DNA of 64,000 bases from Candidatus Limnocylindria bacterium (GTDB lineage Bacteria > Chloroflexota > Limnocylindria > Limnocylindrales > CSP1-4), in the NCBI GenBank assembly GCA_046566045.1, contig JBKHXL010000014.1:4917-68916 (forward strand), read 5' to 3'. Positions 1-64,000 of the stretch are shown here, in pieces. Numbering within the stretch: the stretch's first letter is position 1; the number at the start of each line of letters is the position of its first letter. A model generated the notes under the pieces. The model searched no databases and was not told where the DNA came from. It was given only the letters and a program-made list of their open reading frames with translations. The position numbers were made by a program, and so were the translations under genes.

Positions 1-357
1 AGCGGGGCCACCTGGCTGCTGCCGCGGATCGTCGGGTCCGCCCGGGCGGCCGAGCTGGCGCTCCTCGGCACGACCCTCGACGGACCGGCGGCCCTGGCCG
101 CCGGCCTGGTCAGCCGAGTCGTGCCGGACGAGGATCTCCCCGAGGTCGCGCACGAGCTGGCATCCGCGATGGCCGCGATGGCGCCCCTCGCCGTCGCCGC
201 CACGAAGCGGCTGCTGGTGGACGCCTGGGCGACCGACCTCGACGGCGCGCTCGCCGCGGAGCGAGCGGCGCAGGGCGCGCTCGGGGCCAGCCGGGATCAC
301 GCCGAGGGGCTGGCTGCCTTCCGCGAGAAGCGGCCCCCGCGGTTCGTCGGGGAGTAG
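1..357 (+). CDS. Enoyl-CoA hydratase/isomerase (crotonase family), 5'-truncated by the window edge
   Basis: Frame 1 is open from nt 1. The C-terminal motif reads ...LDGPAALAAGLVSRVVPDEDLPEVAHELASAMAAMAPLAVAATKRLL...EGLAAFREKRPPRF, which is typical of the crotonase C-terminus. Stop at 355-357. Confidence 0.75.
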   Translation, partial: SGATWLLPRIVGSARAAELALLGTTLDGPAALAAGLVSRVVPDEDLPEVAHELASAMAAMAPLAVAATKRLLVDAWATDLDGALAAERAAQGALGASRDHAEGLAAFREKRPPRFVGE

Positions 358-358
358 C

Positions 359-2167
359 TCAGGGGACGACGACCGTGGCCACGTCCGTGTGCGCCACCAG
401 CCGCTTGCCGGCCCAGGTGCCGAGCAGGATCTCGAGGCGGGCGTAGTACGTGCCGCCGGCCAGGCCCTCGAGCGTGGCCGTGGCGGCCGACGGCGAGTCC
501 GACGCCCAGACGGCCGACGCTCCCTCGAGGTAGCTCGGGGTCGTGTCGTCCTGCGCCAGGACGAGCTTGGCGAAGCTGAAGCACGCGGCCGGGCCACCGT
601 ACGGCAGCCAGTCGAGGACGACCGTGCCCGCCTCCTCGGTCCACTCGAGGGCGCCGAGCGCCTGCACGTCCTCGACCTCGGCCGTCGTCACGGCACTCGC
701 CGCGTAGGCCTGGTCGCCGCTCGTGAACGCGACGGCTCGCCAGGCGTACGTCGTCCCCGGCGCGAGGTCGACGTCGATGGCGCGCAGGATCGCCCGGTCG
801 GTGGCGTACAGCCCGTCCGGCGCGACGGCCGGGGCGACGGGCGGGTAGACCGGCGCGATCGAGCTCGAGGTCGAGCGCAGGCCCTGGTAGTGGTCGAAGC
901 CCTCCGCCGGGGCCTTCGTCCAGTCCAGCACGGCCGTCCCGCCCGGGCAGGCCGTGACGGTCAGGCCGAGGCTCGCGAGGGCGGGCGTCGGCGACGCCGT
1001 CGGCGCCGGTGTCGGGGCGGGGGTCGGCTTGGCGGTCGGGCGGGGCGTGGCCGTCGGCGACGCCGTCGGCGTGGCCGTCGGCGTGGGACTCGCGACCGGA
1101 TCGGTCGGCGGGGCGGGCGACGGATGGTCGGGCGTCGGCGCGAGCGACGGGGTGGCCGCCGGGCGAGGCGTCGCGGCCGGCGTCGCGGCGGGTGTGGGAT
1201 CGGGCTCGTCGAGGGCCGCCGTCAGGATCCCGAGGCCGAACCCCAGCACCCGGTCCCGCCGGCCGTTCCAACGCAGCCACGGGTCGTCGAGATCGGTCAC
1301 GGTCGCGTCGGCCAGCTCGCCGACCAGCGGCGCGCCACGGGAGAGCGTGACGAGCGCGACCTGGCCCTCCCGCATGAGGACGGCCAGGGCCGGCCCGTCG
1401 ATCGAGACGTCGTGTTCGATGCCGATCGCCCGAACGGTCTCGCCGCCCGTCGGGCCGGCGCGGCGGTCCAGGTCGAACGCCGTGCCGGTCGCGGTCCACG
1501 TGACGTCGGCGGTCCGCACCACGTAGCGCTCGACCGGCTCGGCCACCCGGTGCCAGGCACGTCCGGCACGCTGGTCGAGCTGCACCAGCCCACGGTCCAC
1601 GCCGTCGAGGCGGACGTCCGTGCCGCCGGCCAGGCGCGTCTCGCCGCCGGCCAGGGCCAGGGTCGCGGACCCGCGCGGGCCGGTCACGATACGGTCACCG
1701 GCGTGGAGCGTCACCCCCGCCGCCAGCGCGGACGCCGCGCCGTCGCGGACCAGGGTGGCATCGGTCGCGCCGATCACGCCGGCCTCGACCGGCCCCCCGT
1801 GGAGCCAGCGGCCGTCCAGGCCGAGCATGGCGACCACCACCACGGCCGCGAGTGCGGCGACCGACCAGCGCGGCAGGCCGACCGACAGGGGCGCACGGCG
1901 GACGACCCGCGGCCGGACGCGATCGAGCACGGGTGCCGCGCCGCTGCCGGGCGTCGTCGCGGGCATGGCGGCGAGCGCGCCACCGCTCGCGGGCGCCGCC
2001 CCGACGAGGCGGCTGCGCAGGTCCGCGGCGAACGTCGGCGAGGGCTGCGTGTCGCTCGCCCGAGCCCGGGCCCGGGCGCCGGCAGCCGCGAGGGCCGCCG
2101 CGAGGTCGGCGACGCCCGGCTCCAGGTCGTCGGGGAAGGGCACGATGCGCTCGTCGTCAGGCCACAT
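359..2167 (-). CDS. Anti-sigma factor: single TM helix, Pro/Thr-rich linker and two FN3/Ig-like extracytoplasmic domains
   Basis: ATG at 2167-2165 overlaps the stop of the upstream ECF sigma gene (ATGTGGCCTGA). It has a cytoplasmic N-terminus and a TM segment (WSVAALAAVVVVAMLGL). A PT-rich low-complexity stretch lies at about nt 1009-1234. The C-terminal domains (TVTACPGG...LDW...FDHYQGLRS...APGTTYAWRAVAF) are paralogous to the product of 2860..3975. The 690-aa ORF-track N-terminal extension is rejected. Confidence 0.7.
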   Translation of the reverse strand: MWPDDERIVPFPDDLEPGVADLAAALAAAGARARARASDTQPSPTFAADLRSRLVGAAPASGGALAAMPATTPGSGAAPVLDRVRPRVVRRAPLSVGLPRWSVAALAAVVVVAMLGLDGRWLHGGPVEAGVIGATDATLVRDGAASALAAGVTLHAGDRIVTGPRGSATLALAGGETRLAGGTDVRLDGVDRGLVQLDQRAGRAWHRVAEPVERYVVRTADVTWTATGTAFDLDRRAGPTGGETVRAIGIEHDVSIDGPALAVLMREGQVALVTLSRGAPLVGELADATVTDLDDPWLRWNGRRDRVLGFGLGILTAALDEPDPTPAATPAATPRPAATPSLAPTPDHPSPAPPTDPVASPTPTATPTASPTATPRPTAKPTPAPTPAPTASPTPALASLGLTVTACPGGTAVLDWTKAPAEGFDHYQGLRSTSSSIAPVYPPVAPAVAPDGLYATDRAILRAIDVDLAPGTTYAWRAVAFTSGDQAYAASAVTTAEVEDVQALGALEWTEEAGTVVLDWLPYGGPAACFSFAKLVLAQDDTTPSYLEGASAVWASDSPSAATATLEGLAGGTYYARLEILLGTWAGKRLVAHTDVATVVVP

Positions 2168-2765
2168 CGGTCGCCTCCCGTTCGATGATGGCGCGGAGCG
2201 CTCGCAGGGCCCGGTGATGACGCACGGCAAGGGTCGCCGGGCTGCACCCCAGGACGGTGCACTGTTCGTCGGTGGTGAGGCCGTCGAGATAGCGCAGGAC
2301 GAGGACCCGCCGCTGCGGTTCGGGCAGGGCAGCGAGGGCCCGAGCCAGCTCGTCGCGGTCGAGGGCGGTCGCCAGCGCGCGCGCCGCGCGTTCGTCGCCG
2401 ATGGTCGTCTCCGGCCCGTCGTCCGGCCCACCGTCGGTGGCGCGCCGCCCGAGCGGGATGGTCCGTCGGCTGCGCCTGACGTGGTCGATCACGGCATGAC
2501 CGGCGACGCGGTACAGCCAGCCCCCGAACGATTCGTTGCGGAAGTCCTCCCGGCGGACGGCCGACAGGGCGCGCTCGAAGGTCACGGCCGTGAGGTCCTC
2601 GGCGGTCGCGCGGTCGCCGACGCGACGGGCGATGTAGCCGTGGATGCGGGGCAGGTAGAAGTCGTACAGCTCCCCGAACGCGGACGCATCGACCCGGGCG
2701 CGGGCCACGAGGGCTCGCTCCCGGGTCGCGTCCAGGCGATGATCGGAGCTCGCATCACGGGACAT
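2157..2765 (-). CDS. ECF (sigma-70 family, group IV) RNA polymerase sigma factor
   Basis: 202 aa with sigma-70 regions 2 and 4 (FGELYDFYLPRIHGYIARRV ... LPEPQRRVLVLRYLDGLTTDEQCTVLGCSPATLAVRHHRA). Its stop overlaps the anti-sigma start. Confidence 0.9.
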   Translation of the reverse strand: MSRDASSDHRLDATRERALVARARVDASAFGELYDFYLPRIHGYIARRVGDRATAEDLTAVTFERALSAVRREDFRNESFGGWLYRVAGHAVIDHVRRSRRTIPLGRRATDGGPDDGPETTIGDERAARALATALDRDELARALAALPEPQRRVLVLRYLDGLTTDEQCTVLGCSPATLAVRHHRALRALRAIIEREATDVA

Positions 2766-2859
2766 GGAGGGCCCGATCGTGCGGGTGGCGGCCCGGCCCG
2801 GCCATCGGCCAGCAGTACCGCCTCCCGCCCATCGCGCGTGGGACCCTACGTCGCGTCCG

Positions 2860-3975
2860 CTACTCGACCGTGACGCCGGTCCAGGACGTGGTCCCGAGCA
2901 GGACCCACGAGCCGGACACCTGGCCCTTGGCCTCGACGAGGTAGTGGTAGGTCACCCCGACCTCCACGTCGTCGTCCACGAAGGCCGTCGTCCCGGCGTC
3001 CTCGATCTCGGCGCGCAGGCTGGCCGAACCGTCCACCTTGCGCAGGATCCGGTAGTGGCTGAAGCCCTCGCTGCCGAACGGCTCCCAGGCGACGGTCACG
3101 ACGCCGGCCTCGGAGCCCGCCTCGATCCACATGGCGTACGGCGTGGGCGCCGGCGTCTTCGTCGGCGCGGGCTCGTCCGGCGCCTCGAGCGACTTCGTGG
3201 CGGTCGCCGCCAGGACCTTGTAGCCGTCGTCCGTGCCGCGCACGCAGAACACGCGATACCAGGCGGTCGTGCCGGCGGGGGCGTGCTCGTCCCAGGCCTT
3301 GGTCGCCCCGCCCACCTCGGTCACGGCCACGACCTCGTCGCCGCCGCCGGTCGGCCACGACACGGTCTTGTCCGTCGAGCGCACGACCTTGTAGTAGTCG
3401 CCGCCGTCCGCCGGGCAACCGCTCCAGTCGATGAACACGGCGCCTTCCTTGTTGGCGAGGGTCAGGCTCATGACCGGCTTCTCGGTCGGCTTGGCGGTGG
3501 GCTTGGGGGTGGCGTCCGGCTTCTCGGTCGGCTTGGCGGTCGGCTTGGGGGTGGCGTCCGGCTTCTCGGTCGGCGTGGCGGTCGGCTTGGGCGTCGCGTC
3601 CGGCTCCTCGTCCGTCTCTGCCGGCTTCGCGGTGGGCGCGGTGGTGGGCGTCTTGGTCGGATCGGCAACCGAGGTCGGCTCGGCCTTCGCCGTCTCGTCT
3701 GCCACGTCGCTGGCGTCCGGCGCTTCGAAAGCGACGAAGGTCGGTGTCGGCTCGGCGTCGCCCTGGCTGCCGGCGAGGCCAAGATTCGCCCCGAGGGCGA
3801 TCGCGCCCATGAGCAGCGCGCCACCGATGGCGCCCGGCACGGACAGCCCAAGGCGTGGCGCCGGTCGCGGCGCGCGCGGCCGCGGGCCCGTCCGCTCGGT
3901 CAGCGGCTGCGTCCAATCGAAGCCATCGGCGCCCGCGCCGTCGAGCTCGTCCATGTCGTCCGGTTCGTATCCCAT
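2860..3975 (-). CDS. Membrane-anchored protein with a Pro/Thr/Lys-rich tandem-repeat linker and two FN3-like domains; paralog of the anti-sigma sensor domain
   Basis: TM helix (LGLSVPGAIGGALLMGAIALGANLGLAG). A 14-aa repeat (ATPKPTAKPTEKPD) occurs three times. The two C-terminal domains show the same W/C/Y pattern as the anti-sigma C-terminus. It sits 94 bp upstream of the sigma gene on the same strand. Confidence 0.75.
   Translation of the reverse strand: MGYEPDDMDELDGAGADGFDWTQPLTERTGPRPRAPRPAPRLGLSVPGAIGGALLMGAIALGANLGLAGSQGDAEPTPTFVAFEAPDASDVADETAKAEPTSVADPTKTPTTAPTAKPAETDEEPDATPKPTATPTEKPDATPKPTAKPTEKPDATPKPTAKPTEKPVMSLTLANKEGAVFIDWSGCPADGGDYYKVVRSTDKTVSWPTGGGDEVVAVTEVGGATKAWDEHAPAGTTAWYRVFCVRGTDDGYKVLAATATKSLEAPDEPAPTKTPAPTPYAMWIEAGSEAGVVTVAWEPFGSEGFSHYRILRKVDGSASLRAEIEDAGTTAFVDDDVEVGVTYHYLVEAKGQVSGSWVLLGTTSWTGVTVE
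3480..3615 (-). repeat. Three tandem copies of a ~42-bp in-frame repeat encoding (A/E)TPKPT(A/T)(K/T)PTEKPD
   Basis: The DNA shows ctcggtcggcttggcggt(g/c)ggcttggg(g/c)gtggcgtccggctt three times. Its translation on the minus strand is the repeated linker. Confidence 0.8.
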
Positions 3976-4205
3976 GGTCAGTCCCTCCCGAGACCTGTGT
4001 GTCGGCCGCCGGATGGATGACGGTGGCGGCCGGATGATTCCGACCCCTCCACAACGTCCGAGGGCGCGGATCCCTTACCGCGGCGCGACCATCCGATGGT
4101 CCGGGCTACACGCTGGGACCCCCGGCCCATCCACGGGAGCAGACCGGGCGAAGGGGAGACATCAGCCCTTCCGAACGACGGCCACCTGCCAGGAGACGCA
4201 CGACC

Positions 4206-5063
4206 ATGACGTCCATCGCCGCCGACGCCGGTGAACGCGAGCCCGCCCCCGGGCCCGGCTCCATCCCAGCCGACAAGAGCCGCTCCCTCCGCCGATGGAA
4301 CCGCTTCCTGACCCTGGCCCATGGCCTGCAGTTCGTGGCCATGATCGCGATCTCCCGGACCACGGCCGTGTTCGAGCCGACCGTCCCGACCGTCCGTCCG
4401 ATCATCGAGGACGGGCAGTTCACCGGGGTCGAGCCGTCGAGCGTCATGCTCTTCTCCATCCCGCTCGCGTACGTCATCGCCTCGTTCTTCTTGATGAGCG
4501 CGATCGCCCACGCCTCCGCCGGGTGGTTCCTGCGCAGCAGGTACGAGGCCTGGCTGGCTCGCGGCATGAATCCCCTGCGCTGGGTCGAGTACGCGTTCTC
4601 TTCCACCGTGATGATCGTGGCCATCGCCTACATCAGCTACATCACGGACTTCCCCGCGCTCATCGCCATCGCGGGCGCCAACGTCGCGATGAACCTGTTC
4701 GGATGGAGCATGGAAGCGGCCAACGAGGGTCGTCTGGAGGCCGGCCAGCGCATCGATTGGAAGCACTTCATCTTCGGGTGCATCGCCGGGATCGCGCCGT
4801 GGATCGGGATCTTCTCCATCATCTGGGCGTACTCCGCCCAGGAGGGCCTGCCCGCCGACGCGGGGATCCCGGCGTTCGTGTACGTGATCATCGCCAGCCT
4901 GTTCGTCGCCTTCAACGTCTTCGCGATCACGATGGTGCTGCAGTACCGCCGGGTCGGCCGCTGGCGCGAGTACCTCTACGGTGAGAAGACCTACATGGTC
5001 CTGAGCCTGGTCGCGAAGTCGCTCCTCGCCTGGCAGGTCTGGTCGGGCACGCTGCGGCCGTAG
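4206..5063 (+). CDS. Heliorhodopsin (microbial rhodopsin with inverted topology)
   Basis: 285 aa with 7 TM helices. It is strongly similar to characterised heliorhodopsin 48C12 across TM3 (RWVEYAFSSTVMIVAIAY, conserved Glu counterion), TM6 (FGCIAGIAPWIGIF) and TM7, where the retinal Schiff-base Lys lies in YMVLSLVAKSLLAWQVWSGTLRP. ATG at 4206. Confidence 0.85.
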   Translation: MTSIAADAGEREPAPGPGSIPADKSRSLRRWNRFLTLAHGLQFVAMIAISRTTAVFEPTVPTVRPIIEDGQFTGVEPSSVMLFSIPLAYVIASFFLMSAIAHASAGWFLRSRYEAWLARGMNPLRWVEYAFSSTVMIVAIAYISYITDFPALIAIAGANVAMNLFGWSMEAANEGRLEAGQRIDWKHFIFGCIAGIAPWIGIFSIIWAYSAQEGLPADAGIPAFVYVIIASLFVAFNVFAITMVLQYRRVGRWREYLYGEKTYMVLSLVAKSLLAWQVWSGTLRP

Positions 5064-5224
5064 GCTCCTGCCGGACGCGACGCCTGTCCTGCCACGCCTC
5101 GCTGCGCCGCGGTCGCGAGCCGTTGACCCTTGCCCTCGGCGGCGCGACGGAGTAGCCTCCCGTCCCAACGAGCGAACGTTCGTTAGGGTGCTGGACAGCA
5201 CGGCCCGGGGAGGATCAATCGAGC

Positions 5225-5824
5225 GTGGTCGAGACCGCCCGCCGGCGCGAGATCGAGGACGCTGCGAGCGTCCTGTTCCGGGAGCGCGGCTATGCCGCGA
5301 CGAGCGTCCGTGACATCGCGCGCGCCCTCGACATCCAGGGCGCCAGCCTGTACGCCCACGTGACCTCCAAGCAGGAAGTGCTGTGGTCGATCGTGGACGG
5401 CACGGCGACGCGCTTCGAGGCGGCCGCGCAGCACGCCCTGGCCCAGCACGCCGAGCCCAGAGACCGACTGGCCGCGCTCGTGCGCGGGCACGTGGCGGTG
5501 CTGCTCGACGACATCGGCCGCGCCAGCGTCTTCATCCACGACTGGCGATCGCTCGACGCCGAGCGCCGCGCGACCATCCTGCGCCGCCGGGACGCCTACG
5601 AGCGGCACGTCCGCGAGGTCATCGAGGCGGGCGTGGCGGCGGGGCGATTCGAGGTCGCGGACCCTGGCGTCGCGGCCGCGTTCATCCTGACCGCGCTCAA
5701 CGGCATCGTGGTGTGGTACCGCCCCGACGGCCGGCTCGACGCCGCCGGGCTCCAGGACGTCTTCGCCGACCTGGCGCTGCGGGCCGTGGGGGCCGGGCGC
5801 GACGATCGACCGGGCGCGGCATGA
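5225..5824 (+). CDS. TetR/AcrR family transcriptional regulator, likely a PaaR-type regulator of the downstream paa operon
   Basis: N-terminal TetR HTH (ASVLFRERGYAATSVRDIARALDIQGASLYAHV). GTG start with GGGAGGA about 10 nt upstream. Its stop overlaps the paaA start (ATGA). Confidence 0.8.
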   Translation: MVETARRREIEDAASVLFRERGYAATSVRDIARALDIQGASLYAHVTSKQEVLWSIVDGTATRFEAAAQHALAQHAEPRDRLAALVRGHVAVLLDDIGRASVFIHDWRSLDAERRATILRRRDAYERHVREVIEAGVAAGRFEVADPGVAAAFILTALNGIVVWYRPDGRLDAAGLQDVFADLALRAVGAGRDDRPGAA

Positions 5825-6822
5825 CCGATCCGCTTGCCCTCGATCCCATCCTCGCCCCGGCCGAGCGGGTCGGCGCCGGGGCGCCCGCGCCGGCGCGCGC
5901 CGACGGCGAGGCCGAGGCGGCCTGGTCCGACCGCTTCGAGGCGCACGTCATGAGCGGCGGGAAGGTGGAAGCCACCGACGCCATGCCCGACGCCTATCGC
6001 TCGGCGGTCCTGCGCTTCGTCGAGATGCACGCCAACTCCGAGCTGATGGGCGTCCTGCCCGAGCGAGAGTGGCTCATGCGCGCGCCGACCCTGCGCCGCA
6101 AGCTGGCCCTCACGGCCAAGGTCCAGGACGAGGTCGGCCACGCCCAGCTGCTGTACCGGGTGGCCGAGGACCTCGGCAAGCCGCGCGAGGCGATGTTCGA
6201 CGACCTGCTCGCCGGCCGGACCAAGTTCCACAACGTGTTCCACTACCCGACCCGGACCTGGGCGGACGTCGGGATCATCGCCTGGCTGGTGGACGCGGCG
6301 GCGATCGTCGCCCAGCAGGCCCTGCGCGACAGCAGCTACGCGCCGTACGCCCGGACCATGCAGAAGATCTGCTGGGAGGAATCGGTCCACATCATGCACG
6401 GCCGCGACATCGTGGTGACCCTGGCGACGGGCACCGCGCGACAGCGCGCCGACGTGCAGGACGCGCTCGAGCGGTGGTGGGGCCCCCTGATGCAGATGCA
6501 CGGCCCGCGCTCGCCCCGCGAACGGGACACGGACCTGCGCTGGCGGATCAAGGCGAAGACGTCCGAGGAACTCCGCCAGGAGTTCCTGACCATCTACGTG
6601 CCGCGCATCCGCGAGCTGGGCCTGGTCATCCCCGACGGCGAGCTCGCGCTCGACGAGGCGACCGGGACGTGGCGCTACCGAGAGCCGGACTGGAACGAGC
6701 TGCGCGCCGTGGTCACGAACCGCGGCCCGATGTCCGAGTCTCGCCTCGCCTTCCGACGCCTGGCCCGGGAGGAGTCCGCGTGGGTCCGGGCGGCGCTGCT
6801 CGGCGCGTCGGTCGCGGCATGA
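5821..6822 (+). CDS. paaA: 1,2-phenylacetyl-CoA epoxidase subunit A
   Basis: Ferritin-like di-iron oxygenase fold. Motifs FVEMHANSELMG, QDEVGHAQLLY and WEESVHIMHGRD are present. ATG at 5821 overlaps the TetR stop. Confidence 0.9.
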   Translation: MTDPLALDPILAPAERVGAGAPAPARADGEAEAAWSDRFEAHVMSGGKVEATDAMPDAYRSAVLRFVEMHANSELMGVLPEREWLMRAPTLRRKLALTAKVQDEVGHAQLLYRVAEDLGKPREAMFDDLLAGRTKFHNVFHYPTRTWADVGIIAWLVDAAAIVAQQALRDSSYAPYARTMQKICWEESVHIMHGRDIVVTLATGTARQRADVQDALERWWGPLMQMHGPRSPRERDTDLRWRIKAKTSEELRQEFLTIYVPRIRELGLVIPDGELALDEATGTWRYREPDWNELRAVVTNRGPMSESRLAFRRLAREESAWVRAALLGASVAA

Positions 6823-7154
6823 CCGAGCCGATCGTCCCCGGACCGAGGCTGGAGCCGTGGGAGGTCTTCCGGCGCGAGAAGGAGGGCGACGCGATGCGCC
6901 ACGGGGGGAGCGTCATGGCGCCGGATGCCGAGCTCGCCCTGCACTACGCCCGCGAACTGTTCGGTCGACGTCAGGAGAGCGTCCGGCTGTGGGTCGTCCG
7001 CCGGGCGGACATCCTGGACCTCGACGACCCGGACCTGCTCCAGCCGCCGCTCGACCGGTCGTTCAAGAAGCCCGGCGGGTACGTCATGCGCGACAAGCTC
7101 GCCGCGGCGCGGTCGCAGGCCGGCCAGGCCAGGCCGCGCCCTCGCCCGCGATGA
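6819..7154 (+). CDS. paaB: 1,2-phenylacetyl-CoA epoxidase subunit B
   Basis: 111 aa with the typical PaaB size and sequence (EPWEVFRREKEGDAMRHGGSVMAPDAELALHYARELF). ATGA overlap with paaA. Confidence 0.85.
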   Translation: MTEPIVPGPRLEPWEVFRREKEGDAMRHGGSVMAPDAELALHYARELFGRRQESVRLWVVRRADILDLDDPDLLQPPLDRSFKKPGGYVMRDKLAAARSQAGQARPRPRPR

Positions 7155-7930
7155 CCGCCGCCGTCCCGACGGCGCTCGCACCCGCGCTTGTCGCGCCGGT
7201 CGCGGAGCTGCTCCTGGCCATGGCCGACGACGAGGCGATCCTCGGCTGGACCGACTCCGAGTGGACCGGCATCGCGCCGCTGCTCGAGGAGGACGTGGCC
7301 ATGAGCTCGCTGTCGCAGGACGAGCTGGGGCACGCCGCCGCGCTGTACGACCTGCTCGCCGGGCTCATCGGCGGTGACCGCGACGCGCTGGCCTACGACC
7401 GGGCTCCGGCCGACTACCGCCACGCTCGGCTGCTCGACCACGGCCGAGGTGACTGGGCCATGACCATCGCGCGGCGCTTCCTGTACGAGTCGGCGGACGC
7501 CGTCCGGCTCGAGGCGCTGGTCGCGGGGAGCTGGGCGCCACTGGCCGAGCTCGCGCGCGCGATCGCCCGCGAGGAGCGCTATCACCGGATGCACGTCGAC
7601 ACGTGGTTCGAGCGCCTCGCACGAGCGGAGGGCGAGCCGCGCGAACGGCTCCTGGCCGCGCTCGCGATCCTGGCCCCGGATGCGGCCACGGTGTTGGCGC
7701 CGCTCGATGGGGAGGCGGCCCTCGTCTCGGCGGGCATCCTGGCCGCCCCGCTGGGCGAGCTCGAGGCGCGCTGGCGCGCCCTCGTCGAGCCCGTGCTGCG
7801 CCGGCTGGACCTGCCCGTGCCGGCCGCCCGTGCCGCGGCGCGCGGTCGGACCGAGCACGGCCCCGCCTTCCTCGCGCTGCATGACGCGTTCACCAGCGTC
7901 CGGCATGCCGACCCTGGGGCGACGTGGTGA
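7151..7930 (+). CDS. paaC: 1,2-phenylacetyl-CoA epoxidase subunit C
   Basis: 259 aa, ferritin-like, PaaC-type (DDEAILGWTDSEWTGIAPLLEEDVAMSSLSQDELGHAAALYDLL). ATGA overlap with paaB. Confidence 0.85.
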   Translation: MTAAVPTALAPALVAPVAELLLAMADDEAILGWTDSEWTGIAPLLEEDVAMSSLSQDELGHAAALYDLLAGLIGGDRDALAYDRAPADYRHARLLDHGRGDWAMTIARRFLYESADAVRLEALVAGSWAPLAELARAIAREERYHRMHVDTWFERLARAEGEPRERLLAALAILAPDAATVLAPLDGEAALVSAGILAAPLGELEARWRALVEPVLRRLDLPVPAARAAARGRTEHGPAFLALHDAFTSVRHADPGATW

Positions 7931-8403
7931 CGGCCGCGAGCGGCGTCGCGCCGGCGACCGAGGCGGACGTCCGGGCGATCCTCGCCGGTGTCATGGATCC
8001 CGAGCTGCCGGTCGTGTCGATCGCTGACCTCGGCATGGTCGGGCTGGTCGTGGTCACGCCCGCGGCGATCCAGGTCGACGTGCTGCCGACCTTCCTCGGC
8101 TGCCCGGCCATCGAGGTCATCCTCGACGCGGTCCGGACGTCGCTGGCGCCGCTCGACGTGCCGGTCGTCGCCCGGGTCAGTCACGCGACCCCGTGGACCT
8201 CGGATCGGATCAGCGAGGCGGGGCGGCACGCCCTCGCCTCGGCCGGCATCGCTCCACCGACCGACGCGCCGGATCCGGCCTGCCCCTGGTGCGACTCGGA
8301 CCGGACGGTCCGGGACAGCGCCTTCGGTCCGACCCAGTGCCGCTCGCTCCATTACTGCCGCGCCTGCCGCCAGCCGTTCGAAGCGTTCCGAACGCTGCGA
8401 TGA
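7924..8403 (+). CDS. paaD: Phenylacetate-CoA oxygenase subunit PaaD
   Basis: 159 aa. N-terminal MIP18/SUF-like domain ([24 protein letters not shown]) and C-terminal Cys cluster (CPWC...CRAC). GTGGTGA overlap with the paaC stop. Confidence 0.8.
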
Positions 8404-9451
8404 CCCGGGTCGTCGGGATCGTCGGGGCCGGGCGCATGGGCACCGGGATCGCCCAGGTCGTGGTCGAGGCGGGCGACCGCGTCCGCATCCACGACGCGTC
8501 GCCAGCCGCCGTCGACGCGGCGCTCGAGCGGGTGCGCGACGGCCTCGCCCGGCGCGCCGACGGGCGCCACCCGACGACGGGGCCGGACTGGATCGCGGAG
8601 CGGATGGACCGCATCGCGACGGCCGCGACGCCGGCGGCGCTGGCGCGGGAAGCCGACCTGGTCATCGAGGCGGTGGTCGAGGATCTCGACGTGAAGCGCG
8701 AGCTCTTCCATGCGCTCGACGCGGCGGCGGCCCCCGACGCGATCCTGGCGACCAACACGAGCGCCCTGCGCGTGCACGACATCGCGGCCGCGACGGCCTC
8801 GCCGGAGCGGGTGATCGGCCTGCACTGGTTCAATCCGCCGACGCGCATGGCGCTGGTCGAGGTCATCGCCGCGGAGCGGACGAGCGCGGAGGTGGTGGGC
8901 CGCGCCATCGCCGCGGTCACGGCCTGGGGCCGGACCCCGGTGCGCAGCGCGGACACCCCGGGGTTCATCGTCAACCGGGTCAATCGCCCGTTCACGATCG
9001 AGGCGCTTCGCCTGCTCGAGGCGCGGATCGCCGACGTCCCGACCATCGACGCCGCGCTGCGCGGCGCCGGGTTCCCGATGGGCCCGTTCGAGCTGATGGA
9101 CCTGACCGGCATCGACATCAGCCTGGCCGCGGCCCGCGGCGTGTGGGAGGGGCTCGGTCGGCCCGAGCACCTGCGGCCATCGCCCATCCAGGAAGGGCTC
9201 GTGGCTGCCGGGCGGCTGGGGCGCTCGACCGGCGAGGGGTTCTACCGCTACGTCGAGGGACGACGCGGCGAGCCGGCCGAGGGCTTCGCGTTCACGCTGC
9301 CGACCGTGCCCGACCCGGCCTCGATCGCCGCCTGCATCGTGGGCGCCATCGACGCCGAGGCGGCCCGCGCCGCCGCAGCCGGTGTCGCCAGCCGCGACGA
9401 CATCGAGCTCGCGCTGCGCCTCGGGGCGGGCCACCCGGTACGATCGACGCC

Positions 9452-9455
<4 letters not shown>
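8400..9455 (+). CDS. paaH: 3-hydroxyacyl-CoA (3-hydroxyadipyl-CoA) dehydrogenase
   Basis: NAD-binding [15 protein letters not shown] and the HFFNP-like motif [15 protein letters not shown] overlaps on both sides. It sits where paaE is normally found. Confidence 0.85.
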
Positions 9456-10684
<1,229 letters not shown>

Positions 10685-10742
10685 TAGGACACGACCCTGA
10701 TCTCAGGCCTGCGTCGTTTGCGCGGCTCGAAGGTGCGAGATC

Positions 10743-11777
10743 CTAGGGGGTTTCGACGCGAATGCGAATCACCGTAAGGTCGTTCGCAACGACGAGAAAC
10801 GTGGCCTCGCCTGCGACGTACGTGTGGCCCTCGCTATCGATCCCGCCGATCAACCGGACCCTTGTCTCCCGCGCAGGTGCACCTGGGTATCGGCAGGAGC
10901 CGTCGGGGGCCGTGACGAGCCCGACGCCATCGCCGTCGCCAGGCGCGCACATCAGCCCTGGCACTGGCCTACCTTGCCCATCCACGGCGAGGATCACGAG
11001 ATCACCCACCGGCCCGTCCCACGGTGGCTCTCCAGCCCAGTCGATGCGCACCCACTCCGGAGCGGCAAAGTGCGCGCGAATCTCGACGTCCAGGTCGCGC
11101 CGCATCGAGATGTACGTAAGCTCGACGATTCCGCCATCCATCGAGTTGGTCCCGACGTGCAGTAGCCGAGCGTCGACGGTGTCGAACCAGCCTTCTTCAG
11201 ATCGGACCCTTTCGACGAACGCGATCTGCTCGAGGATACGTGGGGCCACCTCACGGACCTCCCAGAGGGCCGCGGGCGAGAGCAAACGACCGAGCGCTGC
11301 GCGATGCACGTCCACGTTTCGGTAGACCTCGACAACGACGGTCGAACCGGCCGATGGATCGATGTACGAGCCGTGCCAGTCCTCGGGCACTGTCATCCCG
11401 TACTCCGCAACGACTTGGCCGACTTCGACGGCGGCACTGTTGCGGGCTAGGAGATTGTCGAGCTCCCATGGCAGCAACGGAACGCCGAACATGTCGACAC
11501 CCTCCTGACTGGAGGGATCGGCGCTGACGATCGAGATCCACCGGTCGTCGGCGCGGATGCCATACGTCTCTCGGAACTCCCTCGACTCTGCCACCTGCGC
11601 CGGCGTAAGGGTGGACGTGGCCGTCGTCTCGGTCGCTGGGCTCGGGCCTGATGGCGTTCGACCTGATGAGTCGGCACAGCCTGCCACGACCAAGATGGTG
11701 ACGAGCGATGCCGACCGAATGACCACCGATATAGTCACGTGGCCGAAGAGCGGTCGCCGCCGGGCGAGGTTGAGCAT
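10743..11777 (-). CDS. Hypothetical lipoprotein in a lower-GC patch
   Basis: Predicted lipoprotein signal peptide MLNLARRRPLFGHVTISVVIRSASLVTILVVAGC with an LVVAG-C lipobox. No recognisable catalytic domain. Local GC is visibly lower than in the flanks. Confidence 0.55.
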   Translation of the reverse strand: MLNLARRRPLFGHVTISVVIRSASLVTILVVAGCADSSGRTPSGPSPATETTATSTLTPAQVAESREFRETYGIRADDRWISIVSADPSSQEGVDMFGVPLLPWELDNLLARNSAAVEVGQVVAEYGMTVPEDWHGSYIDPSAGSTVVVEVYRNVDVHRAALGRLLSPAALWEVREVAPRILEQIAFVERVRSEEGWFDTVDARLLHVGTNSMDGGIVELTYISMRRDLDVEIRAHFAAPEWVRIDWAGEPPWDGPVGDLVILAVDGQGRPVPGLMCAPGDGDGVGLVTAPDGSCRYPGAPARETRVRLIGGIDSEGHTYVAGEATFLVVANDLTVIRIRVETP

Positions 11778-12346
11778 CACGTGGTGCGCTGAAGTCAGCA
11801 ATTGGCACTCGTACAGAGGCTATACGGGGCCCAGAACTCGTCGTACTGGATGGATCCGATGTCTACGGGGCTATACCATCCGTAGTTTGGAAGTGGGTCG
11901 TCGTCGAGGTCCGAGTGCACCCATCGACGCGATCCTCTTGTAGTGTTCGTCAAGCGAGTCTGTGAAGAGGAAGACTGGAACGCCAGGTTGAGGCGGTAGA
12001 AGTGGTGTAACGCGGGACCGCGGTGCCGGAGTGCTGAGACGTCGGCCACCGCGGAGCCCCAGACTCGTCGAGACGACCAAGTCATCGACGAAGGAGCACC
12101 ACGATGGCCGAAGGACACAGCATGACGGCTGCCGAGCGAGCCGGCGGCCCGACTCCGGCAGTGTACCTGCCGGCCGTTTCGCTGAAGTCAGCGCACTTAC
12201 GGTCGGCGACGCGTCCGGCCCCGTGTCGTCCGCGATTTCGTCGCAACACTTGTCGAAACCCGTTGCCCTGCGTACGATGTCCCCATCGCGTCCCGTTGAC
12301 GCCCACCGTACGCGTAACCGCCCGTCCGAAGGAGGACGCACACCCG

Positions 12347-12757
12347 ATGATCGAGCAGCAGCCCACGTTCGTTGAGCCCCATATCGAGCCGACCACCGTG
12401 GTCTCGCTGACCGATGCCGCCACGGCCAAGCTCAAGGAGCTGACCGTCGCCGAGACGAATCCGGACATCGGCCTGCGCGTCTACGTCTACTCCGGGGGCT
12501 GCTCCGGCTACCGCTACGGGATGATGCTGGAGGACGCCCCGACGCCCGAGGACAAGCGCCTCGAGGTCAACGGCATCAAGGTCTATGTCGACGGCCAGAG
12601 CGTCAGCCTCCTGCAGGGCTCCCAGATCGACTACGTCGACACCCTGATGGGCGCGGGCTTCACCGTGAACAACCCGAACGCGGTCGCGGCCTGCGGCTGC
12701 GGCTCGAGTTTCCGGACCGCCGACGACGGTGGCGCGCCCAAGGGCTGCGCTCACTGA
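12347..12757 (+). CDS. HesB/IscA/ErpA-family iron-sulfur cluster insertion protein
   Basis: 136 aa with the C-terminal signature NPNAVAACGCGSSF. Strong RBS GGAGGA about 8 nt upstream of the ATG. The longer track ORF (12104..) is rejected. Confidence 0.85.
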   Translation: MIEQQPTFVEPHIEPTTVVSLTDAATAKLKELTVAETNPDIGLRVYVYSGGCSGYRYGMMLEDAPTPEDKRLEVNGIKVYVDGQSVSLLQGSQIDYVDTLMGAGFTVNNPNAVAACGCGSSFRTADDGGAPKGCAH

Positions 12758-12830
12758 CCTGACCGGCGCCCCAAGGGCGCGATCGCCACGATCCTGAAGC
12801 CGCCGGGAGACCGGCGGCTTCGCTGGTCCC

Positions 12831-14516
12831 ATGGGCGTCGGCACAGGTCCCCCGACCGCGGGGTACCGTCGGGTCATGGGCGCGACGGCCCGGCGTCGCC
12901 ATGGTTGGGCCCACACCGTCATGCCTCTCAACCTCCGCCCTGCCCGTCGTCTCGCGCCGTGGCTGGCCGCTCTCGCGGTCGGCCTCATCCTCATGGGCGT
13001 GCATCGCACCCTGGAGCCGGGCAGCCTGGGCCAGAGCTTCCTGTACGACGGGATCGGCGCCGGGGCCATCGTGGCCGCCCTCGTCGGCGTGGCGATGCAT
13101 CGGCCGGAGCGCGCCGCGCCGTGGCTGCTGATGGCCTTCGGCCAGGCGCTGTTCGTGGCCGGCGATCTTGCCTGGAACGTCTACGAGATCATGGGTGAGG
13201 ACCCCTTCCCGTCCTTCGCCGACGTGCTGTACCTCGGCGGTTACCCGTTCATCGCCGCCGGTCTGCTCATCTTCATCCGCCATCGCGTCGCCGACGGCGA
13301 CCGTGGCGGGCTCCTGGACGCGGGCATCCTGGCCACTGCCGCCGCGATCCTGTCCTGGACGTTCTTCATGCAGCCGGTCGTCGCCGACTCCGAGCTCGAC
13401 CCGCTGAGCCTGTGGATCAGCCTCTCGTACCCGCTCGCCGACCTGCTGCTCATCGGCGTCGCCGTGGGCCTGCTGACGACGCCCGGTGCGCGCACCGCGT
13501 CGTTCCGACTCCTATTGCTGAGTCTCGTGACCCTGCTCGTCGCCGACCAGATCTACGCCCTCCAGAACCTCGATGGGACGTACGTGTCGGGCGGCCCGAT
13601 CGACAGCCTGTACCTGTTCGCGTACATCACCTTCGGCGTGTCGGCGTTGCATCCGACGATGCGCGCCCTGACCGACCCGCACCCGGTCGCCGTCCAGTGG
13701 CTGGGCCACATCCGCATCGCCTGCCTGGCCCTCGCCATGGTCACGGGCCCCATCCTGGTCGCCCTCGGACCGAACGGTGACGGGACCCTCATCGTGCCGG
13801 CCATCGGGACCGCCGTCTTGTCGTTGCTCGTCCTCGTCCGGCTGGCTGGTGTGGTCACCCTGCTCGAGCGTGACGTATCGCAGCGCCGCGCCCTGGAGGC
13901 TCGCCTCCGCTACCAGGCCCATCACGACCCGCTCACCGGGCTGGCCAACCGTCGCCGCTTCGTGGAAGCCGTCGAGGCGGCACTCGCGGCGCGCCGCGAG
14001 CCCGGGACCGTCGCCGCCCTCTTCCTCGACCTCGACGACTTCAAGGCGGTGAACGACAGCCAGGGGCACGCCGCCGGCGATGGACTGCTGGCGGCCGTCG
14101 CCGGCCGCATCCGCGATGGCCTGCGCTCCGGCGATATCGCCGCGCGCCTCGGGGGCGACGAGTTCGGCGTGCTGCTCGTCGACATCCCTGACGCGGCCTA
14201 TGCCCGAAGCGTGGCCCAGCGGCTGCTGGATGCGCTCGATGTCCCGGTGCCCGTCGGCGGGACCGCCGTGGCCGTGGGCGCCTGCATCGGCATCGCCGTG
14301 GACACCCACGACATGCAGACCGTGGACGACCTGCTGGGCGCGGCCGACGTCGCGATGTACCAGGCCAAGGCCGGCGGCAAGGATCGTCTCCACGTCTACG
14401 CTCCCGGCTCCGAGACCGTGGGCCCCGATCTCGACCAGGGCGCTGCCGCGACCGCCATGCTGTCGCGGCGTCTGGTCCGCCACGCCCCGTCGCGCATGGA
14501 ACTCGAACCGGGCTAG
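12831..14516 (+). CDS. Membrane-associated diguanylate cyclase (multi-TM sensor region plus GGDEF domain)
   Basis: N-terminal half has about 8 predicted TM helices. The C-terminal GGDEF domain carries an intact RLGGDEF active site and an I-site-like RxxD. The start is uncertain; in-frame ATGs at about 12876 and 12921 are alternatives. Confidence 0.8.
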   Translation: MGVGTGPPTAGYRRVMGATARRRHGWAHTVMPLNLRPARRLAPWLAALAVGLILMGVHRTLEPGSLGQSFLYDGIGAGAIVAALVGVAMHRPERAAPWLLMAFGQALFVAGDLAWNVYEIMGEDPFPSFADVLYLGGYPFIAAGLLIFIRHRVADGDRGGLLDAGILATAAAILSWTFFMQPVVADSELDPLSLWISLSYPLADLLLIGVAVGLLTTPGARTASFRLLLLSLVTLLVADQIYALQNLDGTYVSGGPIDSLYLFAYITFGVSALHPTMRALTDPHPVAVQWLGHIRIACLALAMVTGPILVALGPNGDGTLIVPAIGTAVLSLLVLVRLAGVVTLLERDVSQRRALEARLRYQAHHDPLTGLANRRRFVEAVEAALAARREPGTVAALFLDLDDFKAVNDSQGHAAGDGLLAAVAGRIRDGLRSGDIAARLGGDEFGVLLVDIPDAAYARSVAQRLLDALDVPVPVGGTAVAVGACIGIAVDTHDMQTVDDLLGAADVAMYQAKAGGKDRLHVYAPGSETVGPDLDQGAAATAMLSRRLVRHAPSRMELEPG

Positions 14517-14533
14517 ACTCGGGGTCCACGACG

Positions 14534-15325
14534 ATGGACATCCCGCTCTTCCCGCTCCACACGGTCCTCTGCCCCGGCATCGTCCTGCCGCTGCACATCT
14601 TCGAGGAGCGCTACCGGGCGATGACCCGGCACTGCCTGGAGACCGGCGAGCCGTTCGGCGTGGTGCTCATCCGCGATGGTCGCGAGGTCGGTACCAGGGG
14701 CATCGCCACGCTGGCCGGCGTGGGCGCCTTTGCCGAGATCCGCGAGGCCGGCCGCTACGCCGACGGCCGCTTCGACCTGCTCGCGGCGGCCACGGGCCGC
14801 TTCGCCATCGAATCGGTGGACAGCCAGCGCGAGCCGTACCTCGTGGCCTCGGTGACGCCGCTCGACGACGAGGTCGGCGACGACGCCGACGCAGCGCGCC
14901 TCGCCGCCGCCGCCATCCGTCGCTTCGTGCGCTACCTGGAACTGATGCGCGCTCGCGACGGCGAGACGACCGACGAGCTCGATGTCCGGGTGGAGATCGA
15001 CGGGCCCGAGCCTGACGACGAGCGTGCCGCGGCGGCCCGGCCGACCGCCGCGGCCGCGGGTCCGTTGGAGTCGCTCCTGGAGGCCGACCCGCCGTCGCGC
15101 GGCGACCTGGGCATCCCCGACGACCCGACCGTGCTGTCGTACCTGTTGTCGGGCATCGTGCAGGTGGAGCTGCCGCGCCGCCAGGCCCTGCTCGAGGCGG
15201 AGACCACCGTCGAGCGCCTGGAGGGGCTCGTGGCGCTGCTGGAGCGGGAGCTGCTCCTGCTCGCCCGGCGGCTGCGGCACTTCACGCCGGATCCGCGCTC
15301 GCTCGGTGGCGTCAGGCGCAGCTGA
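14534..15325 (+). CDS. LON N-terminal (substrate-binding) domain protein
   Basis: The N-terminus MDIPLFPLHTVLCPGIVLPLHIFEERYRAM is the canonical Lon-N/PUA-like motif. There is no ATPase or protease domain. Confidence 0.75.
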   Translation: MDIPLFPLHTVLCPGIVLPLHIFEERYRAMTRHCLETGEPFGVVLIRDGREVGTRGIATLAGVGAFAEIREAGRYADGRFDLLAAATGRFAIESVDSQREPYLVASVTPLDDEVGDDADAARLAAAAIRRFVRYLELMRARDGETTDELDVRVEIDGPEPDDERAAAARPTAAAAGPLESLLEADPPSRGDLGIPDDPTVLSYLLSGIVQVELPRRQALLEAETTVERLEGLVALLERELLLLARRLRHFTPDPRSLGGVRRS

Positions 15326-15901
15326 GCGGCCGGGGCGCGGGACCGCGGCCGCCGCGGCCTCGGTAGCCGCCGCGACCTCCGCGGCCGCTGCGACCTCCGC
15401 GGCCGATGCGCCGAGCGGGTAGCCGCAGCGCCGAGCAGGTAGCCGCAGCTCGCCTCGCCCAGGCGGATCGCGGCGCCGCCGATCGGCCGGACCGGCGTCC
15501 AAGGCCTCGATCGGGCCAGGGTGCCGCGACAGGCCGACGCGCAGGAGATGCGGCACCACATGCCGCATCCCTCGGTGTCGTGCGCATCAGACGCACGCAC
15601 CGGCCTCGGGCTGGCCGTCAGGTGTCGGGAACGTGCAGCTGATGCGCCGATCCCGGCCGGAGGATGCCCTCGGCGGCGAATCCTCGGAGCGCCGGTCAGA
15701 GATGCGGCCTCCGATGCCGCACGACCCGCACGAGAATGGGCCGCCCCCCCGGCAGTGCCGACGATGCGTGCATCTGGCGCAACGGCCAGGTGGGGCGCCA
15801 GTCCGGCCGCAGGCGCCCCGCGCGTCCCGCGCACGATCCGTCGCCGGCGGGCGACCACCCGTGCGTCAGATGCGTGCGGGGGAGCGGTGGCGGGCCACTG
15901 C
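15326..15901. promoter_or_regulatory. 575-bp gene-free spacer between convergent genes; holds five AGATGCG(G/T)GC-like motifs and a perfect 9-bp palindrome (GATGCGGCA-N5-TGCCGCATC, about 15547-15569)
   Basis: No codon-biased ORF lies here; the track ORFs are Arg/Gly-rich shadows. GATGCG occurs on the plus strand at about 15547, 15641, 15701, 15764 and 15868, which is far above expectation for this composition. Short direct repeats (cgacctccgcggccg twice, ggtagccgcagc twice) lie at about 15371-15445. Confidence 0.4.
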
Positions 15902-16507
15902 TCAGTCGCCGCTGAAGCGCTCTTCCTTCCAGGGATCGGCGTCGTTGTGGTAGCCGTAGCGCTCCCAGAAGCCGAGCTGGTCGTGGTCCAGGAACTCCAG
16001 GCCGCGGATCCACTTGGAGCTCTTCCAGAAGTACCTCTTCGGGACGACGAGGCGGAGCGGGTAGCCGTGCTCGGGCTCGAGCGGCTGGCCGTCGAACGTG
16101 TCGGCCAGCAGGACGTCGTCGTCGTCGAGCACGTCGAGCGGGAGGTTCGCGGTGTACCCCTGCTCGGCGTGGCTCACGACGTGCGTGGCCGACGGCCGGA
16201 CCTGGGCCAGCTCGAGGATCGCCCGGATCGGCACGCCCTCCCACGTGGTGTCGAGCTTCGACCACCGGGTGACGCAGTGGATGTCCGTATGGACCTGCGT
16301 GCGCGGCAGGGTCCTGAACTGCTCCCAGGTCAGGGCGAACGGCGCGTCCACCTCGCCGTAGACGCGGAAGTCCCACGTCGCGAGGTCGATGCGCGGCACG
16401 GAGCCGTAATGCAGCACCGGGAACTTCTCGGTGCGGTACTGGCCGGGCGGGATCCGCTCGGCGATGGCCGGGTCGGCGGCCTGGGAGCCGAAAAGGCGTT
16501 CGAACAT
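15902..16507 (-). CDS. Sulfite-oxidase-family molybdopterin oxidoreductase (YedY/MsrP-like catalytic domain)
   Basis: 201 aa from ATG 16507. The conserved Mo-binding Cys context is HCVTRWSK, and [25 protein letters not shown] is also present. The 526-aa track ORF extension is rejected. Confidence 0.8.
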
Positions 16508-16618
16508 GGCGCGCGGGGTCCTCTGCGTGGCGTGGCGAGGGCCATGGTGGCACACCACTGTGACGGACCGGTGTCGAGCGCTGGTCGGGATGCGTCCACG
16601 GTCCGCTACCCTGTCGCG

Positions 16619-17383
16619 GTGACCGAGCCTGCCGCCACGCCCATGGTCGTCGTCGTGATGCCCGCCTACAACGCGGCCAGGACGCTCGAGCGGACGTACG
16701 CCGACATCCCCCACGACCGCGTCGCGCGGATCATCCTGGTCGACGACGTGTCCCGCGACGAGACGGTGGACATCGCCCGTCAGCTCGGCCTCGACGTGAT
16801 CATCCACCAGCAGAACCTGGGCTACGGCGGCAACCAGAAGACGTGCTACGACGCGGCCCTCGCCGCGGGGGCCGACGTGGTCGTCATGCTCCACCCCGAC
16901 TACCAGTACGACGCGACCCGCATCCCCGACCTGATCGCGCCGATCCTCGCCGGCGAGCGCGACCTGATGCTGGGCAGCCGCTTCCTCGGCGATCCGCTGG
17001 CCGGGGGCATGCCGCGCTGGAAGTACGTCAGCAACCGCTTCCTGACGACGATCGAGAACGTCGCCTTCGGTCTGCGCCTGTCCGAGTACCACACCGGCCT
17101 GCGGGCGTACAGCCGCCGGCTGCTCGAGACGATCCCGTTCCACGCCAACAGCGACGACTTCGTGTTCGACCAGGAGCTCATCGCCCAGACCGTGGCCGCG
17201 GGCATGCGGCGGCGCATCGGCGAGATCGCGGTCCCGACCCGCTACTTCGAGGAGGCCAGCTCGGTCGGCTTCCGGCGCAGCGTCGTGTACGGCCTGTCCA
17301 CCCTGCGCGTCGTGGCCCGCTACGTGCTGCACCGCGTCCGGCTCCGGCGCTCCGACAAGTTGACCGCGCGCGACGAGTCGTGA
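16619..17383 (+). CDS. Family 2 glycosyltransferase
   Basis: GT-A fold motifs: [27 protein letters not shown] (DxD-like) and a QxxRW-like region. The GTG start at 16619 and the ATG at 16643 are both in frame. Confidence 0.8.
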
Positions 17384-17390
17384 ACCGCCG

Positions 17391-18371
17391 GTGACCCTGA
17401 CCCGCCGCACCGTCGCGCGCGCCCTGCTCGGGGTGGCCGTCTCGGTGGCCGCGATCTGGATCCTGCTCGGCGCGGTGGACATCGGCGCGGCCCTCGAGGT
17501 CCTCGGCTCGGCCTCGCCGGCGTGGGTGCTGGTGATGGTCGGCAGCGTGATGATCGACGTCGCCGCGCGGGGGAGGCGATGGCAGGCGCTGCTGGGCCCG
17601 GTCGCGACCGTGGCCTACCGGCGGGTCCTGGGCTATACCTACCTCGGCTACCTCGCCAACAACGTGCTGCCGGCGCGGCTCGGCGAGCTGGTCCGCAGCC
17701 ACGCGCTGGGGGAGGGCGAGGGCGTCAGCCGCACCACCGTGCTGGGGACGGTCGTGGTCGAGCGCATCGTCGACACCGTGATCGTCGTGGCCCTGGCCGC
17801 CGGCACGGTCGTCCTGCTCAGCGTGGGCGGGGCGATGGCCACGGGGGTCCTGCTGGGAACCGCCTTCGTGGCCGTCCTCGTCAGCGGCCTCGCCGGGGCG
17901 ATCGCCCTGCATCGTCTTCCCGGCGCGGATCGCTTCCTCGGCCTGGCCGGGCGCTGGCCGCGGGTCGTGGATCTCGCCGCCCGGCTGCGCACCGGACTCG
18001 CGGTCGCGGCGCATCCCCGGGCGCTCGGGCTCGCGCTCGTCCTCAGCGCGGTCGCGTGGACCGCGTCGATCGTGACCATCCTCGCGGCCGGTCGGGCCGT
18101 CGGCATCGAGCTGTCGTTCGCCCAGGGCGCCCTCCTGTCGAGCGGCATCGCGCTGGCGACGATCGTCCCGTCGGGGCCGGGCTACCTGGGCACCTTCGAG
18201 CTGACGGCGGTCGGGATCGCGTCGGCGTTCGGGATCGGACCCGACCGGGCCTTCGCGATGGCACTGCTCGTGCACGCGTTGATCCTCGGGGTCACCTCGG
18301 TCGGCGGGGTCGCCGCCCTGATCGCCGGCCGGCGACGGCGCTCAGCCCCCGAGCGCCCGCGCGATCCCTGA
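17391..18371 (+). CDS. Flippase-like / lysylphosphatidylglycerol-synthase TM-region family membrane protein (UPF0104)
   Basis: 326 aa with about 8 TM helices. The pattern [22 protein letters not shown] is characteristic of pfam03706. It lies directly downstream of the GT2 gene. Confidence 0.7.
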
Positions 18372-19412
18372 GGCCTCGATCGCCAGCAGCGTCGCTCCAC
18401 CGACGACGACCGCGGCCCCGAACCCGACCAGCAACGGGCGCAGCCCGACGGCCCGGAGCTCGCCGAACCGCGTGGTGAGCCCGACCGCAGCCAGCCCGAC
18501 GAGGATGGCCCAGCCGGCGACGACGCCGAGGGTCGAGGCCAGCTCCGCCGAGATGAGCCCGACGCTGCGCAGCGCGGCGACGGCCACGAACGCGAGCACG
18601 AATCCCGGGACGGCCCGCCGGGCTCCGGCCCCCGCGCCCACCGGCAGCGGTCCGTCGGCGGGCGTCGTGCGCCGACTCCATGCCCAGGCGATGCCGAGCA
18701 GCAGCGGCGCCATCAGCGCGTTGCGGATGAGCTTGACCACCGTCGCGACCTCGAGGGCGGCCGGCGAGATGGCCGCCGACGCGGCGACGACCTGGCTCGT
18801 GTCGTTGACCGCGATCCCGGCCCACAGGCCGGCTGCGACGTCGTCCAGGGCGAGGGCGCGCGCCACGACCGGGTAGACGAACACGGCGGCGGTCCCGAAC
18901 AGCGTGACGACGGCGACGGCGAATGCGACGTGGCGCGGCGGCGCCCCGATCACCGGGGCCGTGGCGATGACCGCCGAGTTGCCGCACACCGCCGCACCCA
19001 CCGCGAGCAGGACGGCCAGCGAGCGCTCCAGGGCGGCCACGCGAGCGGCGAGCAGGACGAGGGTCAGCGTGCCGGCCATGGTGGCGACGATCAGCCACGC
19101 CGCCGGTGCCCCGATCGACACGATCTCGCCGAGGCTCAGCCGGGCACCCAGCAGCACGATCCCGCCGCGCAGGATCCAGGTCATGGCCGCGGCGAGACCC
19201 GGGCGCAGGCCCGGGGCACGGGTCAGGGCCGTCGGGCCGACGAGCAAGCCGAGCAGGACGGCGATCGAGACGGCGGCCACGCCGGCCGGCACGAAGCCGG
19301 TCAGGCGCTCGGCGAGGACCGCCAGCAGGACGGCCGCCGAGATGCCCGGCAGGACGGCCCGCAGGCGGGTCACCGGAGCGGGCGGGGCCGACCGCGCCTC
19401 AGCGGCCGGCAC
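18342..19412 (-). CDS. YeiH/UPF0324-family putative sulfate exporter
   Basis: 356 aa, polytopic, with family motifs (LAVLLAVGAAVCGNSAVIATAPVIGA; GIAVNDTSQVVAASA). Its 3' end overlaps the convergent flippase-like gene by 30 nt, so the true end or start may differ. Confidence 0.7.
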   Translation of the reverse strand: MPAAEARSAPPAPVTRLRAVLPGISAAVLLAVLAERLTGFVPAGVAAVSIAVLLGLLVGPTALTRAPGLRPGLAAAMTWILRGGIVLLGARLSLGEIVSIGAPAAWLIVATMAGTLTLVLLAARVAALERSLAVLLAVGAAVCGNSAVIATAPVIGAPPRHVAFAVAVVTLFGTAAVFVYPVVARALALDDVAAGLWAGIAVNDTSQVVAASAAISPAALEVATVVKLIRNALMAPLLLGIAWAWSRRTTPADGPLPVGAGAGARRAVPGFVLAFVAVAALRSVGLISAELASTLGVVAGWAILVGLAAVGLTTRFGELRAVGLRPLLVGFGAAVVVGGATLLAIEASGIARALGG

Positions 19413-19417
19413 GGCGC

Positions 19418-19906
19418 TCAGGGCGTGGCGAAGGAGGGATCGACGGCGACGAGCGCGGGCCCCGGCGCGGGGTGCCGGTCGTAGGGCTCGAAGCGGAGGG
19501 GCGCGTCCGGCGCCTCACGGGAGACGCGGCGGAACTCCAGCGTGTACGAGGCGTACATCTCGTCGAGGACGGTGATCGCGTCGCGGTGGGCCGGCAGCCC
19601 GGCGGCGTGTCGGGCCGCGGCCCGGCTGTCCCACAGGCAGAACGACAGGCAGCTGCCGTCGTCGGCCGTGGGGCCCTTGAAGTAGTGGACGAAGCCGGGC
19701 GCGGCGGCCGCCTCTGCGTGCGCCGTGTCGTCGAGGACGGTGAGGCGGGCCTCGTCGGCATCGTCGCGCCGGATGGAGCGGAAGACCACGAGGTACCACT
19801 CGCCGTGGTCCAGTTCCGCGCTCGCGCGGTCCCAGTCGAACGCGTGCTCGACGGGCAGGGTCGCGTACGACGGCGAGACGGGTGCCAGGTGCTTGAGGCT
19901 GTCCAC
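19418..19906 (-). CDS. Hypothetical protein, possibly a small alpha+beta-barrel (ABM/Dabb-like) fold
   Basis: 162 aa with coding-like composition. It lies 6 bp upstream of yeiH on the same strand. No confident family assignment. Confidence 0.45.
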   Translation of the reverse strand: MDSLKHLAPVSPSYATLPVEHAFDWDRASAELDHGEWYLVVFRSIRRDDADEARLTVLDDTAHAEAAAAPGFVHYFKGPTADDGSCLSFCLWDSRAAARHAAGLPAHRDAITVLDEMYASYTLEFRRVSREAPDAPLRFEPYDRHPAPGPALVAVDPSFATP

Positions 19907-20003
19907 TGCCCATCGATGATAGGAAGGCTGCCGACATTGTCAAATCGCGAGACGGACCATTCCCACCATGCGAAAGTCCTGCCGGGGTGGCGCGACGCCC
20001 CGC

Positions 20004-20795
20004 TCAGCCGATCGTCCCCGGCTCTCGCGGCGGGTCGAGCGCCTCGGCGACGGCTCGAGCCGCGCCGGGCAGCAGCCCGACCACGAGGGAACGCCAGCGG
20101 CGCCCGCAGCGGGCGGCCGGACCGATCACCCCGATGGCGGCCAGGATCCCGTCCGGGCCCATGACCGGCGCGGCGACGGCCACCGAGCCTCGGATCGACT
20201 CGCCCTCGCTGACCGCCAGGCCGGTCGCCGCGATCGCGTCGAGCTCCGCCGGTAGCCGCGCGGCGTCGGGCGTCGAGGCCGTCAGGCGGACGAGGTCCGA
20301 GCGGAGGACGGTTTCGCGGATGTCGATCGGCGCGAACGCCAGGAGGACCTTGGACAGGGCTCCGGCATGGAGCGGCGACGAGGTCCCGGGGTCCAGGCTG
20401 ACCCGCAGCGGCTGCGCCGACTCGACCTGGTGGAGGCGCATCGCCGCCAGACCGACCCGTCGGCTGATGACGGCGGTCTCGCCGGTGCGCCGTGCAAGGT
20501 CGTCGAGGACCGGGCCGGCGGCCTGGATGAGGGCAGCGGCCGTCACGGTCTCGCCGCTTTCGATGACGAGGCGGGCGCCCAGCCGGTAACCGGCCCCGTG
20601 CCGTTCGGTGAAGCCGAACTCGGTCAGGGTGCGCAGGTAGCGGTAGATGGTCGAGATCGGCGTGTCGAGCAGCGCCGACAGCTCGTCCGCCCGGATCTCG
20701 CCGCGGTCGGCCACGGTCAGGAGGACGCGCAGGCCGCGGGCGAACGACGAGTCCTCACCGGCTTCCTCGGGCGGTCGGTCCAGCGCGGTGCTCAT
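20004..20795 (-). CDS. IclR family transcriptional regulator
   Basis: 263 aa from ATG 20795. N-terminal wHTH (LRVLLTVADRGEIRADELSALLDTPISTIYRYLRTLTEFGF) followed by an IclR effector domain. It is divergent from the enolase-superfamily gene. Confidence 0.85.
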   Translation of the reverse strand: MSTALDRPPEEAGEDSSFARGLRVLLTVADRGEIRADELSALLDTPISTIYRYLRTLTEFGFTERHGAGYRLGARLVIESGETVTAAALIQAAGPVLDDLARRTGETAVISRRVGLAAMRLHQVESAQPLRVSLDPGTSSPLHAGALSKVLLAFAPIDIRETVLRSDLVRLTASTPDAARLPAELDAIAATGLAVSEGESIRGSVAVAAPVMGPDGILAAIGVIGPAARCGRRWRSLVVGLLPGAARAVAEALDPPREPGTIG

Positions 20796-20847
20796 GATGT
20801 CGGCCGACAGTACCCCAATCGACCGGGGTCGGCGATACTGCGCGACG

Positions 20848-21957
20848 ATGCGCATCACCGCGATCCGCCTGGAGCGCCTGGTCGTCCCGCTCGATCCGCC
20901 GTTCCCGGCGGCGTGGGATCCCGTGCCGCGCACCCGATCCCACGTGACCATCGTGCGGGTCGAGACCGACGAGGGCGTGGTCGGCATCGGCTCGGGCGAC
21001 ACGATGGACGGGTTCGAGGCGTTCGAGCACCTGTTCATCGGGGAGGACCCGCTGGCCATCGTCCGGCACGTCCGGGTCCTCGAGACGATCGACTTCCACG
21101 CCGGTCGCTACTGGCCGCTGGAGGTCGCCCTGTGGGACATCATCGGCACCGTCGCCGGCCTGCCCGTGGCCACCCTGTTCGGCGGGGCGAGCGACGGCAT
21201 CCCCGCCTACGCGTCGTGCGGGTCGCTGCTGGCGCCCGCGGCACGGGCGGAATCGGCGCTGCGGATGCGCGAGGAGGGCTTCCGTGCCCTGAAGATCCGG
21301 ATCGATCCGCGCCGGCTCGATGAAGGTCTGGCCGCCGTCGCCGCGACGCGCGTCGCGGTCGAGGACTCGATGGCCATCATGGTCGACCTCAACCAGGGCT
21401 GGCGGATGGCCGGTGACGTGTCGCCATCGCTCGGTCCGGCCGATGCCCGCCGGATCGTGGCCCGCCTGGCCGACTACGACGTCCTGTGGGTCGAGGAACC
21501 GCTGGCCGGGACGGACCTGCGCGGCCTGGCCGGCCTGCGCGCGACGTCGCCCGGCCCGCGCATCGCCGGCGGCGAGATGACCAGGACGTTCGCGGAGGCC
21601 CTGGCCGCCCTCGACGCGGACGCCTTCGACGTGGTGCAGAGCGACGTCGTTCTGGCCGCCGGGATGCTCCGGACGCGCACGGTGGGGGAGCTGGCCCTCG
21701 CTCGCAACCGCTGGTTCACGCCCCACACCTGGACGAACGGGATCGGGCTGCTGGCCAACCTGCACGTCGCCGCGGGGGTCGGCGGGGGACCGTTCATCGA
21801 GTTCCCGTACGATCCGCCGGGCTGGACCCCGGAGCGCCGCGACGCGATGCTGGCCGAGCCGGTCCGGCCCGACCGCGACGGCGTCCTGCGCGTGCCCGCC
21901 ATGCCAGGCCTCGGCATCACCCTGGACGAAGCGGCCATCGCGAGGTACCGGGCATGA
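20848..21957 (+). CDS. Enolase-superfamily enzyme (mandelate racemase / muconate lactonizing enzyme family)
   Basis: 369 aa. The metal-ligand and catalytic pattern is typical of MR/MLE (KIRIDP..., MVDLNQGW, DVLWVEEP, DVVQSD). Possibly an amino-acid-betaine epimerase or dehydratase, given the context. Confidence 0.8.
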   Translation: MRITAIRLERLVVPLDPPFPAAWDPVPRTRSHVTIVRVETDEGVVGIGSGDTMDGFEAFEHLFIGEDPLAIVRHVRVLETIDFHAGRYWPLEVALWDIIGTVAGLPVATLFGGASDGIPAYASCGSLLAPAARAESALRMREEGFRALKIRIDPRRLDEGLAAVAATRVAVEDSMAIMVDLNQGWRMAGDVSPSLGPADARRIVARLADYDVLWVEEPLAGTDLRGLAGLRATSPGPRIAGGEMTRTFAEALAALDADAFDVVQSDVVLAAGMLRTRTVGELALARNRWFTPHTWTNGIGLLANLHVAAGVGGGPFIEFPYDPPGWTPERRDAMLAEPVRPDRDGVLRVPAMPGLGITLDEAAIARYRA

Positions 21958-23465
21958 CTCCCGCCAGCACCCTGACCGCCGCCGACTGGCTCGAGCGGGC
22001 CGCCGCTCTCGCGCCGCGCAGCGAGCTGTTCATCGACGGGCGGTTCGTGCCGGCCGCGTCCGGTCGGACGTTCGACGACATCGCCGGTCGGGACGGGTCG
22101 GTCATCGCAGCCGTCGCCGATGGCGACACCGAGGACGTGGACCGCGCGGTCGCCGCGGCCCGTCGCTCGTTCGACGACCGGCGCTGGGCCGACCGCTCGC
22201 CGGCCGCGCGCAAGGCGATCCTGCTGCGCCTGGCCGAGCTGATCCGCGCGAACCTCGAGGAGCTGGCGCTGCTCGAGTCGCTCGATGTCGGCAAGCCGAT
22301 CCGCGACACGCTGTCGGTGGACGTGCCGTCGGCGGCCAGGACCATCCAGTGGTACGCCGAGACCATCGACAAGGTCTACGGCGAGATCGGTCCGACGGCC
22401 CCGGGATCGCTGTCGCTGGTCACCCGCGAGCCGATCGGCGTGGTCGGGGCGATCGTGCCCTGGAACTACCCGTTGATCATCACCGCCTGGAAGCTCGGCG
22501 CAGCCCTGGCGACCGGCAACAGCGTGGTGCTGAAGCCGGCGTCGCAGTCGCCGCTCAGCGCCCTGCGGCTGGCAGAGCTGGCGGCCGAAGCCGGCCTGCC
22601 CGCTGGCGTGCTCAACGTCGTGACCGGCCCGGGCGCGGTCATCGGCGACGCGCTGGCGCGCCATCCGGGCGTGGACAAGATCGCCTTCACCGGCTCGACG
22701 GAGGTCGGCAAGTCGCTCCTGCGCGCGATCGGCGACAGCGACGTCAAGGCCATCTCGCTCGAACTCGGCGGCAAGAGCCCGCAGGTCGTCCTGGCCGACG
22801 TGGGCGATCTCGAGGCCGCGGCCAGCGCGATCGGCTGGGGGATCTTCTACAACAGCGGGCAGACGTGCAACGCGGGCTCGCGCCTGGTCGTCCATCGCAG
22901 CGTCCGCGACGAGCTCGTCGAGCGGATCGCGGCGCTCGGGCGGGAGCTCAGCCCCGGCGAGCCGCTCGATCCGGCGACCCAGCTCGGCTCGATCGTGGAC
23001 GCTCGGCAGCTCGACCGGGTGCTGGGCTACATCCGCCTCGGCGAGGCGGAGGGGGCGACGGTCGTGGCGGGCGGCCGGCGGGTGCGCGAGGACAGCGGCG
23101 GGTACTTCGTGCCGCCGACCATCCTCGACGGCGTGTCCAACGACTGGCGGGTGGCCCGCGAGGAGATCTTCGGGCCGGTCCTGACCGTGACCGAGTTCGA
23201 GGACGAGGCCGACGCACTGCGCATCGCCAACGACACGCCGTTCGGGCTCGCGGCGGGCCTGTGGACCCGCGACGTCAACAAGGCGCACCGCCTGTCCCGC
23301 GCCATCCGGGCCGGCATCGTCTTCGTCAACACGTTCGACACGGCCGACGTGACCGTCCCGTTCGGCGGGTTCAAGCAGTCGGGCTTCGGGCGCGACAAGT
23401 CGCTCCATGCGCTCGACGGCTACACCCAGCTCAAGACGACCTGGTTCGACCTGAGCGGGGAGTGA
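21954..23465 (+). CDS. NAD(P)-dependent aldehyde dehydrogenase
   Basis: 503 aa with the ALDH signatures ELGGKSP, the catalytic Cys context FYNSGQTCNAGSR, and EEIFGPV. ATGA overlap with the upstream gene. Confidence 0.9.
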   Translation: MTPASTLTAADWLERAAALAPRSELFIDGRFVPAASGRTFDDIAGRDGSVIAAVADGDTEDVDRAVAAARRSFDDRRWADRSPAARKAILLRLAELIRANLEELALLESLDVGKPIRDTLSVDVPSAARTIQWYAETIDKVYGEIGPTAPGSLSLVTREPIGVVGAIVPWNYPLIITAWKLGAALATGNSVVLKPASQSPLSALRLAELAAEAGLPAGVLNVVTGPGAVIGDALARHPGVDKIAFTGSTEVGKSLLRAIGDSDVKAISLELGGKSPQVVLADVGDLEAAASAIGWGIFYNSGQTCNAGSRLVVHRSVRDELVERIAALGRELSPGEPLDPATQLGSIVDARQLDRVLGYIRLGEAEGATVVAGGRRVREDSGGYFVPPTILDGVSNDWRVAREEIFGPVLTVTEFEDEADALRIANDTPFGLAAGLWTRDVNKAHRLSRAIRAGIVFVNTFDTADVTVPFGGFKQSGFGRDKSLHALDGYTQLKTTWFDLSGE

Positions 23466-23588
23466 GGGCGGGCAGGCCCGCGTGGTGGCCCTGCGCCACA
23501 TCGTGGTACAGCGCGCCGGGACGCGGCGCGATATCGTGCGGGGCAGACCCCGCCGCCCCGGGCCGGTCCACCTGACGAGGTAGCACGC

Positions 23589-25154
23589 GTGACCGACAAC
23601 GAGCTCCCGGCCGGGGGCCCCGCGCCCCGACGCCGCGGCGGCGGTCGCCTGGGACACGATCGGCCGTCCGGCCCGCCGCAGCGGCCGTGGGCCCAGCCGC
23701 GCCTGGGCTTCCGCCCCACCGAGCTGCTGTCGGCGGACGAGCTCGAGTCGATCCACCTCGCGTCGCTGCGGATCCTGGCCGAGATCGGCATGGACTTCCT
23801 CGACGCGGACGCTCGCCAGGCGCTGCGCGCCGCGGGGGCCGAGACCTCGCCCGACAGCCAGCGCGTCCGCTTCGACCCGGACCTCGTGATCGAACGCATC
23901 CGGACCGCCCCGCCCGAGTTCACCCTGCACGCCCCCAACCCGGACCGCCACCTGCGCATCGGCGGCGACTGGCTGGCCTTCGGGACCGTCGGGAGCCCGC
24001 CCAACGTGGCCGACCTCGACCGCGGCCGGCGGATCGGCAACCGCGAGGACTACCAGAACCTGCTCCGCCTCGGCCAATCCCTGACGCCGGTCCACTTCCT
24101 GGCCGGCTACCCGGTCGAGCCCGTGGACCTCCACCACGGCGTGCGCCATCTGCACGCCACGTTCGACGCCCTGACCCTCATGGACAAGGCGATCCACTGC
24201 TACAGCCTCGGCCGGCAGCGCAACCTCGACGTCCTCGAGATGGTGCGCATCGTGCGCGGCATCGACGAGGCGACCGTGGACCGCGAGCCGTCCGTCTTCA
24301 CCGTGGTCAACTCGAGCTCGCCGCTGCGCCTCGACGCGCCGATGCTGCAGGGCATCATGGCCTTCGCCGCGCGCAACCAGGTCGTGTGCATCACCCCGTT
24401 CACGCTCAGCGGCGCGATGGCCCCCGTGACCCTCGCCGGCGCCCTGGCCCAGCAGAACGCCGAGGCGCTGGCGGGCATGGTCCTGACCCAGGTGGTGCGA
24501 CCGGGGGCGCCGGTCATCTACGGCGGCTTCACCTCGAACGTGGACATGCAGTCGGGGGCGCCGGCCTTCGGCACGCCCGAGTACATGCGCACGGCGATGA
24601 TCGGCGGGCAGCTCGCCCGGCGCTACGGCGTGCCGTACCGGAGCTCGAACGTGTGCGCCGCGAACGCGCTCGATGCGCAGGCCGCCTACGAGAGCGTGTT
24701 CAGCCTGTGGGGCGCGATCATGGGCGGGGTCAACCTGCTGATGCACGGGGCCGGCTGGATGGAGGGCGGCCTGCACGCGAGCTACGAGAAGATGATCCTC
24801 GACGCCGAGCTGCTGGGGATGGTCGAGGCGTTCCTCGACCCGGTCGTGGTGGACGACGACACGCTCGGTTTCGAGGCCATGCAGGAGGTCGGTCCGGGCG
24901 GCCACTTCTTCGGCGCGGCGCATACCCAGTCGCGCTTCAAGACGGCGTTCCACAAGCCGATGCTCAGCGACTGGCGCAACTACGAGACGTGGCAGGAGGC
25001 CGGCTCCCCGGAGGTGCCGGGCAAGGCCAACCGCATCTGGAAAGAGTTGCTGGCGAGCTACGAGCCACCGCCCATGGACGCGGCCGTGCGCGAGGAGCTC
25101 GAGGCGTTCGTCGCCCGGCGCGTGGCCGAGGGCGGCGTCCCGACGGATTACTAG
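23589..25154 (+). CDS. MttB-family (trimethylamine methyltransferase superfamily, non-pyrrolysine) quaternary-amine:corrinoid methyltransferase homolog
   Basis: 521 aa with a TIM-barrel MttB-type sequence throughout (LSADELESIHLASLRILAEIGMDF ... C-terminal KANRIWKELLASYEPPPMD). No in-frame amber codon. No corrinoid-protein or MtgA-like gene lies nearby. Confidence 0.75.
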   Translation: MTDNELPAGGPAPRRRGGGRLGHDRPSGPPQRPWAQPRLGFRPTELLSADELESIHLASLRILAEIGMDFLDADARQALRAAGAETSPDSQRVRFDPDLVIERIRTAPPEFTLHAPNPDRHLRIGGDWLAFGTVGSPPNVADLDRGRRIGNREDYQNLLRLGQSLTPVHFLAGYPVEPVDLHHGVRHLHATFDALTLMDKAIHCYSLGRQRNLDVLEMVRIVRGIDEATVDREPSVFTVVNSSSPLRLDAPMLQGIMAFAARNQVVCITPFTLSGAMAPVTLAGALAQQNAEALAGMVLTQVVRPGAPVIYGGFTSNVDMQSGAPAFGTPEYMRTAMIGGQLARRYGVPYRSSNVCAANALDAQAAYESVFSLWGAIMGGVNLLMHGAGWMEGGLHASYEKMILDAELLGMVEAFLDPVVVDDDTLGFEAMQEVGPGGHFFGAAHTQSRFKTAFHKPMLSDWRNYETWQEAGSPEVPGKANRIWKELLASYEPPPMDAAVREELEAFVARRVAEGGVPTDY

Positions 25155-25230
25155 CGATGCGCTACGGCACGTCGATCGACCAGGTCCGACCGGGATCGAC
25201 CTGCGACTGGTCGACGACTAGTCTACGTTC

Positions 25231-25470
25231 ATGAAGACCATCGGTTCGTACGCAGCCAAGACGCACCTGCCACGCCTGCTCGATGAGGTGGAGCGGGGAG
25301 AGCGGATCACCATCACGAAGCATGGGCGGCCCGTCGCGATGCTCGTGCCCCCCGGGACGACGGCGGCGGTCGACGCCGAGGCACTGATCGGCTGGATGCG
25401 CGAGTTCCGCAGAGACCACCCCCTCGATGGCGCGACCATCCGGGACTTGATCGACGACGGACGTCGCTGA
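25231..25470 (+). CDS. Type II antitoxin, Phd/YefM (VapB-like) family
   Basis: 79 aa. MKTIGSYAAKTHLPRLLDEVERGERITITKHGRPVAMLVP is the canonical Phd/YefM N-terminus. Its stop overlaps the toxin start (TGATG). Confidence 0.85.
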   Translation: MKTIGSYAAKTHLPRLLDEVERGERITITKHGRPVAMLVPPGTTAAVDAEALIGWMREFRRDHPLDGATIRDLIDDGRR

Positions 25471-25877
25471 TGTTCGTCGTCGATGCGTCAGTCATCCTCG
25501 CGTGGAGCCTTGAAGATAAGTCGAGCGAAGCAGCGGAATCGGCGGTCGAGCGCCTCCTCGCGGAGGGCGGCCTCGCTCCTGCGCATTGGCCGCTCGAGAT
25601 CGCGAACGGCCTCCGATCGGCCGAGCGTCGCGGGTGGATCGACGAGCCGTCCATCCGTCGACTGGCGGCCAGACTTGCCGGGCTCCCGGTCGACATCGCG
25701 CCGGTCGAACTGTCGACGGCCCTGGGCGTCATCGCGGCGGCTCGCCGTCATGACCTCTCCGTGTACGACGCTGCCTACCTCGATCTCGCCGATGTTCGTG
25801 GGCTCCCCCTCGCGACCGTCGACGATCGACTCGCCCGTGCATGCCGCGCGGCCGGCGTGCCGCTGATCAGCGACTGA
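25470..25877 (+). CDS. vapC: PIN-domain ribonuclease toxin VapC
   Basis: 135 aa. MFVVDASVILAW starts the PIN fold, with acidic residues at the expected positions (D5, E..., D...). Confidence 0.85.
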   Translation: MFVVDASVILAWSLEDKSSEAAESAVERLLAEGGLAPAHWPLEIANGLRSAERRGWIDEPSIRRLAARLAGLPVDIAPVELSTALGVIAAARRHDLSVYDAAYLDLADVRGLPLATVDDRLARACRAAGVPLISD

Positions 25878-25958
25878 TCACCGCGTGCATGAGTCTGACC
25901 CGCCGCCGCTCGCGATCGCTCGCGTAGGCTTCTGTCGTCATCAAGTCCGGAGGGCCCG

Positions 25959-28424
25959 TTGAAGCGAGAGACCCAGGTCGTCGTCATCGGTGGCGGTGTC
26001 GTCGGCGCGAGCGTCCTGTACCACCTGACCAGGCTTGGCTGGACCGACGTGATGCTCCTGGAGCGGCGCGAGCTGACCGCGGGTTCCACGTGGCACGCGG
26101 CCGGCGGGATGCACACCCTCAACGGCGACCCGAACGTGGCTCGCCTGCAGCAGTACACGATCCAGCTGTACGAGGAGATCCAGCGCAGCTCCGGCCAGGA
26201 CTGCTCGATCCACCTGCCGGGCGGCCTGATGCTGGCCGACACGGAGGTCCGCATGGACTTCCTGCGCATGGCGCAGGCGCGCGGTCGCTACCTGGGCATG
26301 GAGCTGGAACTCATCACGCCCAAGGAGGCGCAGGACCTCTTCCCCTTGCTCGATCCGCAGTACTTCGTCGGCGCCCTGTACGACCCGGTCGAGGGCCACG
26401 TCGACCCGTCCGGCGTGACCCGGGCGTACGCGAAGAGCGCCCAGCTGGCCGGCGCGGAGGTCCACCAGCACACGCCCGTCACGGGTCTGTCGCAGCGGAC
26501 CGATCGGACCTGGGACGTCGCGCTGGAGAACGGCGAGTCGATCCATGCCGAGCATGTCGTCAACTGCGGCGGCCTGTGGGCGCGCGAGGTGGGGCGGATG
26601 GTCGGCATCGAGCTGCCCGTCCTGGCCATGGAACACCACTACCTCATCACCGAGGACATGCCGGAGGTCGCCGCCCACGTCGCGCGGACCGGTCGCGAGA
26701 TGCCCATGGCCCTCGACTTCAAGGGCGAGATCTACATCCGCCAGGAGGGCGGGGCGATGCTGCTCGGTACGTACGAGCAGGCCTGCGTGCCGTGGTCGCC
26801 GAAGCAGACGCCGTGGGACTTCGGCTCACAGCTGCTGAAGCCCGACCTGGAGCGCCTGACGCCCGAGCTGTCGGTCGCGTTCAAGCACTACCCGGCCATG
26901 GGCACGACGGGGATCCGGCGCGTGGTCAACGGCCCGTTCACGTTCGCCCCGGACGGCAACCCGCTGGTCGGCCCGATCCGCGGGCTGCGGGGCTTCTGGG
27001 TCGCCTGCGGGGTCATGGCCGGGCTGTCCCAGGGCGGCGGTGTGGGCCTGGCCCTCGCCACCTGGATGACCGCCGGCGACCACGGCGACAGCGGCATGGA
27101 CATCTGGGGCATGGACGTCGCCCGCTTCGGCGACTACGCCACGCTGGCGTACACCAACGCCAAGGTCCAGGAGAACTACCGGCGCCGGTTCCGGATCACC
27201 TTCCCGAACGAGGAACTACCCGGCGCCCGGCCCCTGCTGACCACGCCGATCCACGACCGCCTGACCGCGGCCAACGCGGTCTGGGGCGCGACCTTCGGCC
27301 TGGAGCACGCCCTGTGGTTCCAGGAGCCCGGGCTCGAGCCGAAGGAGGAGGTCACCTTCCGGCGCTCGAACGCCTGGCCGCAGGTCGCCGCCGAGGTGCG
27401 GGCCGTCCGCGAGCGCGTCGGCATGACCGAGATCTCGAACTACGCCAAGTACCGCGTCACGGGCCCGGGCGCCGAGGCCTGGCTGTCGTCGCTGCTGACC
27501 GCGCGGATGCCGGCGCCCGGGCGCATCACCCTGACGGCGATGCTCAACGACGCGGGCCGCATCGTCGGGGAGTTCACGGTCGCCCGGGCGTCCGAGGCGG
27601 ACGAGTTCCACCTCTTCGGCTCGCTGCCGGCCGAGGTCCACCACTCGCGCTGGTTCATCCATCACCTGCCCGACGACGGGTCCGTGCGCTTCGAGGTCCT
27701 CGGGCTCGGCCTGGTGGGACTGTCCGTGGCCGGGCCGCGCTCGCGCGACGTGCTGCAGGCGGTCGCGCCCGACCTCGACCTGTCGACCGAGGGCTTCCCG
27801 TTCATGACCTTCCGGCGGGTGGACCTCGGGATGATCCCGGTCCATCTGGCTCGCATCAACTACGCCGGCGATCTGGGCTACGAGCTGTGGGTCGCGCCGC
27901 AGTACCAGCGCGCCCTGTTCGACGCGATCGTGGCCGCGGGCGAGCCCCACGGCCTGCGCCTGTTCGGGATGCGCGCCCTGATGTCGCTTCGCCTCGAGAA
28001 GAACTACGGCACGTGGTTCCGCGAGTACCGGCCGATCTACACGGTCCCGGAGGCCGGGCTGCAGCGCTACGTCCGCCTCGATCACGACTTCATCGGTCGC
28101 GAGGCGTACGAGCGCCAGCTGGCAAGCGCCGTCGAGCGCCGGCTCGTGGCCCTGGTCGTCGAGCCCGATCCGGACGACCCGGCCGACGTCATCGGCGACG
28201 AGCCGATCTGGCATCACGACGAGGTCGTGGGCTGGGTCACCTCCGGCGGGTACCTGCACAGTGCTGGCGCCTCGCTGGCGTTGGGCTACGTGCCGGCCGC
28301 GCTGGCCTCGCCGGATGGCCCGGGCGGCGACGGGTTCGAGATCGAGATCATCGGCCAGCGGCGGCCGGCGCGCCTCCAGCCGGAGCCGATGTTCGACCCG
28401 ACCGGCGCCCGGATGCGCCAGTGA
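25959..28424 (+). CDS. Dimethylglycine/sarcosine dehydrogenase family flavoenzyme (FAD-dependent oxidoreductase fused to a GcvT-like folate-binding domain)
   Basis: 821 aa. N-terminal VVVIGGGVVGASVLYHL dinucleotide fold with a covalent-FAD His context. The C-terminal aminomethyltransferase-like domain includes YAGDLGYELW. TTG start with GGAGGG about 7 nt upstream. Confidence 0.85.
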   Translation: MKRETQVVVIGGGVVGASVLYHLTRLGWTDVMLLERRELTAGSTWHAAGGMHTLNGDPNVARLQQYTIQLYEEIQRSSGQDCSIHLPGGLMLADTEVRMDFLRMAQARGRYLGMELELITPKEAQDLFPLLDPQYFVGALYDPVEGHVDPSGVTRAYAKSAQLAGAEVHQHTPVTGLSQRTDRTWDVALENGESIHAEHVVNCGGLWAREVGRMVGIELPVLAMEHHYLITEDMPEVAAHVARTGREMPMALDFKGEIYIRQEGGAMLLGTYEQACVPWSPKQTPWDFGSQLLKPDLERLTPELSVAFKHYPAMGTTGIRRVVNGPFTFAPDGNPLVGPIRGLRGFWVACGVMAGLSQGGGVGLALATWMTAGDHGDSGMDIWGMDVARFGDYATLAYTNAKVQENYRRRFRITFPNEELPGARPLLTTPIHDRLTAANAVWGATFGLEHALWFQEPGLEPKEEVTFRRSNAWPQVAAEVRAVRERVGMTEISNYAKYRVTGPGAEAWLSSLLTARMPAPGRITLTAMLNDAGRIVGEFTVARASEADEFHLFGSLPAEVHHSRWFIHHLPDDGSVRFEVLGLGLVGLSVAGPRSRDVLQAVAPDLDLSTEGFPFMTFRRVDLGMIPVHLARINYAGDLGYELWVAPQYQRALFDAIVAAGEPHGLRLFGMRALMSLRLEKNYGTWFREYRPIYTVPEAGLQRYVRLDHDFIGREAYERQLASAVERRLVALVVEPDPDDPADVIGDEPIWHHDEVVGWVTSGGYLHSAGASLALGYVPAALASPDGPGGDGFEIEIIGQRRPARLQPEPMFDPTGARMRQ

Positions 28425-30631
28425 CCGAGCCCGCCGCGGGACCCGTCGGGCGGATGGTCCTCGACGGGCGGCCGACCGGTTTCGAGCCGGGCGACTCGGT
28501 GGCCGTGGCGATCGTGCGCGCCGGGGAGTCGCCCGGCCGCGGCGGCACGCTGTGCCTCGCCGGCGACTGCGGCAACTGCCTCGGCGTCGTCGACGGCGTG
28601 GCCTACGTGCGGACCTGCCAGGTGCCGGCCCGCCCCGGCCTGCGGGTCGAACGGCATCCGGGGAGCGGCAACCCGCCGCTCCCCGTGGTGGACGCCGGGA
28701 ACCCGGTCGTGGCGCCGCTCGGCCGCGACATCCCGGTCCGCCGCGCCACCGTCGAGACGGTCATCGTCGGTGGCGGCGAGGCCGGCCGGCGGGCCGCGGC
28801 CGAGCATCCCGCCGCCCTCCGGCTCGATGCGGCGGAGGGCGACGAGGTCGTCGCCGTGTACCCGGGCCCGACCGTCGTGGCGCGCACGCCCGCCGGGATG
28901 CTGCACGTGGAGACGGACGACATCATCGTCGCCACCGGCGCCGCCGAGATCCAGCCGGCCTGCCCCGGCAACGACCTCGACGGCCTGCTCACCCCGCGCG
29001 CCGCGGCGACGCTCCGGGCCGCGGGGGTCGCCCTGCCCGAGCCGATCGTGACCGTGGGCCCGGAGCTGACCCGGCTCGAGGGCGACGCGGGCGGGCGGGT
29101 CCGGTCGGTCGTCACCCGGGGACCGGACGGCAACGAGACGACGACCCCGGCACGGACCGTGATCGTCGATCTCGGCCTGGCGCCACGCGACCTGCTGGCG
29201 CGCATGGCCGCCCCCGGCACCGCGGTGACCGCGGTCGGCGCGGCGGCCGAGGCCCAGCCGCTCCCAGCGGCCCCGTCCGATCCCGCGGCCGTCGTGTGTC
29301 GCTGCATGGACGTCACGGTCGCCGATCTCGACGAGGCGTGGGCGAAGGGCTTCACCGAGCTCGAGCTCCTCAAGCGTGCGACGCTCGCCGGGATCGGGAC
29401 GTGCCAGGGTGGTGCCTGCCTGCCCCACGTCCGGGCCTGGATCGCGGCGCGGACCGGCGAGGTGCCGGATCCGTTCACGGCGCGGCCGGCGTCCCGCCAG
29501 ATCACCCTCGCCGAGGCCGCCGCGGATACCACGGTGGACGCCTTCCGGCGGACCCCGCTGCACGACGAGCACCTGGCCCTCGGCGCCCGGATGGACCGCT
29601 TCGGCTCGTGGTGGCGGCCGTGGCACTACGGCGACGCCGTGGCGGAATACTGGGCGGTCCGGACCGGGGTCTCGATCGGCGACGTGAGCACCCTCGGCAA
29701 GCTCGTGGTCAGCGGACCGGACGCGGTCGAGGCGCTCGAGCGGCTGTATCCGTGCCACGTCGCGGACATCAGGGTCGGCCGCTCGCGCTACGCCCTCCTG
29801 CTCGACGAGCGGGGCCACGTCCTGGACGACGGCATGATCCTGCGCGACGGGGAGACGCGCTTCACGCTGTCGTTCACGTCGGGCGGTGCGTCCAACGCCG
29901 AGATGTGGGTGCGCGACTGGGTCGACGAGTGGGGCCTGCGCGTGCACGTGATGGACCGGACGATGTCGCTCGGCGCGATCAACGTCACGGGGCCGCTCGC
30001 CGGGGAGCTGCTCGGCCGCCTCGGCCTGCCGGAGCCGCCGCGCTTCCTCGGGCATGTCCGGGCCGAGATCGCGGGCGTGCCCTGTCACGTCATGCGCCTG
30101 TCATTCACCGGCGAGGCCGCGCTCGAGCTGCACCACCCGATCGACCGCTCGGTCGAGCTGTGGCGGGCGCTCCTGGACGCCGGGCGGGACCTGGGCATCC
30201 GACCACACGGCCTGCAGGCCCTGTTCGGGCTACGCCTCGAGAAGGGCCACGTCATCGTCGGCATGGACACCGAGCTCGATACCACGCCCCATCGGCTGGG
30301 CATGGACTGGGCGGTACGCATGGACAAGCCGCGGTTCATCGGTCGCGGCGCCCTCGCCCGCGTGGCGACGCTGCCCGACGAGCGCCGCTGGGTCGGGTTC
30401 ACGATGGACGGCCCGGCGCCGGTCGAGGGCACGCCGATCCTCGACGTCGATGGCCGCGAGGTCATCGGCAACGTGACGGGGAGCTGGCACTCCCCGCTGC
30501 TGGGCAGGGCCCTGATGCTCGGCTGGCAACGGCGCCCGCCGCACCCGGAGCGTGTCCGCATCGACGGGCGCGAGGCGGTCGTGACCGCCACGCCGTTCTA
30601 CGACCCGGAGGGCCACCGTGCCCGGGCGTGA
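28421..30631 (+). CDS. soxA: Sarcosine oxidase alpha subunit (heterotetrameric SoxA-type)
   Basis: 736 aa: N-terminal 2Fe-2S-like Cys cluster (CLAGDCGNC), NAD/FAD-binding fold, and C-terminal GcvT domain. GTGA overlap with the upstream gene. The 1513-aa track ORF is an in-frame read-through artefact. Confidence 0.85.
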   Translation: MTEPAAGPVGRMVLDGRPTGFEPGDSVAVAIVRAGESPGRGGTLCLAGDCGNCLGVVDGVAYVRTCQVPARPGLRVERHPGSGNPPLPVVDAGNPVVAPLGRDIPVRRATVETVIVGGGEAGRRAAAEHPAALRLDAAEGDEVVAVYPGPTVVARTPAGMLHVETDDIIVATGAAEIQPACPGNDLDGLLTPRAAATLRAAGVALPEPIVTVGPELTRLEGDAGGRVRSVVTRGPDGNETTTPARTVIVDLGLAPRDLLARMAAPGTAVTAVGAAAEAQPLPAAPSDPAAVVCRCMDVTVADLDEAWAKGFTELELLKRATLAGIGTCQGGACLPHVRAWIAARTGEVPDPFTARPASRQITLAEAAADTTVDAFRRTPLHDEHLALGARMDRFGSWWRPWHYGDAVAEYWAVRTGVSIGDVSTLGKLVVSGPDAVEALERLYPCHVADIRVGRSRYALLLDERGHVLDDGMILRDGETRFTLSFTSGGASNAEMWVRDWVDEWGLRVHVMDRTMSLGAINVTGPLAGELLGRLGLPEPPRFLGHVRAEIAGVPCHVMRLSFTGEAALELHHPIDRSVELWRALLDAGRDLGIRPHGLQALFGLRLEKGHVIVGMDTELDTTPHRLGMDWAVRMDKPRFIGRGALARVATLPDERRWVGFTMDGPAPVEGTPILDVDGREVIGNVTGSWHSPLLGRALMLGWQRRPPHPERVRIDGREAVVTATPFYDPEGHRARA

Positions 30632-30998
30632 GCGGATGCCCGGCGTGCGGGTGGTGGCCGAGCCGGCCGCCCTCGATGGCGCGCGCTGGGCCGGCGATGG
30701 GGTCATCGTCCTGCGGACCGCTCCGGACGAGGCGCTGGCCCTGGGCGCGACCGGTGTCGAGGTCGCCGATCCGCACGCCATCGTCGAGGCCGACGCCGGC
30801 TTCGTCGGCGGGCCCGTGGATCTCGAGCGGGTCATGGCCCATGTCGAGTGGGGGCTGCCCGCCGAGCGCCCGGCCCTCGCCCAGGGTTCGATCGCGGGCG
30901 TGCCGGCGAAGCTGTGGCTGACCGATGCGGGCGCGCTCCTGGTCGTCCAGGCGGCCTGGGCCGACGAGCTCGCCGAGCGGATCGGGTGGCGGGCATGA
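30618..30998 (+). CDS. soxG: Sarcosine oxidase gamma subunit
   Basis: About 120 aa, small subunit, in the position and size expected of SoxG. Start is GTG 30618 or ATG 30636. Confidence 0.6.
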   Translation: MPGRERMPGVRVVAEPAALDGARWAGDGVIVLRTAPDEALALGATGVEVADPHAIVEADAGFVGGPVDLERVMAHVEWGLPAERPALAQGSIAGVPAKLWLTDAGALLVVQAAWADELAERIGWRA

Positions 30999-32215
30999 GC
31001 GACTACACCCGGACCCTGCTTCCGATCCGCTGGCCCGACGGGCCGCCCAAGCGCAGATACGACGTGGTCATCATCGGCGGCGGCGGCCACGGGCTGTCCA
31101 CCGCCTACCACCTCGCGACTCGCCACGGGATCACCAACGTGGCGGTCATCGAGGCCGACTACATCGCCAGCGGCAACACGGGCCGGAACACGACCATCAT
31201 CCGGGCCAACTACGGCATCCCGGAGGCGGTCCGCTTCTACCAGCACTCCCTCGAGAAGTACCAGGAGCTGGAACAGGAGACCGGCGCCGCGATCCTGCAC
31301 CAGACCAAGGGCGTCATCTGGCTCGCCCATACCGAGATGGCGATGCGCACCGAGCGCGCCCGGTGCGTGCTGAACCAGGCCGTCGGCGCGGAGACCATGA
31401 TGCGGACGCCGGCCGAGCTCAAGGCCCTCATCCCGCAGCTGGACCTGACCGGTGGCGGCCGCTATCCGGTGCTCGGCGGCTCGCACCACGTCCAGGGGGC
31501 GACCGCCCGCCACGATCGGGTCGCCTGGGCCTACGCCAGCATCGCGTCGCAACGTGGGGTGGACATCTTCCAGCACACCGCGGTCACGGCGATCCGGCGC
31601 GACCGTGACGGCGGGCGGGTCATCGGGGTGGATACGACGGCCGGCCCGATCGACGCCGGCGCGGTCCTGTCGGCGGCCGGTGGGCGCGTGACCCAGGTCG
31701 CGGCGATGGCCGGCCTGCGCCTGCCGGTGCGGACCCATCCGCTGCACGCCTTCGTGACCAACGACTACGCCCTGGGATTCCCCGCCGTCCTGGCCAGCAC
31801 CGAGCTCGCCTGCTACGTGTCCCAGACCGATCGCGGCCAGATGCTCATCGGCGCCGAGTTCGACAGTCAGCCCTCGTACTCGCGCCAGTCGTCGTACAGC
31901 GCCCTGCGCTCGTACAGTTACAAGATCACGCGCCTGCTGCCGTTCCTGCGCGACATGCGCATCCTGCGCACGTGGGCGGGCATCTGCGACATCTCGGTCG
32001 ATTTCTCGCCGATCATGAGCGCCACCGGCATCGACGGCTTCTACGTCACGACCGGCTGGGGCACCTGGGGCTTCAAGGCCATCCCGGCCGGCGGGGAGGG
32101 CATGGCCGAGCTCATCGCCACGGGTCGGCCACCGGCCCTCATCGCGCCATTCACCCTCGAGCGCTTCCGGCGCGACCACGCGCTGGCCGACGCCGGGTCG
32201 ACGGGAACGCGCTGA
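30995..32215 (+). CDS. soxB: Sarcosine oxidase beta subunit
   Basis: 406 aa, DAO-family flavoprotein (YDVVIIGGGGHGLSTAYHLA; covalent-FAD His context HGxS). ATGA overlap with soxG. Confidence 0.9.
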   Translation: MSDYTRTLLPIRWPDGPPKRRYDVVIIGGGGHGLSTAYHLATRHGITNVAVIEADYIASGNTGRNTTIIRANYGIPEAVRFYQHSLEKYQELEQETGAAILHQTKGVIWLAHTEMAMRTERARCVLNQAVGAETMMRTPAELKALIPQLDLTGGGRYPVLGGSHHVQGATARHDRVAWAYASIASQRGVDIFQHTAVTAIRRDRDGGRVIGVDTTAGPIDAGAVLSAAGGRVTQVAAMAGLRLPVRTHPLHAFVTNDYALGFPAVLASTELACYVSQTDRGQMLIGAEFDSQPSYSRQSSYSALRSYSYKITRLLPFLRDMRILRTWAGICDISVDFSPIMSATGIDGFYVTTGWGTWGFKAIPAGGEGMAELIATGRPPALIAPFTLERFRRDHALADAGSTGTR

Positions 32216-32228
32216 TGGGCGGCCGCTG

Positions 32229-32471
32229 ATGCACCACCTCGACTGCCCGCGCTGCGGCCGCCGGCCGCTGGAGGAGTTCACCTTCGGCGGCGAGCGTCGC
32301 CCGGTGCCCGACACCATCACCGACCCGGACGAGCGTGACTTCGACGAGGTCTGGATCCTCGAGAACCCGGACGGTGAGACGACCGAGCGCTGGTTCCACG
32401 GTCACGGCTGCCGGCGCTGGCTGACCGTCCGGCGCGACACGTCGATCGACCGCGTGCTGGAGGTGCGCTGA
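32229..32471 (+). CDS. soxD: Sarcosine oxidase delta subunit
   Basis: 80 aa with a Zn-ribbon-like pattern (CPRCG ... HGHGCRRW), typical of SoxD. Confidence 0.8.
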   Translation: MHHLDCPRCGRRPLEEFTFGGERRPVPDTITDPDERDFDEVWILENPDGETTERWFHGHGCRRWLTVRRDTSIDRVLEVR

Positions 32472-32472
32472 G

Positions 32473-33669
32473 GTGCCCGCGCTCGCGGATCGGGCCTGGG
32501 AGCACGAGTTGCGCGGTCGCATCCGCTTCGGGGTCGGCGCGGTCGAGGCGCTGCCCGAGCTGATCTCGGCGGCGGACCCGGCCGGGGGCCGGCGGGCGTT
32601 CATCGTCACCGACCCCGGGGTCCTGGCCTCGGGCGTCATCGAGCGCGTGCGCGGCGTGCTCGCCGGCGGCGGCATCGAGACGGGTGTGTATGCCGCGGTG
32701 GAACCGAACCCGGGCACGAGCTCGATCCTGCGCGGGTCGGCGGCGCTGACCGCGTTCGGGGTGCCGCAGACGGTCATCCTGCCGGTCGGCGGGGGCTCGT
32801 CGATGGACAGCGCCAAGGTCATCTCGCTCCACGCCGCGAACGGCGGCGGCGTCCTGGAGCTCGGCTATCACCGCGACGACATCGTGCCGGGCGGTCCGGT
32901 CATCGCCGTCCCGACGACCGCCGGGACCGGGGCCGAGACCAACACCTACGGGGTCATCACCGACGAGGCGGCCGGGCGCAAGGGGTACGTCGGGCACCCG
33001 TCCGTGCTGCCGGTCTGGTCCGTGCTGGATCCGGCGCTCACCGTGGGACTCCCGCCGCGCGCGACCGCCGCGACCGGGGTGGACGCGATGACCCACTCGC
33101 TCGAGTCGCTGCTGTCCCGCAACCCGAACCCGTTCGCCGAGGGCATCGCCCTGCAGGTCATCCGCACCGTCCGTGCGTGGCTGCCGCGGGCCGTCGCCGA
33201 CGGCTCGGACCTGGAGGCGCGCAGCCAGCTGCTGATGGCCTCGCACCTGGCCGGGATCGGCCAGCAGAGCGGGACCGGGGTGGGCCTGGTCCACGCGCTC
33301 GGACACGCGATCGGGACGCGCGGGCGGCTCCCCCACGGGCTGGCGCTCGCGGTCGTCATGCCCGAGGTCATGGCCTTCTACGCCGACGATCATGGGTCGC
33401 GGGATCGGGAGCTGGCGCTCGTCGGGGTCGCACTCGGCGCGGCCTCACCGACCGAGGACCCGGCGACCGGCGCGGTGGCCGCCATCGGCGCGATGCGCAC
33501 GTTCCTGTCGTCGGTCGGCCTGCGGCCGTCCCTCCGCTCGCTCGGCTTCGACGACGCGCTGCTCGACGTGGTCGCCCAGGACGCCATCGACGACGCCGCG
33601 ATCGACAACTCCCCGCGGCTGCCGACGTTCGACCAGGCGCGCGCGATCCTGGGCTCTGTCCTGGGCTGA
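32473..33669 (+). CDS. Iron-containing (group III) alcohol dehydrogenase
   Basis: 398 aa. Fe-ADH motifs are present: GGGSSMDSAKV, and the His cluster HAL/GHAIG. Confidence 0.85.
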   Translation: MPALADRAWEHELRGRIRFGVGAVEALPELISAADPAGGRRAFIVTDPGVLASGVIERVRGVLAGGGIETGVYAAVEPNPGTSSILRGSAALTAFGVPQTVILPVGGGSSMDSAKVISLHAANGGGVLELGYHRDDIVPGGPVIAVPTTAGTGAETNTYGVITDEAAGRKGYVGHPSVLPVWSVLDPALTVGLPPRATAATGVDAMTHSLESLLSRNPNPFAEGIALQVIRTVRAWLPRAVADGSDLEARSQLLMASHLAGIGQQSGTGVGLVHALGHAIGTRGRLPHGLALAVVMPEVMAFYADDHGSRDRELALVGVALGAASPTEDPATGAVAAIGAMRTFLSSVGLRPSLRSLGFDDALLDVVAQDAIDDAAIDNSPRLPTFDQARAILGSVLG

Positions 33670-33689
33670 CGGCCACCCGCGGCGGTCCG

Positions 33690-34030
33690 CGCCCGGCCCG
33701 TCCGCCCCGGCCCGTCCGTCGGACCTGCCCGGCGTGGCCCGGCCCGGCGTGGCCCGGCCCGTGCGCCGCGGCCTCGCCCCGGCCCGGCCTCGCCCCATCC
33801 GGCCACGCCCCATCCGGCCCGGCCGTCCGCCCCGGCCCGTCCGCCCCGGCCCGTCCGGCCCCGGCCCGTCCGGCCACGCCCCGTCCGACCTGGCCCGTCC
33901 GCCCCGGCCCGCACGTCGCCTCGACCGCCGTGGCCCGCCCCGGCCCGGCCTCGCCCCATCCGGCCACGCCCCGTCCGGCCCGGCCGTCCGCCCCGGTCCG
34001 TCCCGTCCACCCCCGGTCCGCCACTCCGCC
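33690..34030. repeat. C-rich low-complexity degenerate tandem repeats (cggcccgtccg(c/g)cccgg units); G-rich, G4-capable on the minus strand
   Basis: About 340 bp of direct repeats built from the cccgtcc / ccggccc motif. They translate in a shadow frame to PGPSGHAPS runs. No coding signal. Confidence 0.7.
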
Positions 34031-34175
34031 GTGCTTCAGAGGCTGCAGATCGACCTCGAAGGCCGACCATGGCACACCCTCGGCCTGGATCCGTGCCTGT
34101 GAGGCCCGTTCGGGCGTCGAGGCGCACCGGCCCGGAGGCTACAGGGCCTGGCTGCAGTCTCTGAAGCACGCACGA

Positions 34176-34375
34176 TCGTCGCGCGGCCCTCGATGGGCCT
34201 GCGGCGGCCATCGGCGGGGTGGACGGCACCGGCCCGGGGACGGGACGCGGCCTCAGCCTGGGACGATCGTCGCGCGGCCCTCGATGGGCCTTGCGGCGAC
34301 CATCGGCGCGGTGGACGGCACCGGCCCGGGGACGGGACGCGGCCTCAGCCTGGGACGATCGTCGCGCGGGCCTCC
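34176..34375. repeat. About 88-bp direct tandem repeat, 2.2 copies, preceded by a 17-bp inverted-repeat pair (34031-34047 and 34151-34167)
   Basis: Copy 1 at 34176-34263 and copy 2 at 34264-34351 are about 92% identical, with a partial third copy. The inverted pair tgcttcagaggctgcag / ctgcagtctctgaagca brackets about 100 bp. Confidence 0.7.
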
Positions 34376-34658
34376 GGGCGCGACCCACGGATGGCGCGCG
34401 GGATCTCGGCCACGCGTTCGACCTCGGCCATGATCGCGCGGTGAGGCCTCCGGGGCCGGGCGATCGCGCGGCGAGGCTCGCGGGCCGCAGCCGGACGAGG
34501 CGGCCTCACGGCTGGCCCCGCCTGGATCCCAGACCGTCGCCGCCGGCCGCAGCCGGTCGATCGACGACGACGATGGCCGCCGCGCCGTGCCCGCGGGTGG
34601 TCGGCGCGGCGCCCGGCCTGACGCCCAAGGTCCGCCGCCGCCGGCCTGGCGACGTCGC

Positions 34659-35609
34659 CTACCCCGCGTCGACGAGCGACTTGACCTCGCCGATGAAGCG
34701 CTCCATGGTCTCGACGTCGTACGGCGCCGGCTGCTCGGACAGGACGGTCGTGAACCCGAGCTCGACGTAGGGTCGGAGCCGGTCCGCGATCTCCATCGGT
34801 GAACCCTCCCAGAAGGTGTCGTCGTCCTCGATGTCGGTGAGCGGGGTCCGGTTGCGGGCCATCGCCGCGTCGCGGACGCGACGCGCCTCAGCCCGGTCGT
34901 CGCGGATGGTCAGCTTCACCCCGAGGGTGAACTCGATCTCCGAGATGTCGCGGCCGACGATCGCGCAATGCTCCCTGAGCACCTCGACCTTGCGGGCCAT
35001 CACCTCCACCGGCCCCATCGCGTTCCACATGTCCGCGTACATGGCGACCGTACGCAGCGTCTTCTTCTCGCCGCTCCCCCCGATCATGATCGGCAGGCGC
35101 GGCTGGAGCGGCAGCGGGCTGTGGCGCAGGTCGTCGAACGCGTAGCGACCACCAGGCGGTGAGGTGACCGCCCGGCCATCGAGCAGGGCCCGCATCGCGG
35201 CGACCGACTCGTGCATCCAGTCCAGGCGCTGGCCGAAGCCGCTCCCGAACTCGATGCCGTGCGCCGTGTGCTCAGGCTCCATCCAGGCCCCTCCGATGCC
35301 GAGGATGGCCCGACCGCCGCTGATGTGATCGAGGGTGGCGGCCGACTTGGCCATCAGGCCCGGATTGCGGAACGTGTTGGCCCCGACGAGCAGGCCGAGG
35401 CGCGTCCGCTCGGTCGCCATGGCCCACGCGGCCAGGGTCGTCCAGCCCTCGACGATCGGCTGGTACGGGTCGCCGAAGATGGCGTACAGGTGGTCCCAGG
35501 TCCAGAGCGTGTCGTAGCCGAGGCGATCGACGCGCGTCGCAGCATCGAGCATCTCCGGCCAGGTCGCCGCCTGGCTCCAGAGCAGCAGGCCGGTCTTGAG
35601 GTCGGTCAT
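34659..35609 (-). CDS. LLM-class (luciferase-like monooxygenase) flavin/F420-dependent oxidoreductase
   Basis: 316 aa from ATG 35609, TIM-barrel LLM sequence (WTWDHLYAIFGDPYQPIVEGWTTLAAWAMATERTRLGLLV). The track ORF's N-terminal SRPVP extension is the translated microsatellite and is rejected. Confidence 0.8.
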   Translation of the reverse strand: MTDLKTGLLLWSQAATWPEMLDAATRVDRLGYDTLWTWDHLYAIFGDPYQPIVEGWTTLAAWAMATERTRLGLLVGANTFRNPGLMAKSAATLDHISGGRAILGIGGAWMEPEHTAHGIEFGSGFGQRLDWMHESVAAMRALLDGRAVTSPPGGRYAFDDLRHSPLPLQPRLPIMIGGSGEKKTLRTVAMYADMWNAMGPVEVMARKVEVLREHCAIVGRDISEIEFTLGVKLTIRDDRAEARRVRDAAMARNRTPLTDIEDDDTFWEGSPMEIADRLRPYVELGFTTVLSEQPAPYDVETMERFIGEVKSLVDAG

Positions 35610-35627
35610 GGGGTCGCGCAAGCCTCC

Positions 35628-35738
35628 AGGGACGGGACGGGGACGGGACGGGGACGAGGACGGGACGGGACGGGACGGGGACGGGACGGGGACGGGACGG
35701 GACGGGACGGGACGGGACGGGACGGGTCGGGACGGGTC
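35628..35738 (+). repeat. (GGGAC)/(GGGGAC)n microsatellite, about 21 units, 19-130 bp upstream of the LLM gene start; canonical G-quadruplex motif on the plus strand
   Basis: The sequence reads gggacgggacggggacgggacggggacgaggacgggacgggacgggacggggacgggacgggg..., ending in gggtcgggacgggtcggg. It mixes 5- and 6-nt units. Confidence 0.85.
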
Positions 35739-35931
35739 GGGCTCCCAGTCTAGGCTCGATCCGTGCATGGCCGCGGCCATCGCGCATGCTGGTGGTGCGA
35801 CGTTCGCCAAGGAACTCGGGCCAGTCGCCACCGGTCAGGGGCACGCGGGAGACCAGGCACGCGAGAGGCCAGGCACGCGCGACACGGCGAGACGTGCCGC
35901 GCCACGGGCCGCCATCCGGCTTACGGCCCGC

Positions 35932-36213
35932 CTACGCTCGATCGAGCTCGCGGTCGATGGCGCGCAGGATGAAGCGCGCCGCCTCGGCCGACTTGCCGCC
36001 GAGCTTCGCGCCCTCGTCCTGCTCGAGCGCGCGCATGAGGTCGGCCAGGAACAGGTCCATCGACGCGGTCCGCTCGAGCGATCCGTCGGCGAACGCGGCC
36101 TCGAGGCGCGCCACGGCGGCCCGGGCGTTGTCCACCGTGTGGCCCTTGGCGCCGATCAGCTCGCGCACCTCCGCGCGCGCCCGGTCCGCGCCCGCGCCCG
36201 ACGACGGGCTCAC
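35932..36213 (-). CDS. Small hypothetical protein (93 aa), translationally coupled downstream of the GNAT gene
   Basis: GTG at 36213-36211 overlaps the GNAT stop (GTGA). The helical, charged sequence ...DLFLADLMRALEQDEGAKLGGKSAEAARFILRAIDRELDRA is coding-like. No family recognised. The longer 214-aa track ORF is rejected. Confidence 0.4.
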   Translation of the reverse strand: MSPSSGAGADRARAEVRELIGAKGHTVDNARAAVARLEAAFADGSLERTASMDLFLADLMRALEQDEGAKLGGKSAEAARFILRAIDRELDRA

Positions 36214-36824
36214 GACGCCCGACCGGCCAGCGGCTCGACATCCGCCACCGGGGTGCCCCGGTCGGCGCGCGATGCCCGCCAGTCCGACTCCAGCACGCTC
36301 ATGGCGATCTCGTCCCACCAGCGGCCGTCCCGGAAGACCGACTCGCGCGAGCGCCCCTCGACCACGAACCCGCAGCGCCGATAGGCGCGCATGGCCCGCT
36401 CGTTGAACTCGAACACGAACAGGGCGATCCGGTGCAGGCCGAGCACCCCGAAGGCGTGATCGAGCATCAGCTGGGTGGCCTCGGTGCCCATGCCCTGTCC
36501 CCAGGCGTCCTTCTCGCCGATGGTGATGTGGTAGAGCGCCGAGCCGTTGTCGCCGTCGAGCTGGCTGAACGCGCACGTCCCCACCAGCCGATCCGTCGCC
36601 CGGTCATGGATGGCCATCGCCAGGGCCTCGGGTCCGAGGACCCGGACGGCGAAGAACCGGTCGATCTCCTCGGCCCGCATCGGGGCCTCCTGGTAGCGTG
36701 CCAGCCGGGCGATCTCCGGGTCCGAATACCAGCGCCGGAACCGCTCGAGGTTCGCCGGCACGTGGCGCCGCAGGATCACGCGCGATCCGACGATCGAGTC
36801 CGGGAACCAGGCGCGGGGCACCAT
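36210..36824 (-). CDS. GNAT family N-acetyltransferase (RimJ/RimL-like)
   Basis: 204 aa from ATG 36824. The acetyl-CoA-binding motif (AMRAYRRCGF; Q/RxxGxG/A = GQGMGTEA) is present. Confidence 0.8.
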   Translation of the reverse strand: MVPRAWFPDSIVGSRVILRRHVPANLERFRRWYSDPEIARLARYQEAPMRAEEIDRFFAVRVLGPEALAMAIHDRATDRLVGTCAFSQLDGDNGSALYHITIGEKDAWGQGMGTEATQLMLDHAFGVLGLHRIALFVFEFNERAMRAYRRCGFVVEGRSRESVFRDGRWWDEIAMSVLESDWRASRADRGTPVADVEPLAGRAS

Positions 36825-36850
36825 GCGCGGAACCGTATACCATCCCGCCA

Positions 36851-38587
36851 ATGCGCCGCTGGAGCGAGATCGCGGAGCGCGTCGCCGCCACGACGCGGAC
36901 CTCCGAGAAGACGGCCATCCTCGCCGACTACCTGCGCGGTCTCGGGTCCGACGAGTTGCCCATCGCGGCCACCTTCCTGACCGGTCGACCGTTCGCGGAG
37001 GCGGACCAGCGATCGGCCGGCATCGGCTGGTCGGCCATCGCGGCGGCCGTCGCCGAGGTCGCCGGCGTGGACCGCGCGGCGATGGGCGCGGCCTACGACC
37101 GCCATTCCGACCTGGGTCTGGCGGTCGAGGACGTCCTGGCCGGGGCCGGGCACGCACCGCCGCCCGAGACCGCCCCGACGCTCCCCGAGGTGGCCGCCGC
37201 GTTCCATGCCATCGAGCTCGCCCGGGGCCCGGCCGCCAAGGCGGCGATCTTCCGGGGCCTCATCGCCCGGAGCGATCCGCCCACGGCGAAGGCGATCGTC
37301 AAGGTCCTGTCCGGCGACCTGCGCATCGGCCTGCGCGAGGGCCTGGTCGAGGCTGCCATCGCCACCGCCTTCGATCGGCCGCTCGACGACGTGAAGTGGG
37401 CCGGCATGCTCACCGGCGACATCGGGCGGGTCGCGATCCTGGCCGCGACCGACGCGCTGGCCACGGCCGAGCTCGCCCTGTTCCATCCGCTCAAGTTCAT
37501 GCTCGCCTCCCCGGCGGAGGACGCCGACGAGATCATCCGCCGCCTCGGCGACGAGGTCTGGGTCGAGGACAAGTACGACGGCATTCGGGCGCAGCTGCAC
37601 AAGCGCGCCACCGACGTCCGCCTCTACTCGCGCGACCTGCACGACATCAGCGGCCAGTTCCCGGAGGTCGTGGAAGCCGCCCGCGAGTCGCCCTGGGACG
37701 CCGTCATCGACGGCGAGATCCTGGGCTACCGGGACGGCCTCATCCTGCCCTTCATCAGCCTCCAGGCGAGGCTCGGGCGCAAGGACCCGAGCGACGCCAT
37801 CCGGACCGAGGTCCCGGTCATCTACGTCGCCTTCGACCTCCTGGCCGTCGGCGGGGGCAGGGCCGGTGCCGACGCCGATCGCGACGGCGCGGTCGAGCCC
37901 CTGCTGCGCCTGCCCCTGCGCGAGCGGCGGCGCCGGCTGGACGCGCTCGAGCTCCCGAGCGTGGCGGACGGAGGCCGCTTCCTGCGCTCGCACCTCGGCG
38001 TCGCTGCCGATGCGGACGCGCTCGAGCGGGCGTTCAGCGCGGCGCGCGAGCGACGCAACGAGGGCCTGATGGTCAAGGACCCGGACAGCGGCTACTCACC
38101 CGGCCGGCGCGGCCTCGGCTGGCTGAAGATGAAGAAGGCGCTGGCCACCATCGACTGCGTCGTGGTCGGCGTCGAGGTGGGCCACGGCAGGCGCCACGGC
38201 GTCCTGAGCGACTACACCTTCGCGGTCCGCGACGAGGCGACCGGCAAGCTGGTCACCATCGGCAAGGCGTACAGCGGCCTGACCGACGCGGAGATCGCCG
38301 AGATGACCGCGTGGTTCGAGGCGCACACCATCGCCCGCTTCGGACGCTATCGCCAGGTCGAGCCCAGCGTCGTCGTGGAGATCGCCTTCGACGTCATCGT
38401 CCGCAGCAAGCGTCACGCCTCGGGGTTCAGCCTGCGCTTCCCGCGGATCCACGCCCTGCGCCAGGACAAGTCGCCCGACGAGATCGACACGGTGGCCACG
38501 GTGACCGCGCTGTACGAGGGTCTCCAGCAGGGCAGCGAGCTGCTCGTGACGGCGGGCGCGAGGACCGTGCCGCCCACCCCGGGCTGA
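36851..38587 (+). CDS. ATP-dependent DNA ligase (LigC/LigD-ligase-domain type)
   Basis: 578 aa. The adenylation motif I lysine lies in EDKYDGIRAQLH; the OB domain and C-terminal motif VI are also present. The N-terminus MRRWSEIAERVAATTRTSEKTAILADYLRG is typical. Confidence 0.85.
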   Translation: MRRWSEIAERVAATTRTSEKTAILADYLRGLGSDELPIAATFLTGRPFAEADQRSAGIGWSAIAAAVAEVAGVDRAAMGAAYDRHSDLGLAVEDVLAGAGHAPPPETAPTLPEVAAAFHAIELARGPAAKAAIFRGLIARSDPPTAKAIVKVLSGDLRIGLREGLVEAAIATAFDRPLDDVKWAGMLTGDIGRVAILAATDALATAELALFHPLKFMLASPAEDADEIIRRLGDEVWVEDKYDGIRAQLHKRATDVRLYSRDLHDISGQFPEVVEAARESPWDAVIDGEILGYRDGLILPFISLQARLGRKDPSDAIRTEVPVIYVAFDLLAVGGGRAGADADRDGAVEPLLRLPLRERRRRLDALELPSVADGGRFLRSHLGVAADADALERAFSAARERRNEGLMVKDPDSGYSPGRRGLGWLKMKKALATIDCVVVGVEVGHGRRHGVLSDYTFAVRDEATGKLVTIGKAYSGLTDAEIAEMTAWFEAHTIARFGRYRQVEPSVVVEIAFDVIVRSKRHASGFSLRFPRIHALRQDKSPDEIDTVATVTALYEGLQQGSELLVTAGARTVPPTPG

Positions 38588-38624
38588 CCTCCCGCGCATC
38601 GGCCGGGACGGCTATCCTCGGGGC

Positions 38625-39236
38625 ATGTACGAGTTCGGCAGCACGCAGCGCATCGTCCACCTGACGCTGTACACCGACGCGTTCGTCATCCGAGGGTCGG
38701 CCGAGACGCGCCAGCGGCGCGTCACCGACATCCTCAACCAGGCGGAGGACCCGTTCCTCGTGCTGTCGGACGTGACGGTCGATGAGTTCGGTCCCCACGG
38801 CAAGACCTCGACGGCCGAGTACGCCCAGATCAACCTCGCCTCGGTCCTGTTCGCCGTGGCGGACAGCTCGGTCGAGCCGGTACCCGAGCTGCGCACCCCG
38901 AAGATCCCCGAGGTCGCCATGATCGCGGTCCCGCCGTTCAGCGTGACCGGCCACATCCACCTGATGCCCGAACGCGACCTGCGCGCGGCGCTGCGCGAGC
39001 TCGTCGGCTCGTTCCTGCCGGTGACCGATGCCGCGTTCTGGTCGGACGCGCTCGGCGAGGCGCGGGTCACGAGCGCGATACTGGCGGTCAACCACGCCCG
39101 GGCGCAGATCCTGACGCCGTACCGCGAGGTGGATCCGTGGGCCGGCCTCGATCGCCCGGCGACCGAGCGTGCGGCGACCGAGCGTGCGGCGACCGAGCGT
39201 GACGCGACCGACGCCCCCGGGCCCGAGCCCGCCTGA
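38625..39236 (+). CDS. Hypothetical protein with C-terminal (A/D)ATER pentapeptide repeats
   Basis: 203 aa, coding-like. The C-terminus reads PATERAATERAATERDATD, encoded by three 15-bp tandem repeats at about 39157-39205. Confidence 0.5.
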   Translation: MYEFGSTQRIVHLTLYTDAFVIRGSAETRQRRVTDILNQAEDPFLVLSDVTVDEFGPHGKTSTAEYAQINLASVLFAVADSSVEPVPELRTPKIPEVAMIAVPPFSVTGHIHLMPERDLRAALRELVGSFLPVTDAAFWSDALGEARVTSAILAVNHARAQILTPYREVDPWAGLDRPATERAATERAATERDATDAPGPEPA

Positions 39237-39251
39237 TCCCGGCGGGGCCGG

Positions 39252-40097
39252 CTACCGGTCGACCGGCAGGTCCAGGCGGTTGCCCCACTCGGCCCAGCCC
39301 CCGTCGTAGACCGCGACGTCCTCGTGGCCCAGGACGGTCAGGATGAACGCGAGCTTGGCCGCGGCCACGCCCGATCCATCGTAGGTCACCATCCGACGCC
39401 CGCGGCTCACGTTGGCCGCGTGGAGTCGAGCCCGCAGCGCATCGCCGTCGCGCAGCCGCTGCGTGCCGGGCTCGTGCATCGCCCCGACCGGCACGTTCAT
39501 CGCGCCCGGGATGTGGCCGAGCCGCAGGGTGTTGCCCTCGAAGCCACGGTACTCCGCCGGGGCCCTGGCATCCAGCAGCATGACGTCGGGGCTTCCCAGC
39601 AGCCCACGCACCCCGTTGGTGGTCAGGTGCATCGCGTTGGGCCCGCGCGGCGTGAAGCCGCCGCCGTCCACCGCCTGGCCCAGCCCCCGTTCGATGGGCA
39701 GGCCGGCCCCCGTCCAGGCCGGGTAGCCGCCGTCGAGGATGCGGACCGACTCGAGCCCGTAGGCACGCAGCGTCCACCACAGCCGGGCGGCGTACAGGCT
39801 CTGCGTGTCGTCGTACAGGACCACGGTGCTGCCGTCGCCGATGCCGGCGCGCTCGGCCAGCGTGGCGATGCGAGCCGCCGAGGCCAGTCGCAGGGTGTCG
39901 CCGGCCTCGGTCACGTCGACCGCGTCCTCGCGCCAGTCGACCGGCACGGCGCTCGGGATGTGGCCCTCGGCGAAGGTCGTCGCGGCGGATCCGTCCGGGC
40001 GCCATCGTGCGTCGATGACGCGGACCTCCGCCCGCCCGAGTCGTTCGGTCAGCCAGTCGGTGGTGGCGAGGTGCTCGGGACGGGCCAGGCCGGACAT
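39252..40097 (-). CDS. Thiosulfate/3-mercaptopyruvate sulfurtransferase (tandem rhodanese domains)
   Basis: 281 aa from ATG 40097. Two rhodanese domains; the catalytic Cys loop is in the second (TYDGSGVAAA...). The 872-aa track ORF is rejected. Confidence 0.8.
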   Translation of the reverse strand: MSGLARPEHLATTDWLTERLGRAEVRVIDARWRPDGSAATTFAEGHIPSAVPVDWREDAVDVTEAGDTLRLASAARIATLAERAGIGDGSTVVLYDDTQSLYAARLWWTLRAYGLESVRILDGGYPAWTGAGLPIERGLGQAVDGGGFTPRGPNAMHLTTNGVRGLLGSPDVMLLDARAPAEYRGFEGNTLRLGHIPGAMNVPVGAMHEPGTQRLRDGDALRARLHAANVSRGRRMVTYDGSGVAAAKLAFILTVLGHEDVAVYDGGWAEWGNRLDLPVDR

Positions 40098-40115
40098 CGT
40101 GGCTATGATACGGCC

Positions 40116-41348
40116 GTGCTCCCCCCCGACCGAGACGATGCCGACAGGCTGGCGACCGTCCGCGCCGCGCTCCCGGCCCTGTCCGCCGGGATCTACCTCA
40201 ACACCGGTTCGGTCGGCCCGCTGCCGGCCGAGACCGCTGCGGCGATGGCCGAGATGGCCGAGTACGAGCTTCGCACCGGCCGCGCCCACATCGACTACTA
40301 CCACGAACTGCTGCAGCGCCTCGACGAGGCCCGGGCGGCCGTCGCCGCCGTCCTCACCGCCGATGTGGACGACATCGCCCTGACCCATGCCACGACCGAC
40401 GGCATGAACATCGGCGCGTGGGGCATCGACCTGGCGCCCGGCGACAACATCGTGACCACGAACCTCGAGCATCCGGGGGGCATGGGACCGCTGTACGTCC
40501 TGCGCGATCGGCGCGGTGCGGACCTGCGCATCGTCGACGTCGGGCTGGGCGACGACCGAGACCGGATCCTGGCCGCCTTCGACGCCGCCATCGACGCCCG
40601 GACGCGACTGGTCTCCCTGTCGCACGTCCTGTGGGCGACCGGCGCGCTGCTGCCGATCGCCGAGATCGCGGCCATGGCGCACGCCCGCGATGCCCTCGTG
40701 GTGGTCGACGGCGCCCAGAGCGCCGGGGCGATCCCGGTCGACCTCGCGGCGACCGGCGCCGACGTGTACGCCATCCCGGGCCAGAAGTGGCTGATGGGCC
40801 CCGAGGGCACCGGGGCCGTCGCGGTGACCCGCGCCGCCCGCGAGCGCCTCGCGCCGACGTACGCCGGGCACTACACGTTCGAGCGCTGGGACGCGTCGGG
40901 GACGGGTATCCCGTGGGCCAGCGCGCGCCGCTACGAGGGCACGAGCTGGCACCGGCCGTCCATCGTCGGGATGGCCCGTTCGATCGGCTGGCTGAGCATG
41001 TTCGTCGGCCTCGACTGGATCCACGCCCGCGGGGCGGCGATGGCCGTGGCCGCCCATGACCGGCTGTCGGCCATCCGGGGCGTCACGGTCGTCACGCCAC
41101 GGCACGCGATGGCCGGCCTGGTCAGCTTCCGGGTCGACGGCTGGTCGGCCCAGGCGGTCTTCGAGGAGCTGGGCGCGCGCGTCTTCGCCGTCACGCGGAC
41201 GATCCCGCTCGTCGAGGCGGTCCGCCTGAGCGTCGCCTGCTTCACGACCGAGGAGGAGATCGACCGCGTGGCGTCGTGCGTCGCCCTGCTGGCGGCCCAC
41301 ACGCCGGAGACGGTCCCGCCGCGTCGGTCGCTGACGCTGCTCGGCTGA
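40116..41348 (+). CDS. Class V aminotransferase (cysteine desulfurase / SufS-CsdA-like PLP enzyme)
   Basis: N-terminus VRAALPALSAGIYLNTGSVGP; PLP-lysine region SHVLWATG...; C-terminus typical of AAT_V. Probable GTG start at 40116 (no in-frame ATG). Confidence 0.75.
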   Translation: MLPPDRDDADRLATVRAALPALSAGIYLNTGSVGPLPAETAAAMAEMAEYELRTGRAHIDYYHELLQRLDEARAAVAAVLTADVDDIALTHATTDGMNIGAWGIDLAPGDNIVTTNLEHPGGMGPLYVLRDRRGADLRIVDVGLGDDRDRILAAFDAAIDARTRLVSLSHVLWATGALLPIAEIAAMAHARDALVVVDGAQSAGAIPVDLAATGADVYAIPGQKWLMGPEGTGAVAVTRAARERLAPTYAGHYTFERWDASGTGIPWASARRYEGTSWHRPSIVGMARSIGWLSMFVGLDWIHARGAAMAVAAHDRLSAIRGVTVVTPRHAMAGLVSFRVDGWSAQAVFEELGARVFAVTRTIPLVEAVRLSVACFTTEEEIDRVASCVALLAAHTPETVPPRRSLTLLG

Positions 41349-41360
41349 GCGGGCGCCGCG

Positions 41361-41756
41361 ATGACCCCACCCGTCCGACAGCGCTCGTGGGCCGAGGTGC
41401 GCTGGCGCCAGTTCCGGCGCGCGCCGCGACCGGTCGTCCGGGCAGTCCTGTCCAGCCTCGTCATCGCGGTCGTGCTGGCCGTCGCCTACCTGGCCTACGA
41501 CGTGGCCCTCAGCCGCGGCGCGACACTGCCCGGGGGCGACCTGCGCGTGCTGGCGATCGCCGGGTACCTGGCGGTCGTGCTGCTGGCGGGCAGCGTCGTG
41601 ACCTACCTGGTCGTGCCGCAACCGACCGGTTCGGGACCGACCGGGGTCCGGCGCCGGAGCGGCTGGAGCGCCGCACTGGGCTTCTTCGCCGCCGTCCCGA
41701 TCGCCTACCTCGTGATGGTCGTGGCCACCCAGATCGTGCGCCCGCTGCTCGGTTGA
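41361..41756 (+). CDS. Hypothetical small membrane protein (3 TM)
   Basis: 131 aa with three hydrophobic helices. It lies immediately downstream of the aminotransferase gene. Confidence 0.45.
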   Translation: MTPPVRQRSWAEVRWRQFRRAPRPVVRAVLSSLVIAVVLAVAYLAYDVALSRGATLPGGDLRVLAIAGYLAVVLLAGSVVTYLVVPQPTGSGPTGVRRRSGWSAALGFFAAVPIAYLVMVVATQIVRPLLG

Positions 41757-41929
41757 GCTGACTCGCGGGGTTCGTTCGCGTGGTGTCCGGACGCACCGGT
41801 TCCCGGTGCCAAGCGGCCTCGGGGACTGGCCCATCCGTACCATTCCGCGGTACCCTGCGGTGGCTATCATCCCGATGGGGTGCCGAGTATCCGGCCCGCA
41901 TCGACCTCCGCATCTCCGAGGTTCCGCGC

Positions 41930-42232
41930 GTGTCGACTGAAGAGCAGCATGTCGCGCTGCCGAAGCTCTACGGAGCGCCGGCCTACGCTCGACCGACCGC
42001 CCCCGCCCCCGCCCGCCCGCGGCCGTTCGATCCGGACGACCTGCCGATCGAGGCCTTCCGCAACGACGACGAACAGGAGTTCGTCGAGCGCCTGCCGGCG
42101 CGCGCCTGGGCGCCCGGCGGCGCGGTCATCGATGGCGGCTCGGGGTCCGATGGCGACGACGCGCGGCCGTCGCTCCGCCCGAGGCCCCTGAACCTGCGCG
42201 CGATCGCCGGTCGGCTCCTCGGGAGCGACTGA
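41930..42232 (+). CDS. Hypothetical acidic protein (about 100 aa)
   Basis: GTG 41930 begins VSTEEQHVALPKLYGAPAYARP...DDEQEFVERLPARAW.... The upstream part of the track ORF is rejected as non-coding-like. Confidence 0.4.
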   Translation: MSTEEQHVALPKLYGAPAYARPTAPAPARPRPFDPDDLPIEAFRNDDEQEFVERLPARAWAPGGAVIDGGSGSDGDDARPSLRPRPLNLRAIAGRLLGSD

Positions 42233-42320
42233 CCGAGGCCCCTGGGGGCACGGCGACCGACCCGCGCGGCGGGTGTAGCATCGACGCGTCCCGCGGGGCC
42301 GACGCGCCCCTCGGTCCGGC

Positions 42321-42396
42321 GGGGGAGTAGCTCAACGGTCAGAGCGGCGGGCTTATATCCCGCTGGTTCCAGGTTCGAGTCCTGGCTCCCCTACCA
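42321..42396 (+). tRNA. tRNA with anticodon TAT (UAU), which implies tRNA-Ile for AUA, with an encoded CCA end
   Basis: Manual cloverleaf: acceptor GGGGGAG/CTCCCCT (G1-U72), D-arm GCTC-AACGGTCA-GAGC, anticodon stem GCGGG/CCCGC with loop CTTATAT, variable loop TGGTT, T-arm CCAGG-TTCGAGT-CCTGG, discriminator A, CCA. Coordinates are +/-1. Confidence 0.75.
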
Positions 42397-42455
42397 CACC
42401 ACCGCGCGATCCCGCCGATCCCGGCGCTCGCGGCCGCTCACTGGACCGCGGCCGC

Positions 42456-43208
42456 TCACTGGACCGCGGAGCGCACCTGCTCGACCATCCGCTCGCGACG
42501 TCCCTCGGTCAGGCTGCGCTGAACGGGGAGCGCGGCGATCCACGGGCCGAGCCGGTCTGGGGTGAGGACGGCGCATGCCGCCGTGCGCTCGATGACCGGG
42601 TCCGGTCCGACCACGGCCGCGTAGACCTTGACCACGAAGTCGGTGTCGTCGTGACCGAACCAGCGGCGCACCCGCTCGGCGTCGCGCGCCGCCCGATCGA
42701 GCGGGCTCTCGAGAGGCATCCAGCCGCGCGTCGTGCGCAGCTCCCAGCGCCCGGCCCGGACGCGCGTCAGGTCGGCCGGCGGCAGCTCGCGGATGACGGC
42801 TGCCCCGAACGGACCGACGACGAGGTCGGACACCGTCCGGCCGTCCGGCAGGACCAGACCGGAGGCCGCCAGCGTGTCCTGCGGCAGGTCGCCCAGGGCG
42901 CGCACCAGGGGGGAGCGGTGGCGGCCCTGCGCGCGCACGGCCGCGAGGTCGCGGGCCAGCCGGTGGACCCCGACCAGGATCGATCCGGCCGGGGCCACCA
43001 GGGCCGCGGCCCAGAGCGCCATGCCCGCCACCAGCTGCATCCCGTCCGGCCGTCCCGCCGGCACGGCCTGCGACAGGAGTGGCGTGGCGAATGCCGCGTA
43101 GCCGGCGGCCAGGCCGACGGCCACGAGCAGCGTGGCCACGACCGCTCGCCCCATGATCGCGGCGAGGACGCGGGGCGAGGCGAGGCGAGGCACGCTGACG
43201 GGCTGCAT
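42456..43208 (-). CDS. NERD (nuclease-related domain)-like membrane protein
   Basis: Two N-terminal TM helices, then DLVVGPFGAAVIRELPPADL..., which resembles the NERD core. ATG at 43208; the longer 275-aa track start is rejected. Confidence 0.5.
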   Translation of the reverse strand: MQPVSVPRLASPRVLAAIMGRAVVATLLVAVGLAAGYAAFATPLLSQAVPAGRPDGMQLVAGMALWAAALVAPAGSILVGVHRLARDLAAVRAQGRHRSPLVRALGDLPQDTLAASGLVLPDGRTVSDLVVGPFGAAVIRELPPADLTRVRAGRWELRTTRGWMPLESPLDRAARDAERVRRWFGHDDTDFVVKVYAAVVGPDPVIERTAACAVLTPDRLGPWIAALPVQRSLTEGRRERMVEQVRSAVQ

Positions 43209-43481
43209 GGCCCTATCCTCGCGCGGATCGGCCGCGCAGCCAATGGCGCGACGGGGGTACCACGGACCCGCTGGAGGGCCCATCGGCTACTCCGCAGTAC
43301 ACCGCAGTCGTCCGGCCTGTCGCGGCTGCGATGCGGCCGCGCACCGAACCCGGGGGCGTCCGGACACCGGTCGGCGGCCCGCGTCGGGACCCCCGTACCA
43401 TTGCCGGGCACGGCCACCACGGGCATCCTCGCGGGCAGGATCCGGTCCCAGCATCCGGACAGCGCCAGGACCTGCCACATC

Positions 43482-45080
43482 GTGACTTCGCCCCCGGCCC
43501 AGCGTGCATGGAGCCGCCCCTCCTGGCGGCAGCCGGTCGTCCGCGCCGCCGCGTGGCGGGCCGTGACGGTCGCGACCGTCGTGGCCATCGTGCTCCTCGG
43601 GGCGATCGCACCGGTCCGGGCCGCCGCCGGCCCGACTCGGCTGAGCGACCCATCGGTCTCGCCGCGATCCGCCACGCCCACCCAGACCGTGACCTTCGCG
43701 GTCACGTACCGGAACAGGGAGGGCTCGCCGGCCGACTGGGTGCGGGTGACGGTCGCGGGCCGGACCCACGACATGCGGGTCAGCGGCGCCGAGGACTGGA
43801 AGCGCGAGGTCCGGCTCACCTGGAGCGGCACCCTGCCGGTCGGGACCCACGCGGTCGTCTTCGAGGGCATGAGCCGCGACCGCTTCGGCGACCGACTCGA
43901 GGGCGGGACGGTCACGGTCGTGCTGCCCGCCACGCCCACCCCCGGGCCCACGCCCCAGCCGACTCCCAAGCCCACGGCCGCGCCGACCCCGAAGCCCACG
44001 GCCGCGCCGACGGCGAAGCCCACGGCCGCGCCGACGGCGACCGCCGTCGCGACCGCGAAGCCGACCCCGTCGCCGACGACCGACGCGACGGTGGGTCCGG
44101 GGATCCCGGGCCCGGGCGCCACGCACCAGGCGACACCCGACCCCGACGGCGCCGGCTCGCCGGACGGGGGGCCGAACCCGACCGACGCCGCCGGGGCGCC
44201 GACCCCCACCGACGGGACGGTGGCCTGGCTGCCGGGCGGCAGCGCCGACCCGGGTGCCGCCCCGGCTGCCGCCCCGGGTGCCGCCCCGGGCGCAGGCGGC
44301 GCACCGGGTGGCGCGGGAGGAGGCGGCACCGCACCGCGTGGGCCGGCCAGCGGAGGCGACAGCTCCCTTCACGCGGTCGTCGGCACGATCGGGACCGTGG
44401 CGCTCGGGCGTCCCGCGATCGCGCCGCTGAGCCTGGTCATGACCGCGGCCGCGACCACGACGATCGTCGGCGCCGCGATGGCGTTCAGCCTGTTCGGCCG
44501 TCGCCGTCGAGCCGGCGAGCAGCCCGAGTCGGACGAGGTGATGGCGGGGAACGCGGCGTCGGGCTACCTCGCCTCGCCGACCGTGCTGCCCGACGGGTCC
44601 GTGGCCGTGGTCGCCGCCCCGACCCCGACTGACGCCGAGCTCGACATGCCGCGCTGGCGCCGCCCGTCCCTGCTCGAGGCGCGTCGGGCCGACCCCGTCC
44701 GCGATGGCGCCGTGGCGCCGCGCCTCACCTTCGACCACGGCCTGGTGGGACCGCTGCATGGCCGGGAGCGGCGCTACATCGGCTACAGCCTGGTCCGGCT
44801 GCTGGACACGCCCGACGAGCTCCGCGGGAGCGAGATCGGGTTCCTCGACCAGGGCGATGAGGTGCAGGTCCTTGCGTCGCGCGGGGCCTACCGCCTCGTG
44901 CTGTGCCCCGACGGGAGCCAGGGCTGGATCCACAAGATGACGCTGGGCGACTTCGTCGAGGAGGCGCCGAACGGGTCGGCCAGCGCGACCATGCCGGCTG
45001 CCGCCGATACCTGGACGATGGGCGAGGACGTCGACAGCGACGTCCTGTCCGCCTACCTCGAGCGTCGCCGCCGCACCTAG
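43482..45080 (+). CDS. Secreted/membrane protein with signal peptide, Pro/Thr-rich linker, TM segment and C-terminal SH3-like domain
   Basis: GTG 43482. Signal sequence AVTVATVVAIVLLGAIAPVRAAAG. Linker PTPKPTAAPTPKPTAAPTAKPTAAPT. TM at about LSLVMTAAATTTIVGAAMAFSLF. The C-terminus YRLVLCPDGSQGWIHKMTLGDF is bacterial SH3-like. The 809-aa track ORF N-terminus is rejected. Confidence 0.6.
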   Translation: MTSPPAQRAWSRPSWRQPVVRAAAWRAVTVATVVAIVLLGAIAPVRAAAGPTRLSDPSVSPRSATPTQTVTFAVTYRNREGSPADWVRVTVAGRTHDMRVSGAEDWKREVRLTWSGTLPVGTHAVVFEGMSRDRFGDRLEGGTVTVVLPATPTPGPTPQPTPKPTAAPTPKPTAAPTAKPTAAPTATAVATAKPTPSPTTDATVGPGIPGPGATHQATPDPDGAGSPDGGPNPTDAAGAPTPTDGTVAWLPGGSADPGAAPAAAPGAAPGAGGAPGGAGGGGTAPRGPASGGDSSLHAVVGTIGTVALGRPAIAPLSLVMTAAATTTIVGAAMAFSLFGRRRRAGEQPESDEVMAGNAASGYLASPTVLPDGSVAVVAAPTPTDAELDMPRWRRPSLLEARRADPVRDGAVAPRLTFDHGLVGPLHGRERRYIGYSLVRLLDTPDELRGSEIGFLDQGDEVQVLASRGAYRLVLCPDGSQGWIHKMTLGDFVEEAPNGSASATMPAAADTWTMGEDVDSDVLSAYLERRRRT

Positions 45081-45099
45081 ACTCGAGCGCGGACGACGC

Positions 45100-46047
45100 T
45101 CACGCGTCGCCCGCCCTGGGCGCCCGGCGCGGGCGGGGCGACTCGCGCCGGAACACGAGTACGTGCTGGTGGGTGATGTTGGGGACGAACGCCCGCGGAT
45201 AGCCGTACGGGCGGAGCCGGGTCCCGGCCTGGTGCCAGATGATGTCCCCCTTGGGCACGAGCCCGACCGCGTCGGCGCGCGCTGCGAGGTCTGATCCGAC
45301 GAACTGGTAACGGCCGCCCTGGTACGCGTCGCGCACGATCACGACCGCATAGCGCCCCTCGCGCAGGACCCGTCGCAGCTCGCCCAGCACGGCCTCCATC
45401 CGGTCGAGGAAGGTCGCGTAGTCCGGGGCGTTGGCGAGATCCGCCGGGTCGGCGCTGACCATCGCGTAGTCGGTCCGCCGGTTGGCGTGCGTGGCCGCGA
45501 GGGGCCCGCCGGCCATCGTCAGCGGCAGCTGGATGTTGTACGGCGGGTCGGTCAGGACGGCGTCGACCGACTCGTCGGCGAGCGTGGCGAGGACCGACAG
45601 GGCATCGCCGTGCTGCATCCGCAGGCCGGACGGATCGAAGCCGCGCGGCGGCCCGGGATCGGCCGTGCCGAGGTCGGCGAGCCGTGGGCCCAGGCCCTCG
45701 CGCTCCGCCGTCGCGGCCGCGACGACCTGTTCGTAGATACGGACCCAGCGCTCGTCGAGTTCGATGCCGATGGCGCGTCGGGGGCCGCGCGCGATGGCCG
45801 CACCGAGGAGCGTGCCGCCCACCCCGGCGAACGGGTCGAGCACGAGCTCGCCGGTCCGCGAGAAGAACTCGATCAGGCGGGCCATCAGGCGCGGCGGCTT
45901 GTTGGCCCCGTGTGCCCGGCGCGCCGCATGCCCGAGCTCGGACGGGTAGGCGGTCAACAGGACCGACTTGGTGAAGTACAGCCACTCCTCACCGGACAGG
46001 TCGTTCAGGTCGTTGCGCGGGTGGGGCGGGCGGGGTCCGTCGGTCAC
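45100..46047 (-). CDS. Orphan DNA methyltransferase (N6-adenine/N4-cytosine family; AdoMet motif DPFAGVGGT and catalytic TDPPYN)
   Basis: Motif I (LVLDPFAGVGGT) precedes motif IV (VLTDPPYN) by about 70 aa. No restriction endonuclease gene is adjacent. Probable GTG start at 46047. An alternative ATG at 46170 would overlap the divergent regulator start in a CATG palindrome. Confidence 0.7.
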   Translation of the reverse strand: MTDGPRPPHPRNDLNDLSGEEWLYFTKSVLLTAYPSELGHAARRAHGANKPPRLMARLIEFFSRTGELVLDPFAGVGGTLLGAAIARGPRRAIGIELDERWVRIYEQVVAAATAEREGLGPRLADLGTADPGPPRGFDPSGLRMQHGDALSVLATLADESVDAVLTDPPYNIQLPLTMAGGPLAATHANRRTDYAMVSADPADLANAPDYATFLDRMEAVLGELRRVLREGRYAVVIVRDAYQGGRYQFVGSDLAARADAVGLVPKGDIIWHQAGTRLRPYGYPRAFVPNITHQHVLVFRRESPRPRRAPRAGDA

Positions 46048-46168
46048 ACCGCGGAGCGTAGCCGCTGGCGATCGCCGGCGAGGCGTCCGGTGCGTGCACG
46101 CCCTCGGATACGCAGCGTGGCGCCGTCCGGATGCATCCGGCGCGACCGGGCGCAGCCTAGAATGGGCC

Positions 46169-49100
46169 ATGCCTGCCAGGCTCACGAGCGCGCGGTTCGT
46201 CGGGCGAGAGGATGCATTCGGGACGCTTGCGTCCGTGCTCCGCTCGGCCGCCGCCGGCGATGCCGGCGCGCTGCTCATCGACGGCACGGCTGGCGCGGGG
46301 GCCACGCGCTTCATCGACGAGGCGGTGCGGCGGGTCGGCGCGCTCGAGACCCCGATGCTCGTCCTGCGCGGGAAGGTGCACGGCCGGGGCACGGACCGGC
46401 CCTACGGCCCCGTGGTCCGGGCCCTTCGCCCGGTCCTGGCGGACCTGCCGGACGACGACCTCGCGTTCGTGCTCGGGACCGCCTGGGACGAGTTCGCGCT
46501 GCTGCTCCCCGAGGTCGCCGCCAGGCTCGGAGCGGGCTCCACCTCCGGCCTGCGGACCGTCCCCGAGCGGCGGCAGGCGCGGCTGCTCGAGGGGATCCTG
46601 GGCGTCGTCGGTCGGCTGGCCGAGCATCGGCCGGTCCTGCTCGCCATCGAGGATCTCCATCGTGCGGACGGCGGTACCCGATCGCTCGTCGCCTTCCTCG
46701 CCAGGATCGCGCGACATCAGCGCCTGGCCGTGGTCGGCACCTATCAGGGGGACGCGGTCCGCCGCGACGACCCGTGGGCCGTCGACGTTCGTGCGCTCGA
46801 CGCCTCGGTCCGCCCGCCCGCGCACCTCACGCTCGGCCCGCTGGGCCGCGACGAGCTGGCCCGGCTGGTCGAGGCCATCGAGGGCGAGCGGCCGTCGGCC
46901 AGCGTCCTCGTCGTCGTGGTCGAGCGCTCGGGCGGCCGACCGCTCATGGCCGAGGAGCTGCTGGCCGCGCGCCGCGAACTGCCGACGGTGTCGCTCGCGG
47001 CTGCATTCCGCGACCTCGTGCTGGCCCGCCTCGCGGTCCGCTCGCCGGAATGCCGGCGGGTCGCCCGCCTGCTGGCGGCCGTCGGCAGGCCCATCGATCG
47101 CCGCACGCTGGCCGCGATCGCCGCCGCCTTCGAGGCGGATCGGCCGAGCGCCCCGCCGCGCTCCTCCTCGGGGCCCCGACGAGGCGACGGCGTGCTCGAC
47201 GCCGATCTCACGGCGGGTCTCGAGGAGGCCATCGAGCATGGCTTCGTGGTCGTCGACGGGCGGACCCTGGAGCTCCGCCACGAGCTCGTCGGCGAGGCGG
47301 TCGAGGCCGACCTGCTGCCGGCCGTGCGCGTGCGCCACCACCGGGCCGTGGCCCAGGCCCTCGCCGACGACCCGTTCATCGGGATCCACCACCATCGCCT
47401 GGCCCTCGACCCGGTCGCGGCCGGGCGCGCCGCGCTCGCGGCGGCCGGCGAGGCTGCCGGCGTGCACGCCCCCGACGACGAGCTGCGCGCGCTCGAGATC
47501 GCGATCGGGGTGACGGGCACGATCCCCGCGTCGGGCGGGCGGCGGCGCTCGGACGTCCTGCCCGGTGGGACCGGCGCGGCGGTCGAGCTCGGCACGCGGG
47601 CCGCCGAGGCGGCGTTCGCCGGCGGCCGGGTCCAGCGGGCCGTCGCGCACCTGGAGGCGGCCATCGCCACGACCGATCCGGCCGATCGTGTCCGGCTCGG
47701 GCTGATCCATGACCGGTTGGGCCAGTTCCGGCGCGTGGCCGGCGACGCCGACGGCGCCCTCCTGGCGCGCCGCCGGGCGGTGGACCTGGTGCCGCCCGGC
47801 CCGTCGGAGGCTCGGGCGCGAGTGGTCGCCGGTCTTGCCCAGGTGCGCATGCTCGACGGGAGGTTCGCCGACGCGGAACGCCTGGCCCGGGAGGCGATCA
47901 AGGTCGCCCGTGCGTGCGATCCGCCGGCGACGCTGTGGGAGCTCCACGCGACGACGACCCACGGCGTCATCCTCGGCTGGCGCGACGACCCCGACGCCGC
48001 CATCGCGACCCTGCGCCGGGCGATGGCCATGGCCGAGGCGCTGGGCGACATCGACGAGCGCTTCCGGGTCTACGCGAACCTGACGACCGTGCTCGACCTC
48101 GCCGGGCGCCACGAGGAGGCGGTCGCCGTGGCGGTCGAGGGCATCGAGGCGGCTCGCGTCGCGGGCGTGGAGGCGGTCTACGGCAACATCCTGCGCGGCA
48201 ACGCCGCCGATTCCCTGTACCTGCTCGGTCGCTGGCGCGAGGCCCAGGCGCTCAGCCTGACCGCCCTCGAGTGGCTGCCAGCCGGGGTCAACTTCCTGAA
48301 CACGATGGTCTCGCTGGCGACGGTCGAGATCGAGCTGTCGGCCGGCGAGTCCGCCGGACGCCTGCTCGGCCAGACCCTGCTCGAGCTCGAGGCGGTGCGT
48401 GACGCCCAGCAGGCCGTCCCGCTGCACCTCGCGGCGGCCTCGTTCGCCCTGTGGCGCGGCGACGTGGCCGATGCCCGACGTGCGACGGACCGGGCGTGGG
48501 CCCTGATGGGCGACACGGAGGACTGGATCCTGGCCGCGCGGGCCGCGGCCGCCGTCGTGGAGGTCGACGCGGTGGCGGCGGCGGCCTCCCAGCGTCGTCG
48601 AGACCTGGCCGGTCTGGCCGCCGCACGCGAGCGGGCCCAGCGGGTCCTCGAGGCGGCCGAGGCCATCGTGCGACGTCACGGCGTCGCCCCGAGCATCGGG
48701 TCACGACGCCTGGCGGATGCCTACCTCGCGACGGCGCGAGCGCACCGCCGACGCCTGGAAGGGCGCGACGATCCGGACGCCTGGGCGGACGTCGCCCGCT
48801 GCTGGGAGGGTCTCGGCATCCCGTACGAAGTCGCCCGCGCCCGCACGCGCGAGGCGGCCGCCCGGCTGGGGTCCGGCGCGGGTCGAGCGGGCCGCCCGCC
48901 CGCCAGGCCGCCGCTCCTGGAGGCGGTCGAGATCGCCCTCACCCTGGACGCCAGGCCACTGCTGCGGGCGCTGCGCGACCTCGCCGGCCGGGCGCTCATC
49001 GCGCTCCCGCCGGAGGTGGACGAACGGCTGCGGGCGCCGGATGACCGTGAGCGCCCGCTGGTCGGCGTCTTCGCGCCGGACGTCCGCCACGGGGCGAGCG

Positions 49101-49438
49101 GGTCGCGCTCGGTGCCGACGGGTGGATCGAGCGGCCACGGCACCACGGTCGCCTCGGCGGTCGCCGCCGCGGACTCGCCGGGGGCTGCCATCGTGCGGAC
49201 GGTCGTGGCGGCCGAGGAGGACCGGCCGCGGCGCGACACGTTCGGCCTGAGCGCGCGCGAGCGCGAGGTGCTGGCCGAGATCGCCCGCGGCCGGACGAAC
49301 CGCGAGATCGGCGAGCGGCTGTTCATCAGCCAGAAGACGGTCGGCGTCCACGTCGGCAACATCCTGAGCAAGCTCGGGGTGAGCGGTCGCGTGGAGGCGG
49401 CCACCGTGGCCATCCGCCTCGGCCTGACCGAGGACTGA
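46169..49438 (+). CDS. Large ATP-dependent LuxR-family transcriptional regulator (LAL/MalT-like: N-terminal AAA/NB-ARC, TPR-like middle, C-terminal LuxR HTH)
   Basis: 1089 aa. N-terminal P-loop-like LLIDGTAGAGATRF. C-terminal HTH LSAREREVLAEIARGRTNREIGERLFISQKTVGVHVGNILSKLGV. The upstream in-frame extension (45968..) is rejected. Confidence 0.8.
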   Translation: MPARLTSARFVGREDAFGTLASVLRSAAAGDAGALLIDGTAGAGATRFIDEAVRRVGALETPMLVLRGKVHGRGTDRPYGPVVRALRPVLADLPDDDLAFVLGTAWDEFALLLPEVAARLGAGSTSGLRTVPERRQARLLEGILGVVGRLAEHRPVLLAIEDLHRADGGTRSLVAFLARIARHQRLAVVGTYQGDAVRRDDPWAVDVRALDASVRPPAHLTLGPLGRDELARLVEAIEGERPSASVLVVVVERSGGRPLMAEELLAARRELPTVSLAAAFRDLVLARLAVRSPECRRVARLLAAVGRPIDRRTLAAIAAAFEADRPSAPPRSSSGPRRGDGVLDADLTAGLEEAIEHGFVVVDGRTLELRHELVGEAVEADLLPAVRVRHHRAVAQALADDPFIGIHHHRLALDPVAAGRAALAAAGEAAGVHAPDDELRALEIAIGVTGTIPASGGRRRSDVLPGGTGAAVELGTRAAEAAFAGGRVQRAVAHLEAAIATTDPADRVRLGLIHDRLGQFRRVAGDADGALLARRRAVDLVPPGPSEARARVVAGLAQVRMLDGRFADAERLAREAIKVARACDPPATLWELHATTTHGVILGWRDDPDAAIATLRRAMAMAEALGDIDERFRVYANLTTVLDLAGRHEEAVAVAVEGIEAARVAGVEAVYGNILRGNAADSLYLLGRWREAQALSLTALEWLPAGVNFLNTMVSLATVEIELSAGESAGRLLGQTLLELEAVRDAQQAVPLHLAAASFALWRGDVADARRATDRAWALMGDTEDWILAARAAAAVVEVDAVAAAASQRRRDLAGLAAARERAQRVLEAAEAIVRRHGVAPSIGSRRLADAYLATARAHRRRLEGRDDPDAWADVARCWEGLGIPYEVARARTREAAARLGSGAGRAGRPPARPPLLEAVEIALTLDARPLLRALRDLAGRALIALPPEVDERLRAPDDRERPLVGVFAPDVRHGASGSRSVPTGGSSGHGTTVASAVAAADSPGAAIVRTVVAAEEDRPRRDTFGLSAREREVLAEIARGRTNREIGERLFISQKTVGVHVGNILSKLGVSGRVEAATVAIRLGLTED

Positions 49439-49465
49439 GCGGCCCGTCGTTCGCTCCTGCCGCGG

Positions 49466-50422
49466 TCAGCCCTCGCCGCCACCCCAGCCCTGGACCGGGC
49501 CGGCCGGGGCTGTGGGACGGGCGCGCTGGAAGCGCGGCGCGATGCGGCGGTACGTCCAGCGGACGAGGAGCGCAAGCGCCACCAGGACGAGGATCACCGG
49601 GAGCCAGACGATCCCGAACCAGATCGCGCCGGACACGATGACCTGGCCCGCCTCGATCAGGGCGGCCGTCGCGCCGTCGACGTCCTTGGCCGGGTCCCAG
49701 TCCTTGGCGGTCTGCTGGACCTGCGCGATCTCGGTCCCGAACGTCGTCACGAGCGTGCCATAGGCGACCTGGTCCTCGAGCTGGGCTCGTTGCGCGTCGA
49801 TCCGCTCGATCTCGCCGCGGACCTCGGTGATCCGCGCCTGGACCTCGAGCAGGTCACTGACCTTGCCGGTGCCGCTCGCGATCTCGACGAGCACGGCCTC
49901 GCTGGCGCGCAGGTTCCGGAGTCGCGCCTCGAGATCCACGATCTGGCTGCCGACCTCGGTGGCCTGCGTCTCGCCGCCGACGACCCTGCTCGCGATGCCG
50001 CGCAAGGTGTCGACCGTCTCGTCCCAGCGCTCGGCCGGGATGCGATAGGTGATGGTCGCCACGGAGTATTGGTCGTCGTTGCGTTCGGACGAGGCCCCGA
50101 CGTAGCCGCCGACCGCGAGCACGGCGCTCCTGGCCCGGGCGAGGGCCCCCGCCAGGTCGTCCACGACGAGTTCGAGCGAGCCCGTGTACACGACCTTGAG
50201 GTCCTCGCGCAGCGGCGCCGAGAGCGGCGGTTGGTCGTCGCTTCGCCCCACGCCCTCGTCGACGGGCGGCGCCGGGGCGGCGCTCGGGGCGCCCTGGCCG
50301 CCGCCCTCGCCCACCGAGGGCGCGAGGGCCGCGCTGCCGGCACACCCGGCGACGAGCGCCGAGGCGACCGTGATCGAGATGAGGATGCGGAGCCAGCCGC
50401 TCCGCTGGACGAGCGTCGTCAT
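49466..50422 (-). CDS. DUF4349-domain lipoprotein
   Basis: Lipoprotein signal MTTLVQRSGWLRILISITVASALVAGC, a coiled-coil middle, and a C-terminal TM (GIVWLPVILVLVALALLV). ATG at 50422. Confidence 0.65.
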   Translation of the reverse strand: MTTLVQRSGWLRILISITVASALVAGCAGSAALAPSVGEGGGQGAPSAAPAPPVDEGVGRSDDQPPLSAPLREDLKVVYTGSLELVVDDLAGALARARSAVLAVGGYVGASSERNDDQYSVATITYRIPAERWDETVDTLRGIASRVVGGETQATEVGSQIVDLEARLRNLRASEAVLVEIASGTGKVSDLLEVQARITEVRGEIERIDAQRAQLEDQVAYGTLVTTFGTEIAQVQQTAKDWDPAKDVDGATAALIEAGQVIVSGAIWFGIVWLPVILVLVALALLVRWTYRRIAPRFQRARPTAPAGPVQGWGGGEG

Positions 50423-50561
50423 GGTGGTCCCCACCTTCGCGCTTCGATCCGCACGCGATGTCGCGCGTGCTCGGGGCCGCTCGCGGGCGGCGCTGACGGG
50501 ACGCAAGCCAGGTGATGCCGGTTCCGCGGCGGCGGCATCATACCGCCCGCGGGCGCGAAGC

Positions 50562-51317
50562 CTACGAGGTGCTCGGGTCCTCCAGCGCGATGCGGATGCG
50601 CTTGTTGATGCGGCCCTTGGACTCGTAGCCGGTGACGCGGATCCGGCCGACCTCGGACGTGTTCGAGACGTGCGTGCCGCCGTCAGCCTGGAGGTCGAGC
50701 CCGACGATCTCGATCGTGCGGATGACGTCGATCCCGGCCGGCAGCAGGTTCACCTTCGTCCGGATGAGGTCGGGGATGGCGAATGCCTCGTCGCGCGGCT
50801 TGAAGTCCACGCGGACCTCGCGGCCGGCGGCGAGCTCGGTGTTGACGGCGGCTTCGATGGCGTCGACGAGGTCGCCGCCCATGCGCTCGAACTCGAAGTC
50901 CATGCGCCCGCTGCCGGGTTCCATGTTGCCGCCGGTCACGAGGGCCCCGTAGTCCCTCCAGACCACACCGCACAGGGCGTGGAGCGCGGTGTGCGTGCGC
51001 ATCAGCGCCAGACGGCGTGCGGCGTCGAGATCGATCCGCACGGCGTCACCGACGGCCGGAGGGTCCCCGTCGGTCGGCTCGAGCTCGTGGACGATGTCGC
51101 CGTCCACCTTGCGCGCGCCGCGGATCGTCCAGGTCCGCCCGTCACCGGCCCGCAGGATGACGCCGCGGTCCGACGGCTGTCCACCACCACCGGGGTAGGC
51201 GACCGTCCGGTCGAGGACGACGAGCGTCGCGTCCCCGACCTCGACGTGGCGGACCGACGCCTCCGTCGAGAACGCGTACGCGTCCGTGTAGCAGAGCTGG
51301 TCGCCGGGCTGGGTCAT
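50562..51317 (-). CDS. AlaX-like alanyl-tRNA editing protein (AlaRS second additional domain / editing domain homolog)
   Basis: 251 aa with the Zn-binding motifs HTALHAL and the CGGTH-equivalent (DGGTHVSNTSEVG) characteristic of AlaX/ThrRS editing domains. Confidence 0.75.
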   Translation of the reverse strand: MTQPGDQLCYTDAYAFSTEASVRHVEVGDATLVVLDRTVAYPGGGGQPSDRGVILRAGDGRTWTIRGARKVDGDIVHELEPTDGDPPAVGDAVRIDLDAARRLALMRTHTALHALCGVVWRDYGALVTGGNMEPGSGRMDFEFERMGGDLVDAIEAAVNTELAAGREVRVDFKPRDEAFAIPDLIRTKVNLLPAGIDVIRTIEIVGLDLQADGGTHVSNTSEVGRIRVTGYESKGRINKRIRIALEDPSTS

Positions 51318-51348
51318 CTCGCTCCGCGGGTCCGCCGGCTGCCGGGCA

Positions 51349-51858
51349 TCAGCCGCCGACGGTCAGCGTGCCGACCATGTTCGGATGGACCGTGCACAGG
51401 AACTGGTAGGTGCCGGCGGCGAGCGCGGGGACGTCGTAGGTCCGGGTCTCGACGCCGTTGAAGATGTCGCCCAGGAAGACACTCGCGCCGGCGCCGTCCC
51501 GGATCTCGACGTTGTGCGGGATCCCTGCGTCGTTGTTGGCGAAGCGGATCTGGAACGGCTGGTCGGCCGGAGCGCTGAGCGCGTCGGTGTCGAACGCGAT
51601 GTTCAGCGCCGCGATGTCGAGGACGGCGACGTCGCCGGACGGGGCGGCGGACGGCTCACCCGTGGGCGCGTCGGAGGCGGGTGCGCTCGGCTCGGCGCTC
51701 GGCTCGGCGCTCGGCTCCGCCGACGGCTCGACGCTCGGTGGTGGGGTGATCGACGGCGCCGGCGCGTAGGTCCAGCCGGGGGTGGAGCCGGCGCAGGCGG
51801 CGACCGCGACGGCGGCCGCGAGGAGCAGGGCGAAGGGAAGCAGGCGGGCGGGTCGCAT
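51349..51858 (-). CDS. Cupredoxin (type-1 blue copper, plastocyanin/azurin-like) lipoprotein
   Basis: Lipoprotein signal MRPARLLPFALLLAAAVAVAAC. An (EPSA)n linker is encoded by 12-15-bp tandem repeats at about 51690-51735. The copper ligand motif is HNVEI ... CTVHPNM. Confidence 0.8.
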   Translation of the reverse strand: MRPARLLPFALLLAAAVAVAACAGSTPGWTYAPAPSITPPPSVEPSAEPSAEPSAEPSAPASDAPTGEPSAAPSGDVAVLDIAALNIAFDTDALSAPADQPFQIRFANNDAGIPHNVEIRDGAGASVFLGDIFNGVETRTYDVPALAAGTYQFLCTVHPNMVGTLTVGG

Positions 51859-52071
51859 GGACGGTGGAACCTCGTGTGGTGGCGTGGATGGCCGCGCTCG
51901 TGGTGTCCACCGGAATCTACCGCGAACGACGTGGATGAGCCGGCACCAGTACCAGGGACCCAGGACCCCCCGGTACCATCGTCCGGATTGTCGGATGGAC
52001 GGATGGCCCACTAGGCTCACGGTCCGCTTCTGGAGCGCCGCCCATGGCCTCCTGTCACCGGAGCCGATGAC

Positions 52072-52170
52072 ATGCATTCGACCCTCGCCTTCCGCCTCTG
52101 GCGCCTCGCCGTCACGATCGGCCCCCTCGTGGCCATCGCCCTGACCCTCGCCGCGGGCCGTCGCTGGTAA
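52072..52170 (+). CDS. Candidate small ORF encoding a 32-aa single-TM peptide (MHSTLAFRLWRLAVTIGPLVAIALTLAAGRRW), absent from the ORF track
   Basis: ATG preceded by GGAG about 9 nt upstream. A hydrophobic helix is flanked by basic residues, and the ORF ends with TAA. It lies in a 427-bp gap between the cupredoxin and ybaK-like genes. Confidence 0.3.
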   Translation: MHSTLAFRLWRLAVTIGPLVAIALTLAAGRRW

Positions 52171-52285
52171 CGACCACACCATGACCGATCCCTGGCCGGA
52201 GCCCATCCGGTCGGGGACCGTCCTCATTCGAGACCCGGAGACCTCCCTCCGGGTCTCGTCATGTCCGGGGCGGTAGCATCCGCCG

Positions 52286-52774
52286 ATGAGCGACGCACCG
52301 AGCACCCCGGCCATCGACGCGCTGTCCGCCGCCGCGATCCCGTTCCGCGTCGTGCGCACCGAGCGCGCGTCGAGCGCCGAGCACAGCGCCGAGCTCCAGG
52401 GCATCCCCGTCGGTGCGCTGCTGCGCACGCTCGTGGTCCGCCGCGGCGACGACGACTACGTGTTCGTGCTCGTGCCGGCCGGCCGCCGGTTCGACTGGCC
52501 CCGGCTGCGGGCGCACCTCGGCGTGCGCCGCCTGACCCTGCCCGACGCCGAGGAAGCCCGCCTCGCGACGGGCTACGAGCGCTACACCATCACCCCATAC
52601 GGCGCCGCGCGGGCGTGGCCGGTCATCGTCGACGCGGCGACGCTCGAACACGAGGTCGTGGCCGTCGGCGGCGGCGACTTCGGGGTCAACGTGCACCTCG
52701 CGCCGGCCGACCTGGTGGCGAGTCTCGCCGCCGAGATCGTGGACGTGTCCGGGCCGGAACCCGGATCGGCCTGA
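52286..52774 (+). CDS. YbaK/EbsC-family aminoacyl-tRNA deacylase (trans-editing factor)
   Basis: 162 aa. The YbaK-domain sequence is recognisable (SAAAIPFRVVRTERASSAEHSAELQGIPVGALLRTLVV ... ITPYGAARAWPVIVD). Confidence 0.75.
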   Translation: MSDAPSTPAIDALSAAAIPFRVVRTERASSAEHSAELQGIPVGALLRTLVVRRGDDDYVFVLVPAGRRFDWPRLRAHLGVRRLTLPDAEEARLATGYERYTITPYGAARAWPVIVDAATLEHEVVAVGGGDFGVNVHLAPADLVASLAAEIVDVSGPEPGSA

Positions 52775-52826
52775 GGGCGCGATCCCGGCTGGCGTTCGCC
52801 GACGCCGATGTGGCACGATCGAGGCC

Positions 52827-53957
52827 ATGGCCCGAGTCCCCACGCCGACGATCGCCTTGCCGGTGCTCGCCTCGCCCCTGATCCGTCGTGTCGCGTGGCA
52901 CATCCGGCGCGTCGGCGGCCAGCTCGATCGGCGGTTCTTCCTGTCGCTGGCCCAGGGCATCATCGCCTTCGTCGCCGTCGCGGCGCTCGTGATCACCCTG
53001 CTCGAGAAGCCGTGGACGTTCGAATCGGTGTTCGACTCGTTCAACTGGGGCATCGCCACGGTGCTCGGCCAGGGAGACTCGACGTTCGTCACCTCCCCGG
53101 CCGGGCGGATCGTCGGCTGGCTGCTCATCCTGTTCGGCGTCGCCATGCTCGGCATGATCACCGGCGCCCTCGTCGCGATGGTCATCGACTTCCTGCTCAA
53201 GGAGGGCCAGGGTTTGGGTGCATCCGGGTATAGGGACCACATCGTCGTGTGCGGCTGGAACAGCACTGCGCGCGACCTGATCGCCGAGCTGCGCGGCGAC
53301 GACTATCGGCACAAGGTCGTCCTCATCGCCGACCTCGACAAGAACCCGGCCGGTGACGGCGTGTACTTCGTGCGCGGCGACGCCACGAGCGAGGAGGACC
53401 TGCTGCGCGCCGGCCTCCGGGAGGCCTCGGTCGCCCTCATCTTCCCGCGCGACCGCTCCGACGACGCCGACATGCGCTCGATCCTGACGGTCATGGCCAT
53501 CGAGCACACCGCGCCGGGGGTGCGCACCGTGGCCGAGGTCAACAACCCCAAGCACGAGGCTCACTTCCGGCGGGCCGACGTCAACGAGCTGCTGGTCACA
53601 TCGAAGGTCTCCGCCCACCTCCTGGCGCGGACGGCCCTGTACCCGGGCCTCAGTTCGATCGTGACCGACATCGTGTCCGGCGGCGAGGGGTCGGAGCTGT
53701 ATCGCATCGGGCTGCCGGACGACTTCATCGGCCTGTCGATCGACGCCGTCGCGGCGCGCCTGCGGACCGAGCACCGGGCCACGCTCCTGTCGGTCAACCG
53801 CGGCGGGCACGCCTTCGTCAACCCGCCCGCCGACTTCGTGCTGCAGGCCGGTGACGACGCGATCGTCGTCGCCGAATCGCTCGGCACGCTCGCCCCGCTG
53901 GTGATCGGCGACGTCCTGGCCGCGCCGCGCACCGCCGCGGTGGTGCCGAGCGCCTGA
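52827..53957 (+). CDS. Potassium/ion channel family protein with TrkA-N (RCK) regulatory domains
   Basis: N-terminal 2-TM pore module with the filter-like sequence IATVLGQGDSTF, then HIVVCGWNSTARDLIAEL (Rossmann RCK) and a second RCK_C domain. Confidence 0.75.
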   Translation: MARVPTPTIALPVLASPLIRRVAWHIRRVGGQLDRRFFLSLAQGIIAFVAVAALVITLLEKPWTFESVFDSFNWGIATVLGQGDSTFVTSPAGRIVGWLLILFGVAMLGMITGALVAMVIDFLLKEGQGLGASGYRDHIVVCGWNSTARDLIAELRGDDYRHKVVLIADLDKNPAGDGVYFVRGDATSEEDLLRAGLREASVALIFPRDRSDDADMRSILTVMAIEHTAPGVRTVAEVNNPKHEAHFRRADVNELLVTSKVSAHLLARTALYPGLSSIVTDIVSGGEGSELYRIGLPDDFIGLSIDAVAARLRTEHRATLLSVNRGGHAFVNPPADFVLQAGDDAIVVAESLGTLAPLVIGDVLAAPRTAAVVPSA

Positions 53958-54091
53958 CGGACCGCGCGCCGGGCGGGTCTCCCCGCGCGCCGCCCCGGCG
54001 CCAGCGCGTGCATCCCGGACGAACGAGGCAGTCGCCGACCCGAGGGTCGATGGCGCTGGCCGGTCGCGCTGCGCGTCGGAGAGTCGAGCGG

Positions 54092-55534
54092 CTAGAGGCC
54101 CTTGACCGCCGCGATGAGCGCGGCCAGGCCCTCCTTGGCGTCGGCGAAGAACATGCCCGTCTTGTCGTTCGTGTACAGCTCGTTGTCGATGCCGGCGTAG
54201 CCGCGGCCCATCGACCGCTTCATGACGACGATCGACTTCGCCTGGTCCACGTCCAGGATGGGCATGCCCGACACCGGGGAGCCGGGTCGACGCGCGGCCG
54301 GGTTCGTGACGTCGTTGGCGCCGATGACCAGGGCGACGTCGCAGCGCGGGAACTCCGGGTTGATGTCCTCCATCTCCTTGAGCTGGGGGTAGGGGACGTT
54401 GGCCTCGGCCAACAGCACGTTCATGTGCCCCGGCATCCGGCCGGCGACCGGGTGGATGGCGTACTTGACCTCGACGCCCTTCTCCTCGAGGAGTTCGGCC
54501 AGCTCGCGCACGGCGTGCTGGGCCTGGGCGACGGCCAGGCCGTAGCCCGGCACGACGATGACGTTCTGCGCGTAGGCAAGCTGGATGGCGACGTCGTCGA
54601 CGCCGACGGACCGGACGGACCCGCCACCCTCGACCGCGCCACCCGCCTCGCCGTCGCCACCGCCGAATCCGCCGATCATGATGTTCATGACCGACCGGTT
54701 CATGGCGTCGGCCATGAGCTTGGTCAGGATCGCGCCCGACGCCCCGACGAGGGCACCGGCGATGATCAGCACCTCGTTGGCGATCACGAAGCCGGCCATC
54801 GCGACGGCCGTGCCGGTGAACGAGTTGAGGAGCGAGATCACGACCGGCATGTCGGCCCCGCCGATGGGCAGGGTCATGGTCACGCCGAACACGAGCGCCG
54901 CCGCCAGGATCAGCAGCATGAGCGCGAGGCTGGGCGTGCCGGTGACGAACAGGGCGAGCGCGGCGACGACGGTGACCGCCGCCAGGGCGATGGTCACGAG
55001 CTGGCCGCCGGGCACGTAGATCGGCTTGCCCGGGATCAGGCCCTGGAGCTTGCCCGAGGCGACGATCGAGCCGGTGAAGGTGACCGACCCGATGTTGATG
55101 TCGAGCACGATGAAGATGTGGATATCGATCCGGACGGCGGTCCCCGTCTCGAGCAGATGCAGGTACTCGGCGATGCCGATCAGCGCGGCGGCGCCACCGC
55201 CGACGGCGTTGAACACCGACACGAGCTGCGGCATCGCGGTCATCTTCACGACCCGGGCCGTGTACAGGCCGAGTCCGCCACCGATGGCGGTGCCGACGAT
55301 GATGATCAACCACGTGACCGGGCGAACGCCCTCGGCCGACGGCGCCAGTAGCTCCTCGGCGAGGACCAGGACGGCCGTGGCCGCGACGGCCAGGGCCATG
55401 CCGGCGGCCGACAGCAGGTTGCCGCTGCGCGCGGTGGCGGGCGAGTTCATCTGGATCAGGCCCAGCACGAACGTGACCGCACCGCCCAGCCAGGCGAGGC
55501 GGACGAGGATCTCGATGATCTCCAGGGTGGTCAT
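54092..55534 (-). CDS. pntB: NAD(P) transhydrogenase subunit beta
   Basis: 480 aa with a polytopic N-terminal half. The C-terminal NADP(H)-binding domain III carries the motifs GYGLAVAQAQH and VIGANDVTNP. Confidence 0.9.
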   Translation of the reverse strand: MTTLEIIEILVRLAWLGGAVTFVLGLIQMNSPATARSGNLLSAAGMALAVAATAVLVLAEELLAPSAEGVRPVTWLIIIVGTAIGGGLGLYTARVVKMTAMPQLVSVFNAVGGGAAALIGIAEYLHLLETGTAVRIDIHIFIVLDINIGSVTFTGSIVASGKLQGLIPGKPIYVPGGQLVTIALAAVTVVAALALFVTGTPSLALMLLILAAALVFGVTMTLPIGGADMPVVISLLNSFTGTAVAMAGFVIANEVLIIAGALVGASGAILTKLMADAMNRSVMNIMIGGFGGGDGEAGGAVEGGGSVRSVGVDDVAIQLAYAQNVIVVPGYGLAVAQAQHAVRELAELLEEKGVEVKYAIHPVAGRMPGHMNVLLAEANVPYPQLKEMEDINPEFPRCDVALVIGANDVTNPAARRPGSPVSGMPILDVDQAKSIVVMKRSMGRGYAGIDNELYTNDKTGMFFADAKEGLAALIAAVKGL

Positions 55535-55537
55535 CGC

Positions 55538-55870
55538 CTACGCCTCCGCCTGGTCGGCCGCCGGCTTGGGGGCGACGGGCTTCTTGCGGAACATCTGGAG
55601 CATCCGGTCGGTGACGACGTAGCCGCCCACGACGTTCATCGCCGAGAACGCCACGGCGACGAGCGCGATGAGCTGGCTGATCGGGTCCTCGGCCTCCGCG
55701 GCGATGAGCATCGCGCCCACGAGCACGATGCCGTGGATCGAGTTGGCCCCCGACATCAGCGGGGTATGGAGGGTCGCCGGCACCTTGCTGATGACCGCGA
55801 ACCCGACGAGGATGGCGAGGGTGAAGACGGTCAGCGATTCGAGCAGACCCTTGATCTCTTCGGGGCTCAT
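55538..55870 (-). CDS. pntAB: NAD(P) transhydrogenase subunit alpha part 2 (membrane part)
   Basis: 110 aa with 3 TM helices (MSPEEIKGLLESLTVFTLAILVGFAVISKVP...). ATGA overlap with the pntAA stop. The 521-aa track ORF is rejected. Confidence 0.85.
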   Translation of the reverse strand: MSPEEIKGLLESLTVFTLAILVGFAVISKVPATLHTPLMSGANSIHGIVLVGAMLIAAEAEDPISQLIALVAVAFSAMNVVGGYVVTDRMLQMFRKKPVAPKPAADQAEA

Positions 55871-57039
55871 GCCTGGCCTCCGGCCGCCTCGGGGGCGGGT
55901 TCGATGAGCTTCCTGACCGCCTCGCTCACGACCTTGCCGTCGTGGGTGATGACGGTGGCGGCGGTCACCTCGTCCTCGAAGTCGAGGTGCAGGGCGCCGT
56001 CCTTGATCATCCCGAGCAGCAGCGTCGAGATGTTGCGCGCATAGAAGGCGGACGCGCCGGCCGGCATCGATGCGGGCAGATTGTCCGGGGCGATGATGGT
56101 CACGCCGTTGGGCGTCTCGACCGTCTCGCCCGCCTTGCTCAGCTCGCAGTTGCCGCCGAGCGCGGACGCCGCCATGTCGACGATGACCGAGCCCGACTTC
56201 ATGCGGCCGACCGCGTCGGCGGTCACCAGGACCGGCGGCTTGCGACCCGGAACCTGGGCGGTGGTGATGACCACGTCCATCGTGCCGATGGCCTCGTTGA
56301 GATCGGCCTGCTGGGCCGCTCGCTCCTCGGCGGTCAGCTCGCGGGCGTAGCCGCCGGCGCCGGTCGCGTCGATCTGGGTCTTGAGCTTGACGAACTTGGC
56401 ACCGAGGCTCTCCGCCTGCTCGCGGGTCTCGGGCCGGACGTCGTAGGCGTGGACGATGGCGCCGAGGCGCTTCGCCGTGCCGATGGCCTGCAGGCCGGCG
56501 ACGCCGATGCCGAGGATGAGCACGTTGGCCGGCTTGGCCGTGCCCGCCGCGGTCGTCAGCAGCGGGAAGTAGCGCGGGTACGCGTTCGCCGCGATGAGCA
56601 CCGCCTTGTAGCCGCCGACGTTCGCCTGCGAGCTGAGGGCGTCCATCGTCTGGGCGCGCGACAGCGTGCGCGGGATGGCGTCGAGGCTGATCGCTGTGAC
56701 ACCACGGGCCGCGAGGGCCTTGGCCAGCGCCGGGTCGATGAGCGGCTGGAGGAAGCCGATCACGGCCTGGCCGGAGCGCAGCTTGGCCACCTCGGCCGCG
56801 GACGGCTTGGCGACCTTCAGGATCACGTCCGACTCGGCGTACAGCCGGTCGGTCGGGACGATGGTCGCGCCCGCGTCGGCGTAGGCGCTGTCGAGGTAGG
56901 CCGAGCCGGCGCCTGCGCCGGACTCGACGAGGATCTCGCACCCGGCGGCCTGCAGCTTGCCGAGCGCTTCGGGTACCAGGGCGACGCGCCGCTCTCCGGG
57001 CGCGGTCTCCGTGGCGACACCGACCTTCATGGGCACCAC
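55867..57039 (-). CDS. pntAA: NAD(P) transhydrogenase subunit alpha part 1 (NAD(H)-binding domain I)
   Basis: Alanine-dehydrogenase/PNT N- and C-domains, with the motif ILGIGVAGLQAIGTAKRLGA. The track start at 57039 is non-ATG; an in-frame ATG (MKVGVATE) lies 9 nt downstream. Confidence 0.85.
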   Translation of the reverse strand: MVPMKVGVATETAPGERRVALVPEALGKLQAAGCEILVESGAGAGSAYLDSAYADAGATIVPTDRLYAESDVILKVAKPSAAEVAKLRSGQAVIGFLQPLIDPALAKALAARGVTAISLDAIPRTLSRAQTMDALSSQANVGGYKAVLIAANAYPRYFPLLTTAAGTAKPANVLILGIGVAGLQAIGTAKRLGAIVHAYDVRPETREQAESLGAKFVKLKTQIDATGAGGYARELTAEERAAQQADLNEAIGTMDVVITTAQVPGRKPPVLVTADAVGRMKSGSVIVDMAASALGGNCELSKAGETVETPNGVTIIAPDNLPASMPAGASAFYARNISTLLLGMIKDGALHLDFEDEVTAATVITHDGKVVSEAVRKLIEPAPEAAGGQA

Positions 57040-57186
57040 CTGTCGTGAGGTTCGGGGTTGACGGGCCAGGCCGGTCGCCGGGCACGGACGGCCTGGGGGA
57101 CACGTGCGGTCGGGCGACAGTCTACCGTGGCGGCCGCCGGGGTTGCGACCGCGTGGAGGTTGCGGTTCGGGTGCGGGTCTCCGGGC

Positions 57187-57765
57187 TCAGCGCGCGCCCG
57201 CGCGATGGTGGTGCTCGATCGGCCGGATGCGGAAGATGAGCATGCGCAGGGCCGTCTTCCCGATGACGACGCCATCGTGTGGCACCGCCCCATCCCAGCG
57301 GAGATAGTCGCCCGGCCCGAGCTCCACGACATGCCCGGCCTGGGTGCCTCGAAAGCGACCCTCGAGCACGAGGTGGTGCTCATCGCCCGGATGGCTGTGC
57401 GCGCCGATGGCGGCCCCGGGCGGCACCGTGACCTCGATGATCGAGATCCCGCGTGTCGCATGGCCGTCGATGAACGCCGTGAGCTCGCCCGACGGCCCGC
57501 GGCGGACGGGTCGGTCGGCGGCGCGCACGACGAGCGGCGGCTCCGTGTCGGCCATGAGGAACCACGCCGGCGGCACCTGGAGCGCGTCGCCGACGGCGGC
57601 CAGCGTCGCCAGCGAGGGGGAGGCCTTGTCGTTCTCGATCTGCGACAGGTACCCCGTGTTGACGCCGCTCGATGCGGCCAGCGCGGCCAGGGTGAGTCCG
57701 CGGTCGAGTCGCCAGCGGCGCACCTGCGCGCCGACCGCCAGTCGAGGGGCCTCGTCGGTTGTCAT
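57187..57765 (-). CDS. XRE-family transcriptional regulator with C-terminal cupin domain
   Basis: HTH_3 (LGAQVRRWRLDRGLTLAALAASSGVNTGYLSQIENDKASPSLATL) plus cupin_2 (PPGAAIGAHSHPGDEHHLVLEG). Confidence 0.8.
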   Translation of the reverse strand: MTTDEAPRLAVGAQVRRWRLDRGLTLAALAASSGVNTGYLSQIENDKASPSLATLAAVGDALQVPPAWFLMADTEPPLVVRAADRPVRRGPSGELTAFIDGHATRGISIIEVTVPPGAAIGAHSHPGDEHHLVLEGRFRGTQAGHVVELGPGDYLRWDGAVPHDGVVIGKTALRMLIFRIRPIEHHHRAGAR

Positions 57766-57894
57766 TTGCTCTCCCTAAACAAGTATTGACAGAAGTGTAC
57801 ACGACCGGGTATCGTTGCGGCATCAACGACACAGGGTCACGTGCAGCACCGGCCACTCGCGTCGGTCACGTCGCCCGGACGGAGGATCGCCACC

Positions 57895-58542
57895 ATGCGT
57901 ATCGCCATCATCGGAGCCGGCAACGTCGGCACTGCCCTTGCCACCGCGTTCGTGCGCGCCGGCCACGACGTCGTCATCGCGTCGCGCGACGCCCAGGACG
58001 CCGCCGCGGCCGCCGCGGCCAGCGGCGCCCGCGTCGCCGCGAGCAACGTTGCCGCGGCCGAGGGCGCGGACGTGATCATCCCGGCCGTGTACTTCCCGAG
58101 CCTGGCCGATGTCGCCGCGGAGATCGCCACGGTCGCCGCCGGGGTCCCCGTCGTCGATGTCAGCAACCGGATCGCGTTCGGGGCCAGCGGTCCCGAGATC
58201 GACACCACCTCGTCCAACGCCGAGGCCCTGGCCGAGCTCCTGCCCGGTTCGCCCGTCGTGAAGGCGTTCAACACGGTGTTCGCCGCGCGCCAGCTCGATC
58301 CGGTCATCGACGGCGTCCGGCTCGATGGCTTCGTGGCCGGCGACGACGCCGCAGCCAAGGCGCTCGTCCTCGGATTGGCCGCGTCCATCGGCCTGAACCC
58401 GGTCGACGTCGGACCGCTCGCCCGCGCCCGTCAGCTGGAGGGCCTGGCCTTCCTGAACATGGCCCTCAACATCGCCCACGAGGGCACGTGGCAATCGGGC
58501 TGGTCGCTGGTGGGGGCGCCGACGGCAGGGGTGGCCGCATGA
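57895..58542 (+). CDS. NADP-dependent F420 reductase-like / NAD(P)-binding Rossmann-fold oxidoreductase (Npd/FNO family)
   Basis: MRIAIIGAGNVGTALATAF dinucleotide fold. ATG 57895 with GGAGGA 8 nt upstream. The track ORF N-terminus is rejected. Confidence 0.7.
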   Translation: MRIAIIGAGNVGTALATAFVRAGHDVVIASRDAQDAAAAAAASGARVAASNVAAAEGADVIIPAVYFPSLADVAAEIATVAAGVPVVDVSNRIAFGASGPEIDTTSSNAEALAELLPGSPVVKAFNTVFAARQLDPVIDGVRLDGFVAGDDAAAKALVLGLAASIGLNPVDVGPLARARQLEGLAFLNMALNIAHEGTWQSGWSLVGAPTAGVAA

Positions 58543-59079
58543 CCGCGGCCGACGCCCTCGACAGCCCGCGCGGCGCGTCGCAGACTTCGGTCATGAGCAT
58601 CCCGGTCGCCCGCCTCAATCACGCCGTCCTGTATGTCCGCGACGCGCGCCGCGGAGTTCTACAGCCGCGTCTTCGGCTTCGAGGTCGTCGAGTCGGCGTT
58701 CGGCGGGCGCGCCGTGTTCATGCGCTCCCCGTCGGGCGACAACCACCATGACCTCGGCCTGTTCTCGGTCGGGCCGGAGGCGCCCCGCGCGCCGCGCGGG
58801 TCGACCGGCCTGTACCACCTCGCCTGGGAGGTGCCGACCATCGACGACCTGGCCGCCGCGGCCAGGGTGCTGTCCGAGGCCGGCGCGCTGAGCGGGGCGT
58901 CCGATCACGGCGTCAGCAAGTCGCTGTACGGCGCCGACCCGGACGGCAACGAGTTCGAGATCATGTGGCGCGTCCCGCGCGAGGCGTGGGGCGAGTACGC
59001 GGACAAGGGCGTGGTCATGCCCCTCGACCTCGACGCGGAGGTCCGCCGCTGGGGCTCGGCCGGAGCCGCTCGGGCCTGA
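58539..59079 (+). pseudogene. VOC-family (glyoxalase/bleomycin-resistance/dioxygenase) gene interrupted by a +1 frameshift near 58644-58653
   Basis: ATG 58539 overlaps the upstream stop (ATGA). The N-terminus MSIPVARLNHAVLYVRDA runs in one frame. The rest (AEFYSRVFGFEVVE...HHDLGLF...EFEIMW) continues in the +1 frame (track ORF 58633..59079). The junction lies in the run gcgcgccgcgg. Confidence 0.6.
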
Positions 59080-59160
59080 CGCTTGTGGATGGGCCGGCCG
59101 GGCCGAGCGCCATGACATCGAGGTCTCGGACGACAGCGATGTGGTCTTCGCCGCCAGGCG

Positions 59161-59889
59161 CTAGCGGGCGGCGGCGACCGTGACCAGGGTCAGGATGTAC
59201 GTGTGGCCCACCGCTCCCCACACGATCGAACGGGTGCGCCACGCCAGCCAGCCGTAGACCAGGCCGCCGGCGAGCGTGGACAGCAGCTCCAGCTCGGGCT
59301 TGCCCAGGTGGCCGAACACGAACGGCAGGGCGGCCACCACCACGCCGACCGGTCCCATGATCCGGAGCAGGGTCATCAGCAGGAAGCCGCGGAAGGCGAA
59401 CTCGGCAGCCGCCAGGTCCAGGACGTTGGTCAGGACCAGCTCCGGGAGCGGCGCGGCGCTCGGGCCGTAGTAGGCGCGCACGTCCGGCAGGGTCGCGAAC
59501 CACAGCACGATCGGCGTCATCACGGCGCAGCCGGCCAGCATCAGGCCGAGGCCCCAGCGCCAGTCACCGAGGGTCAGTCCGTAGCGGACCGGTCGGTCGC
59601 GGAACGCGACGAGGACCGTGAGCAGCGGGACGATCCCGAACAGGATGGCGCGCTCGACCGACGTCGCGAGCATCGCGGCCGGGGCGCGGCCGAGGTCCAC
59701 GACGTCGGCGGGGAGGAACGTCCTCGAGTAGTCGAGCAGGAGCACCATCGTGACCACGGCGATGGCGACGGTGGCTCGGACGGGCAGGCGCAGGCCCAGC
59801 ACGTCCACGGTCGCGCGGTCCCCGCTGTCGGCCGGCCACGACGGCCCCGCCGACATCGCCGCCAGGGCGCCCCGGAGTCGTCCGGTCAT
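59161..59889 (-). CDS. CPBP-family intramembrane glutamic endopeptidase (CAAX protease / Abi family)
   Basis: 242 aa from ATG 59889. Conserved motifs: EExxxR-like (AAAEFAFRGFLL), FxxxH (FVFGHLGK) and a C-terminal His (WGAVGH). Confidence 0.75.
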   Translation of the reverse strand: MTGRLRGALAAMSAGPSWPADSGDRATVDVLGLRLPVRATVAIAVVTMVLLLDYSRTFLPADVVDLGRAPAAMLATSVERAILFGIVPLLTVLVAFRDRPVRYGLTLGDWRWGLGLMLAGCAVMTPIVLWFATLPDVRAYYGPSAAPLPELVLTNVLDLAAAEFAFRGFLLMTLLRIMGPVGVVVAALPFVFGHLGKPELELLSTLAGGLVYGWLAWRTRSIVWGAVGHTYILTLVTVAAAR

Positions 59890-60962
59890 CGCCGGCCGAT
59901 CCCGCTCGCGATGGCGATCCCGACGAGGATCACGGCCGCGCCCGCCAGTTGCAGTGGCGCGAGCGTGTCGCCGAGCAGCAGCACGGCGAGCACGGCCGAG
60001 GCGACCGGCGTCAGCAGCAGGGCCGCGGACGTCCGCCCGGCGGGGACCCGCCGGACGCTCGCCACGAGCAGCAGATTCGCGCTCGAGCTCGACCCGAGGG
60101 CGATCGACAGGAGGGCGACGACCGCAGCGAGGTCCGGGGCGGCGGGGAGCAGGGTCTCCGGGGAGCGCACCAGCTCGATCACCAGCAGCACCGGACCGCG
60201 ACCGACGAGGTTGCCGATCGTGATGAGCGTGCCGTCGAGGGCATAGCGGCGGCTCCAGCGCCGGGCCAGGACGATGTACAGCCCGAACCCGACGGCCCCG
60301 CTGAGCGCCAGGCCGACGCCCGCCAGCAAGTCGAGGTCCGGCGCCTGACCCGCGAGCAGCCCCGTCCCGATGACGGCGACAGCGAACGCGACCACGGTCG
60401 AGGCGCGCACCCGCTCGCCCAGGATCGGGACCGCCAGCAGCGCGGCGGCCACCGCGTACAGCGGGGTCACGAACCCCGTGATGGTCGGGCCGCTGAGCGC
60501 GACCGCCACGTTGATCGCGGCGATGAACAGCAGCCCGCCCAGGACGGACAGCACGGCCAGGCGGAGGAGGCGCGGGCCGTCGAGCCCGCGCAGCGTGGGC
60601 CGCGGCAGCCACCCGACGAGGCCCAGGGCGACGACCACCGGCAGCGCCAGGGTGCACGCCAGCGCCGCGATGCCGAGCGGCGTGAACGACCGGAGGGCCA
60701 CGGCCGTGGCCGGGTAGGCGGCCCCGTAGATGATGGCCGCTGCGGCCGCGAAGGCCAGGCCGGCCCGCTCATCGCGGGCGGCGACACCCCCGCGGTCCGG
60801 GCCGTTCAGGCCCCGAACCAGGCGGTCAGGCGCTCCCGCTCGAAGGCCTGCTTGGCCGCGAAGTTCGCCTCGCTGTCGTCGGCCAGCGAGACGGCCGGCG
60901 GGTCGGCGTAGAAGTCGCCGGCGACCATCGTCGCGCGGCCGCCGCCCGTCTCGAGGAAGCAC
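59886..60962 (-). CDS. DMT-superfamily (EamA-like) transporter; start uncertain
   Basis: Ten TM helices and two EamA-like halves. Its stop overlaps the CPBP start (ATGA). The first 60 aa of the track ORF are Arg-rich and overlap the 3' end of the SQR-like gene by 157 nt. No ATG or GTG lies closer to TM1. Confidence 0.55.
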   Translation of the reverse strand: MLPRDGRRPRDDGRRRLLRRPAGRLAGRRQRGELRGQAGLRAGAPDRLVRGLNGPDRGGVAARDERAGLAFAAAAAIIYGAAYPATAVALRSFTPLGIAALACTLALPVVVALGLVGWLPRPTLRGLDGPRLLRLAVLSVLGGLLFIAAINVAVALSGPTITGFVTPLYAVAAALLAVPILGERVRASTVVAFAVAVIGTGLLAGQAPDLDLLAGVGLALSGAVGFGLYIVLARRWSRRYALDGTLITIGNLVGRGPVLLVIELVRSPETLLPAAPDLAAVVALLSIALGSSSSANLLLVASVRRVPAGRTSAALLLTPVASAVLAVLLLGDTLAPLQLAGAAVILVGIAIASGIGRR

Positions 60963-61945
60963 ATGCCGTTGCCGGTGAACGTCGCGCTCGACGGCCGCCC
61001 GGCGAGCTCGTCGGCGATGCGGGTCGCGACGACCTCGCCCTCGGCGTGGGCGAACACCCCGGCCTTGGGCAGGGGATTGCCGTTCGCCAGCGGGATGGCC
61101 GTCACGTCCCCGATCGCGTAGACGCCCGGGAACGCGGTCTGGAGCGTGGCGCGGTCCACCGGGACCCAGCCGCTCGGTCCGGTCAGGCCGGCCTCGGCCA
61201 CGACCGGTGGCACGCGATGGGGTGGCACGCCGATGAGCAGGTCGAACGGCAGGCGCACGCCGTCGGCGGTGATGACCGCCCCCGGCTCGACCGCCGTGGC
61301 GATGGTCCTGGGGCGGAGCGTGATCCCGGCGTCGGCAAGGCGCCCGTCGAACGCCGCACAGCCGTCCGTGCCGAGGATGGGCAGCGAGCCGGCCTGCGGC
61401 GTGAACACCAGCATCCCGCCGGGGACGCCGCGGGCCTCGAGCCGCTCCATGAGGAGCAGCGCGAGTTCATACGGACCGGGCGGGCACGGATACGGCGCGC
61501 CGAAGATCCCCACGATCACCCGCCCCCCCGCGAAGGCATCGATGCGCGCCGCGTTGGCGCCGCTGGCGGCGGTGTCGTACGCGTCGAGGGCGTGGTCGCG
61601 GAATCCGGGGATCGCGTCCGGATGGCGTTGCGCACCGAGCGCGATGACCACGGCGTCGGCCTCGAGGCGCCGGCCGCCCACGACGGCCGCCCGGGCGGCC
61701 GGGTCGATCGACTCGACCGTGGCGGCGACCACGCGGATGCCACGCCCCTCGAGACTCGCCAGCGACCGCTCGCCCTCGGCGATCGTGGACGTGCCGGCGA
61801 GCGCCCAGTTCTTGCGCAGGCCCATCACGAACGTCGGTCGCCGCTCGACGAGGATCACCTCGTCGTCGGGCTCGAGCTCCCGCCGCAGGGCGACCGCGGT
61901 GGCGATCCCGCCGAATCCTCCTCCGAGGACGAGTACCCGATGCAT
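60806..61945 (-). CDS. FAD-dependent pyridine-nucleotide-disulfide oxidoreductase, sulfide:quinone oxidoreductase-like
   Basis: 379 aa. N-terminal VLVLGGGFGGIATA, a second Rossmann region, and the Cys-containing motif GNGMCFLETG. Confidence 0.7.
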   Translation of the reverse strand: MHRVLVLGGGFGGIATAVALRRELEPDDEVILVERRPTFVMGLRKNWALAGTSTIAEGERSLASLEGRGIRVVAATVESIDPAARAAVVGGRRLEADAVVIALGAQRHPDAIPGFRDHALDAYDTAASGANAARIDAFAGGRVIVGIFGAPYPCPPGPYELALLLMERLEARGVPGGMLVFTPQAGSLPILGTDGCAAFDGRLADAGITLRPRTIATAVEPGAVITADGVRLPFDLLIGVPPHRVPPVVAEAGLTGPSGWVPVDRATLQTAFPGVYAIGDVTAIPLANGNPLPKAGVFAHAEGEVVATRIADELAGRPSSATFTGNGMCFLETGGGRATMVAGDFYADPPAVSLADDSEANFAAKQAFERERLTAWFGA

Positions 61946-62089
61946 GCGATCCCTCCGCGGCGTCGTGTGGCGTCCAGTCTACGGCGGGCGGGCAGGGACC
62001 CGACGGGTCGACCGGGCCGGGTGTAATCGCCGGCGCCGCTCGTCGTTGTCAGGGGCGAACGACCTCCTCCTGCCTGAGGGATACCTGCC

Positions 62090-63082
62090 ATGCGACGATC
62101 GATCCGACCCTTGGCCGCGACGGCCGCCCTGCTGCTCGCCCTGTCGGTGCCCGCGACGGCTCTCGGCCAGGCCGGCGCCGCGGCACGACCCTCCGACGAG
62201 CCGGGCACCACCGTCGCCATCGGGCGGACGGCCCATGCCGGCGCCAAGCTGGCGCGCCTCGCCATCGCCCACGCGAGGCTGGCGGCGCACCGCCCGGCGG
62301 CGCTCGGCGCCGCGCTCCCGGCCGGCCTGACCGACCCGGCGCCCGCCGTCCCGATCGTCGCTCCGGCGGCATCGACGACGCCGGCCGCCGACGCGCGCCC
62401 CGCGGTCTCGATCACCCTGGGCTGCACCGTCGTGCGCCGCGACGGCGCGGCCTCCGACAGCCTGCTCGGGCCCGAGTACCGCGTCGCGGTCGCCTGTCGC
62501 TGGTCCAGGCCCGAGGACGCTCGCGTGCGCGCCTACAAGCTGTGGCGGATCAAGGACGGCGGGACACGCACGCTGATCGCGGTCGTGCCGGCCAGCCAGC
62601 CGCTGCGCTACCTCGACACGCGCGTCTCCTTCGGCCATCGCTACACCTACGCGGTCGTCGGCGTGAAGGCGAACGGCGTGGCCGTCGCGGTCAGCAAGCC
62701 GGTCACGGTCAGGCTCCCGCCCGGCGCGGAGACGATCCGCCTCGGCTGCGCGCTCGGCGCCGTCGACGACAAGCGCGGCGTCATCTGCGCGTGGTCCGAG
62801 GCGCGGCACCCGGCCGCTGCCGGATACGTCCTGTGGCGGTCCGTCGACGGCGGCGCGCGACAGGCCGTCCATCGAACCGGCCTGGACGGGCGGCGCGCCT
62901 TCCTCGACACCGATGTGCGTCGCGGCCAGGTCATCCGCTACGCCGTCGTCGTGGTGGACGAGGCCGGCCACCCGGTCGGTCTCGGCGGTCCGGTCGTCGT
63001 CCGGATCCCCTCGCCCGAGCCGCTGCCGGCCGCGACCGGTGACCCGGCCCCGACCGGCGCTCCCGCCGAGCCCACCCCGTAG
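62090..63082 (+). CDS. Secreted protein with two FN3/Ig-like domains (same domain family as 2860..3975 and the anti-sigma C-terminus)
   Basis: Signal peptide MRRSIRPLAATAALLLALSVPATALG. Two repeats each carry C...C/W/Y-x-Y patterns (ITLGCTVV...YKLWRI...YTYAVVGV and IRLGCALG...YVLWRS...IRYAVVVV). RBS GAGGGA upstream. It lies 6 bp upstream of the ECF sigma gene. Confidence 0.7.
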   Translation: MRRSIRPLAATAALLLALSVPATALGQAGAAARPSDEPGTTVAIGRTAHAGAKLARLAIAHARLAAHRPAALGAALPAGLTDPAPAVPIVAPAASTTPAADARPAVSITLGCTVVRRDGAASDSLLGPEYRVAVACRWSRPEDARVRAYKLWRIKDGGTRTLIAVVPASQPLRYLDTRVSFGHRYTYAVVGVKANGVAVAVSKPVTVRLPPGAETIRLGCALGAVDDKRGVICAWSEARHPAAAGYVLWRSVDGGARQAVHRTGLDGRRAFLDTDVRRGQVIRYAVVVVDEAGHPVGLGGPVVVRIPSPEPLPAATGDPAPTGAPAEPTP

Positions 63083-63088
63083 GCGGGC

Positions 63089-63703
63089 GTGCCGGGCGAC
63101 GGTCGCAGCGAGGCCGTCACACTGGAGCCAGTGGATCGTGAGCACGAGGCTGAGCGCGACGAGCGGACGCTGGTCGAACGCGCCCGGACCGACGCGGAGG
63201 CGTTCGCCGAGCTGTACCGGCGGTACCTCCCGCGCGTCCACGCCTTCGCCTATCGACGGACCGGGTCGGTCGAGGTCGCCGAGGACGTCACGGCGGCCTC
63301 GTTCGAGCGAGCGTGGCGCAGCCTCGGCTCGTTCTCGTGGCGGGCCGGCGGCTTCGGCCCGTGGCTCTTCCGGATCGTCTCGAACGAGCTGGTGGACCAC
63401 TACCGCCGCACGGCCCGGGCCGGATCGGACCGCGCCCGCGGCGCCGCAGCCGCGCTCCACCCCGGCGGTCCGGGCGACCCGGGCGAGGCGCTCGACGAGC
63501 GCGAGTCCACGGCGGAGGTCCTGGCCGCGATGAGCACGCTCAGCCCGCGCTACCAGCGCGCCCTGTCGCTGCGCTACCTGTCCGGCCTGACGCTCGACGA
63601 AGCGGCGGCCGCGATGGGGACGTCCCGGGCGACGATGGCGGTCATCGTCCACCGGGCGACGCGCGCCCTGCGGCGCGCCCTCAGCATGGAGGCGCCGCGA
63701 TGA
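63089..63703 (+). CDS. ECF (group IV) RNA polymerase sigma factor
   Basis: Region 2 (DAEAFAELYRRYLPRVHAFAYRRTG) and region 4 (LSPRYQRALSLRYLSGLTLDEAAAAMGTSRATMAVIVHRA). The start codon is non-ATG. Confidence 0.85.
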   Translation: MPGDGRSEAVTLEPVDREHEAERDERTLVERARTDAEAFAELYRRYLPRVHAFAYRRTGSVEVAEDVTAASFERAWRSLGSFSWRAGGFGPWLFRIVSNELVDHYRRTARAGSDRARGAAAALHPGGPGDPGEALDERESTAEVLAAMSTLSPRYQRALSLRYLSGLTLDEAAAAMGTSRATMAVIVHRATRALRRALSMEAPR

Positions 63704-64000
63704 GCGACGAGGTCCGCCGGCGGCTGGAGGCGGCCGGCGAGCGGCCGGCCCCGGCGCCCCGACCGGCGTTCGCCGCGGCGCTCGAGGAGCGCCTCGCGGC
63801 GCTCGCGGCCGATCCTCGGCCGGCCGCACCGTCCGCACCGTCCACGCCCCTCCGGCGATGGCCCGTGCTGCGGCCGGCGCTCGCGATCGCGGCGGCCGTG
63901 GTCGTGCTCGTGGTGGCGTCGCTCGGCGTCGGCCTCCGGCAGCCGGCCTACGCGTTCGAGCTCAGCGCGGCGTCCGGCGTCGAGGTCGAACTGGTCGACG
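63700..64000 (+). CDS. Anti-sigma factor, 3'-truncated by the window edge
   Basis: ATGA overlap with the sigma stop. Short cytoplasmic N-terminus, then the TM segment VLRPALAIAAAVVVLVVASLGVGL. The remainder is missing. Confidence 0.65.
   Translation, partial: MSDEVRRRLEAAGERPAPAPRPAFAAALEERLAALAADPRPAAPSAPSTPLRRWPVLRPALAIAAAVVVLVVASLGVGLRQPAYAFELSAASGVEVELVD

Follow-up and report, generated by a model that had tools for sequence, protein, structure and literature searches.

Within the window, the whole 64-kb stretch of DNA that was analysed (73 per cent GC), an intact gene for an LLM-class (luciferase-like) oxidoreductase of 316 aa is preceded by a GGGAC microsatellite and followed by further repeats and decayed coding DNA (Table 1). 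The product scores 211.9 bits against NCBIfam TIGR03560 (cut-off 231.4), and by its sequence scores it is closest to the F420-dependent LLM subfamilies, though it falls under their cut-offs. The locus was compared with 80 orthologous loci from Chloroflexota/Ca. Limnocylindrales MAGs, at protein identities of 72–86 per cent, and a gene order of DNA ligase, GNAT, small ORF, LLM, (OsmC-like), Fe-ADH, SoxD and SoxB is conserved among them. The small upstream ORF, which is without a Pfam or NCBIfam match, begins at a GTG that overlaps the stop codon of the GNAT acetyltransferase gene (GTGA), and it adjoins GNAT in almost all of the 80 Limnocylindria loci. A terminator hairpin sought after this ORF was no better than shuffles (z = -0.32), and read-through into the LLM gene from the upstream operon may therefore occur. 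Between this small ORF and the promoter region of the LLM gene there is also a 16-nt tandem repeat (GGCACGCGAGAGACCA, 2.5 copies, 35840–35879), exactly at which Logan contig L204 ends. An Rfam search of positions 33500–36100 gave no match at E <= 1.

Table 1. Features of the LLM oxidoreductase locus, in window coordinates
Feature	Position	Strand	Basis
Degenerate C-rich array between convergent Fe-ADH and LLM genes	33685..34020	+	TRF; repeat families D1, D2, D5, D7
92-bp tandem repeat, 2.2 copies, 96% identical	34172..34374	+	Repeat search
Decayed OsmC-like gene, two fragments	34354..34613	-	Comparison with intact copies in relatives
LLM-class (luciferase-like) oxidoreductase gene, 316 aa, intact	34659..35609	-	Pfam Bac_luciferase, 3.3e-47
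Shine-Dalgarno GGAGG, 13 nt before ATG	35623..35627	-	Read directly; GGAGG/GGAGA in most relatives
Microsatellite, 21 units, 113 nt	35629..35741	-	TRF, unit parsing, G4 regex, G4Hunter, shuffle enrichment, contig L205
-10-like hexamer TAGACT, context CCTAGACTGGG	35747..35752	-	Conserved in 65/80 orthologous loci
Upstream ORF, 93 aa, conserved small protein	35932..36213	-	Synteny in relatives

Repeats and a decayed gene downstream of the LLM gene

The C-rich array that lies beyond the LLM gene is built of units of ~14–15 nt such as CCCGGCCCGTCCGC, with a higher-order period of ~90 nt. The preliminary description of this DNA had placed here, at 33690–34030, an inverted copy of the motif family that forms the microsatellite. 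A C-rich array is present, but it is a different and degenerate repeat: GTCCC-like units number ~3 and are confined to its last ~30 nt (the 3' end), and only arms of 21–45 nt, at 71–86 per cent, are complementary to the GGGAC array. It is G-rich on the LLM sense strand, with its G4 motifs on the minus strand. Its length is hypervariable, since it is ~170 bp shorter in Logan contig L081 (1504–1722), which comes from a strain 98.7 per cent identical in the flanking gene. Degenerate GC-rich arrays of this kind are also seen at other intergenic sites in relatives, as in L077 and L070.

Between the C-rich array and the 92-bp repeats sits a 19-nt inverted repeat (34030–34048 and 34152–34170, 95 per cent complementary) that encloses 103 nt and is without an Rfam match. 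The tail of the OsmC-like remnant is where the 92-bp repeat begins, and GGGGACGGGAC is present in every unit of this repeat, in the same orientation as the microsatellite. Two stretches of the OsmC-like gene are recognizable, corresponding to residues 13–46 (34512–34613) and residues 108–137 (34354–34440). L009, L016, L022 and L031 each have an intact copy (140 aa, Pfam OsmC) downstream of LLM, and by comparison with those copies the remnant is a decayed pseudogene with its middle deleted.

The GGGAC array

The microsatellite upstream of the LLM gene is resolved by TRF as a repeat of period 5 with 21.6 copies, 88 per cent matches and a score of 167, and unit parsing finds 14 GGGAC, four GGGGAC, two GGGTC and one GAGGAC unit with a terminal GGG. 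The GGGAC/GGGGAC microsatellite of about 21 units reported earlier is thus genuine, as is its place just upstream of the LLM gene, the array beginning 20 nt from ATG 35609. The extent first given for it (35610–35760) was too generous, the true span being 35629–35741, and its distance from the ATG, given as 19–130 bp, was near to the actual 20 to 132 nt. On the LLM sense (minus) strand the array reads (GTCCC/GTCCCC)n and on the template (plus) strand (GGGAC/GGGGAC)n, and its flanks are unique (GGAGGCTTGCGCG... and ...GGGCTCCCAGTCTAGG). Internally, 28 nt are exactly duplicated at a 38-nt offset (35629–35656 = 35667–35694) and the longest pure run comprises seven GGGAC units (35689–35723), a pattern that is expected of growth by slippage.

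The array is not due to chance, because the 10-mer GGGACGGGAC is found 13 times in the 64-kb window against 1.03 expected, and not one of 100 dinucleotide-preserving shuffles reaches 13. All 13 copies lie in the array except for two in the nearby 92-bp repeat units. It is also the highest-scoring repeat of period <=8 that TRF reports from the window and the 80 related loci together (~0.7 Mb).

Nor is it an assembly artefact, because its right-hand end is confirmed by an independent contig (L205) from another short-read run (SRR23730086), which was retrieved by an exact-protein look-up of the upstream 93-aa ORF and matches the window at 99.8 per cent identity over 1146 bp. This contig, the one among those returned by that look-up that reaches the array, spans the ORF and enters the array through the same right end (GGGAC x5, GGGTC, GGGAC, GGGTC, GGGCTCCC). 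It stops at 35699, inside the pure run, where a graph of k = 31 would loop. Exact-protein look-ups with the LLM product (four alternative starts or contig edges) and with P0001 returned no second contig spanning the array, and a flank-pattern scan of metagenome contigs for strain variants of it gave no match. Such arrays break short-read assemblies at exactly these sites, which should serve as a warning.

Every one of the best 120 homologues of the LLM product is 313–320 aa long with a start equivalent to 35609, and the start codon is therefore taken to be ATG 35609, with no N-terminal extension. It could be argued that the array is itself coding, given that the LLM frame can be followed upstream without a stop, across the array, as far as 35831 and that GTCCC holds no stop codon in any frame; translation from GTG 35831, ATG 35780 or ATG 35768 would then add a PSRPV-rich N-terminal extension, and changes in unit number would shift the frame. 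Long open frames are, however, expected by chance at 73 per cent GC, the upstream start codons lack a Shine-Dalgarno sequence whereas GGAGG precedes ATG 35609, and the upstream spacer is without homology in relatives. The extension was rejected on the lengths of the homologues, and we give hardly any credence to a coding repeat.

Promoter signals and the 5' leader

Ahead of the LLM gene, relatives have between 44 nt and >2.5 kb of non-coding DNA, most of which does not align, yet a TAnnnT-type hexamer recurs in 65 of the 80 orthologous loci at 34–63 nt (median 43) upstream of the start codon (TAGACT 24, TACACT 12, TACCGT 11, GATACT 10, TAGAAT 4 and a few others). In relatives the hexamer is followed by a C-rich leader of 20–30 nt (mean 44 per cent C) and then by GGAGG or GGAGA at -10 to -19. 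It is this conservation across otherwise unalignable flanks that leads us to read the hexamer as a -10 element, and the hexamer, C-rich leader and GGAGG would then be the -10 element, leader and Shine-Dalgarno site of the LLM gene. Scans for sigma-70 promoters and intrinsic terminators gave no match, as is expected at 73 per cent GC, where they are uninformative, and no -35 element is conserved at the LLM loci.

In the window TAGACT stands at -143 relative to the LLM start codon and is separated from GGAGG by 119 nt, compared with ~20 nt in relatives. The array fills this gap, leaving 5 nt to the hexamer and 1 nt to GGAGG. Transcription would probably start ~6–8 nt downstream of TAGACT, at ~35740 in the first bases of the array, and with a -10-like hexamer upstream and a Shine-Dalgarno site downstream the array probably lies in the transcribed 5' leader.

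The leaders of relatives also point to where the array may have come from. The context CCTAGACTGGG in the window is the same as that in L016 (CCTAGACTGGG), which continues CGTCCCC, and GTCCC is present in 10 of the 65 leaders of relatives, with GCGTCCCC or GACCGTCCC at the equivalent place; in L037 the leader reads CCCGACCGTCCCTCCGGAGG, compared with CCCGACCCGTCCC...GTCCCTGGAGG in the window. Because the signals are kept on both sides of it and GTCCC is found in the leaders of relatives, the array seems to have expanded from a GTCCC(C) motif native to the leader. Among LLM orthologues the leader ranges from 0 to ~135 nt, being ~30 nt in most relatives and up to 50 in L002. In L001 (3700–3714) and L079 (3989–4003) exactly 6 nt separate the hexamer (TAGACT or TAGAAT) from the ATG and a Shine-Dalgarno sequence is missing, and the LLM mRNA of both is probably leaderless, which would make the leader evolutionarily plastic.

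This anatomy bears directly on the earlier proposal that slippage of the 5- and 6-nt units would shift the spacing of promoter elements and so allow phase (ON/OFF) or rheostat variation. The mixed units are real and the array is upstream of the start codon, but a conserved -10-like hexamer lies upstream of the array with the Shine-Dalgarno site 1 nt downstream of it, the 19 nt between array and ATG leave no room for a promoter, and 113 nt is impossible as a -35/-10 spacer, so that we consider the proposal very improbable. With the -10-like box ahead of the array, slippage would leave the -35/-10 spacing as it is and instead alter how long the 5' leader is and what it contains, and any effect of array length would be exerted through leader length or as a roadblock, a rheostat at best and not an ON/OFF switch. 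Among the marks of a phase-variable simple sequence repeat (SSR), the long tract of 1–7-nt units is there (21.6 copies of period 5), but the tract is found neither in an ORF nor between promoter elements.

Occurrence in relatives and elsewhere

The GGGAC array is absent from all 80 orthologous loci (~0.64 Mb, searched by regex and for an exact (GGGAC)3 pattern), and by this comparison a single lineage carries it. L054 and L079 also have short-period arrays in this spacer; these were considered and set aside, as they look like low-complexity coding tails of inserted reverse-strand genes.

The GGGAC pentamer is nevertheless a recurrent microsatellite, as exact (GGGAC)6 is found in at least 120 metagenome contigs of 31 to 75 per cent GC. 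Among the matches listed, most (GGGAC)n arrays have 6–9 units and only that of L147 (127 bp) is longer than the one in the window. Arrays of 70–127 bp stand before start codons in four unrelated high-GC contigs (L097:3470–3592, L144:6802–6965, L147:12272–12520 and L182:1470–1640). The L097 array is on the template strand, 21–25 nt before a putative dihydropyrimidine-dehydrogenase-like gene, and the L144 array fills the spacer of putative MoxR-like/DUF58-like ORFs and abuts the ATG. Those of L147 and L182 are on the coding strand, the latter just upstream of the TTGACA-type promoter region of a putative TetR-family regulator gene; the gene names in L097, L144 and L182 were read from translations. 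In the 71 contigs of >=58 per cent GC among the 120 matches listed, with crude GC3-based gene calls, no strand bias was found for arrays upstream of genes (10 coding vs 9 template) or downstream of them (12 sense vs 20 antisense), which argues against a general orientation-dependent function.

There is reason, then, to consider that the array is a tolerated product of slippage in a dispensable leader, unselected and without a meaningful effect on LLM. Its presence in one lineage and absence from 80 relatives, the plasticity of leader length, and the lack of orientation bias in arrays elsewhere all favour such neutral expansion. The setting does so as well, in that a pseudogene and other repeat arrays around the locus (the OsmC-like remnant, the 92-bp tandem repeat and the hypervariable C-rich array) fit relaxed constraint. 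Against this, long pure microsatellites are rare in bacteria, and the array is the strongest short-period repeat in the ~0.7 Mb of related DNA. We regard neutral expansion as a serious rival, quite possible though not the reading that we prefer.

G-quadruplex potential of the template strand

The array had also been called a textbook G4 motif, and this is borne out by three measures. The canonical regex (G3+ N1–7, four tracts) matches 35629–35653 and 35662–35741 with loops of 2 nt, in keeping with 21 G3+ tracts that the GAGGAC unit divides into 5 + 16. A G4Hunter-type score has its maximum over the array at 2.2, which ranks second in the window. In an energy model (ViennaRNA with G-quadruplex terms and DNA parameters; a model only) the isolated plus strand folds into five tandem three-layer G4s, at -98.0 kcal/mol with the G4 terms vs -18.3 without. 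The G-tracts were correctly assigned to the template strand, because the LLM gene is on the minus strand and the plus strand is G-rich, and by this modelling the template strand has the capacity for as many as five G-quadruplexes in tandem.

Duplex DNA of ~80 per cent GC resists G4 formation unless it is unwound, and this counts against an explanation in which G4s act as roadblocks. A G4 on the template strand downstream of the start site is reported to block transcription, whereas a non-template G4 enhances it (PMC7341879), and for such a template-strand geometry the block is seen both in vitro and with reporters in E. coli (PMC7341879). The 21 template-strand G-tracts, which would begin at about +1, have this transcription-blocking geometry (PMC7341879), which is a further point against an array of no consequence.

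The leader as RNA

As RNA the array is C-rich, with 70 C, 21 G, 20 U and 2 A in its 113 nt (62 per cent C, 19 per cent G), and folding prediction gives a (GUCCC)n leader that is less structured than shuffles (z = +2.33) and leaves the Shine-Dalgarno site free. An unstructured leader with a free Shine-Dalgarno site is what neutral expansion would also allow. Rut sites are C-rich, G-poor and unstructured over about 70–80 nt, and the leader as predicted has a C-rich, G-poor, unstructured RNA of at least that length.

Control could therefore be imagined at the level of RNA and not through DNA G4 roadblocks, the (GUCCC)n leader acting as a rut-like loading site for Rho that causes premature termination, or pairing with the G-rich array 3' of the gene, so that copy number would tune termination or stability. 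Composition and folding worse than that of shuffles favour this, and an RNA-level SSR mechanism has a precedent in hmw1A (PMC12721329). The predicted duplex of leader and downstream array, at -228 kcal/mol vs -213 +/- 7 for shuffled arrays, lends some support; 6 of 200 shuffles were as good, however, and specific pairing was rejected as a candidate, since the gain is only marginally above shuffles and mostly compositional. In addition, the 3' array is ~640 nt past the LLM stop codon, and a ribosome-binding site 1 nt past the array means that translation could quickly shield the RNA. RNA-level control seems to us improbable.

Origin and possible effect of the array

The explanation that we favour, and hold to be somewhat more probable than not, is that of a lineage-specific leader array, born of slippage and grown from GTCCC(C), in which template-strand G4 roadblocks would lower LLM expression according to copy number. 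Replication slippage would have expanded the native GTCCC(C) motif with which the LLM 5' leader opens, giving on the minus strand the order TAGACT (35752–35747), a start at ~35740, (GTCCC/GTCCCC)21 (35741–35629), GGAGG (35627–35623) and ATG (35609). In relatives the -10 box and the ATG are ~40 nt apart; the expansion would have widened this interval to 143 nt, and gain or loss of units would alter the length of the leader. Template-strand G4s within the ~120 bases transcribed first would then be roadblocks and depress LLM expression to a degree set by copy number, as a rheostat and not an on/off switch. The length polymorphism of the neighbouring C-rich array between strains and the decay seen at the locus supply a supporting context for slippage. 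Dampening of LLM transcription by copy number is our best guess because template-strand G4s are reported to block transcription (PMC7341879) and because the geometry is shared with known G4-forming repeats (PMC4692102).

A stronger form of the same idea would hold that selection maintains the leader as a hypermutable rheostat, a contingency-type locus in which five or fewer template G4s (or the C-rich RNA) set the output of an F420/flavin-type oxidoreductase by unit number. We think this unlikely, and we know of no contingency-type locus in free-living uncultured soil/freshwater Chloroflexota. If it were so, the arrays at start codons in L097, L144, L147 and L182 might hint at a broader and so far unrecognised class of leader microsatellites with G4 potential.

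The useful results are anatomical, namely that the repeat would lie in the leader and not in the promoter, that it appears to originate in a native GTCCCC, and that it belongs to one lineage. If the array does tune expression, then an abundant environmental lineage, as yet uncultured, would join host-adapted pathogens in the heritable but reversible tuning of genes by repeats. The array would then also offer a natural multi-G4 roadblock, at +1 to +115 of a transcript, for the study of how bacterial RNA polymerase deals with template-strand quadruplexes.

Comparison with known systems

Simple sequence repeats that can form G4s in the 5' leaders of bacteria are already known as a kind of element, and the present array is notable for its length and its traceable origin. 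The GGGNATC heptamer SSRs of Xanthomonas and Nostoc are G4-forming, reach up to ~26 units and are mostly transcribed (Rehm et al. 2015, PMC4692102), and they lie preferentially on the antisense strand, <=50 bp ahead of ORFs (PMC4692102). The GGGAC array resembles them as a tandem repeat of G3 tracts in bacterial non-coding DNA (PMC4692102), and it shares their location, 20 nt before an ATG with the G-rich strand as template. It departs from them in its units, which are GGGAC/GGGGAC and not heptamers, in its number, with 21 units where they prefer four, and in its dispersal, with one occurrence in the 64-kb window and none in the ~0.64 Mb of relatives. The phylum differs too, the array being from Chloroflexota (Ca. 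Limnocylindria).

The closest documented case of an SSR-driven change in leader length, by analogy, is hmw1A. The (ATCTTTC)n repeats of hmw1A/hmw2A in Haemophilus influenzae are transcribed 5'-UTR SSRs that give graded expression, inverse to repeat number (PMC12721329), and the repeat there forms one arm of a long RNA hairpin that is cleaved by RNase III (PMC12721329). Like them, the GGGAC array would lie between a transcription start and the start codon. Unlike them, the LLM leader is predicted to be unstructured (z = +2.33), so that no stable RNA hairpin is predicted between the repeat and another part of the leader, and the hmw repeat is AT-rich and without G4 potential whereas the GGGAC array is G4-capable. 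Variation and function have been demonstrated for hmw1A/hmw2A, while the GGGAC array is known from sequence alone.

A third comparison is with engineered G4s (Lee et al. 2020, PMC7341879), with which the array shares a G4 motif on the template strand within what would be the 5' UTR. Such a template-strand 5'-UTR G4, downstream of a transcription start, is reported to block or reduce transcription (PMC7341879, and Holder and Hartig 2014 as cited there). The engineered G4s are single and synthetic and were transcribed by T7 or E. coli polymerase, whereas the array, from an uncultured organism, is natural and holds up to five predicted G4s in tandem.

What the first reader, a model, noticed from the sequence alone, without database searches (positions are those of the whole stretch)
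42321..42396. tRNA whose anticodon loop reads CT-TAT-AT, an apparent tRNA-Ile(UAU)
The manual cloverleaf places TAT at positions 34-36. Most bacteria decode AUA with a lysidine-modified CAU tRNA and lack a UAU isoacceptor. A genomically encoded UAU tRNA-Ile is known from only a few lineages, and it is unexpected in a high-GC genome where AUA codons are very rare. Alternatively, the loop could be mis-parsed and the gene could carry a different identity.
Basis: seen in the sequence. Interest (0 to 1): 0.6.

Follow-up and report, generated by a model that had tools for sequence, protein, structure and literature searches.

The report
Lineage-wide UAU isoleucine tRNA gene
The window holds a genuine tRNA gene with the rare anticodon UAU, kept at the same chromosomal spot in over a hundred species of an uncultured, very GC-rich Chloroflexota class (Limnocylindria), where it most likely reads the rare isoleucine codon AUA directly; I could not check whether the usual lysidine-modified CAU tRNA system is also present.

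Summary
ARAGORN and Rfam both call a canonical 76-nt tRNA at 42321-42396 (+) with anticodon TAT at 42354-42356.

It is not a mis-parse, a pseudogene or a recent mutation.
- The source is not an actinobacterium. It is a roughly 73-77% G+C member of Candidatus Limnocylindria (Chloroflexota).
- The same tRNA sits at the same syntenic site in 7 of 7 relatives chosen only by a flanking protein.
- With the anticodon left free, a family-specific scan of species-representative genomes gave 119 hits. Of these, 112 carry TAT and none carries CAT or GAT.
- The stems show extensive compensatory changes, and a -10-like motif is conserved upstream.
- AUA is rare (0.37 per 1000 codons) but used. It sits at positions where orthologues have Ile, with a substitution spectrum like AUC and unlike AUG.

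Best reading: a vertically inherited, functional tRNA-Ile(UAU) that decodes AUA, as in Mycoplasma mobile or Bifidobacterium. I could not test whether it replaces or only supplements TilS/tRNA-Ile2(CAU). This is a new lineage for a known kind of system, of moderate interest.

The parts
42321..42396 (+). tRNA gene, anticodon UAU, 76 nt including the encoded 3' CCA
   Evidence: ARAGORN; Rfam RF00005 at 71.7 bits, E = 1.1e-13; cloverleaf minimum-free-energy fold; family covariation
42347..42363 (+). anticodon stem-loop: stem GCGGG/CCCGC, loop CUUAUAU
   Evidence: Rfam alignment. All five stem pairs show changes on both sides across 29 distinct family members
42354..42356 (+). anticodon TAT (U34 A35 U36), complementary to the codon AUA
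   Evidence: invariant in 112 of 112 family members from other genomes
42393..42396 (+). discriminator A73 plus genomically encoded CCA end
   Evidence: sequence. A73 was fixed by the search pattern, so its constancy is uninformative; the CCA lay outside the pattern and is present in all TAT family members
42274..42281 (+). promoter-like element TG-TAGCAT (-10-like hexamer TAGCAT at 42276-42281), 39 nt upstream of the mature 5' end (inferred, not shown to be a promoter)
   Evidence: TAGCAT, TACGAT and TAGGAT occur in 49, 19 and 17 of 112 family upstream regions and in 0 of 112 downstream regions. The generic sigma-70 scan found nothing

Best explanation
This is a functional, chromosomally inherited tRNA-Ile(UAU) of a Limnocylindria (Chloroflexota) genome.

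Shown: it is a canonical tRNA with anticodon UAU. It has been held at one syntenic locus across more than 100 species under structural selection. AUA codons in this lineage are rare but present, and they occupy Ile positions.

Inferred mechanism: the gene is transcribed from a TAnnAT-type -10 promoter with a short leader and matured by RNase P, with the CCA already encoded. A37 is made t6A, as in other tRNAs that read ANN codons. IleRS charges it with isoleucine. U34 pairs with the A of AUA on the ribosome while reading AUG poorly. That matches what was measured for the unmodified-U34 tRNA-Ile(UAU) of Mycoplasma mobile and for the Bacillus subtilis G34U suppressor.

Because AUA makes up only about 0.04% of codons, one low-demand gene is enough, and the cost of occasional AUG misreading is small.

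Open: whether this tRNA is the only AUA decoder (TilS and tRNA-Ile2(CAU) lost) or works alongside them. I put the sole-decoder version at about 0.4-0.45.
For: - Real tRNA with UAU anticodon.
- Lineage: the flanking class V aminotransferase has its best named relatives in Ca. Limnocylindrales/Chloroflexota MAGs. Titles of the tRNA hits agree; taxonomy.
- Unbiased conservation: 7 of 7 relatives chosen by the flanking protein alone (67-82% amino-acid identity), with enough flank, have tRNA(tat) at the same site.
Of these, 112 have TAT and none has CAT or GAT. There are 58 distinct sequences.
- Structural selection: on 29 distinct members 98.5% of cells are paired. All 5 anticodon-stem pairs and 3 of 5 T-stem pairs change on both sides. 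Register-shifted controls fall to 45-60% paired.
- Vertical inheritance: the order aminotransferase-orf131-tRNA persists even where the aminotransferase is only 33-40% identical.
- Need for a decoder: ATA accounts for 56 of 153,087 codons and occurs in 47 of 443 genes.
- Meaning of AUA: residues aligned to ATA in orthologues are I 43%, V 18%, L 12%, M 5.5%. That matches ATC (I 44%) and not ATG (M 46%). Individual ATA codons lie where 35 of 36, 32 of 37, 23 of 30 and 14 of 15 orthologues have Ile.
- Expression signal: a conserved -10-like motif lies upstream only.
- Independent hint of function: phage-like contigs L128 and L129 carry a copy 93% identical to a chromosomal one and use ATA about 20 times more often.
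- Precedents for the mechanism: PMC3575796 and PMC3919564.
Against: - There is no direct evidence of transcription, aminoacylation or the modification state of U34.
- Several E. coli IleRS identity elements are not kept. From my own knowledge of Nureki et al. 1994 (cited in PMC3575796): position 38 is U or C rather than A, the 29:41 pair varies freely, and 4:69 is G:C.
- E. coli-type IleRS charges a UAU tRNA about 360-fold less well than an LAU tRNA (PMC3575796), so an adapted IleRS is required. I could not inspect the lineage's IleRS.
- The substitution test shows that AUA means Ile. It does not show which tRNA reads it; a lysidine tRNA could also be present.
- The generic promoter and terminator scan found nothing.
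- In the window itself only one clearly in-frame ATA remains (39078, in the DUF6812 gene), and it lies at a variable hydrophobic position.
Confidence: 0.82

Rival explanations
1. A redundant extra isoacceptor. The lineage keeps the standard TilS plus tRNA-Ile2(CAU to lysidine) system, and the UAU tRNA only supplements it, as proposed for Lactobacillus casei, Cyanothece PCC 7424 and Ferrimonas balearica.
For: Some bacteria carry both systems (PMC3575796). tilS is nearly universal in bacteria (PMC3575796, PMC8007984). Nothing I could run shows that tilS is absent here. The window and the roughly 1 Mb of fetched loci cover only one genomic neighbourhood, so their lack of a PP-loop ORF says nothing about the rest of the genome.
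Against: Where both systems coexist, the reported UAU genes are sporadic (single species or strains in PMC3575796). Here the gene is held at one locus in 7 of 7 unbiased relatives and in 112 species, under strong structural selection. That is how an essential, non-redundant tRNA behaves. This argument is an inference, not a test.
Confidence: 0.4
2. A rare-codon regulatory tRNA. The tRNA does decode AUA, but its main significance is control: its level gates translation of the few genes that contain AUA, by analogy with bldA tRNA-Leu(UAA) and TTA codons in high-GC Streptomyces (analogy from my own knowledge).
For: AUA is confined to about one gene in ten at roughly one codon each. The gene is a solitary single-copy tRNA with its own conserved upstream element.
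Against: In the about 1 Mb sampled, ATA codons are scattered over unrelated genes and are mostly not conserved as ATA between orthologues; the same positions are ATC, GTC and so on elsewhere. That looks like mutational drift, not a maintained regulatory codon. No enrichment in regulators could be assessed from a single neighbourhood.
Confidence: 0.1
3. Different identity. The anticodon is UAU, but the tRNA is charged with another amino acid or is used outside ribosomal decoding, for example as a substrate of a tRNA-dependent transferase.
For: E. coli-type IleRS identity elements are only partly present. The G1-U72 top pair is unusual. ARAGORN names the isotype from the anticodon alone. A LPG_synthase_TM gene and the editing factor AlaXM occur in the window but are far from the tRNA.
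Against: AUA codons occupy conserved Ile positions with an Ile-like substitution spectrum. A35, U36, A37 and A73, the core Ile determinants, are all present. The structure is a fully canonical elongator cloverleaf at 71.7 bits. No tRNA-dependent enzyme is a conserved neighbour.
Confidence: 0.04
4. A mobile or decaying gene: recently acquired from a phage or integrative element, an attachment-site remnant, or a pseudogene made by a C34-to-T or G34-to-T mutation.
For: Phage tRNA arrays often include tRNA-Ile(UAU) (L127, L130, L131), and a phage-like contig carries a near-identical copy (L128, L129).
Against: There is no integrase or phage gene near the tRNA in the window and no compositional break. 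Synteny is conserved across the class. No CAT or GAT variant of this body exists in Limnocylindria-type contexts, either among 119 genome hits or in the metagenome scan, whose similar CAU tRNAs are from Caulobacterales. Compensatory evolution rules out a pseudogene. The direction of transfer more likely runs from host to phage.
Confidence: 0.02

Closest known systems
Mycoplasma mobile tRNA-Ile2(UAU) (Taniguchi et al. 2013, PMC3575796)
   Same: A genomically encoded bacterial tRNA with anticodon UAU and A37 that decodes AUA as Ile by U34-A pairing. It is a single dedicated gene.
   Different: M. mobile is a tiny, AT-rich, reduced genome where AUA is common and tilS is demonstrably absent. U34 was shown to be unmodified, IleRS carries Arg865 for U34 recognition, and the ribosome excludes AUG. 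Here the genome is free-living and about 75% G+C, AUA is about 0.04% of codons, and none of those molecular features could be examined.
Bifidobacterium and Neorickettsia tRNA-Ile(UAU) with eukaryote-type IleRS (IleRS2) and no tilS (PMC3575796, PMC3919564)
   Same: A lineage-level rather than strain-level presence of a UAU tRNA-Ile. Bifidobacterium is also a fairly GC-rich, Gram-positive-type lineage.
   Different: A different phylum and an unrelated tRNA sequence family. The tilS status and IleRS type of Limnocylindria were not determined here.
Lactobacillus casei, Cyanothece PCC 7424 and Ferrimonas balearica: UAU tRNA-Ile coexisting with tilS (PMC3575796)
   Same: This would be the matching case if Limnocylindria turn out to keep tilS.
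   Different: Those are isolated species or strains. Here the gene is conserved and syntenic in more than 100 species.
Bacillus subtilis tilS-deletion suppressor tRNA1-Ile G34U (Kohrer et al. 2014, PMC3919564)
   Same: It shows that an unmodified U34 tRNA-Ile can read AUA far better than AUG on a normal bacterial ribosome with near-wild-type growth. That is the mechanism inferred here.
   Different: A laboratory mutant of the major GAU tRNA, not a natural dedicated gene.
Canonical bacterial tRNA-Ile2(CAU) modified to lysidine by TilS
   Same: Same decoding job (AUA = Ile). D-loop length and variable loop (UGGUY) resemble E. coli tRNA-Ile2 as I recall its sequence; that is a lead, not a test.
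   Different: Position 34 is T, not C, in every member, so TilS has no substrate in this tRNA.
Streptomyces bldA tRNA-Leu(UAA) (my own knowledge)
   Same: A solitary tRNA for the rarest A-ending codon in a very GC-rich genome.
   Different: bldA's TTA codons are conserved in specific regulators. The ATA codons seen here are not conserved as ATA between orthologues.

Membership tests
tRNA (Rfam RF00005) | Covariance-model score above the gathering threshold, with a full-length cloverleaf | tested here: met
   71.7 bits against 29, model positions 1-71 of 71, E = 1.1e-13; ARAGORN
tRNA (functional gene, not a pseudogene) | Base pairs maintained by compensatory substitutions across homologues | tested here: met
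   98.5% of cells paired; 8 pairs change on both sides; slid controls 45-60%. The acceptor stem was fixed by the search pattern and is uninformative
Bacterial tRNA-Ile(UAU), the AUA decoder | Anticodon U34 A35 U36 with U33 and A37 | tested here: met
   Loop CUUAUAU at 42352-42358; invariant CUUAUA in the family
Bacterial tRNA-Ile(UAU), the AUA decoder | Discriminator A73 and class I (short variable loop) architecture | tested here: met
   A at 42393 and a 5-nt variable loop
Bacterial tRNA-Ile(UAU), the AUA decoder | AUA codons in the organism specify isoleucine | tested here: met
   The substitution spectrum at ATA matches ATC and not ATG; ATA lies at positions with 14-35 orthologous Ile
Bacterial tRNA-Ile(UAU), the AUA decoder | Aminoacylation with Ile by the organism's IleRS | not testable with these tools
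   Needs biochemistry. Supported only indirectly
Bacterial tRNA-Ile(UAU), the AUA decoder | IleRS adapted to U34 (Arg/Lys at the E. coli W905 position, or an IleRS2-type C-terminal domain) | not tested
   No IleRS gene in the window. I could not aim a search at this lineage's IleRS
TilS-independent AUA decoding (M. mobile / Bifidobacterium type) | Absence of tilS and of an Ile2-type CAU tRNA from the genome | not testable with these tools
   Only about 64 kb plus syntenic loci were readable. Protein searches list only the best 120 hits and cannot be directed at this lineage without a seed sequence
tRNA-Ile2(CAU)/lysidine or tRNA-Met | C at position 34 (CAU anticodon) | tested here: not met
   T at 42354. 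None of the 119 family hits has CAT. The CAT-pattern metagenome hits come from unrelated organisms
Phage- or island-borne tRNA | Adjacent integrase or phage genes, a compositional break, or a variable genomic location | tested here: not met
   Neighbours are housekeeping-type genes. G+C is flat. Synteny is conserved across the class

The most novel reading that the evidence does not exclude
The whole class Limnocylindria, an abundant, free-living, extremely GC-rich soil and freshwater Chloroflexota lineage, may have discarded the TilS/lysidine system and rely solely on this tRNA-Ile(UAU) for AUA. That would be a further, independent and by far the most species-rich bacterial case of lysidine-free AUA decoding. 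It would imply lineage-specific adaptations of IleRS, and possibly of the ribosome or of U34 modification, that keep AUG from being misread.
Probability: 0.4. Interest if true: 0.55.

Novelty: new member of a known kind. Interest (0 to 1): 0.4.

Why it matters
Separating AUA (Ile) from AUG (Met) is a classic hard problem of the genetic code, and nearly all bacteria solve it with lysidine. The few known bacteria that use a plain UAU anticodon are mostly reduced parasites or a handful of scattered species.

A UAU tRNA fixed across an entire free-living class, at the opposite compositional extreme (about 75% G+C, AUA about 0.04% of codons), gives a natural test of two ideas. One is that the UAU solution becomes affordable when AUA demand, and so the cost of misreading, is very low. 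The other is that loss of tilS follows.

Practically, it warns annotators and codon-usage modellers that AUA is a decodable sense codon in these MAGs. It also suggests that Limnocylindria phages may carry this tRNA to support their AUA-richer genes.

Tried and rejected
1. **tilS, tRNA-Ile2(CAU) and IleRS.** I looked for a PP-loop (SGGxDS) ORF and for other tRNAs in the window and in 1.05 Mb of fetched loci and found none. Pfam annotation of 38 window ORFs shows no TilS or IleRS. This is uninformative for the genome as a whole. I found no way to aim the capped protein searches at a Limnocylindria TilS without a seed sequence, so I ran no further search on it.
2. **Literature.** No paper in the library links tilS or UAU tRNAs to Chloroflexota or Limnocylindria.
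3. **Origin from a CAU gene.** A CAT-anticodon version of the family pattern gave 10 metagenome hits. Four have a very similar body, but their contigs are Caulobacterales, so they do not show ancestry. I dropped that idea.
4. **Phage origin.** Five viral contigs match the pattern. Three are unrelated low- or mid-GC tRNA arrays picked up only because the pattern fixes the acceptor stem. Two are phage-like contigs carrying a host-like copy. This does not fit acquisition by the host.
5. **Link to the neighbouring sulfur genes** (possible s2U34 thiolation). The rhodanese and the desulfurase-family enzyme are generic and below all NCBIfam equivalog cut-offs. No thiouridylase is present, and orf131 and orf100 have no family. 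Rejected as unsupported.
6. **Generic sigma-70 promoter and terminator scan.** Nothing found. A family-wide k-mer comparison replaced it.
7. **Recurrent 'ATA' near the rhodanese/aminotransferase divergent starts.** These are intergenic and were excluded from the codon argument.

Full report
**1. Observation**

The window contains exactly one tRNA gene. ARAGORN places it at 42321-42396 on the + strand and reads anticodon tat at position 34. Rfam's tRNA model matches 42321-42393 over its full length at 71.7 bits (gathering score 29, E = 1.1e-13), with CUUAUAU in the anticodon loop. The thermodynamic fold of the 76 nt is the cloverleaf.

From the sequence:
- acceptor GGGGGAG/CUCCCCU, with a G1-U72 top pair
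- D-arm GCUC-AACGGUCA-GAGC
- anticodon stem GCGGG/CCCGC
- anticodon TAT at 42354-42356, followed by A37 and U38
- variable loop UGGUU
- T-arm CCAGG-UUCGAGU-CCUGG
- discriminator A and an encoded CCA

**2. Which organism**

The window is 67-78% G+C throughout, with no compositional break at the tRNA. Its genes are ordinary chromosomal genes:
- ATP-dependent DNA ligase, DUF6812, a rhodanese, a class V aminotransferase/cysteine-desulfurase-family enzyme, a DNA methylase and a large LuxR/AAA regulator around the tRNA
- heliorhodopsin, MttB-family methyltransferase, dimethylglycine-oxidase-like genes, transhydrogenase, AlaXM and an ECF sigma factor elsewhere

There is no integrase or phage gene.

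The flanking aminotransferase (40116-41348) has its best named relatives in 'Candidatus Limnocylindrales' and 'Chloroflexota' MAGs. So the genome belongs to the uncultured class Candidatus Limnocylindria of the Chloroflexota, not to the Actinobacteria one might guess from the G+C content.

**3. Conservation**

I fetched loci from relatives chosen only through that flanking protein (67-82% identity). All seven with enough flank (L004-L007, L132-L134) carry a tRNA(tat) at the same place, between the small ORFs downstream of the aminotransferase and a minus-strand ORF of 182-309 aa. In three of them the gene is inverted and its stems are rewritten with full compensation.

I then scanned one genome per species of GTDB with a pattern that fixes the acceptor stem, the T-loop and the loop framework but leaves the anticodon free.
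- 112 have TAT. All are in contigs of 63-77% G+C labelled Chloroflexota, Chloroflexia, Limnocylindria or Limnocylindrales. Five carry obviously discordant bin labels but show the same gene neighbourhood.
- None has CAT or GAT.
- The other seven are Lys-UUU, Arg-UCU and an odd UAA tRNA from other phyla.
- There are 58 distinct TAT sequences.

On 29 of them, 98.5% of stem cells are standard pairs. All five anticodon-stem pairs and three of five T-stem pairs show changes on both sides. Sliding the 3' partners by 1-3 columns drops pairing to 45-60%. The acceptor stem was fixed by the pattern and carries no information.

Gene order around the tRNA is kept across the family even where the aminotransferase has diverged to 33-40% identity.

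This is therefore an old, vertically inherited, structurally constrained gene whose anticodon has stayed UAU. It is not a mis-parse, a pseudogene, a recent point mutant of a CAU or GAU gene, or a mobile import.

**4. Is there anything for it to read, and what does AUA mean?**

In GC3-supported reading frames:
- The window has 3 ATA, 2 ATT and 687 ATC among about 18,600 codons. Only one of the ATA codons survives start-codon trimming.
- Across 443 such ORFs (153,087 codons) from the window and the Limnocylindria-type loci, ATA occurs 56 times (0.37 per 1000), in 47 genes. ATT is 0.9 and ATC 38.4 per 1000.

Scaled to a 2.4-2.7 Mb genome, this means a few hundred AUA codons in roughly a tenth of the genes. 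That is rare, but enough to need a decoder.

Aligning each ATA-containing ORF to its orthologues in other genomes gives these residues opposite ATA: Ile 43%, Val 18%, Leu 12%, Met 5.5%.
- That is the same spectrum as for ATC (44/21/17/2) and ATT.
- It is unlike ATG (Met 46%).
- Single ATA codons lie at positions where 35 of 36, 32 of 37, 23 of 30 and 14 of 15 orthologues have Ile, nearly all as ATC.

So AUA means isoleucine in this lineage. The test does not say which tRNA reads it.

**5. Expression signals**

A generic sigma-70 scan finds nothing, which is expected in about 75% G+C DNA. Comparing 112 upstream with 112 downstream 90-nt flanks is more informative. The hexamers TAGCAT, TACGAT and TAGGAT occur upstream in 49, 19 and 17 sequences and never downstream. 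They are usually preceded by GGTG/TG and usually lie 7-15 nt before the mature 5' end. In the window the motif is TGTAGCAT at 42274-42281, 39 nt upstream, as in its closest relative L004. I read this as a -10 element. That is an inference.

**6. Mechanism**

Shown: anatomy, conservation, covariation, codon meaning.

Inferred: transcription from the TAnnAT element, RNase P processing, t6A at A37, charging by IleRS, and U34-A pairing with AUA.

Precedents:
- M. mobile tRNA-Ile2 has an unmodified UAU anticodon and reads AUA but not AUG on its own ribosome. It depends on an IleRS in which Arg replaces the Trp that contacts the wobble base. E. coli IleRS charges a UAU tRNA about 360-fold less well than an LAU tRNA (PMC3575796).
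- A B. subtilis strain lacking tilS lives on a G34U tRNA1-Ile whose U34 is unmodified. That tRNA binds AUA strongly and AUG weakly, with about 10^-3 misincorporation and normal growth (PMC3919564).
- About half of bacteria use IleRS2, which has a different anticodon-recognition domain (bioRxiv 10.64898/2026.02.03.703510).

In a genome where AUA is 0.04% of codons, both the demand on this tRNA and the damage from occasional AUG misreading would be small. That may be why the simple solution is stable here. This last point is my inference.

**7. What I could not settle**

That needs whole-genome access.
- The readable sequence is one neighbourhood. It contains no PP-loop ORF and no other tRNA, which says nothing about the rest of the chromosome.
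- The protein-search tools return only the best 120 hits, so they cannot be steered to this lineage's TilS or IleRS without a seed.
- The library holds no paper on the subject.

Published cases of coexistence with tilS are sporadic species, whereas lineage-wide UAU genes (Bifidobacterium, hemoplasmas) go with loss of tilS (PMC3575796). On that basis I lean slightly toward loss, at about 0.4-0.45.

**8. Other leads followed**

- A CAT-anticodon version of the pattern found ten metagenome contigs. Four carry a CAU tRNA with the same acceptor stem, D-arm, variable loop and T-loop as the UAU family, but those contigs are Caulobacterales. This gives no evidence on the origin of the Limnocylindria gene.
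- The TAT pattern hit five IMG/VR contigs. Three are unrelated phage tRNA arrays.
- The other two (L128 and L129, about 53% G+C, with ParB-like nuclease, HNH endonuclease and polynucleotide kinase genes) carry a single tRNA(UAU) 93% identical to the chromosomal copy in L061. They use ATA at 7.4-8.3 per 1000 codons, about 20 times the host-type rate. A phage that borrowed its host's AUA decoder would explain this, and it is indirect support for function.
- The rhodanese and the cysteine-desulfurase-family gene next to the tRNA invited the idea of U34 thiolation. Both are generic and below all NCBIfam cut-offs, and no thiouridylase is nearby. I do not support that link.

**9. Verdict**

It is a new, species-rich and compositionally unexpected lineage for a known kind of system, the bacterial tRNA-Ile(UAU). 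It is not a new kind of system. Interest is moderate (0.4). It would rise to about 0.55 if the lineage proves to lack TilS.

Noticed in passing
L010:704-780(+), L017:2783-2857(+), L019:3590-3664(+), L052:5680-5755(-): Four Planctomycetota MAGs carry a 75-77 nt class I tRNA (5-nt variable loop, no long arm) with anticodon UAA (loop CUUAAAA). It has the same acceptor stem GGGGGAG/CUCCCCU-A as the UAU family and always lies about 400-450 nt from a tRNA-Cys(GCA). The four copies differ by compensatory stem changes. Bacterial tRNA-Leu is normally class II, so which amino acid this UUA-reading tRNA carries is unclear.
   Followed up: partly
L128:5073-5148(+) and L129:7653-7728(-) (IMGVR_UViG_3300002835_000958 and IMGVR_UViG_3300008262_004700): Phage-like contigs of about 53% G+C (ParB-like nuclease, HNH endonuclease, polynucleotide kinase) carry a single tRNA(UAU) 93% identical to a chromosomal Limnocylindria copy. 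They use ATA at 7.4-8.3 per 1000 codons, against 0.37 in host-type loci. They may be Limnocylindria phages that captured the host's AUA decoder.
   Followed up: partly
L140:8179-8254, L143:4331-4405, L144:3735-3810, L145:2399-2473: Caulobacterales-type contigs carry a CAU tRNA whose acceptor stem, D-arm (GCUCAAUGGUUAGAGC), variable loop (UGGUU) and T-loop match the Limnocylindria UAU family. It may be an Ile2-type tRNA, in which case the shared body could reflect common IleRS identity features. In L144 the DNA just 3' of the tRNA has lower GC3, suggesting an element integrated at the tRNA.
   Followed up: partly
window:4206-5063 (+): A heliorhodopsin gene (Pfam PF18761, E = 5.6e-79) next to a TetR-family regulator.
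   Followed up: no
window:23589-28424 (+): An MttB-family methyltransferase (PF06253, E = 4e-195), followed by a DAO/GCV_T fusion (dimethylglycine-oxidase-like) and further DAO and Fe-ADH genes. This looks like a methylated-amine or glycine-betaine catabolic cluster.
   Followed up: no
window:42430-42465: An 18-nt unit, GCGGCCGCTCACTGGACC, is tandemly duplicated about 35 nt downstream of the tRNA. It overlaps the stop codon of the minus-strand ORF 42456-43283 (read).
   Followed up: no
window:41361-41756 (+) and its orthologues in L004-L126: A 131-aa predicted membrane protein with no Pfam or NCBIfam family is the tRNA's most faithfully conserved neighbour across the class, usually ending 100-900 nt upstream of the tRNA. 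Its function is unknown, and nothing supports a link to the tRNA.
   Followed up: partly
L005:12151-12228(-), L132:8214-8291(-), L133:8168-8245(-) and the other CCGAG-type copies (e.g. L016, L059, L070): In one subgroup the tRNA gene is inverted relative to its neighbours. It has a different D-arm (GCCC...GAGGC), variable loop (AAGUC) and T-stem (GGUGG/CCACC or GGAGG/CCUCC), while keeping the acceptor stem and the UAU anticodon. The variable loop and T-stem resemble E. coli tRNA-Ile1(GAU) as I recall it, which raises the possibility of replacement or gene conversion at this locus.
   Followed up: no
window:50562-51317 (-): A free-standing alanyl-tRNA editing protein AlaXM (NCBIfam NF040865, E = 7e-70, below the equivalog cut-off) about 8 kb from the tRNA. 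In relatives a YbaK-like tRNA_edit gene follows it.
   Followed up: no

Follow-up and report, generated by a model that had tools for sequence, protein, structure and literature searches.

The right edge of the analysed window (the whole 64,000-nucleotide stretch of DNA from Candidatus Limnocylindria) holds a real three-gene signalling operon with an ECF-type promoter of its own, in which a secreted FN3 protein (hereafter, the partner), an ECF sigma factor and a putative single-pass anti-sigma factor are encoded in that order on the plus strand (module 2, Table 1). The operon was previously uncharacterised and represents a variation on a well-known theme. ECF sigma/anti-sigma pairs are the third major mode by which bacteria transduce signals. 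We read it, with a probability of roughly 45%, as an autoregulated ECF operon of Candidatus Limnocylindria in which the FN3 protein would serve as an extracytoplasmic accessory or co-sensor.

Table 1. Features of the two modules in the window (nucleotide positions are those of the window; aa, residues of the encoded protein).
Feature	Position	Strand	Remarks
Module 2 ECF-type promoter	62020..62050	+	GGTGTAATC-N12-TCGTCGTTGTC, i.e. GTAAT-N16-CGTT
Module 2 partner gene	62090..63082	+	330 aa, secreted tandem-FN3 protein (fold predicted)
Partner 2 predicted signal peptide	aa 1-26
Partner 2 linker	aa 27-104		low confidence
Partner 2 predicted FN3 domain 1	aa 105-211 (62402..62722)
Partner 2 predicted FN3 domain 2	aa 212-310 (62723..63019)
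Conserved block GCCGTCA(C/G)ACTG	63113..63124	+	just 5' of the sigma start codon
Module 2 ECF sigma gene (sigma 2)	63131..63703	+	190 aa from conserved GTG; longest ORF, from 63089, 204 aa
Module 2 putative anti-sigma gene (anti-sigma 2)	63700..64000	+	first 100 codons; runs 717 nt past the window, stop codon included
Module 1 ECF-type promoter	4053..4078	-	GTAAG-N17-CGTT
Module 1 partner gene	2860..3975	-	371 aa; cytoplasmic N-terminus, TM, PT-repeat linker, two FN3-like domains
Module 1 ECF sigma gene (sigma 1)	2157..2765	-	202 aa
Module 1 anti-sigma gene (anti-sigma 1)	359..2167	-	602 aa; N-terminal motif, TM, FecR-like domain with GT motif, PT linker, two FN3-like domains

All three genes of module 2 were found on the strand and at the places assigned to them by the original prediction. 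The 6-bp gap that it gave between the partner and sigma genes holds for the longest sigma ORF (GTG 63089) but becomes 48 bp when counted from the conserved start. We place the sigma start at this second codon, GTG 63131, because it is conserved in all 16 loci compared and because in-frame stops precede it in several orthologues. Between the sigma and anti-sigma genes there is a 4-nt overlap (ATGA), and the third gene is translationally coupled to the sigma gene. A scan of the region detected no terminator-like site within the unit and no sigma-70-like promoter within the unit or the region.

Gene order and strand are the same in 16 out of 16 species-representative genome loci with the partner (one of them cut by a contig end), mostly from Candidatus Limnocylindria and including L019 from an actinobacterial MAG. 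The anti-sigma gene directly follows the sigma gene, with the ATGA overlap kept, in 15 of the 16, the remaining one being the locus that is cut. Identities to the window proteins are 40-58% for the partner, 51-75% for sigma and 39-47% for the anti-sigma factor. The genes flanking the triad vary between loci, and a search for a conserved fourth gene around it yielded nothing beyond sub-clade synteny; a gene for a TonB-dependent transducer is absent in or beside the triad, both in the window and in the 16 loci. Conservation of the triad extends across an uncultured class of Chloroflexota from fresh water and soil.

Sigma 2 is an ECF (group 4) sigma-70 factor of ~190 aa with only a sigma-2 and a sigma-4 region (Pfam Sigma70_r2 6.5e-17, Sigma70_r4_2 1.2e-11, Sigma70_ECF 4.4e-8; TIGR02937 97.5 bits at a cutoff of 42.9), and its orthologues measure 189-197 aa from the conserved start. 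Its best match among solved structures (PDB 6DXO, 3e-22) covers the sigma-2 region only. No specific equivalog or subfamily model of NCBIfam was matched at cutoff, the second-best NCBIfam match being the BldN family TIGR02952 (98.6 against a cutoff of 206.45). A relationship to BldN/RsbN was considered and dropped, as this score is far under the cutoff and the cytoplasmic region of RsbN (117 residues forming three helices; RsbN-BldN structure, PDB 6C03) is unlike that of anti-sigma 2. Assignment to a named ECF group would rest on the group-specific HMMs of ECF classification 2.0, the main text of which mentions neither Chloroflexi nor fibronectin-type partners (PMC7826278).

At both the -35 and the -10 element, the promoter upstream of the partner gene is near-invariant between the window and 15 loci whose upstream regions were compared. 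Among module 2 loci it takes the form GGTGTAATC-N12/13-TCGTCGTTGTC, with a GTAAT/CGTT spacer of 16 nt (17 in two loci); in the window, CGTT ends 42 nt ahead of the partner ATG. The upstream region of the first gene of the operon carries an AAC-like -35 and a CGT-like -10 element at a distance of ~16-17 nt. A pattern scan returned one match per module 2 locus, always on the plus strand and just 5' of the partner gene, the exception being L010 with its CTGTAAT variant. Within the 64-kb window this pattern occurs once, and the looser GTAAK-N14-17-CGTT occurs exactly twice, one match lying 5' of each partner gene (0.13 matches expected by chance; at least two in 0 of 100 shuffles). It is probably sigma 2 itself that recognises the GTAAT-N16-CGTT promoter, and the lack of further copies in 64 kb suggests that the operon may constitute a large part of its own regulon.

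The partner has a single N-terminal hydrophobic segment (aa 7-26), preceded by MRR and followed by A-L-G|Q, and it lacks a lipobox because its first Cys does not occur before aa 112. Its two ~105-aa domains are mutually homologous (hhalign 99.7%, E 8e-26), in agreement with the earlier view of them as members of one family, and each contains two invariant Cys, a Trp and a Y-x-Y / R-Y-x-V strand motif; the Cys pair of each domain probably forms a disulfide. In the AlphaFold2 model they appear as two 7-stranded sandwiches (pLDDT >90), for which the best Foldseek matches in PDB are tandem FN3 pairs (E 1.8e-9 and below, prob 1.0), and we classify them as tandem FN3 domains by predicted structure. 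This assignment is one of fold only: the partner has no match in Pfam or NCBIfam, and the fn3 sequence model (PF00041) is not matched by the window proteins, its best values among homologues being E 0.054 and 3.5e-4. PF25832 and PF25833 (Fn3_SaeA_2nd/3rd), which the scanned Pfam set did not include, give only "faint" precomputed matches, and a literature search for SaeA found nothing. The 33 close homologues of the partner bear no other name than "hypothetical protein [Candidatus Limnocylindria bacterium]". Of the two domains, the second is the better conserved (61% versus 51.5% mean pairwise identity).

The protein encoded after sigma had been described as a single-TM anti-sigma factor truncated by the window end; it does start at 63700 with one TM segment, and the window covers its cytoplasmic segment of two helices and its TM helix and reaches into a conserved beta domain. 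Three Logan contigs bear the same genes, and one of them (L001, 100% identical to window 61600-64000 where aligned) provides the full anti-sigma 2 of 338 aa (L001:3197-4213). Its order is two short cytoplasmic helices, the TM segment (aa ~53-83 by hydropathy), a beta domain that is small and highly conserved, a disordered P/A/S/T linker of ~80 aa and a single FN3-like domain at the C-terminus, with ~255 extracytoplasmic residues overall. The AlphaFold2 model of a 51% identical orthologue (P0034) places helices at aa 3-13 and 24-37 before the TM segment (pLDDT ~90) and predicts an all-beta juxtamembrane domain and a C-terminal domain (pLDDT ~97) with FN3 domains as best Foldseek matches (E 4e-4); on this predicted structure we call the latter FN3-like. 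Thus, an extracytoplasmic FN3-like domain is found at the C-terminus, as the original prediction had anticipated, rather than an unrelated ectodomain or none, although it is one domain and not several, and it resembles the partner domains only remotely (hhalign prob 64-80%, E 1e-5 to 6e-5). Within the module, conservation is highest in the juxtamembrane beta domain of the anti-sigma factor (67%) and in partner domain 2 (61%).

None of the 30 homologues of anti-sigma 2 is annotated. A weak NCBIfam "anti-sigma factor" match (E 0.0015) was obtained, and no known anti-sigma domain was matched in Pfam, NCBIfam or PDB sequences, the matches falling on the low-complexity linker. A class I ASD (RseA/RsrA/RslA type; ~80-90 residues in four helices, often with H-x3-C-x2-C) does not fit, since only two helices are predicted, Cys is absent and no sequence match was found in Pfam, NCBIfam or PDB. 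On the other hand, the cytoplasmic segment of ~40-50 residues, which is 58% conserved, agrees in size and in its two predicted helices with a class II ASD of the CnrY/NepR kind, the "two helix clamp" (PMC6101532). The third protein is, in our view, probably an anti-sigma factor that binds sigma 2.

Two modes of self-cleavage were set aside for anti-sigma 2. Its invariant D-G-T, which lies in a beta turn, resembles the start of the FecR domain (L-E-D-G-S) rather than the Gly-Thr site, the domain ending before the GT strand; it has no Pfam match to the FecR family (PF04773) at E<=1, and its profile match to the FecR-like region of module 1 is weak (E 0.008). RsgI-like Asn-Pro autoproteolysis was rejected as well, the juxtamembrane domain being predicted as all-beta and not homologous to the alpha/beta/alpha RsgI-PD. 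One beta turn of this domain carries a conserved (D/N)-P dipeptide, with Asn often replaced by Asp.

The right-edge module had been regarded as the second copy of another one in the opposite orientation, and a minus-strand triad indeed occupies window positions 359..4078 (module 1), its sigma 1 matching sigma 2 in tblastn at 1.2e-33 with 42% identity. The distinction drawn between a membrane-anchored and a soluble secreted partner also stands: partner 1 starts with 41 cytoplasmic residues and a TM segment, as opposed to the signal-peptide-like N-terminus of partner 2. The domain HMMs of partner 2 match partner 1 at E 2e-8 and 9e-6, and the FN3-like domains of partner 1 and anti-sigma 1 belong to the same family (hhalign 96-97%, E 1e-9 to 1e-11). 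Anti-sigma 1 matches Pfam FecR at E 0.0024, under the gathering score, and its invariant WTA(T/N/L)GTAFDL aligns with the G181-T182 site of E. coli FecR (LTALG|TEFTV; site from PMC8144685). Judging by this alignment, the Gly-Thr self-cleavage motif of FecR is kept in anti-sigma 1 and not in anti-sigma 2. The detectable shared part of the two anti-sigma factors is a short N-terminal motif (AG-R...P..F...L..RL; hhalign 69%, E 4e-5). Module 1 is kept in three further loci, one of which shares a 1.68-Mb contig (CAVPIF010000001.1) with a module 2 locus, and an equivalent GTAA(G/T)-N15-17-CGTT lies upstream of its partner in L020-L022. Rather than a local duplication, the two modules are ancient paralogues; sigma identity is 63-93% within each of the two groups and 36-44% between them. 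Of the lineage-specific expanded family proposed at the outset, the two orthogroups are established, and this is as far as the present results extend.

The accessory reading can be cast as the following scheme, which builds on the gene structures, folds, synteny and promoter conservation shown above and in which sigma binding, autoregulation, proteolysis and contact between partner and anti-sigma factor are steps that we infer. The GTAAT-N16-CGTT promoter, of canonical ECF geometry, would drive partner, sigma and anti-sigma genes in that order, and the two-domain FN3 protein would be secreted by the Sec pathway. The anti-sigma factor, in an N-in/C-out orientation, would hold sigma at the membrane through its ~40-residue two-helix cytoplasmic segment. 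A cue from the envelope or from outside the cell would act on the ectodomain and cause the anti-sigma factor to be removed, the likeliest route being regulated proteolysis of the kind seen with other single-pass anti-sigma factors. Freed sigma would then transcribe its own operon, and the co-induced FN3 protein may bind either the anti-sigma ectodomain or the same ligand, tuning or resetting the signalling. A sensory role for the partner is suggested by its extracytoplasmic location, shared with the anti-sigma ectodomain, and by the relatedness of the FN3-like domains of the two proteins (close in module 1, remote in module 2). However, the FN3 fold is generic (the partner profile matches 11,120 proteins, giant multi-FN3 proteins among them), so that shared FN3-likeness is weak evidence of an interaction, and the co-conservation of partner and anti-sigma factor is expected of any operon, which counts against reading it as contact. 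Also against the accessory model, the triad has no linked gene for a site-1 or site-2 protease, and the number of partner domains (two to three) does not co-vary with anti-sigma architecture, as seen in L006, where a three-domain partner accompanies an anti-sigma factor of ordinary size.

The same variation would be natural if the FN3 protein were simply the main output of the operon, a structural or adhesive protein, secreted or associated with the wall, which its first place in the autoregulated operon would cause to be made when sigma is active and which would have no part in sensing. We consider this a real, if tentative, possibility: the partner is the promoter-proximal gene, the promoter motif occurs elsewhere in the 64-kb window only at module 1, and many secreted and surface proteins contain FN3 domains. 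What speaks for a link to sensing instead is that the partner domains of module 1 are close homologues of the sensor-side domains of its own anti-sigma factor, that the partner-first order is kept in both ancient paralogue groups, and that the conservation of partner domain 2 would be unusual for a mere surface protein. An improbable alternative detaches the third gene from the circuit, making its product an unrelated co-transcribed membrane protein and leaving sigma 2 to be controlled otherwise (e.g. transcriptionally only). The cytoplasmic part, shorter than a class I ASD and devoid of Cys and of any zinc-binding motif, and the failure to match a known anti-sigma domain family do count against an anti-sigma role. 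They are set against the conserved place and overlap of the gene behind sigma, a single-pass N-in topology typical of ECF anti-sigma factors, a conserved N-terminus with two confidently predicted helices and the size of a class II ASD (PMC6101532), and an N-terminal motif common to the FecR-like protein of module 1.

That the two modules resemble each other by coincidence, as unrelated ECF loci each placed beside a beta-sandwich protein, is strongly disfavoured and, in our estimate, very improbable. The lengths of the anti-sigma factors (338 versus 602 aa), the failure of HMMs of the anti-sigma 2 domains to find anti-sigma 1 and a tblastn value of only E 0.018 between the partners would be compatible with it, yet the gene order is the same, similar promoter motifs occur at just these two places in 64 kb, and within the window neither sigma factor has a detectable relative other than its counterpart. 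Moreover, the profiles of both partner 2 domains align with domain 2 of partner 1 at 94% probability (hhalign), the anti-sigma factors share their N-terminal motif, and both triads are conserved in other genomes. A more far-reaching reading, which goes beyond the accessory model and which we regard as unlikely, is an undescribed, outer-membrane-independent form of cell-surface signalling: a FecR-derived anti-sigma factor would have FN3 modules borne on a long spacer, the TonB-dependent transducer would be replaced by a cognate FN3 protein that communicates through FN3-FN3 contact, and the system would include a new minimal anti-sigma domain and a new ECF group. The signal would here be received by the FN3 partner, an anchored protein in module 1 and a secreted one in module 2.

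The FecA/FecR/FecI system of Gram-negative bacteria follows a three-component logic that the triad shares, with an extracytoplasmic partner, an anti-sigma factor of one membrane pass and an ECF sigma factor encoded together. The host envelope is a difference, as the general view of Chloroflexota is that they have no classical outer membrane. Anti-sigma 1 resembles FecR in its FecR-like domain (Pfam E 0.0024) and invariant G-T motif (site from PMC8144685), and there is a weak alignment, at L-x-D-G-T/S, between the FecR-domain start and the juxtamembrane domain of anti-sigma 2. In contrast to the Fec system, the triad has neither a TonB-dependent transducer nor an STN-type contact domain, its FN3 partner is encoded first, the distal part of its anti-sigma factors is a P/T spacer with one or more FN3-like domains, anti-sigma 2 is without the GT-site strand and a Pfam FecR match, and neither sigma factor scores best against FecI-type NCBIfam models.

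The CnrY/CnrX/CnrH system of Cupriavidus, as is predicted for module 2, pairs an ECF sigma factor with a membrane anti-sigma factor that has a very short two-helix cytoplasmic domain, and sensing is performed by a third, extracytoplasmic protein of the same operon, CnrX. The FN3 partner has a comparable place, but there is no sequence relation, CnrX is a helical metal sensor and not FN3, and CnrY is almost devoid of an ectodomain, unlike anti-sigma 2. SigI/RsgI of Clostridium thermocellum share with module 2 the layout of sigma-binding segment, TM, juxtamembrane domain, disordered spacer and distal beta-sandwich sensor (PMC10328401), including a conserved (D/N)-P in a juxtamembrane beta turn, often Asp here. 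However, SigI falls outside the ECF sigma factors, RsgI has an alpha/beta/alpha sandwich as periplasmic domain, with its Asn-Pro site between beta1 and beta2 (that of anti-sigma 2 is predicted as all-beta), and RsgI systems have no co-encoded FN3 partner. RseB, acting with RseA/sigma-E in E. coli, and CseA, acting with sigma-E in Streptomyces, are secreted proteins or lipoproteins of a sigma operon that modulate anti-sigma cleavage or signalling. With these the FN3 partner may share a functional analogy, not homology; the triad has its partner gene first, and the FN3 fold is unlike that of RseB.

In an abundant class of uncultured freshwater and soil bacteria, the locus provides a compact module of three strongly conserved parts, combining a clean, specific promoter motif, a minimal two-helix putative sigma-binding segment and a dedicated extracytoplasmic FN3 partner. 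If partner and anti-sigma factor do communicate, the module would make ECF signalling modulated by an accessory protein tractable in bacteria regarded as having no outer membrane, and it would also be a possible evolutionary link to FecR-type systems; if the partner is output only, the locus is an ordinary ECF operon. The sigma/promoter/anti-sigma set could also serve as an orthogonal regulatory part.

A further conserved nucleotide block, GCCGTCA(C/G)ACTG, recurs in slightly varied form in most of the 16 loci, whatever the reading frame or the upstream stops. It is possibly the -10 element of an internal promoter or a translation-initiation element.

Three tightly packed plus-strand ORFs at the right edge of the window (module 2) code for a secreted tandem-FN3 protein (partner 2), an ECF sigma factor (sigma 2) and a single-pass membrane protein (anti-sigma 2). 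This gene content is firmly supported, as is the reading of the three genes as a conserved operon that has an ECF-type promoter. It is as firmly supported that the membrane protein fits an anti-sigma factor by its position, topology and N-terminal segment, and that a long spacer in its ectodomain carries a terminal FN3-like module. Assignment of sigma 2 to the ECF group rests on Pfam (Sigma70_r2 6.5e-17, r4_2 1.2e-11) and on the superfamily model TIGR02937 (97.5 bits, cutoff 42.9); the narrower NCBIfam models all scored below their cutoffs, and partner 2 and anti-sigma 2 matched no Pfam or NCBIfam family. An exact-protein look-up traced the same genes to three Logan contigs, one of which (L001) is 100% identical to window 61600..64000 over the alignment. 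These contigs supplied the complete anti-sigma 2 (338 aa), followed by a gene for a cNMP-binding protein. The G+C content of the window is ~74%.

The database entry identical to partner 2 reads "hypothetical protein [Candidatus Limnocylindria bacterium]" (Limnocylindria being a class within Chloroflexota). A word-indexed search returned 33 homologues of partner 2 and 30 of anti-sigma 2, none informatively named. The 11,120 matches of an exhaustive profile search with the partner, including giant proteins of up to 34 FN3 repeats, place its domain in the general bacterial FN3 superfamily; the partner orthologues proper are short proteins of 230-480 aa. A synteny scan of one genome per species identified 16 module-2 loci (15 Chloroflexota MAGs and one actinobacterial MAG), in all of which orthologues of sigma 2 (51-75% identical to the window protein) and then of the anti-sigma factor (39-47%) lie downstream of the partner on the same strand, L009 being cut at a contig end. 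The neighbours of module 2 in the window (Rce1-like protease, EamA transporter, pyridine-nucleotide disulfide oxidoreductase, cNMP-binding protein) are absent beside the triad in the other loci, and such flanking synteny as exists is limited to sub-clades; as the flanking genes vary, the triad is the conserved unit. The actinobacterial locus (L019, in a MAG labelled Candidatus Aldehydirespiratoraceae, Actinomycetota) has a complete triad and a GGTGTAATC...CGTT promoter motif; its sigma factor and partner are 51% and 40% identical to the window proteins, and ORF reading gives a 335-aa protein of matching architecture at the anti-sigma position. Its presence there could reflect horizontal transfer or a binning/taxonomy error.

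Alignment of upstream regions revealed a near-invariant GGTGTAATC-N12/13-TCGTCGTTGTC before the partner start codons, otherwise describable as GTAAT, a 16-nt spacer (17 in two loci) and CGTT; in the Chloroflexota loci it ends 36-52 nt ahead of the start codon. Canonical ECF promoters combine an AA-containing -35 with a CGT-containing -10 at a spacing of ~16-17 nt, and the motif has this geometry. A pattern scan gave one match per module-2 locus, always on the plus strand just upstream of the partner, except in L010, where the motif is a one-base variant. Within the module 2 unit, neither a promoter of sigma-70 type nor a terminator-like site was found. We infer that module 2 is a sigma-dependent autoregulated operon with the FN3 protein as its first product.

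The original prediction had placed the sigma gene 6 bp downstream of the partner. Alignment of the 16 loci did not uphold this: the conserved sigma start is a GTG at window 63131, yielding 190 aa (189-197 aa in orthologues begun at this codon), with in-frame stops upstream of it in several loci, so that the gap is 48 nt. The block GCCGTCA(C/G)ACTG in this gap is kept in most of the 16 loci irrespective of frame (equivalent positions in L004-L018), even where the upstream frame has stops and GGAG is absent. It could act in translation, or be the -10 element of an internal promoter from which sigma and anti-sigma would be transcribed with almost no leader.

Partner 2 begins with MRR, a 20-residue hydrophobic stretch and A-L-G|Q; since its first Cys does not occur before residue 112, this N-terminus reads as a Sec signal peptide, not a lipoprotein signal or anchor. 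The AlphaFold2 model (with 14 aligned homologues) contains two seven-stranded sandwiches, with pLDDT >90 over residues ~105-310. Its top Foldseek matches in the PDB are tandem FN3 pairs with probability 1.0 throughout (Robo3 FN2-3 at 1.8e-9, then integrin beta4, titin and tenascin). Domain 1 is homologous to domain 2 (hhalign 99.7%, E 8e-26), and in the homologue alignment both have an invariant pair of Cys, one invariant Trp and a Y-x-Y / R-Y-x-V strand. Some orthologous partners (in L006, and P0002, P0003 and P0005) have three FN3 domains through tandem duplication of domain 2, and pair with anti-sigma factors of the usual ~335-aa architecture.

Anti-sigma 2 consists of a ~50-residue N-terminus, a single strongly hydrophobic segment (aa ~53-83), a beta-rich region (aa ~85-155), a spacer of 81 residues in which P, A, S and T predominate, and a ~100-residue C-terminal domain. 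Its fold was modelled on the orthologue P0034 (51% identical to the window protein; 25 homologues), in which two N-terminal helices (3-13 and 24-37, pLDDT ~90) and a TM helix precede a beta domain (83-146, pLDDT ~96), from which a disordered linker leads to the C-terminal sandwich (233-324, pLDDT ~97). In the PDB this sandwich is matched best by single FN3 domains (PTPRZ FN and a C. thermocellum Fn3-like protein, both 4e-4). The "FN3-like" label is thereby borne out by fold for both proteins, which the Pfam fn3 model misses, and the anti-sigma ectodomain is neither unrelated nor absent. The predicted similarity of this ectodomain to partner 2 held in part: one FN3-like domain is present, but the likeness is remote (profile-profile probability 64%, E 6.5e-5 with partner domain 1; 80%, E 1.4e-5 with domain 2; FN3 strand register kept) and the partner Cys pair is absent. 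Conservation is highest in the juxtamembrane domain (67%), followed by partner 2 domain 2 (61%), the anti-sigma N-terminus (58%), its C-terminal domain (53.5%) and partner 2 domain 1 (51.5%). The cytoplasmic segment, with two helices in ~40 residues, resembles in size the class II two-helix anti-sigma domain more than classes I and III (as defined in PMC6101532).

Near the left edge of the window lies a second triad (module 1), which is conserved in three other loci (L020-L022); L020 shares a 1.68-Mb contig with the module-2 locus L005, ~490 kb away. The sigma factors form two orthogroups (63-93% and 61-75% identity within, 36-44% between), and domain profiles match across the modules: partner 2 domains with partner 1 domain 2 (94%, E 9e-8), the anti-sigma N-terminal motifs AG-R...P..F...L..RL (69%, E 4.4e-5) and, weakly, the juxtamembrane domains (E 0.008, aligned on L-x-D-G). 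By these identities and matches the modules are ancient paralogues with the same grammar. GTAAK-N14-17-CGTT occurs in the window only at their two promoters (expectation 0.13). Compared with module 1, the anti-sigma factor of module 2 is slimmed down and the partner is secreted instead of anchored; the likeness between partner and anti-sigma domains is also far weaker in module 2, those of module 1 being clear homologues (96-97%, E 1e-9 to 1e-11). Tandem-repeat coding of the partner 1 linker (KPTATPTEKPDATP...) makes it likely that its length varies between strains. Two further conserved blocks of module 1, GCGGTACTGCTGGCCGATGG between the partner 1 and sigma 1 genes and GGACCATCG(G) upstream of the promoter, recur in L020-L022 with small variations.

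Modules that combine an ECF sigma/anti-sigma pair with group-specific accessory genes are well known. The module 2 triad is uncharacterised, its anti-sigma and partner families being without database annotation, and the main text of ECF classification 2.0 (PMC7826278) makes no mention of an FN3-partner grammar. Sigma 2 would be freed by proteolysis, with the FN3 partner possibly acting as a direct sensor or modulator by analogy with FecA, CnrX or RseB; under the main rival explanation, the partner would be no more than the system's output. It is tempting to see the Rce1-like protease as the one that cuts the anti-sigma factor, but other genomes do not keep it beside the triad. Anti-sigma 2 shares its overall layout with RsgI, which self-cleaves at Asn-Pro, and the juxtamembrane domain bears a (D/N)-P-(D/E)-G turn conserved across the family, with invariant Pro and Gly (alignment A3). 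Peptide bonds of the Asn-Pro and Asp-Pro type are potentially labile. The folds differ, however: the RsgI periplasmic domain is alpha/beta/alpha, while that of anti-sigma 2 is predicted all-beta, and an RsgI-type domain was rejected. In E. coli FecR, self-cleavage occurs at G181-T182 (PMC8144685). This site, LTALG|TEFTV, is matched in the alignment by an invariant WTA(T/N/L)GTAFDL of anti-sigma 1 (residues ~220-235; also in L020-L022), whose FecR-like domain scores below the Pfam gathering score (E 0.0024). Anti-sigma 1 may thus self-process like FecR/FoxR, although its host is a Chloroflexota organism without a TonB-dependent partner. In anti-sigma 2 the site has no counterpart, and an invariant D-G-T resembles the start of the FecR domain instead.

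Coordinates of the features (window positions unless a contig or locus is named)
Feature	Position	Strand	Remark
Module 2 promoter motif	62022..62047	+	single pattern match in the 64-kb window
Partner 2 ORF	62090..63082	+	330 aa
Sigma 2 longest ORF	63089..63703	+	204 aa
GCCGTCA(C/G)ACTG block	63113..63124	+	7-18 nt upstream of conserved GTG
Anti-sigma 2 ORF	from 63700, running off window end	+	ATGA overlap with sigma gene
(D/N)-P-(D/E)-G turn	L001 ~3503..3511		anti-sigma 2 residues ~103-105; just past window end
Three-FN3 partner	L006 6001..7224		
Complete triad	L019 5644..8309		
Rce1-like/CPBP intramembrane protease	~59161..59889	-	PF02517, 8.9e-11 (Pfam); 2 kb upstream of module 2
Anti-sigma 1	359..2167	-	602 aa: TM segment, FecR-like domain, PT linker, two beta domains
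Sigma 1	2157..2765	-	
Conserved block, partner 1-sigma 1	~2766..2859	-	between the genes
Partner 1	2860..3975	-	41 cytoplasmic residues, TM segment, PT-repeat linker, two beta domains
PT-rich linker repeat	3474..3610		42-bp unit, 3.3 copies, 94% matches
Module 1 ECF-type motif	4053..4078	-	GTAAG-N17-CGTT; equivalents in three related loci
Conserved block, module 1 promoter	~4090..4110	-	upstream of promoter
GC-rich array	33685..34020		5/15-nt, ~320 bp
Tandem repeat	34172..34374		92-bp unit x2.2, 96% matches
Tandem repeat	35629..35741		(GGGAC) x21.6
tRNA gene	42321..42393	+	

The three entries between 33685 and 35741 are unrelated tandem repeats, and the tRNA gene is the sole Rfam gathering-level match in the window.
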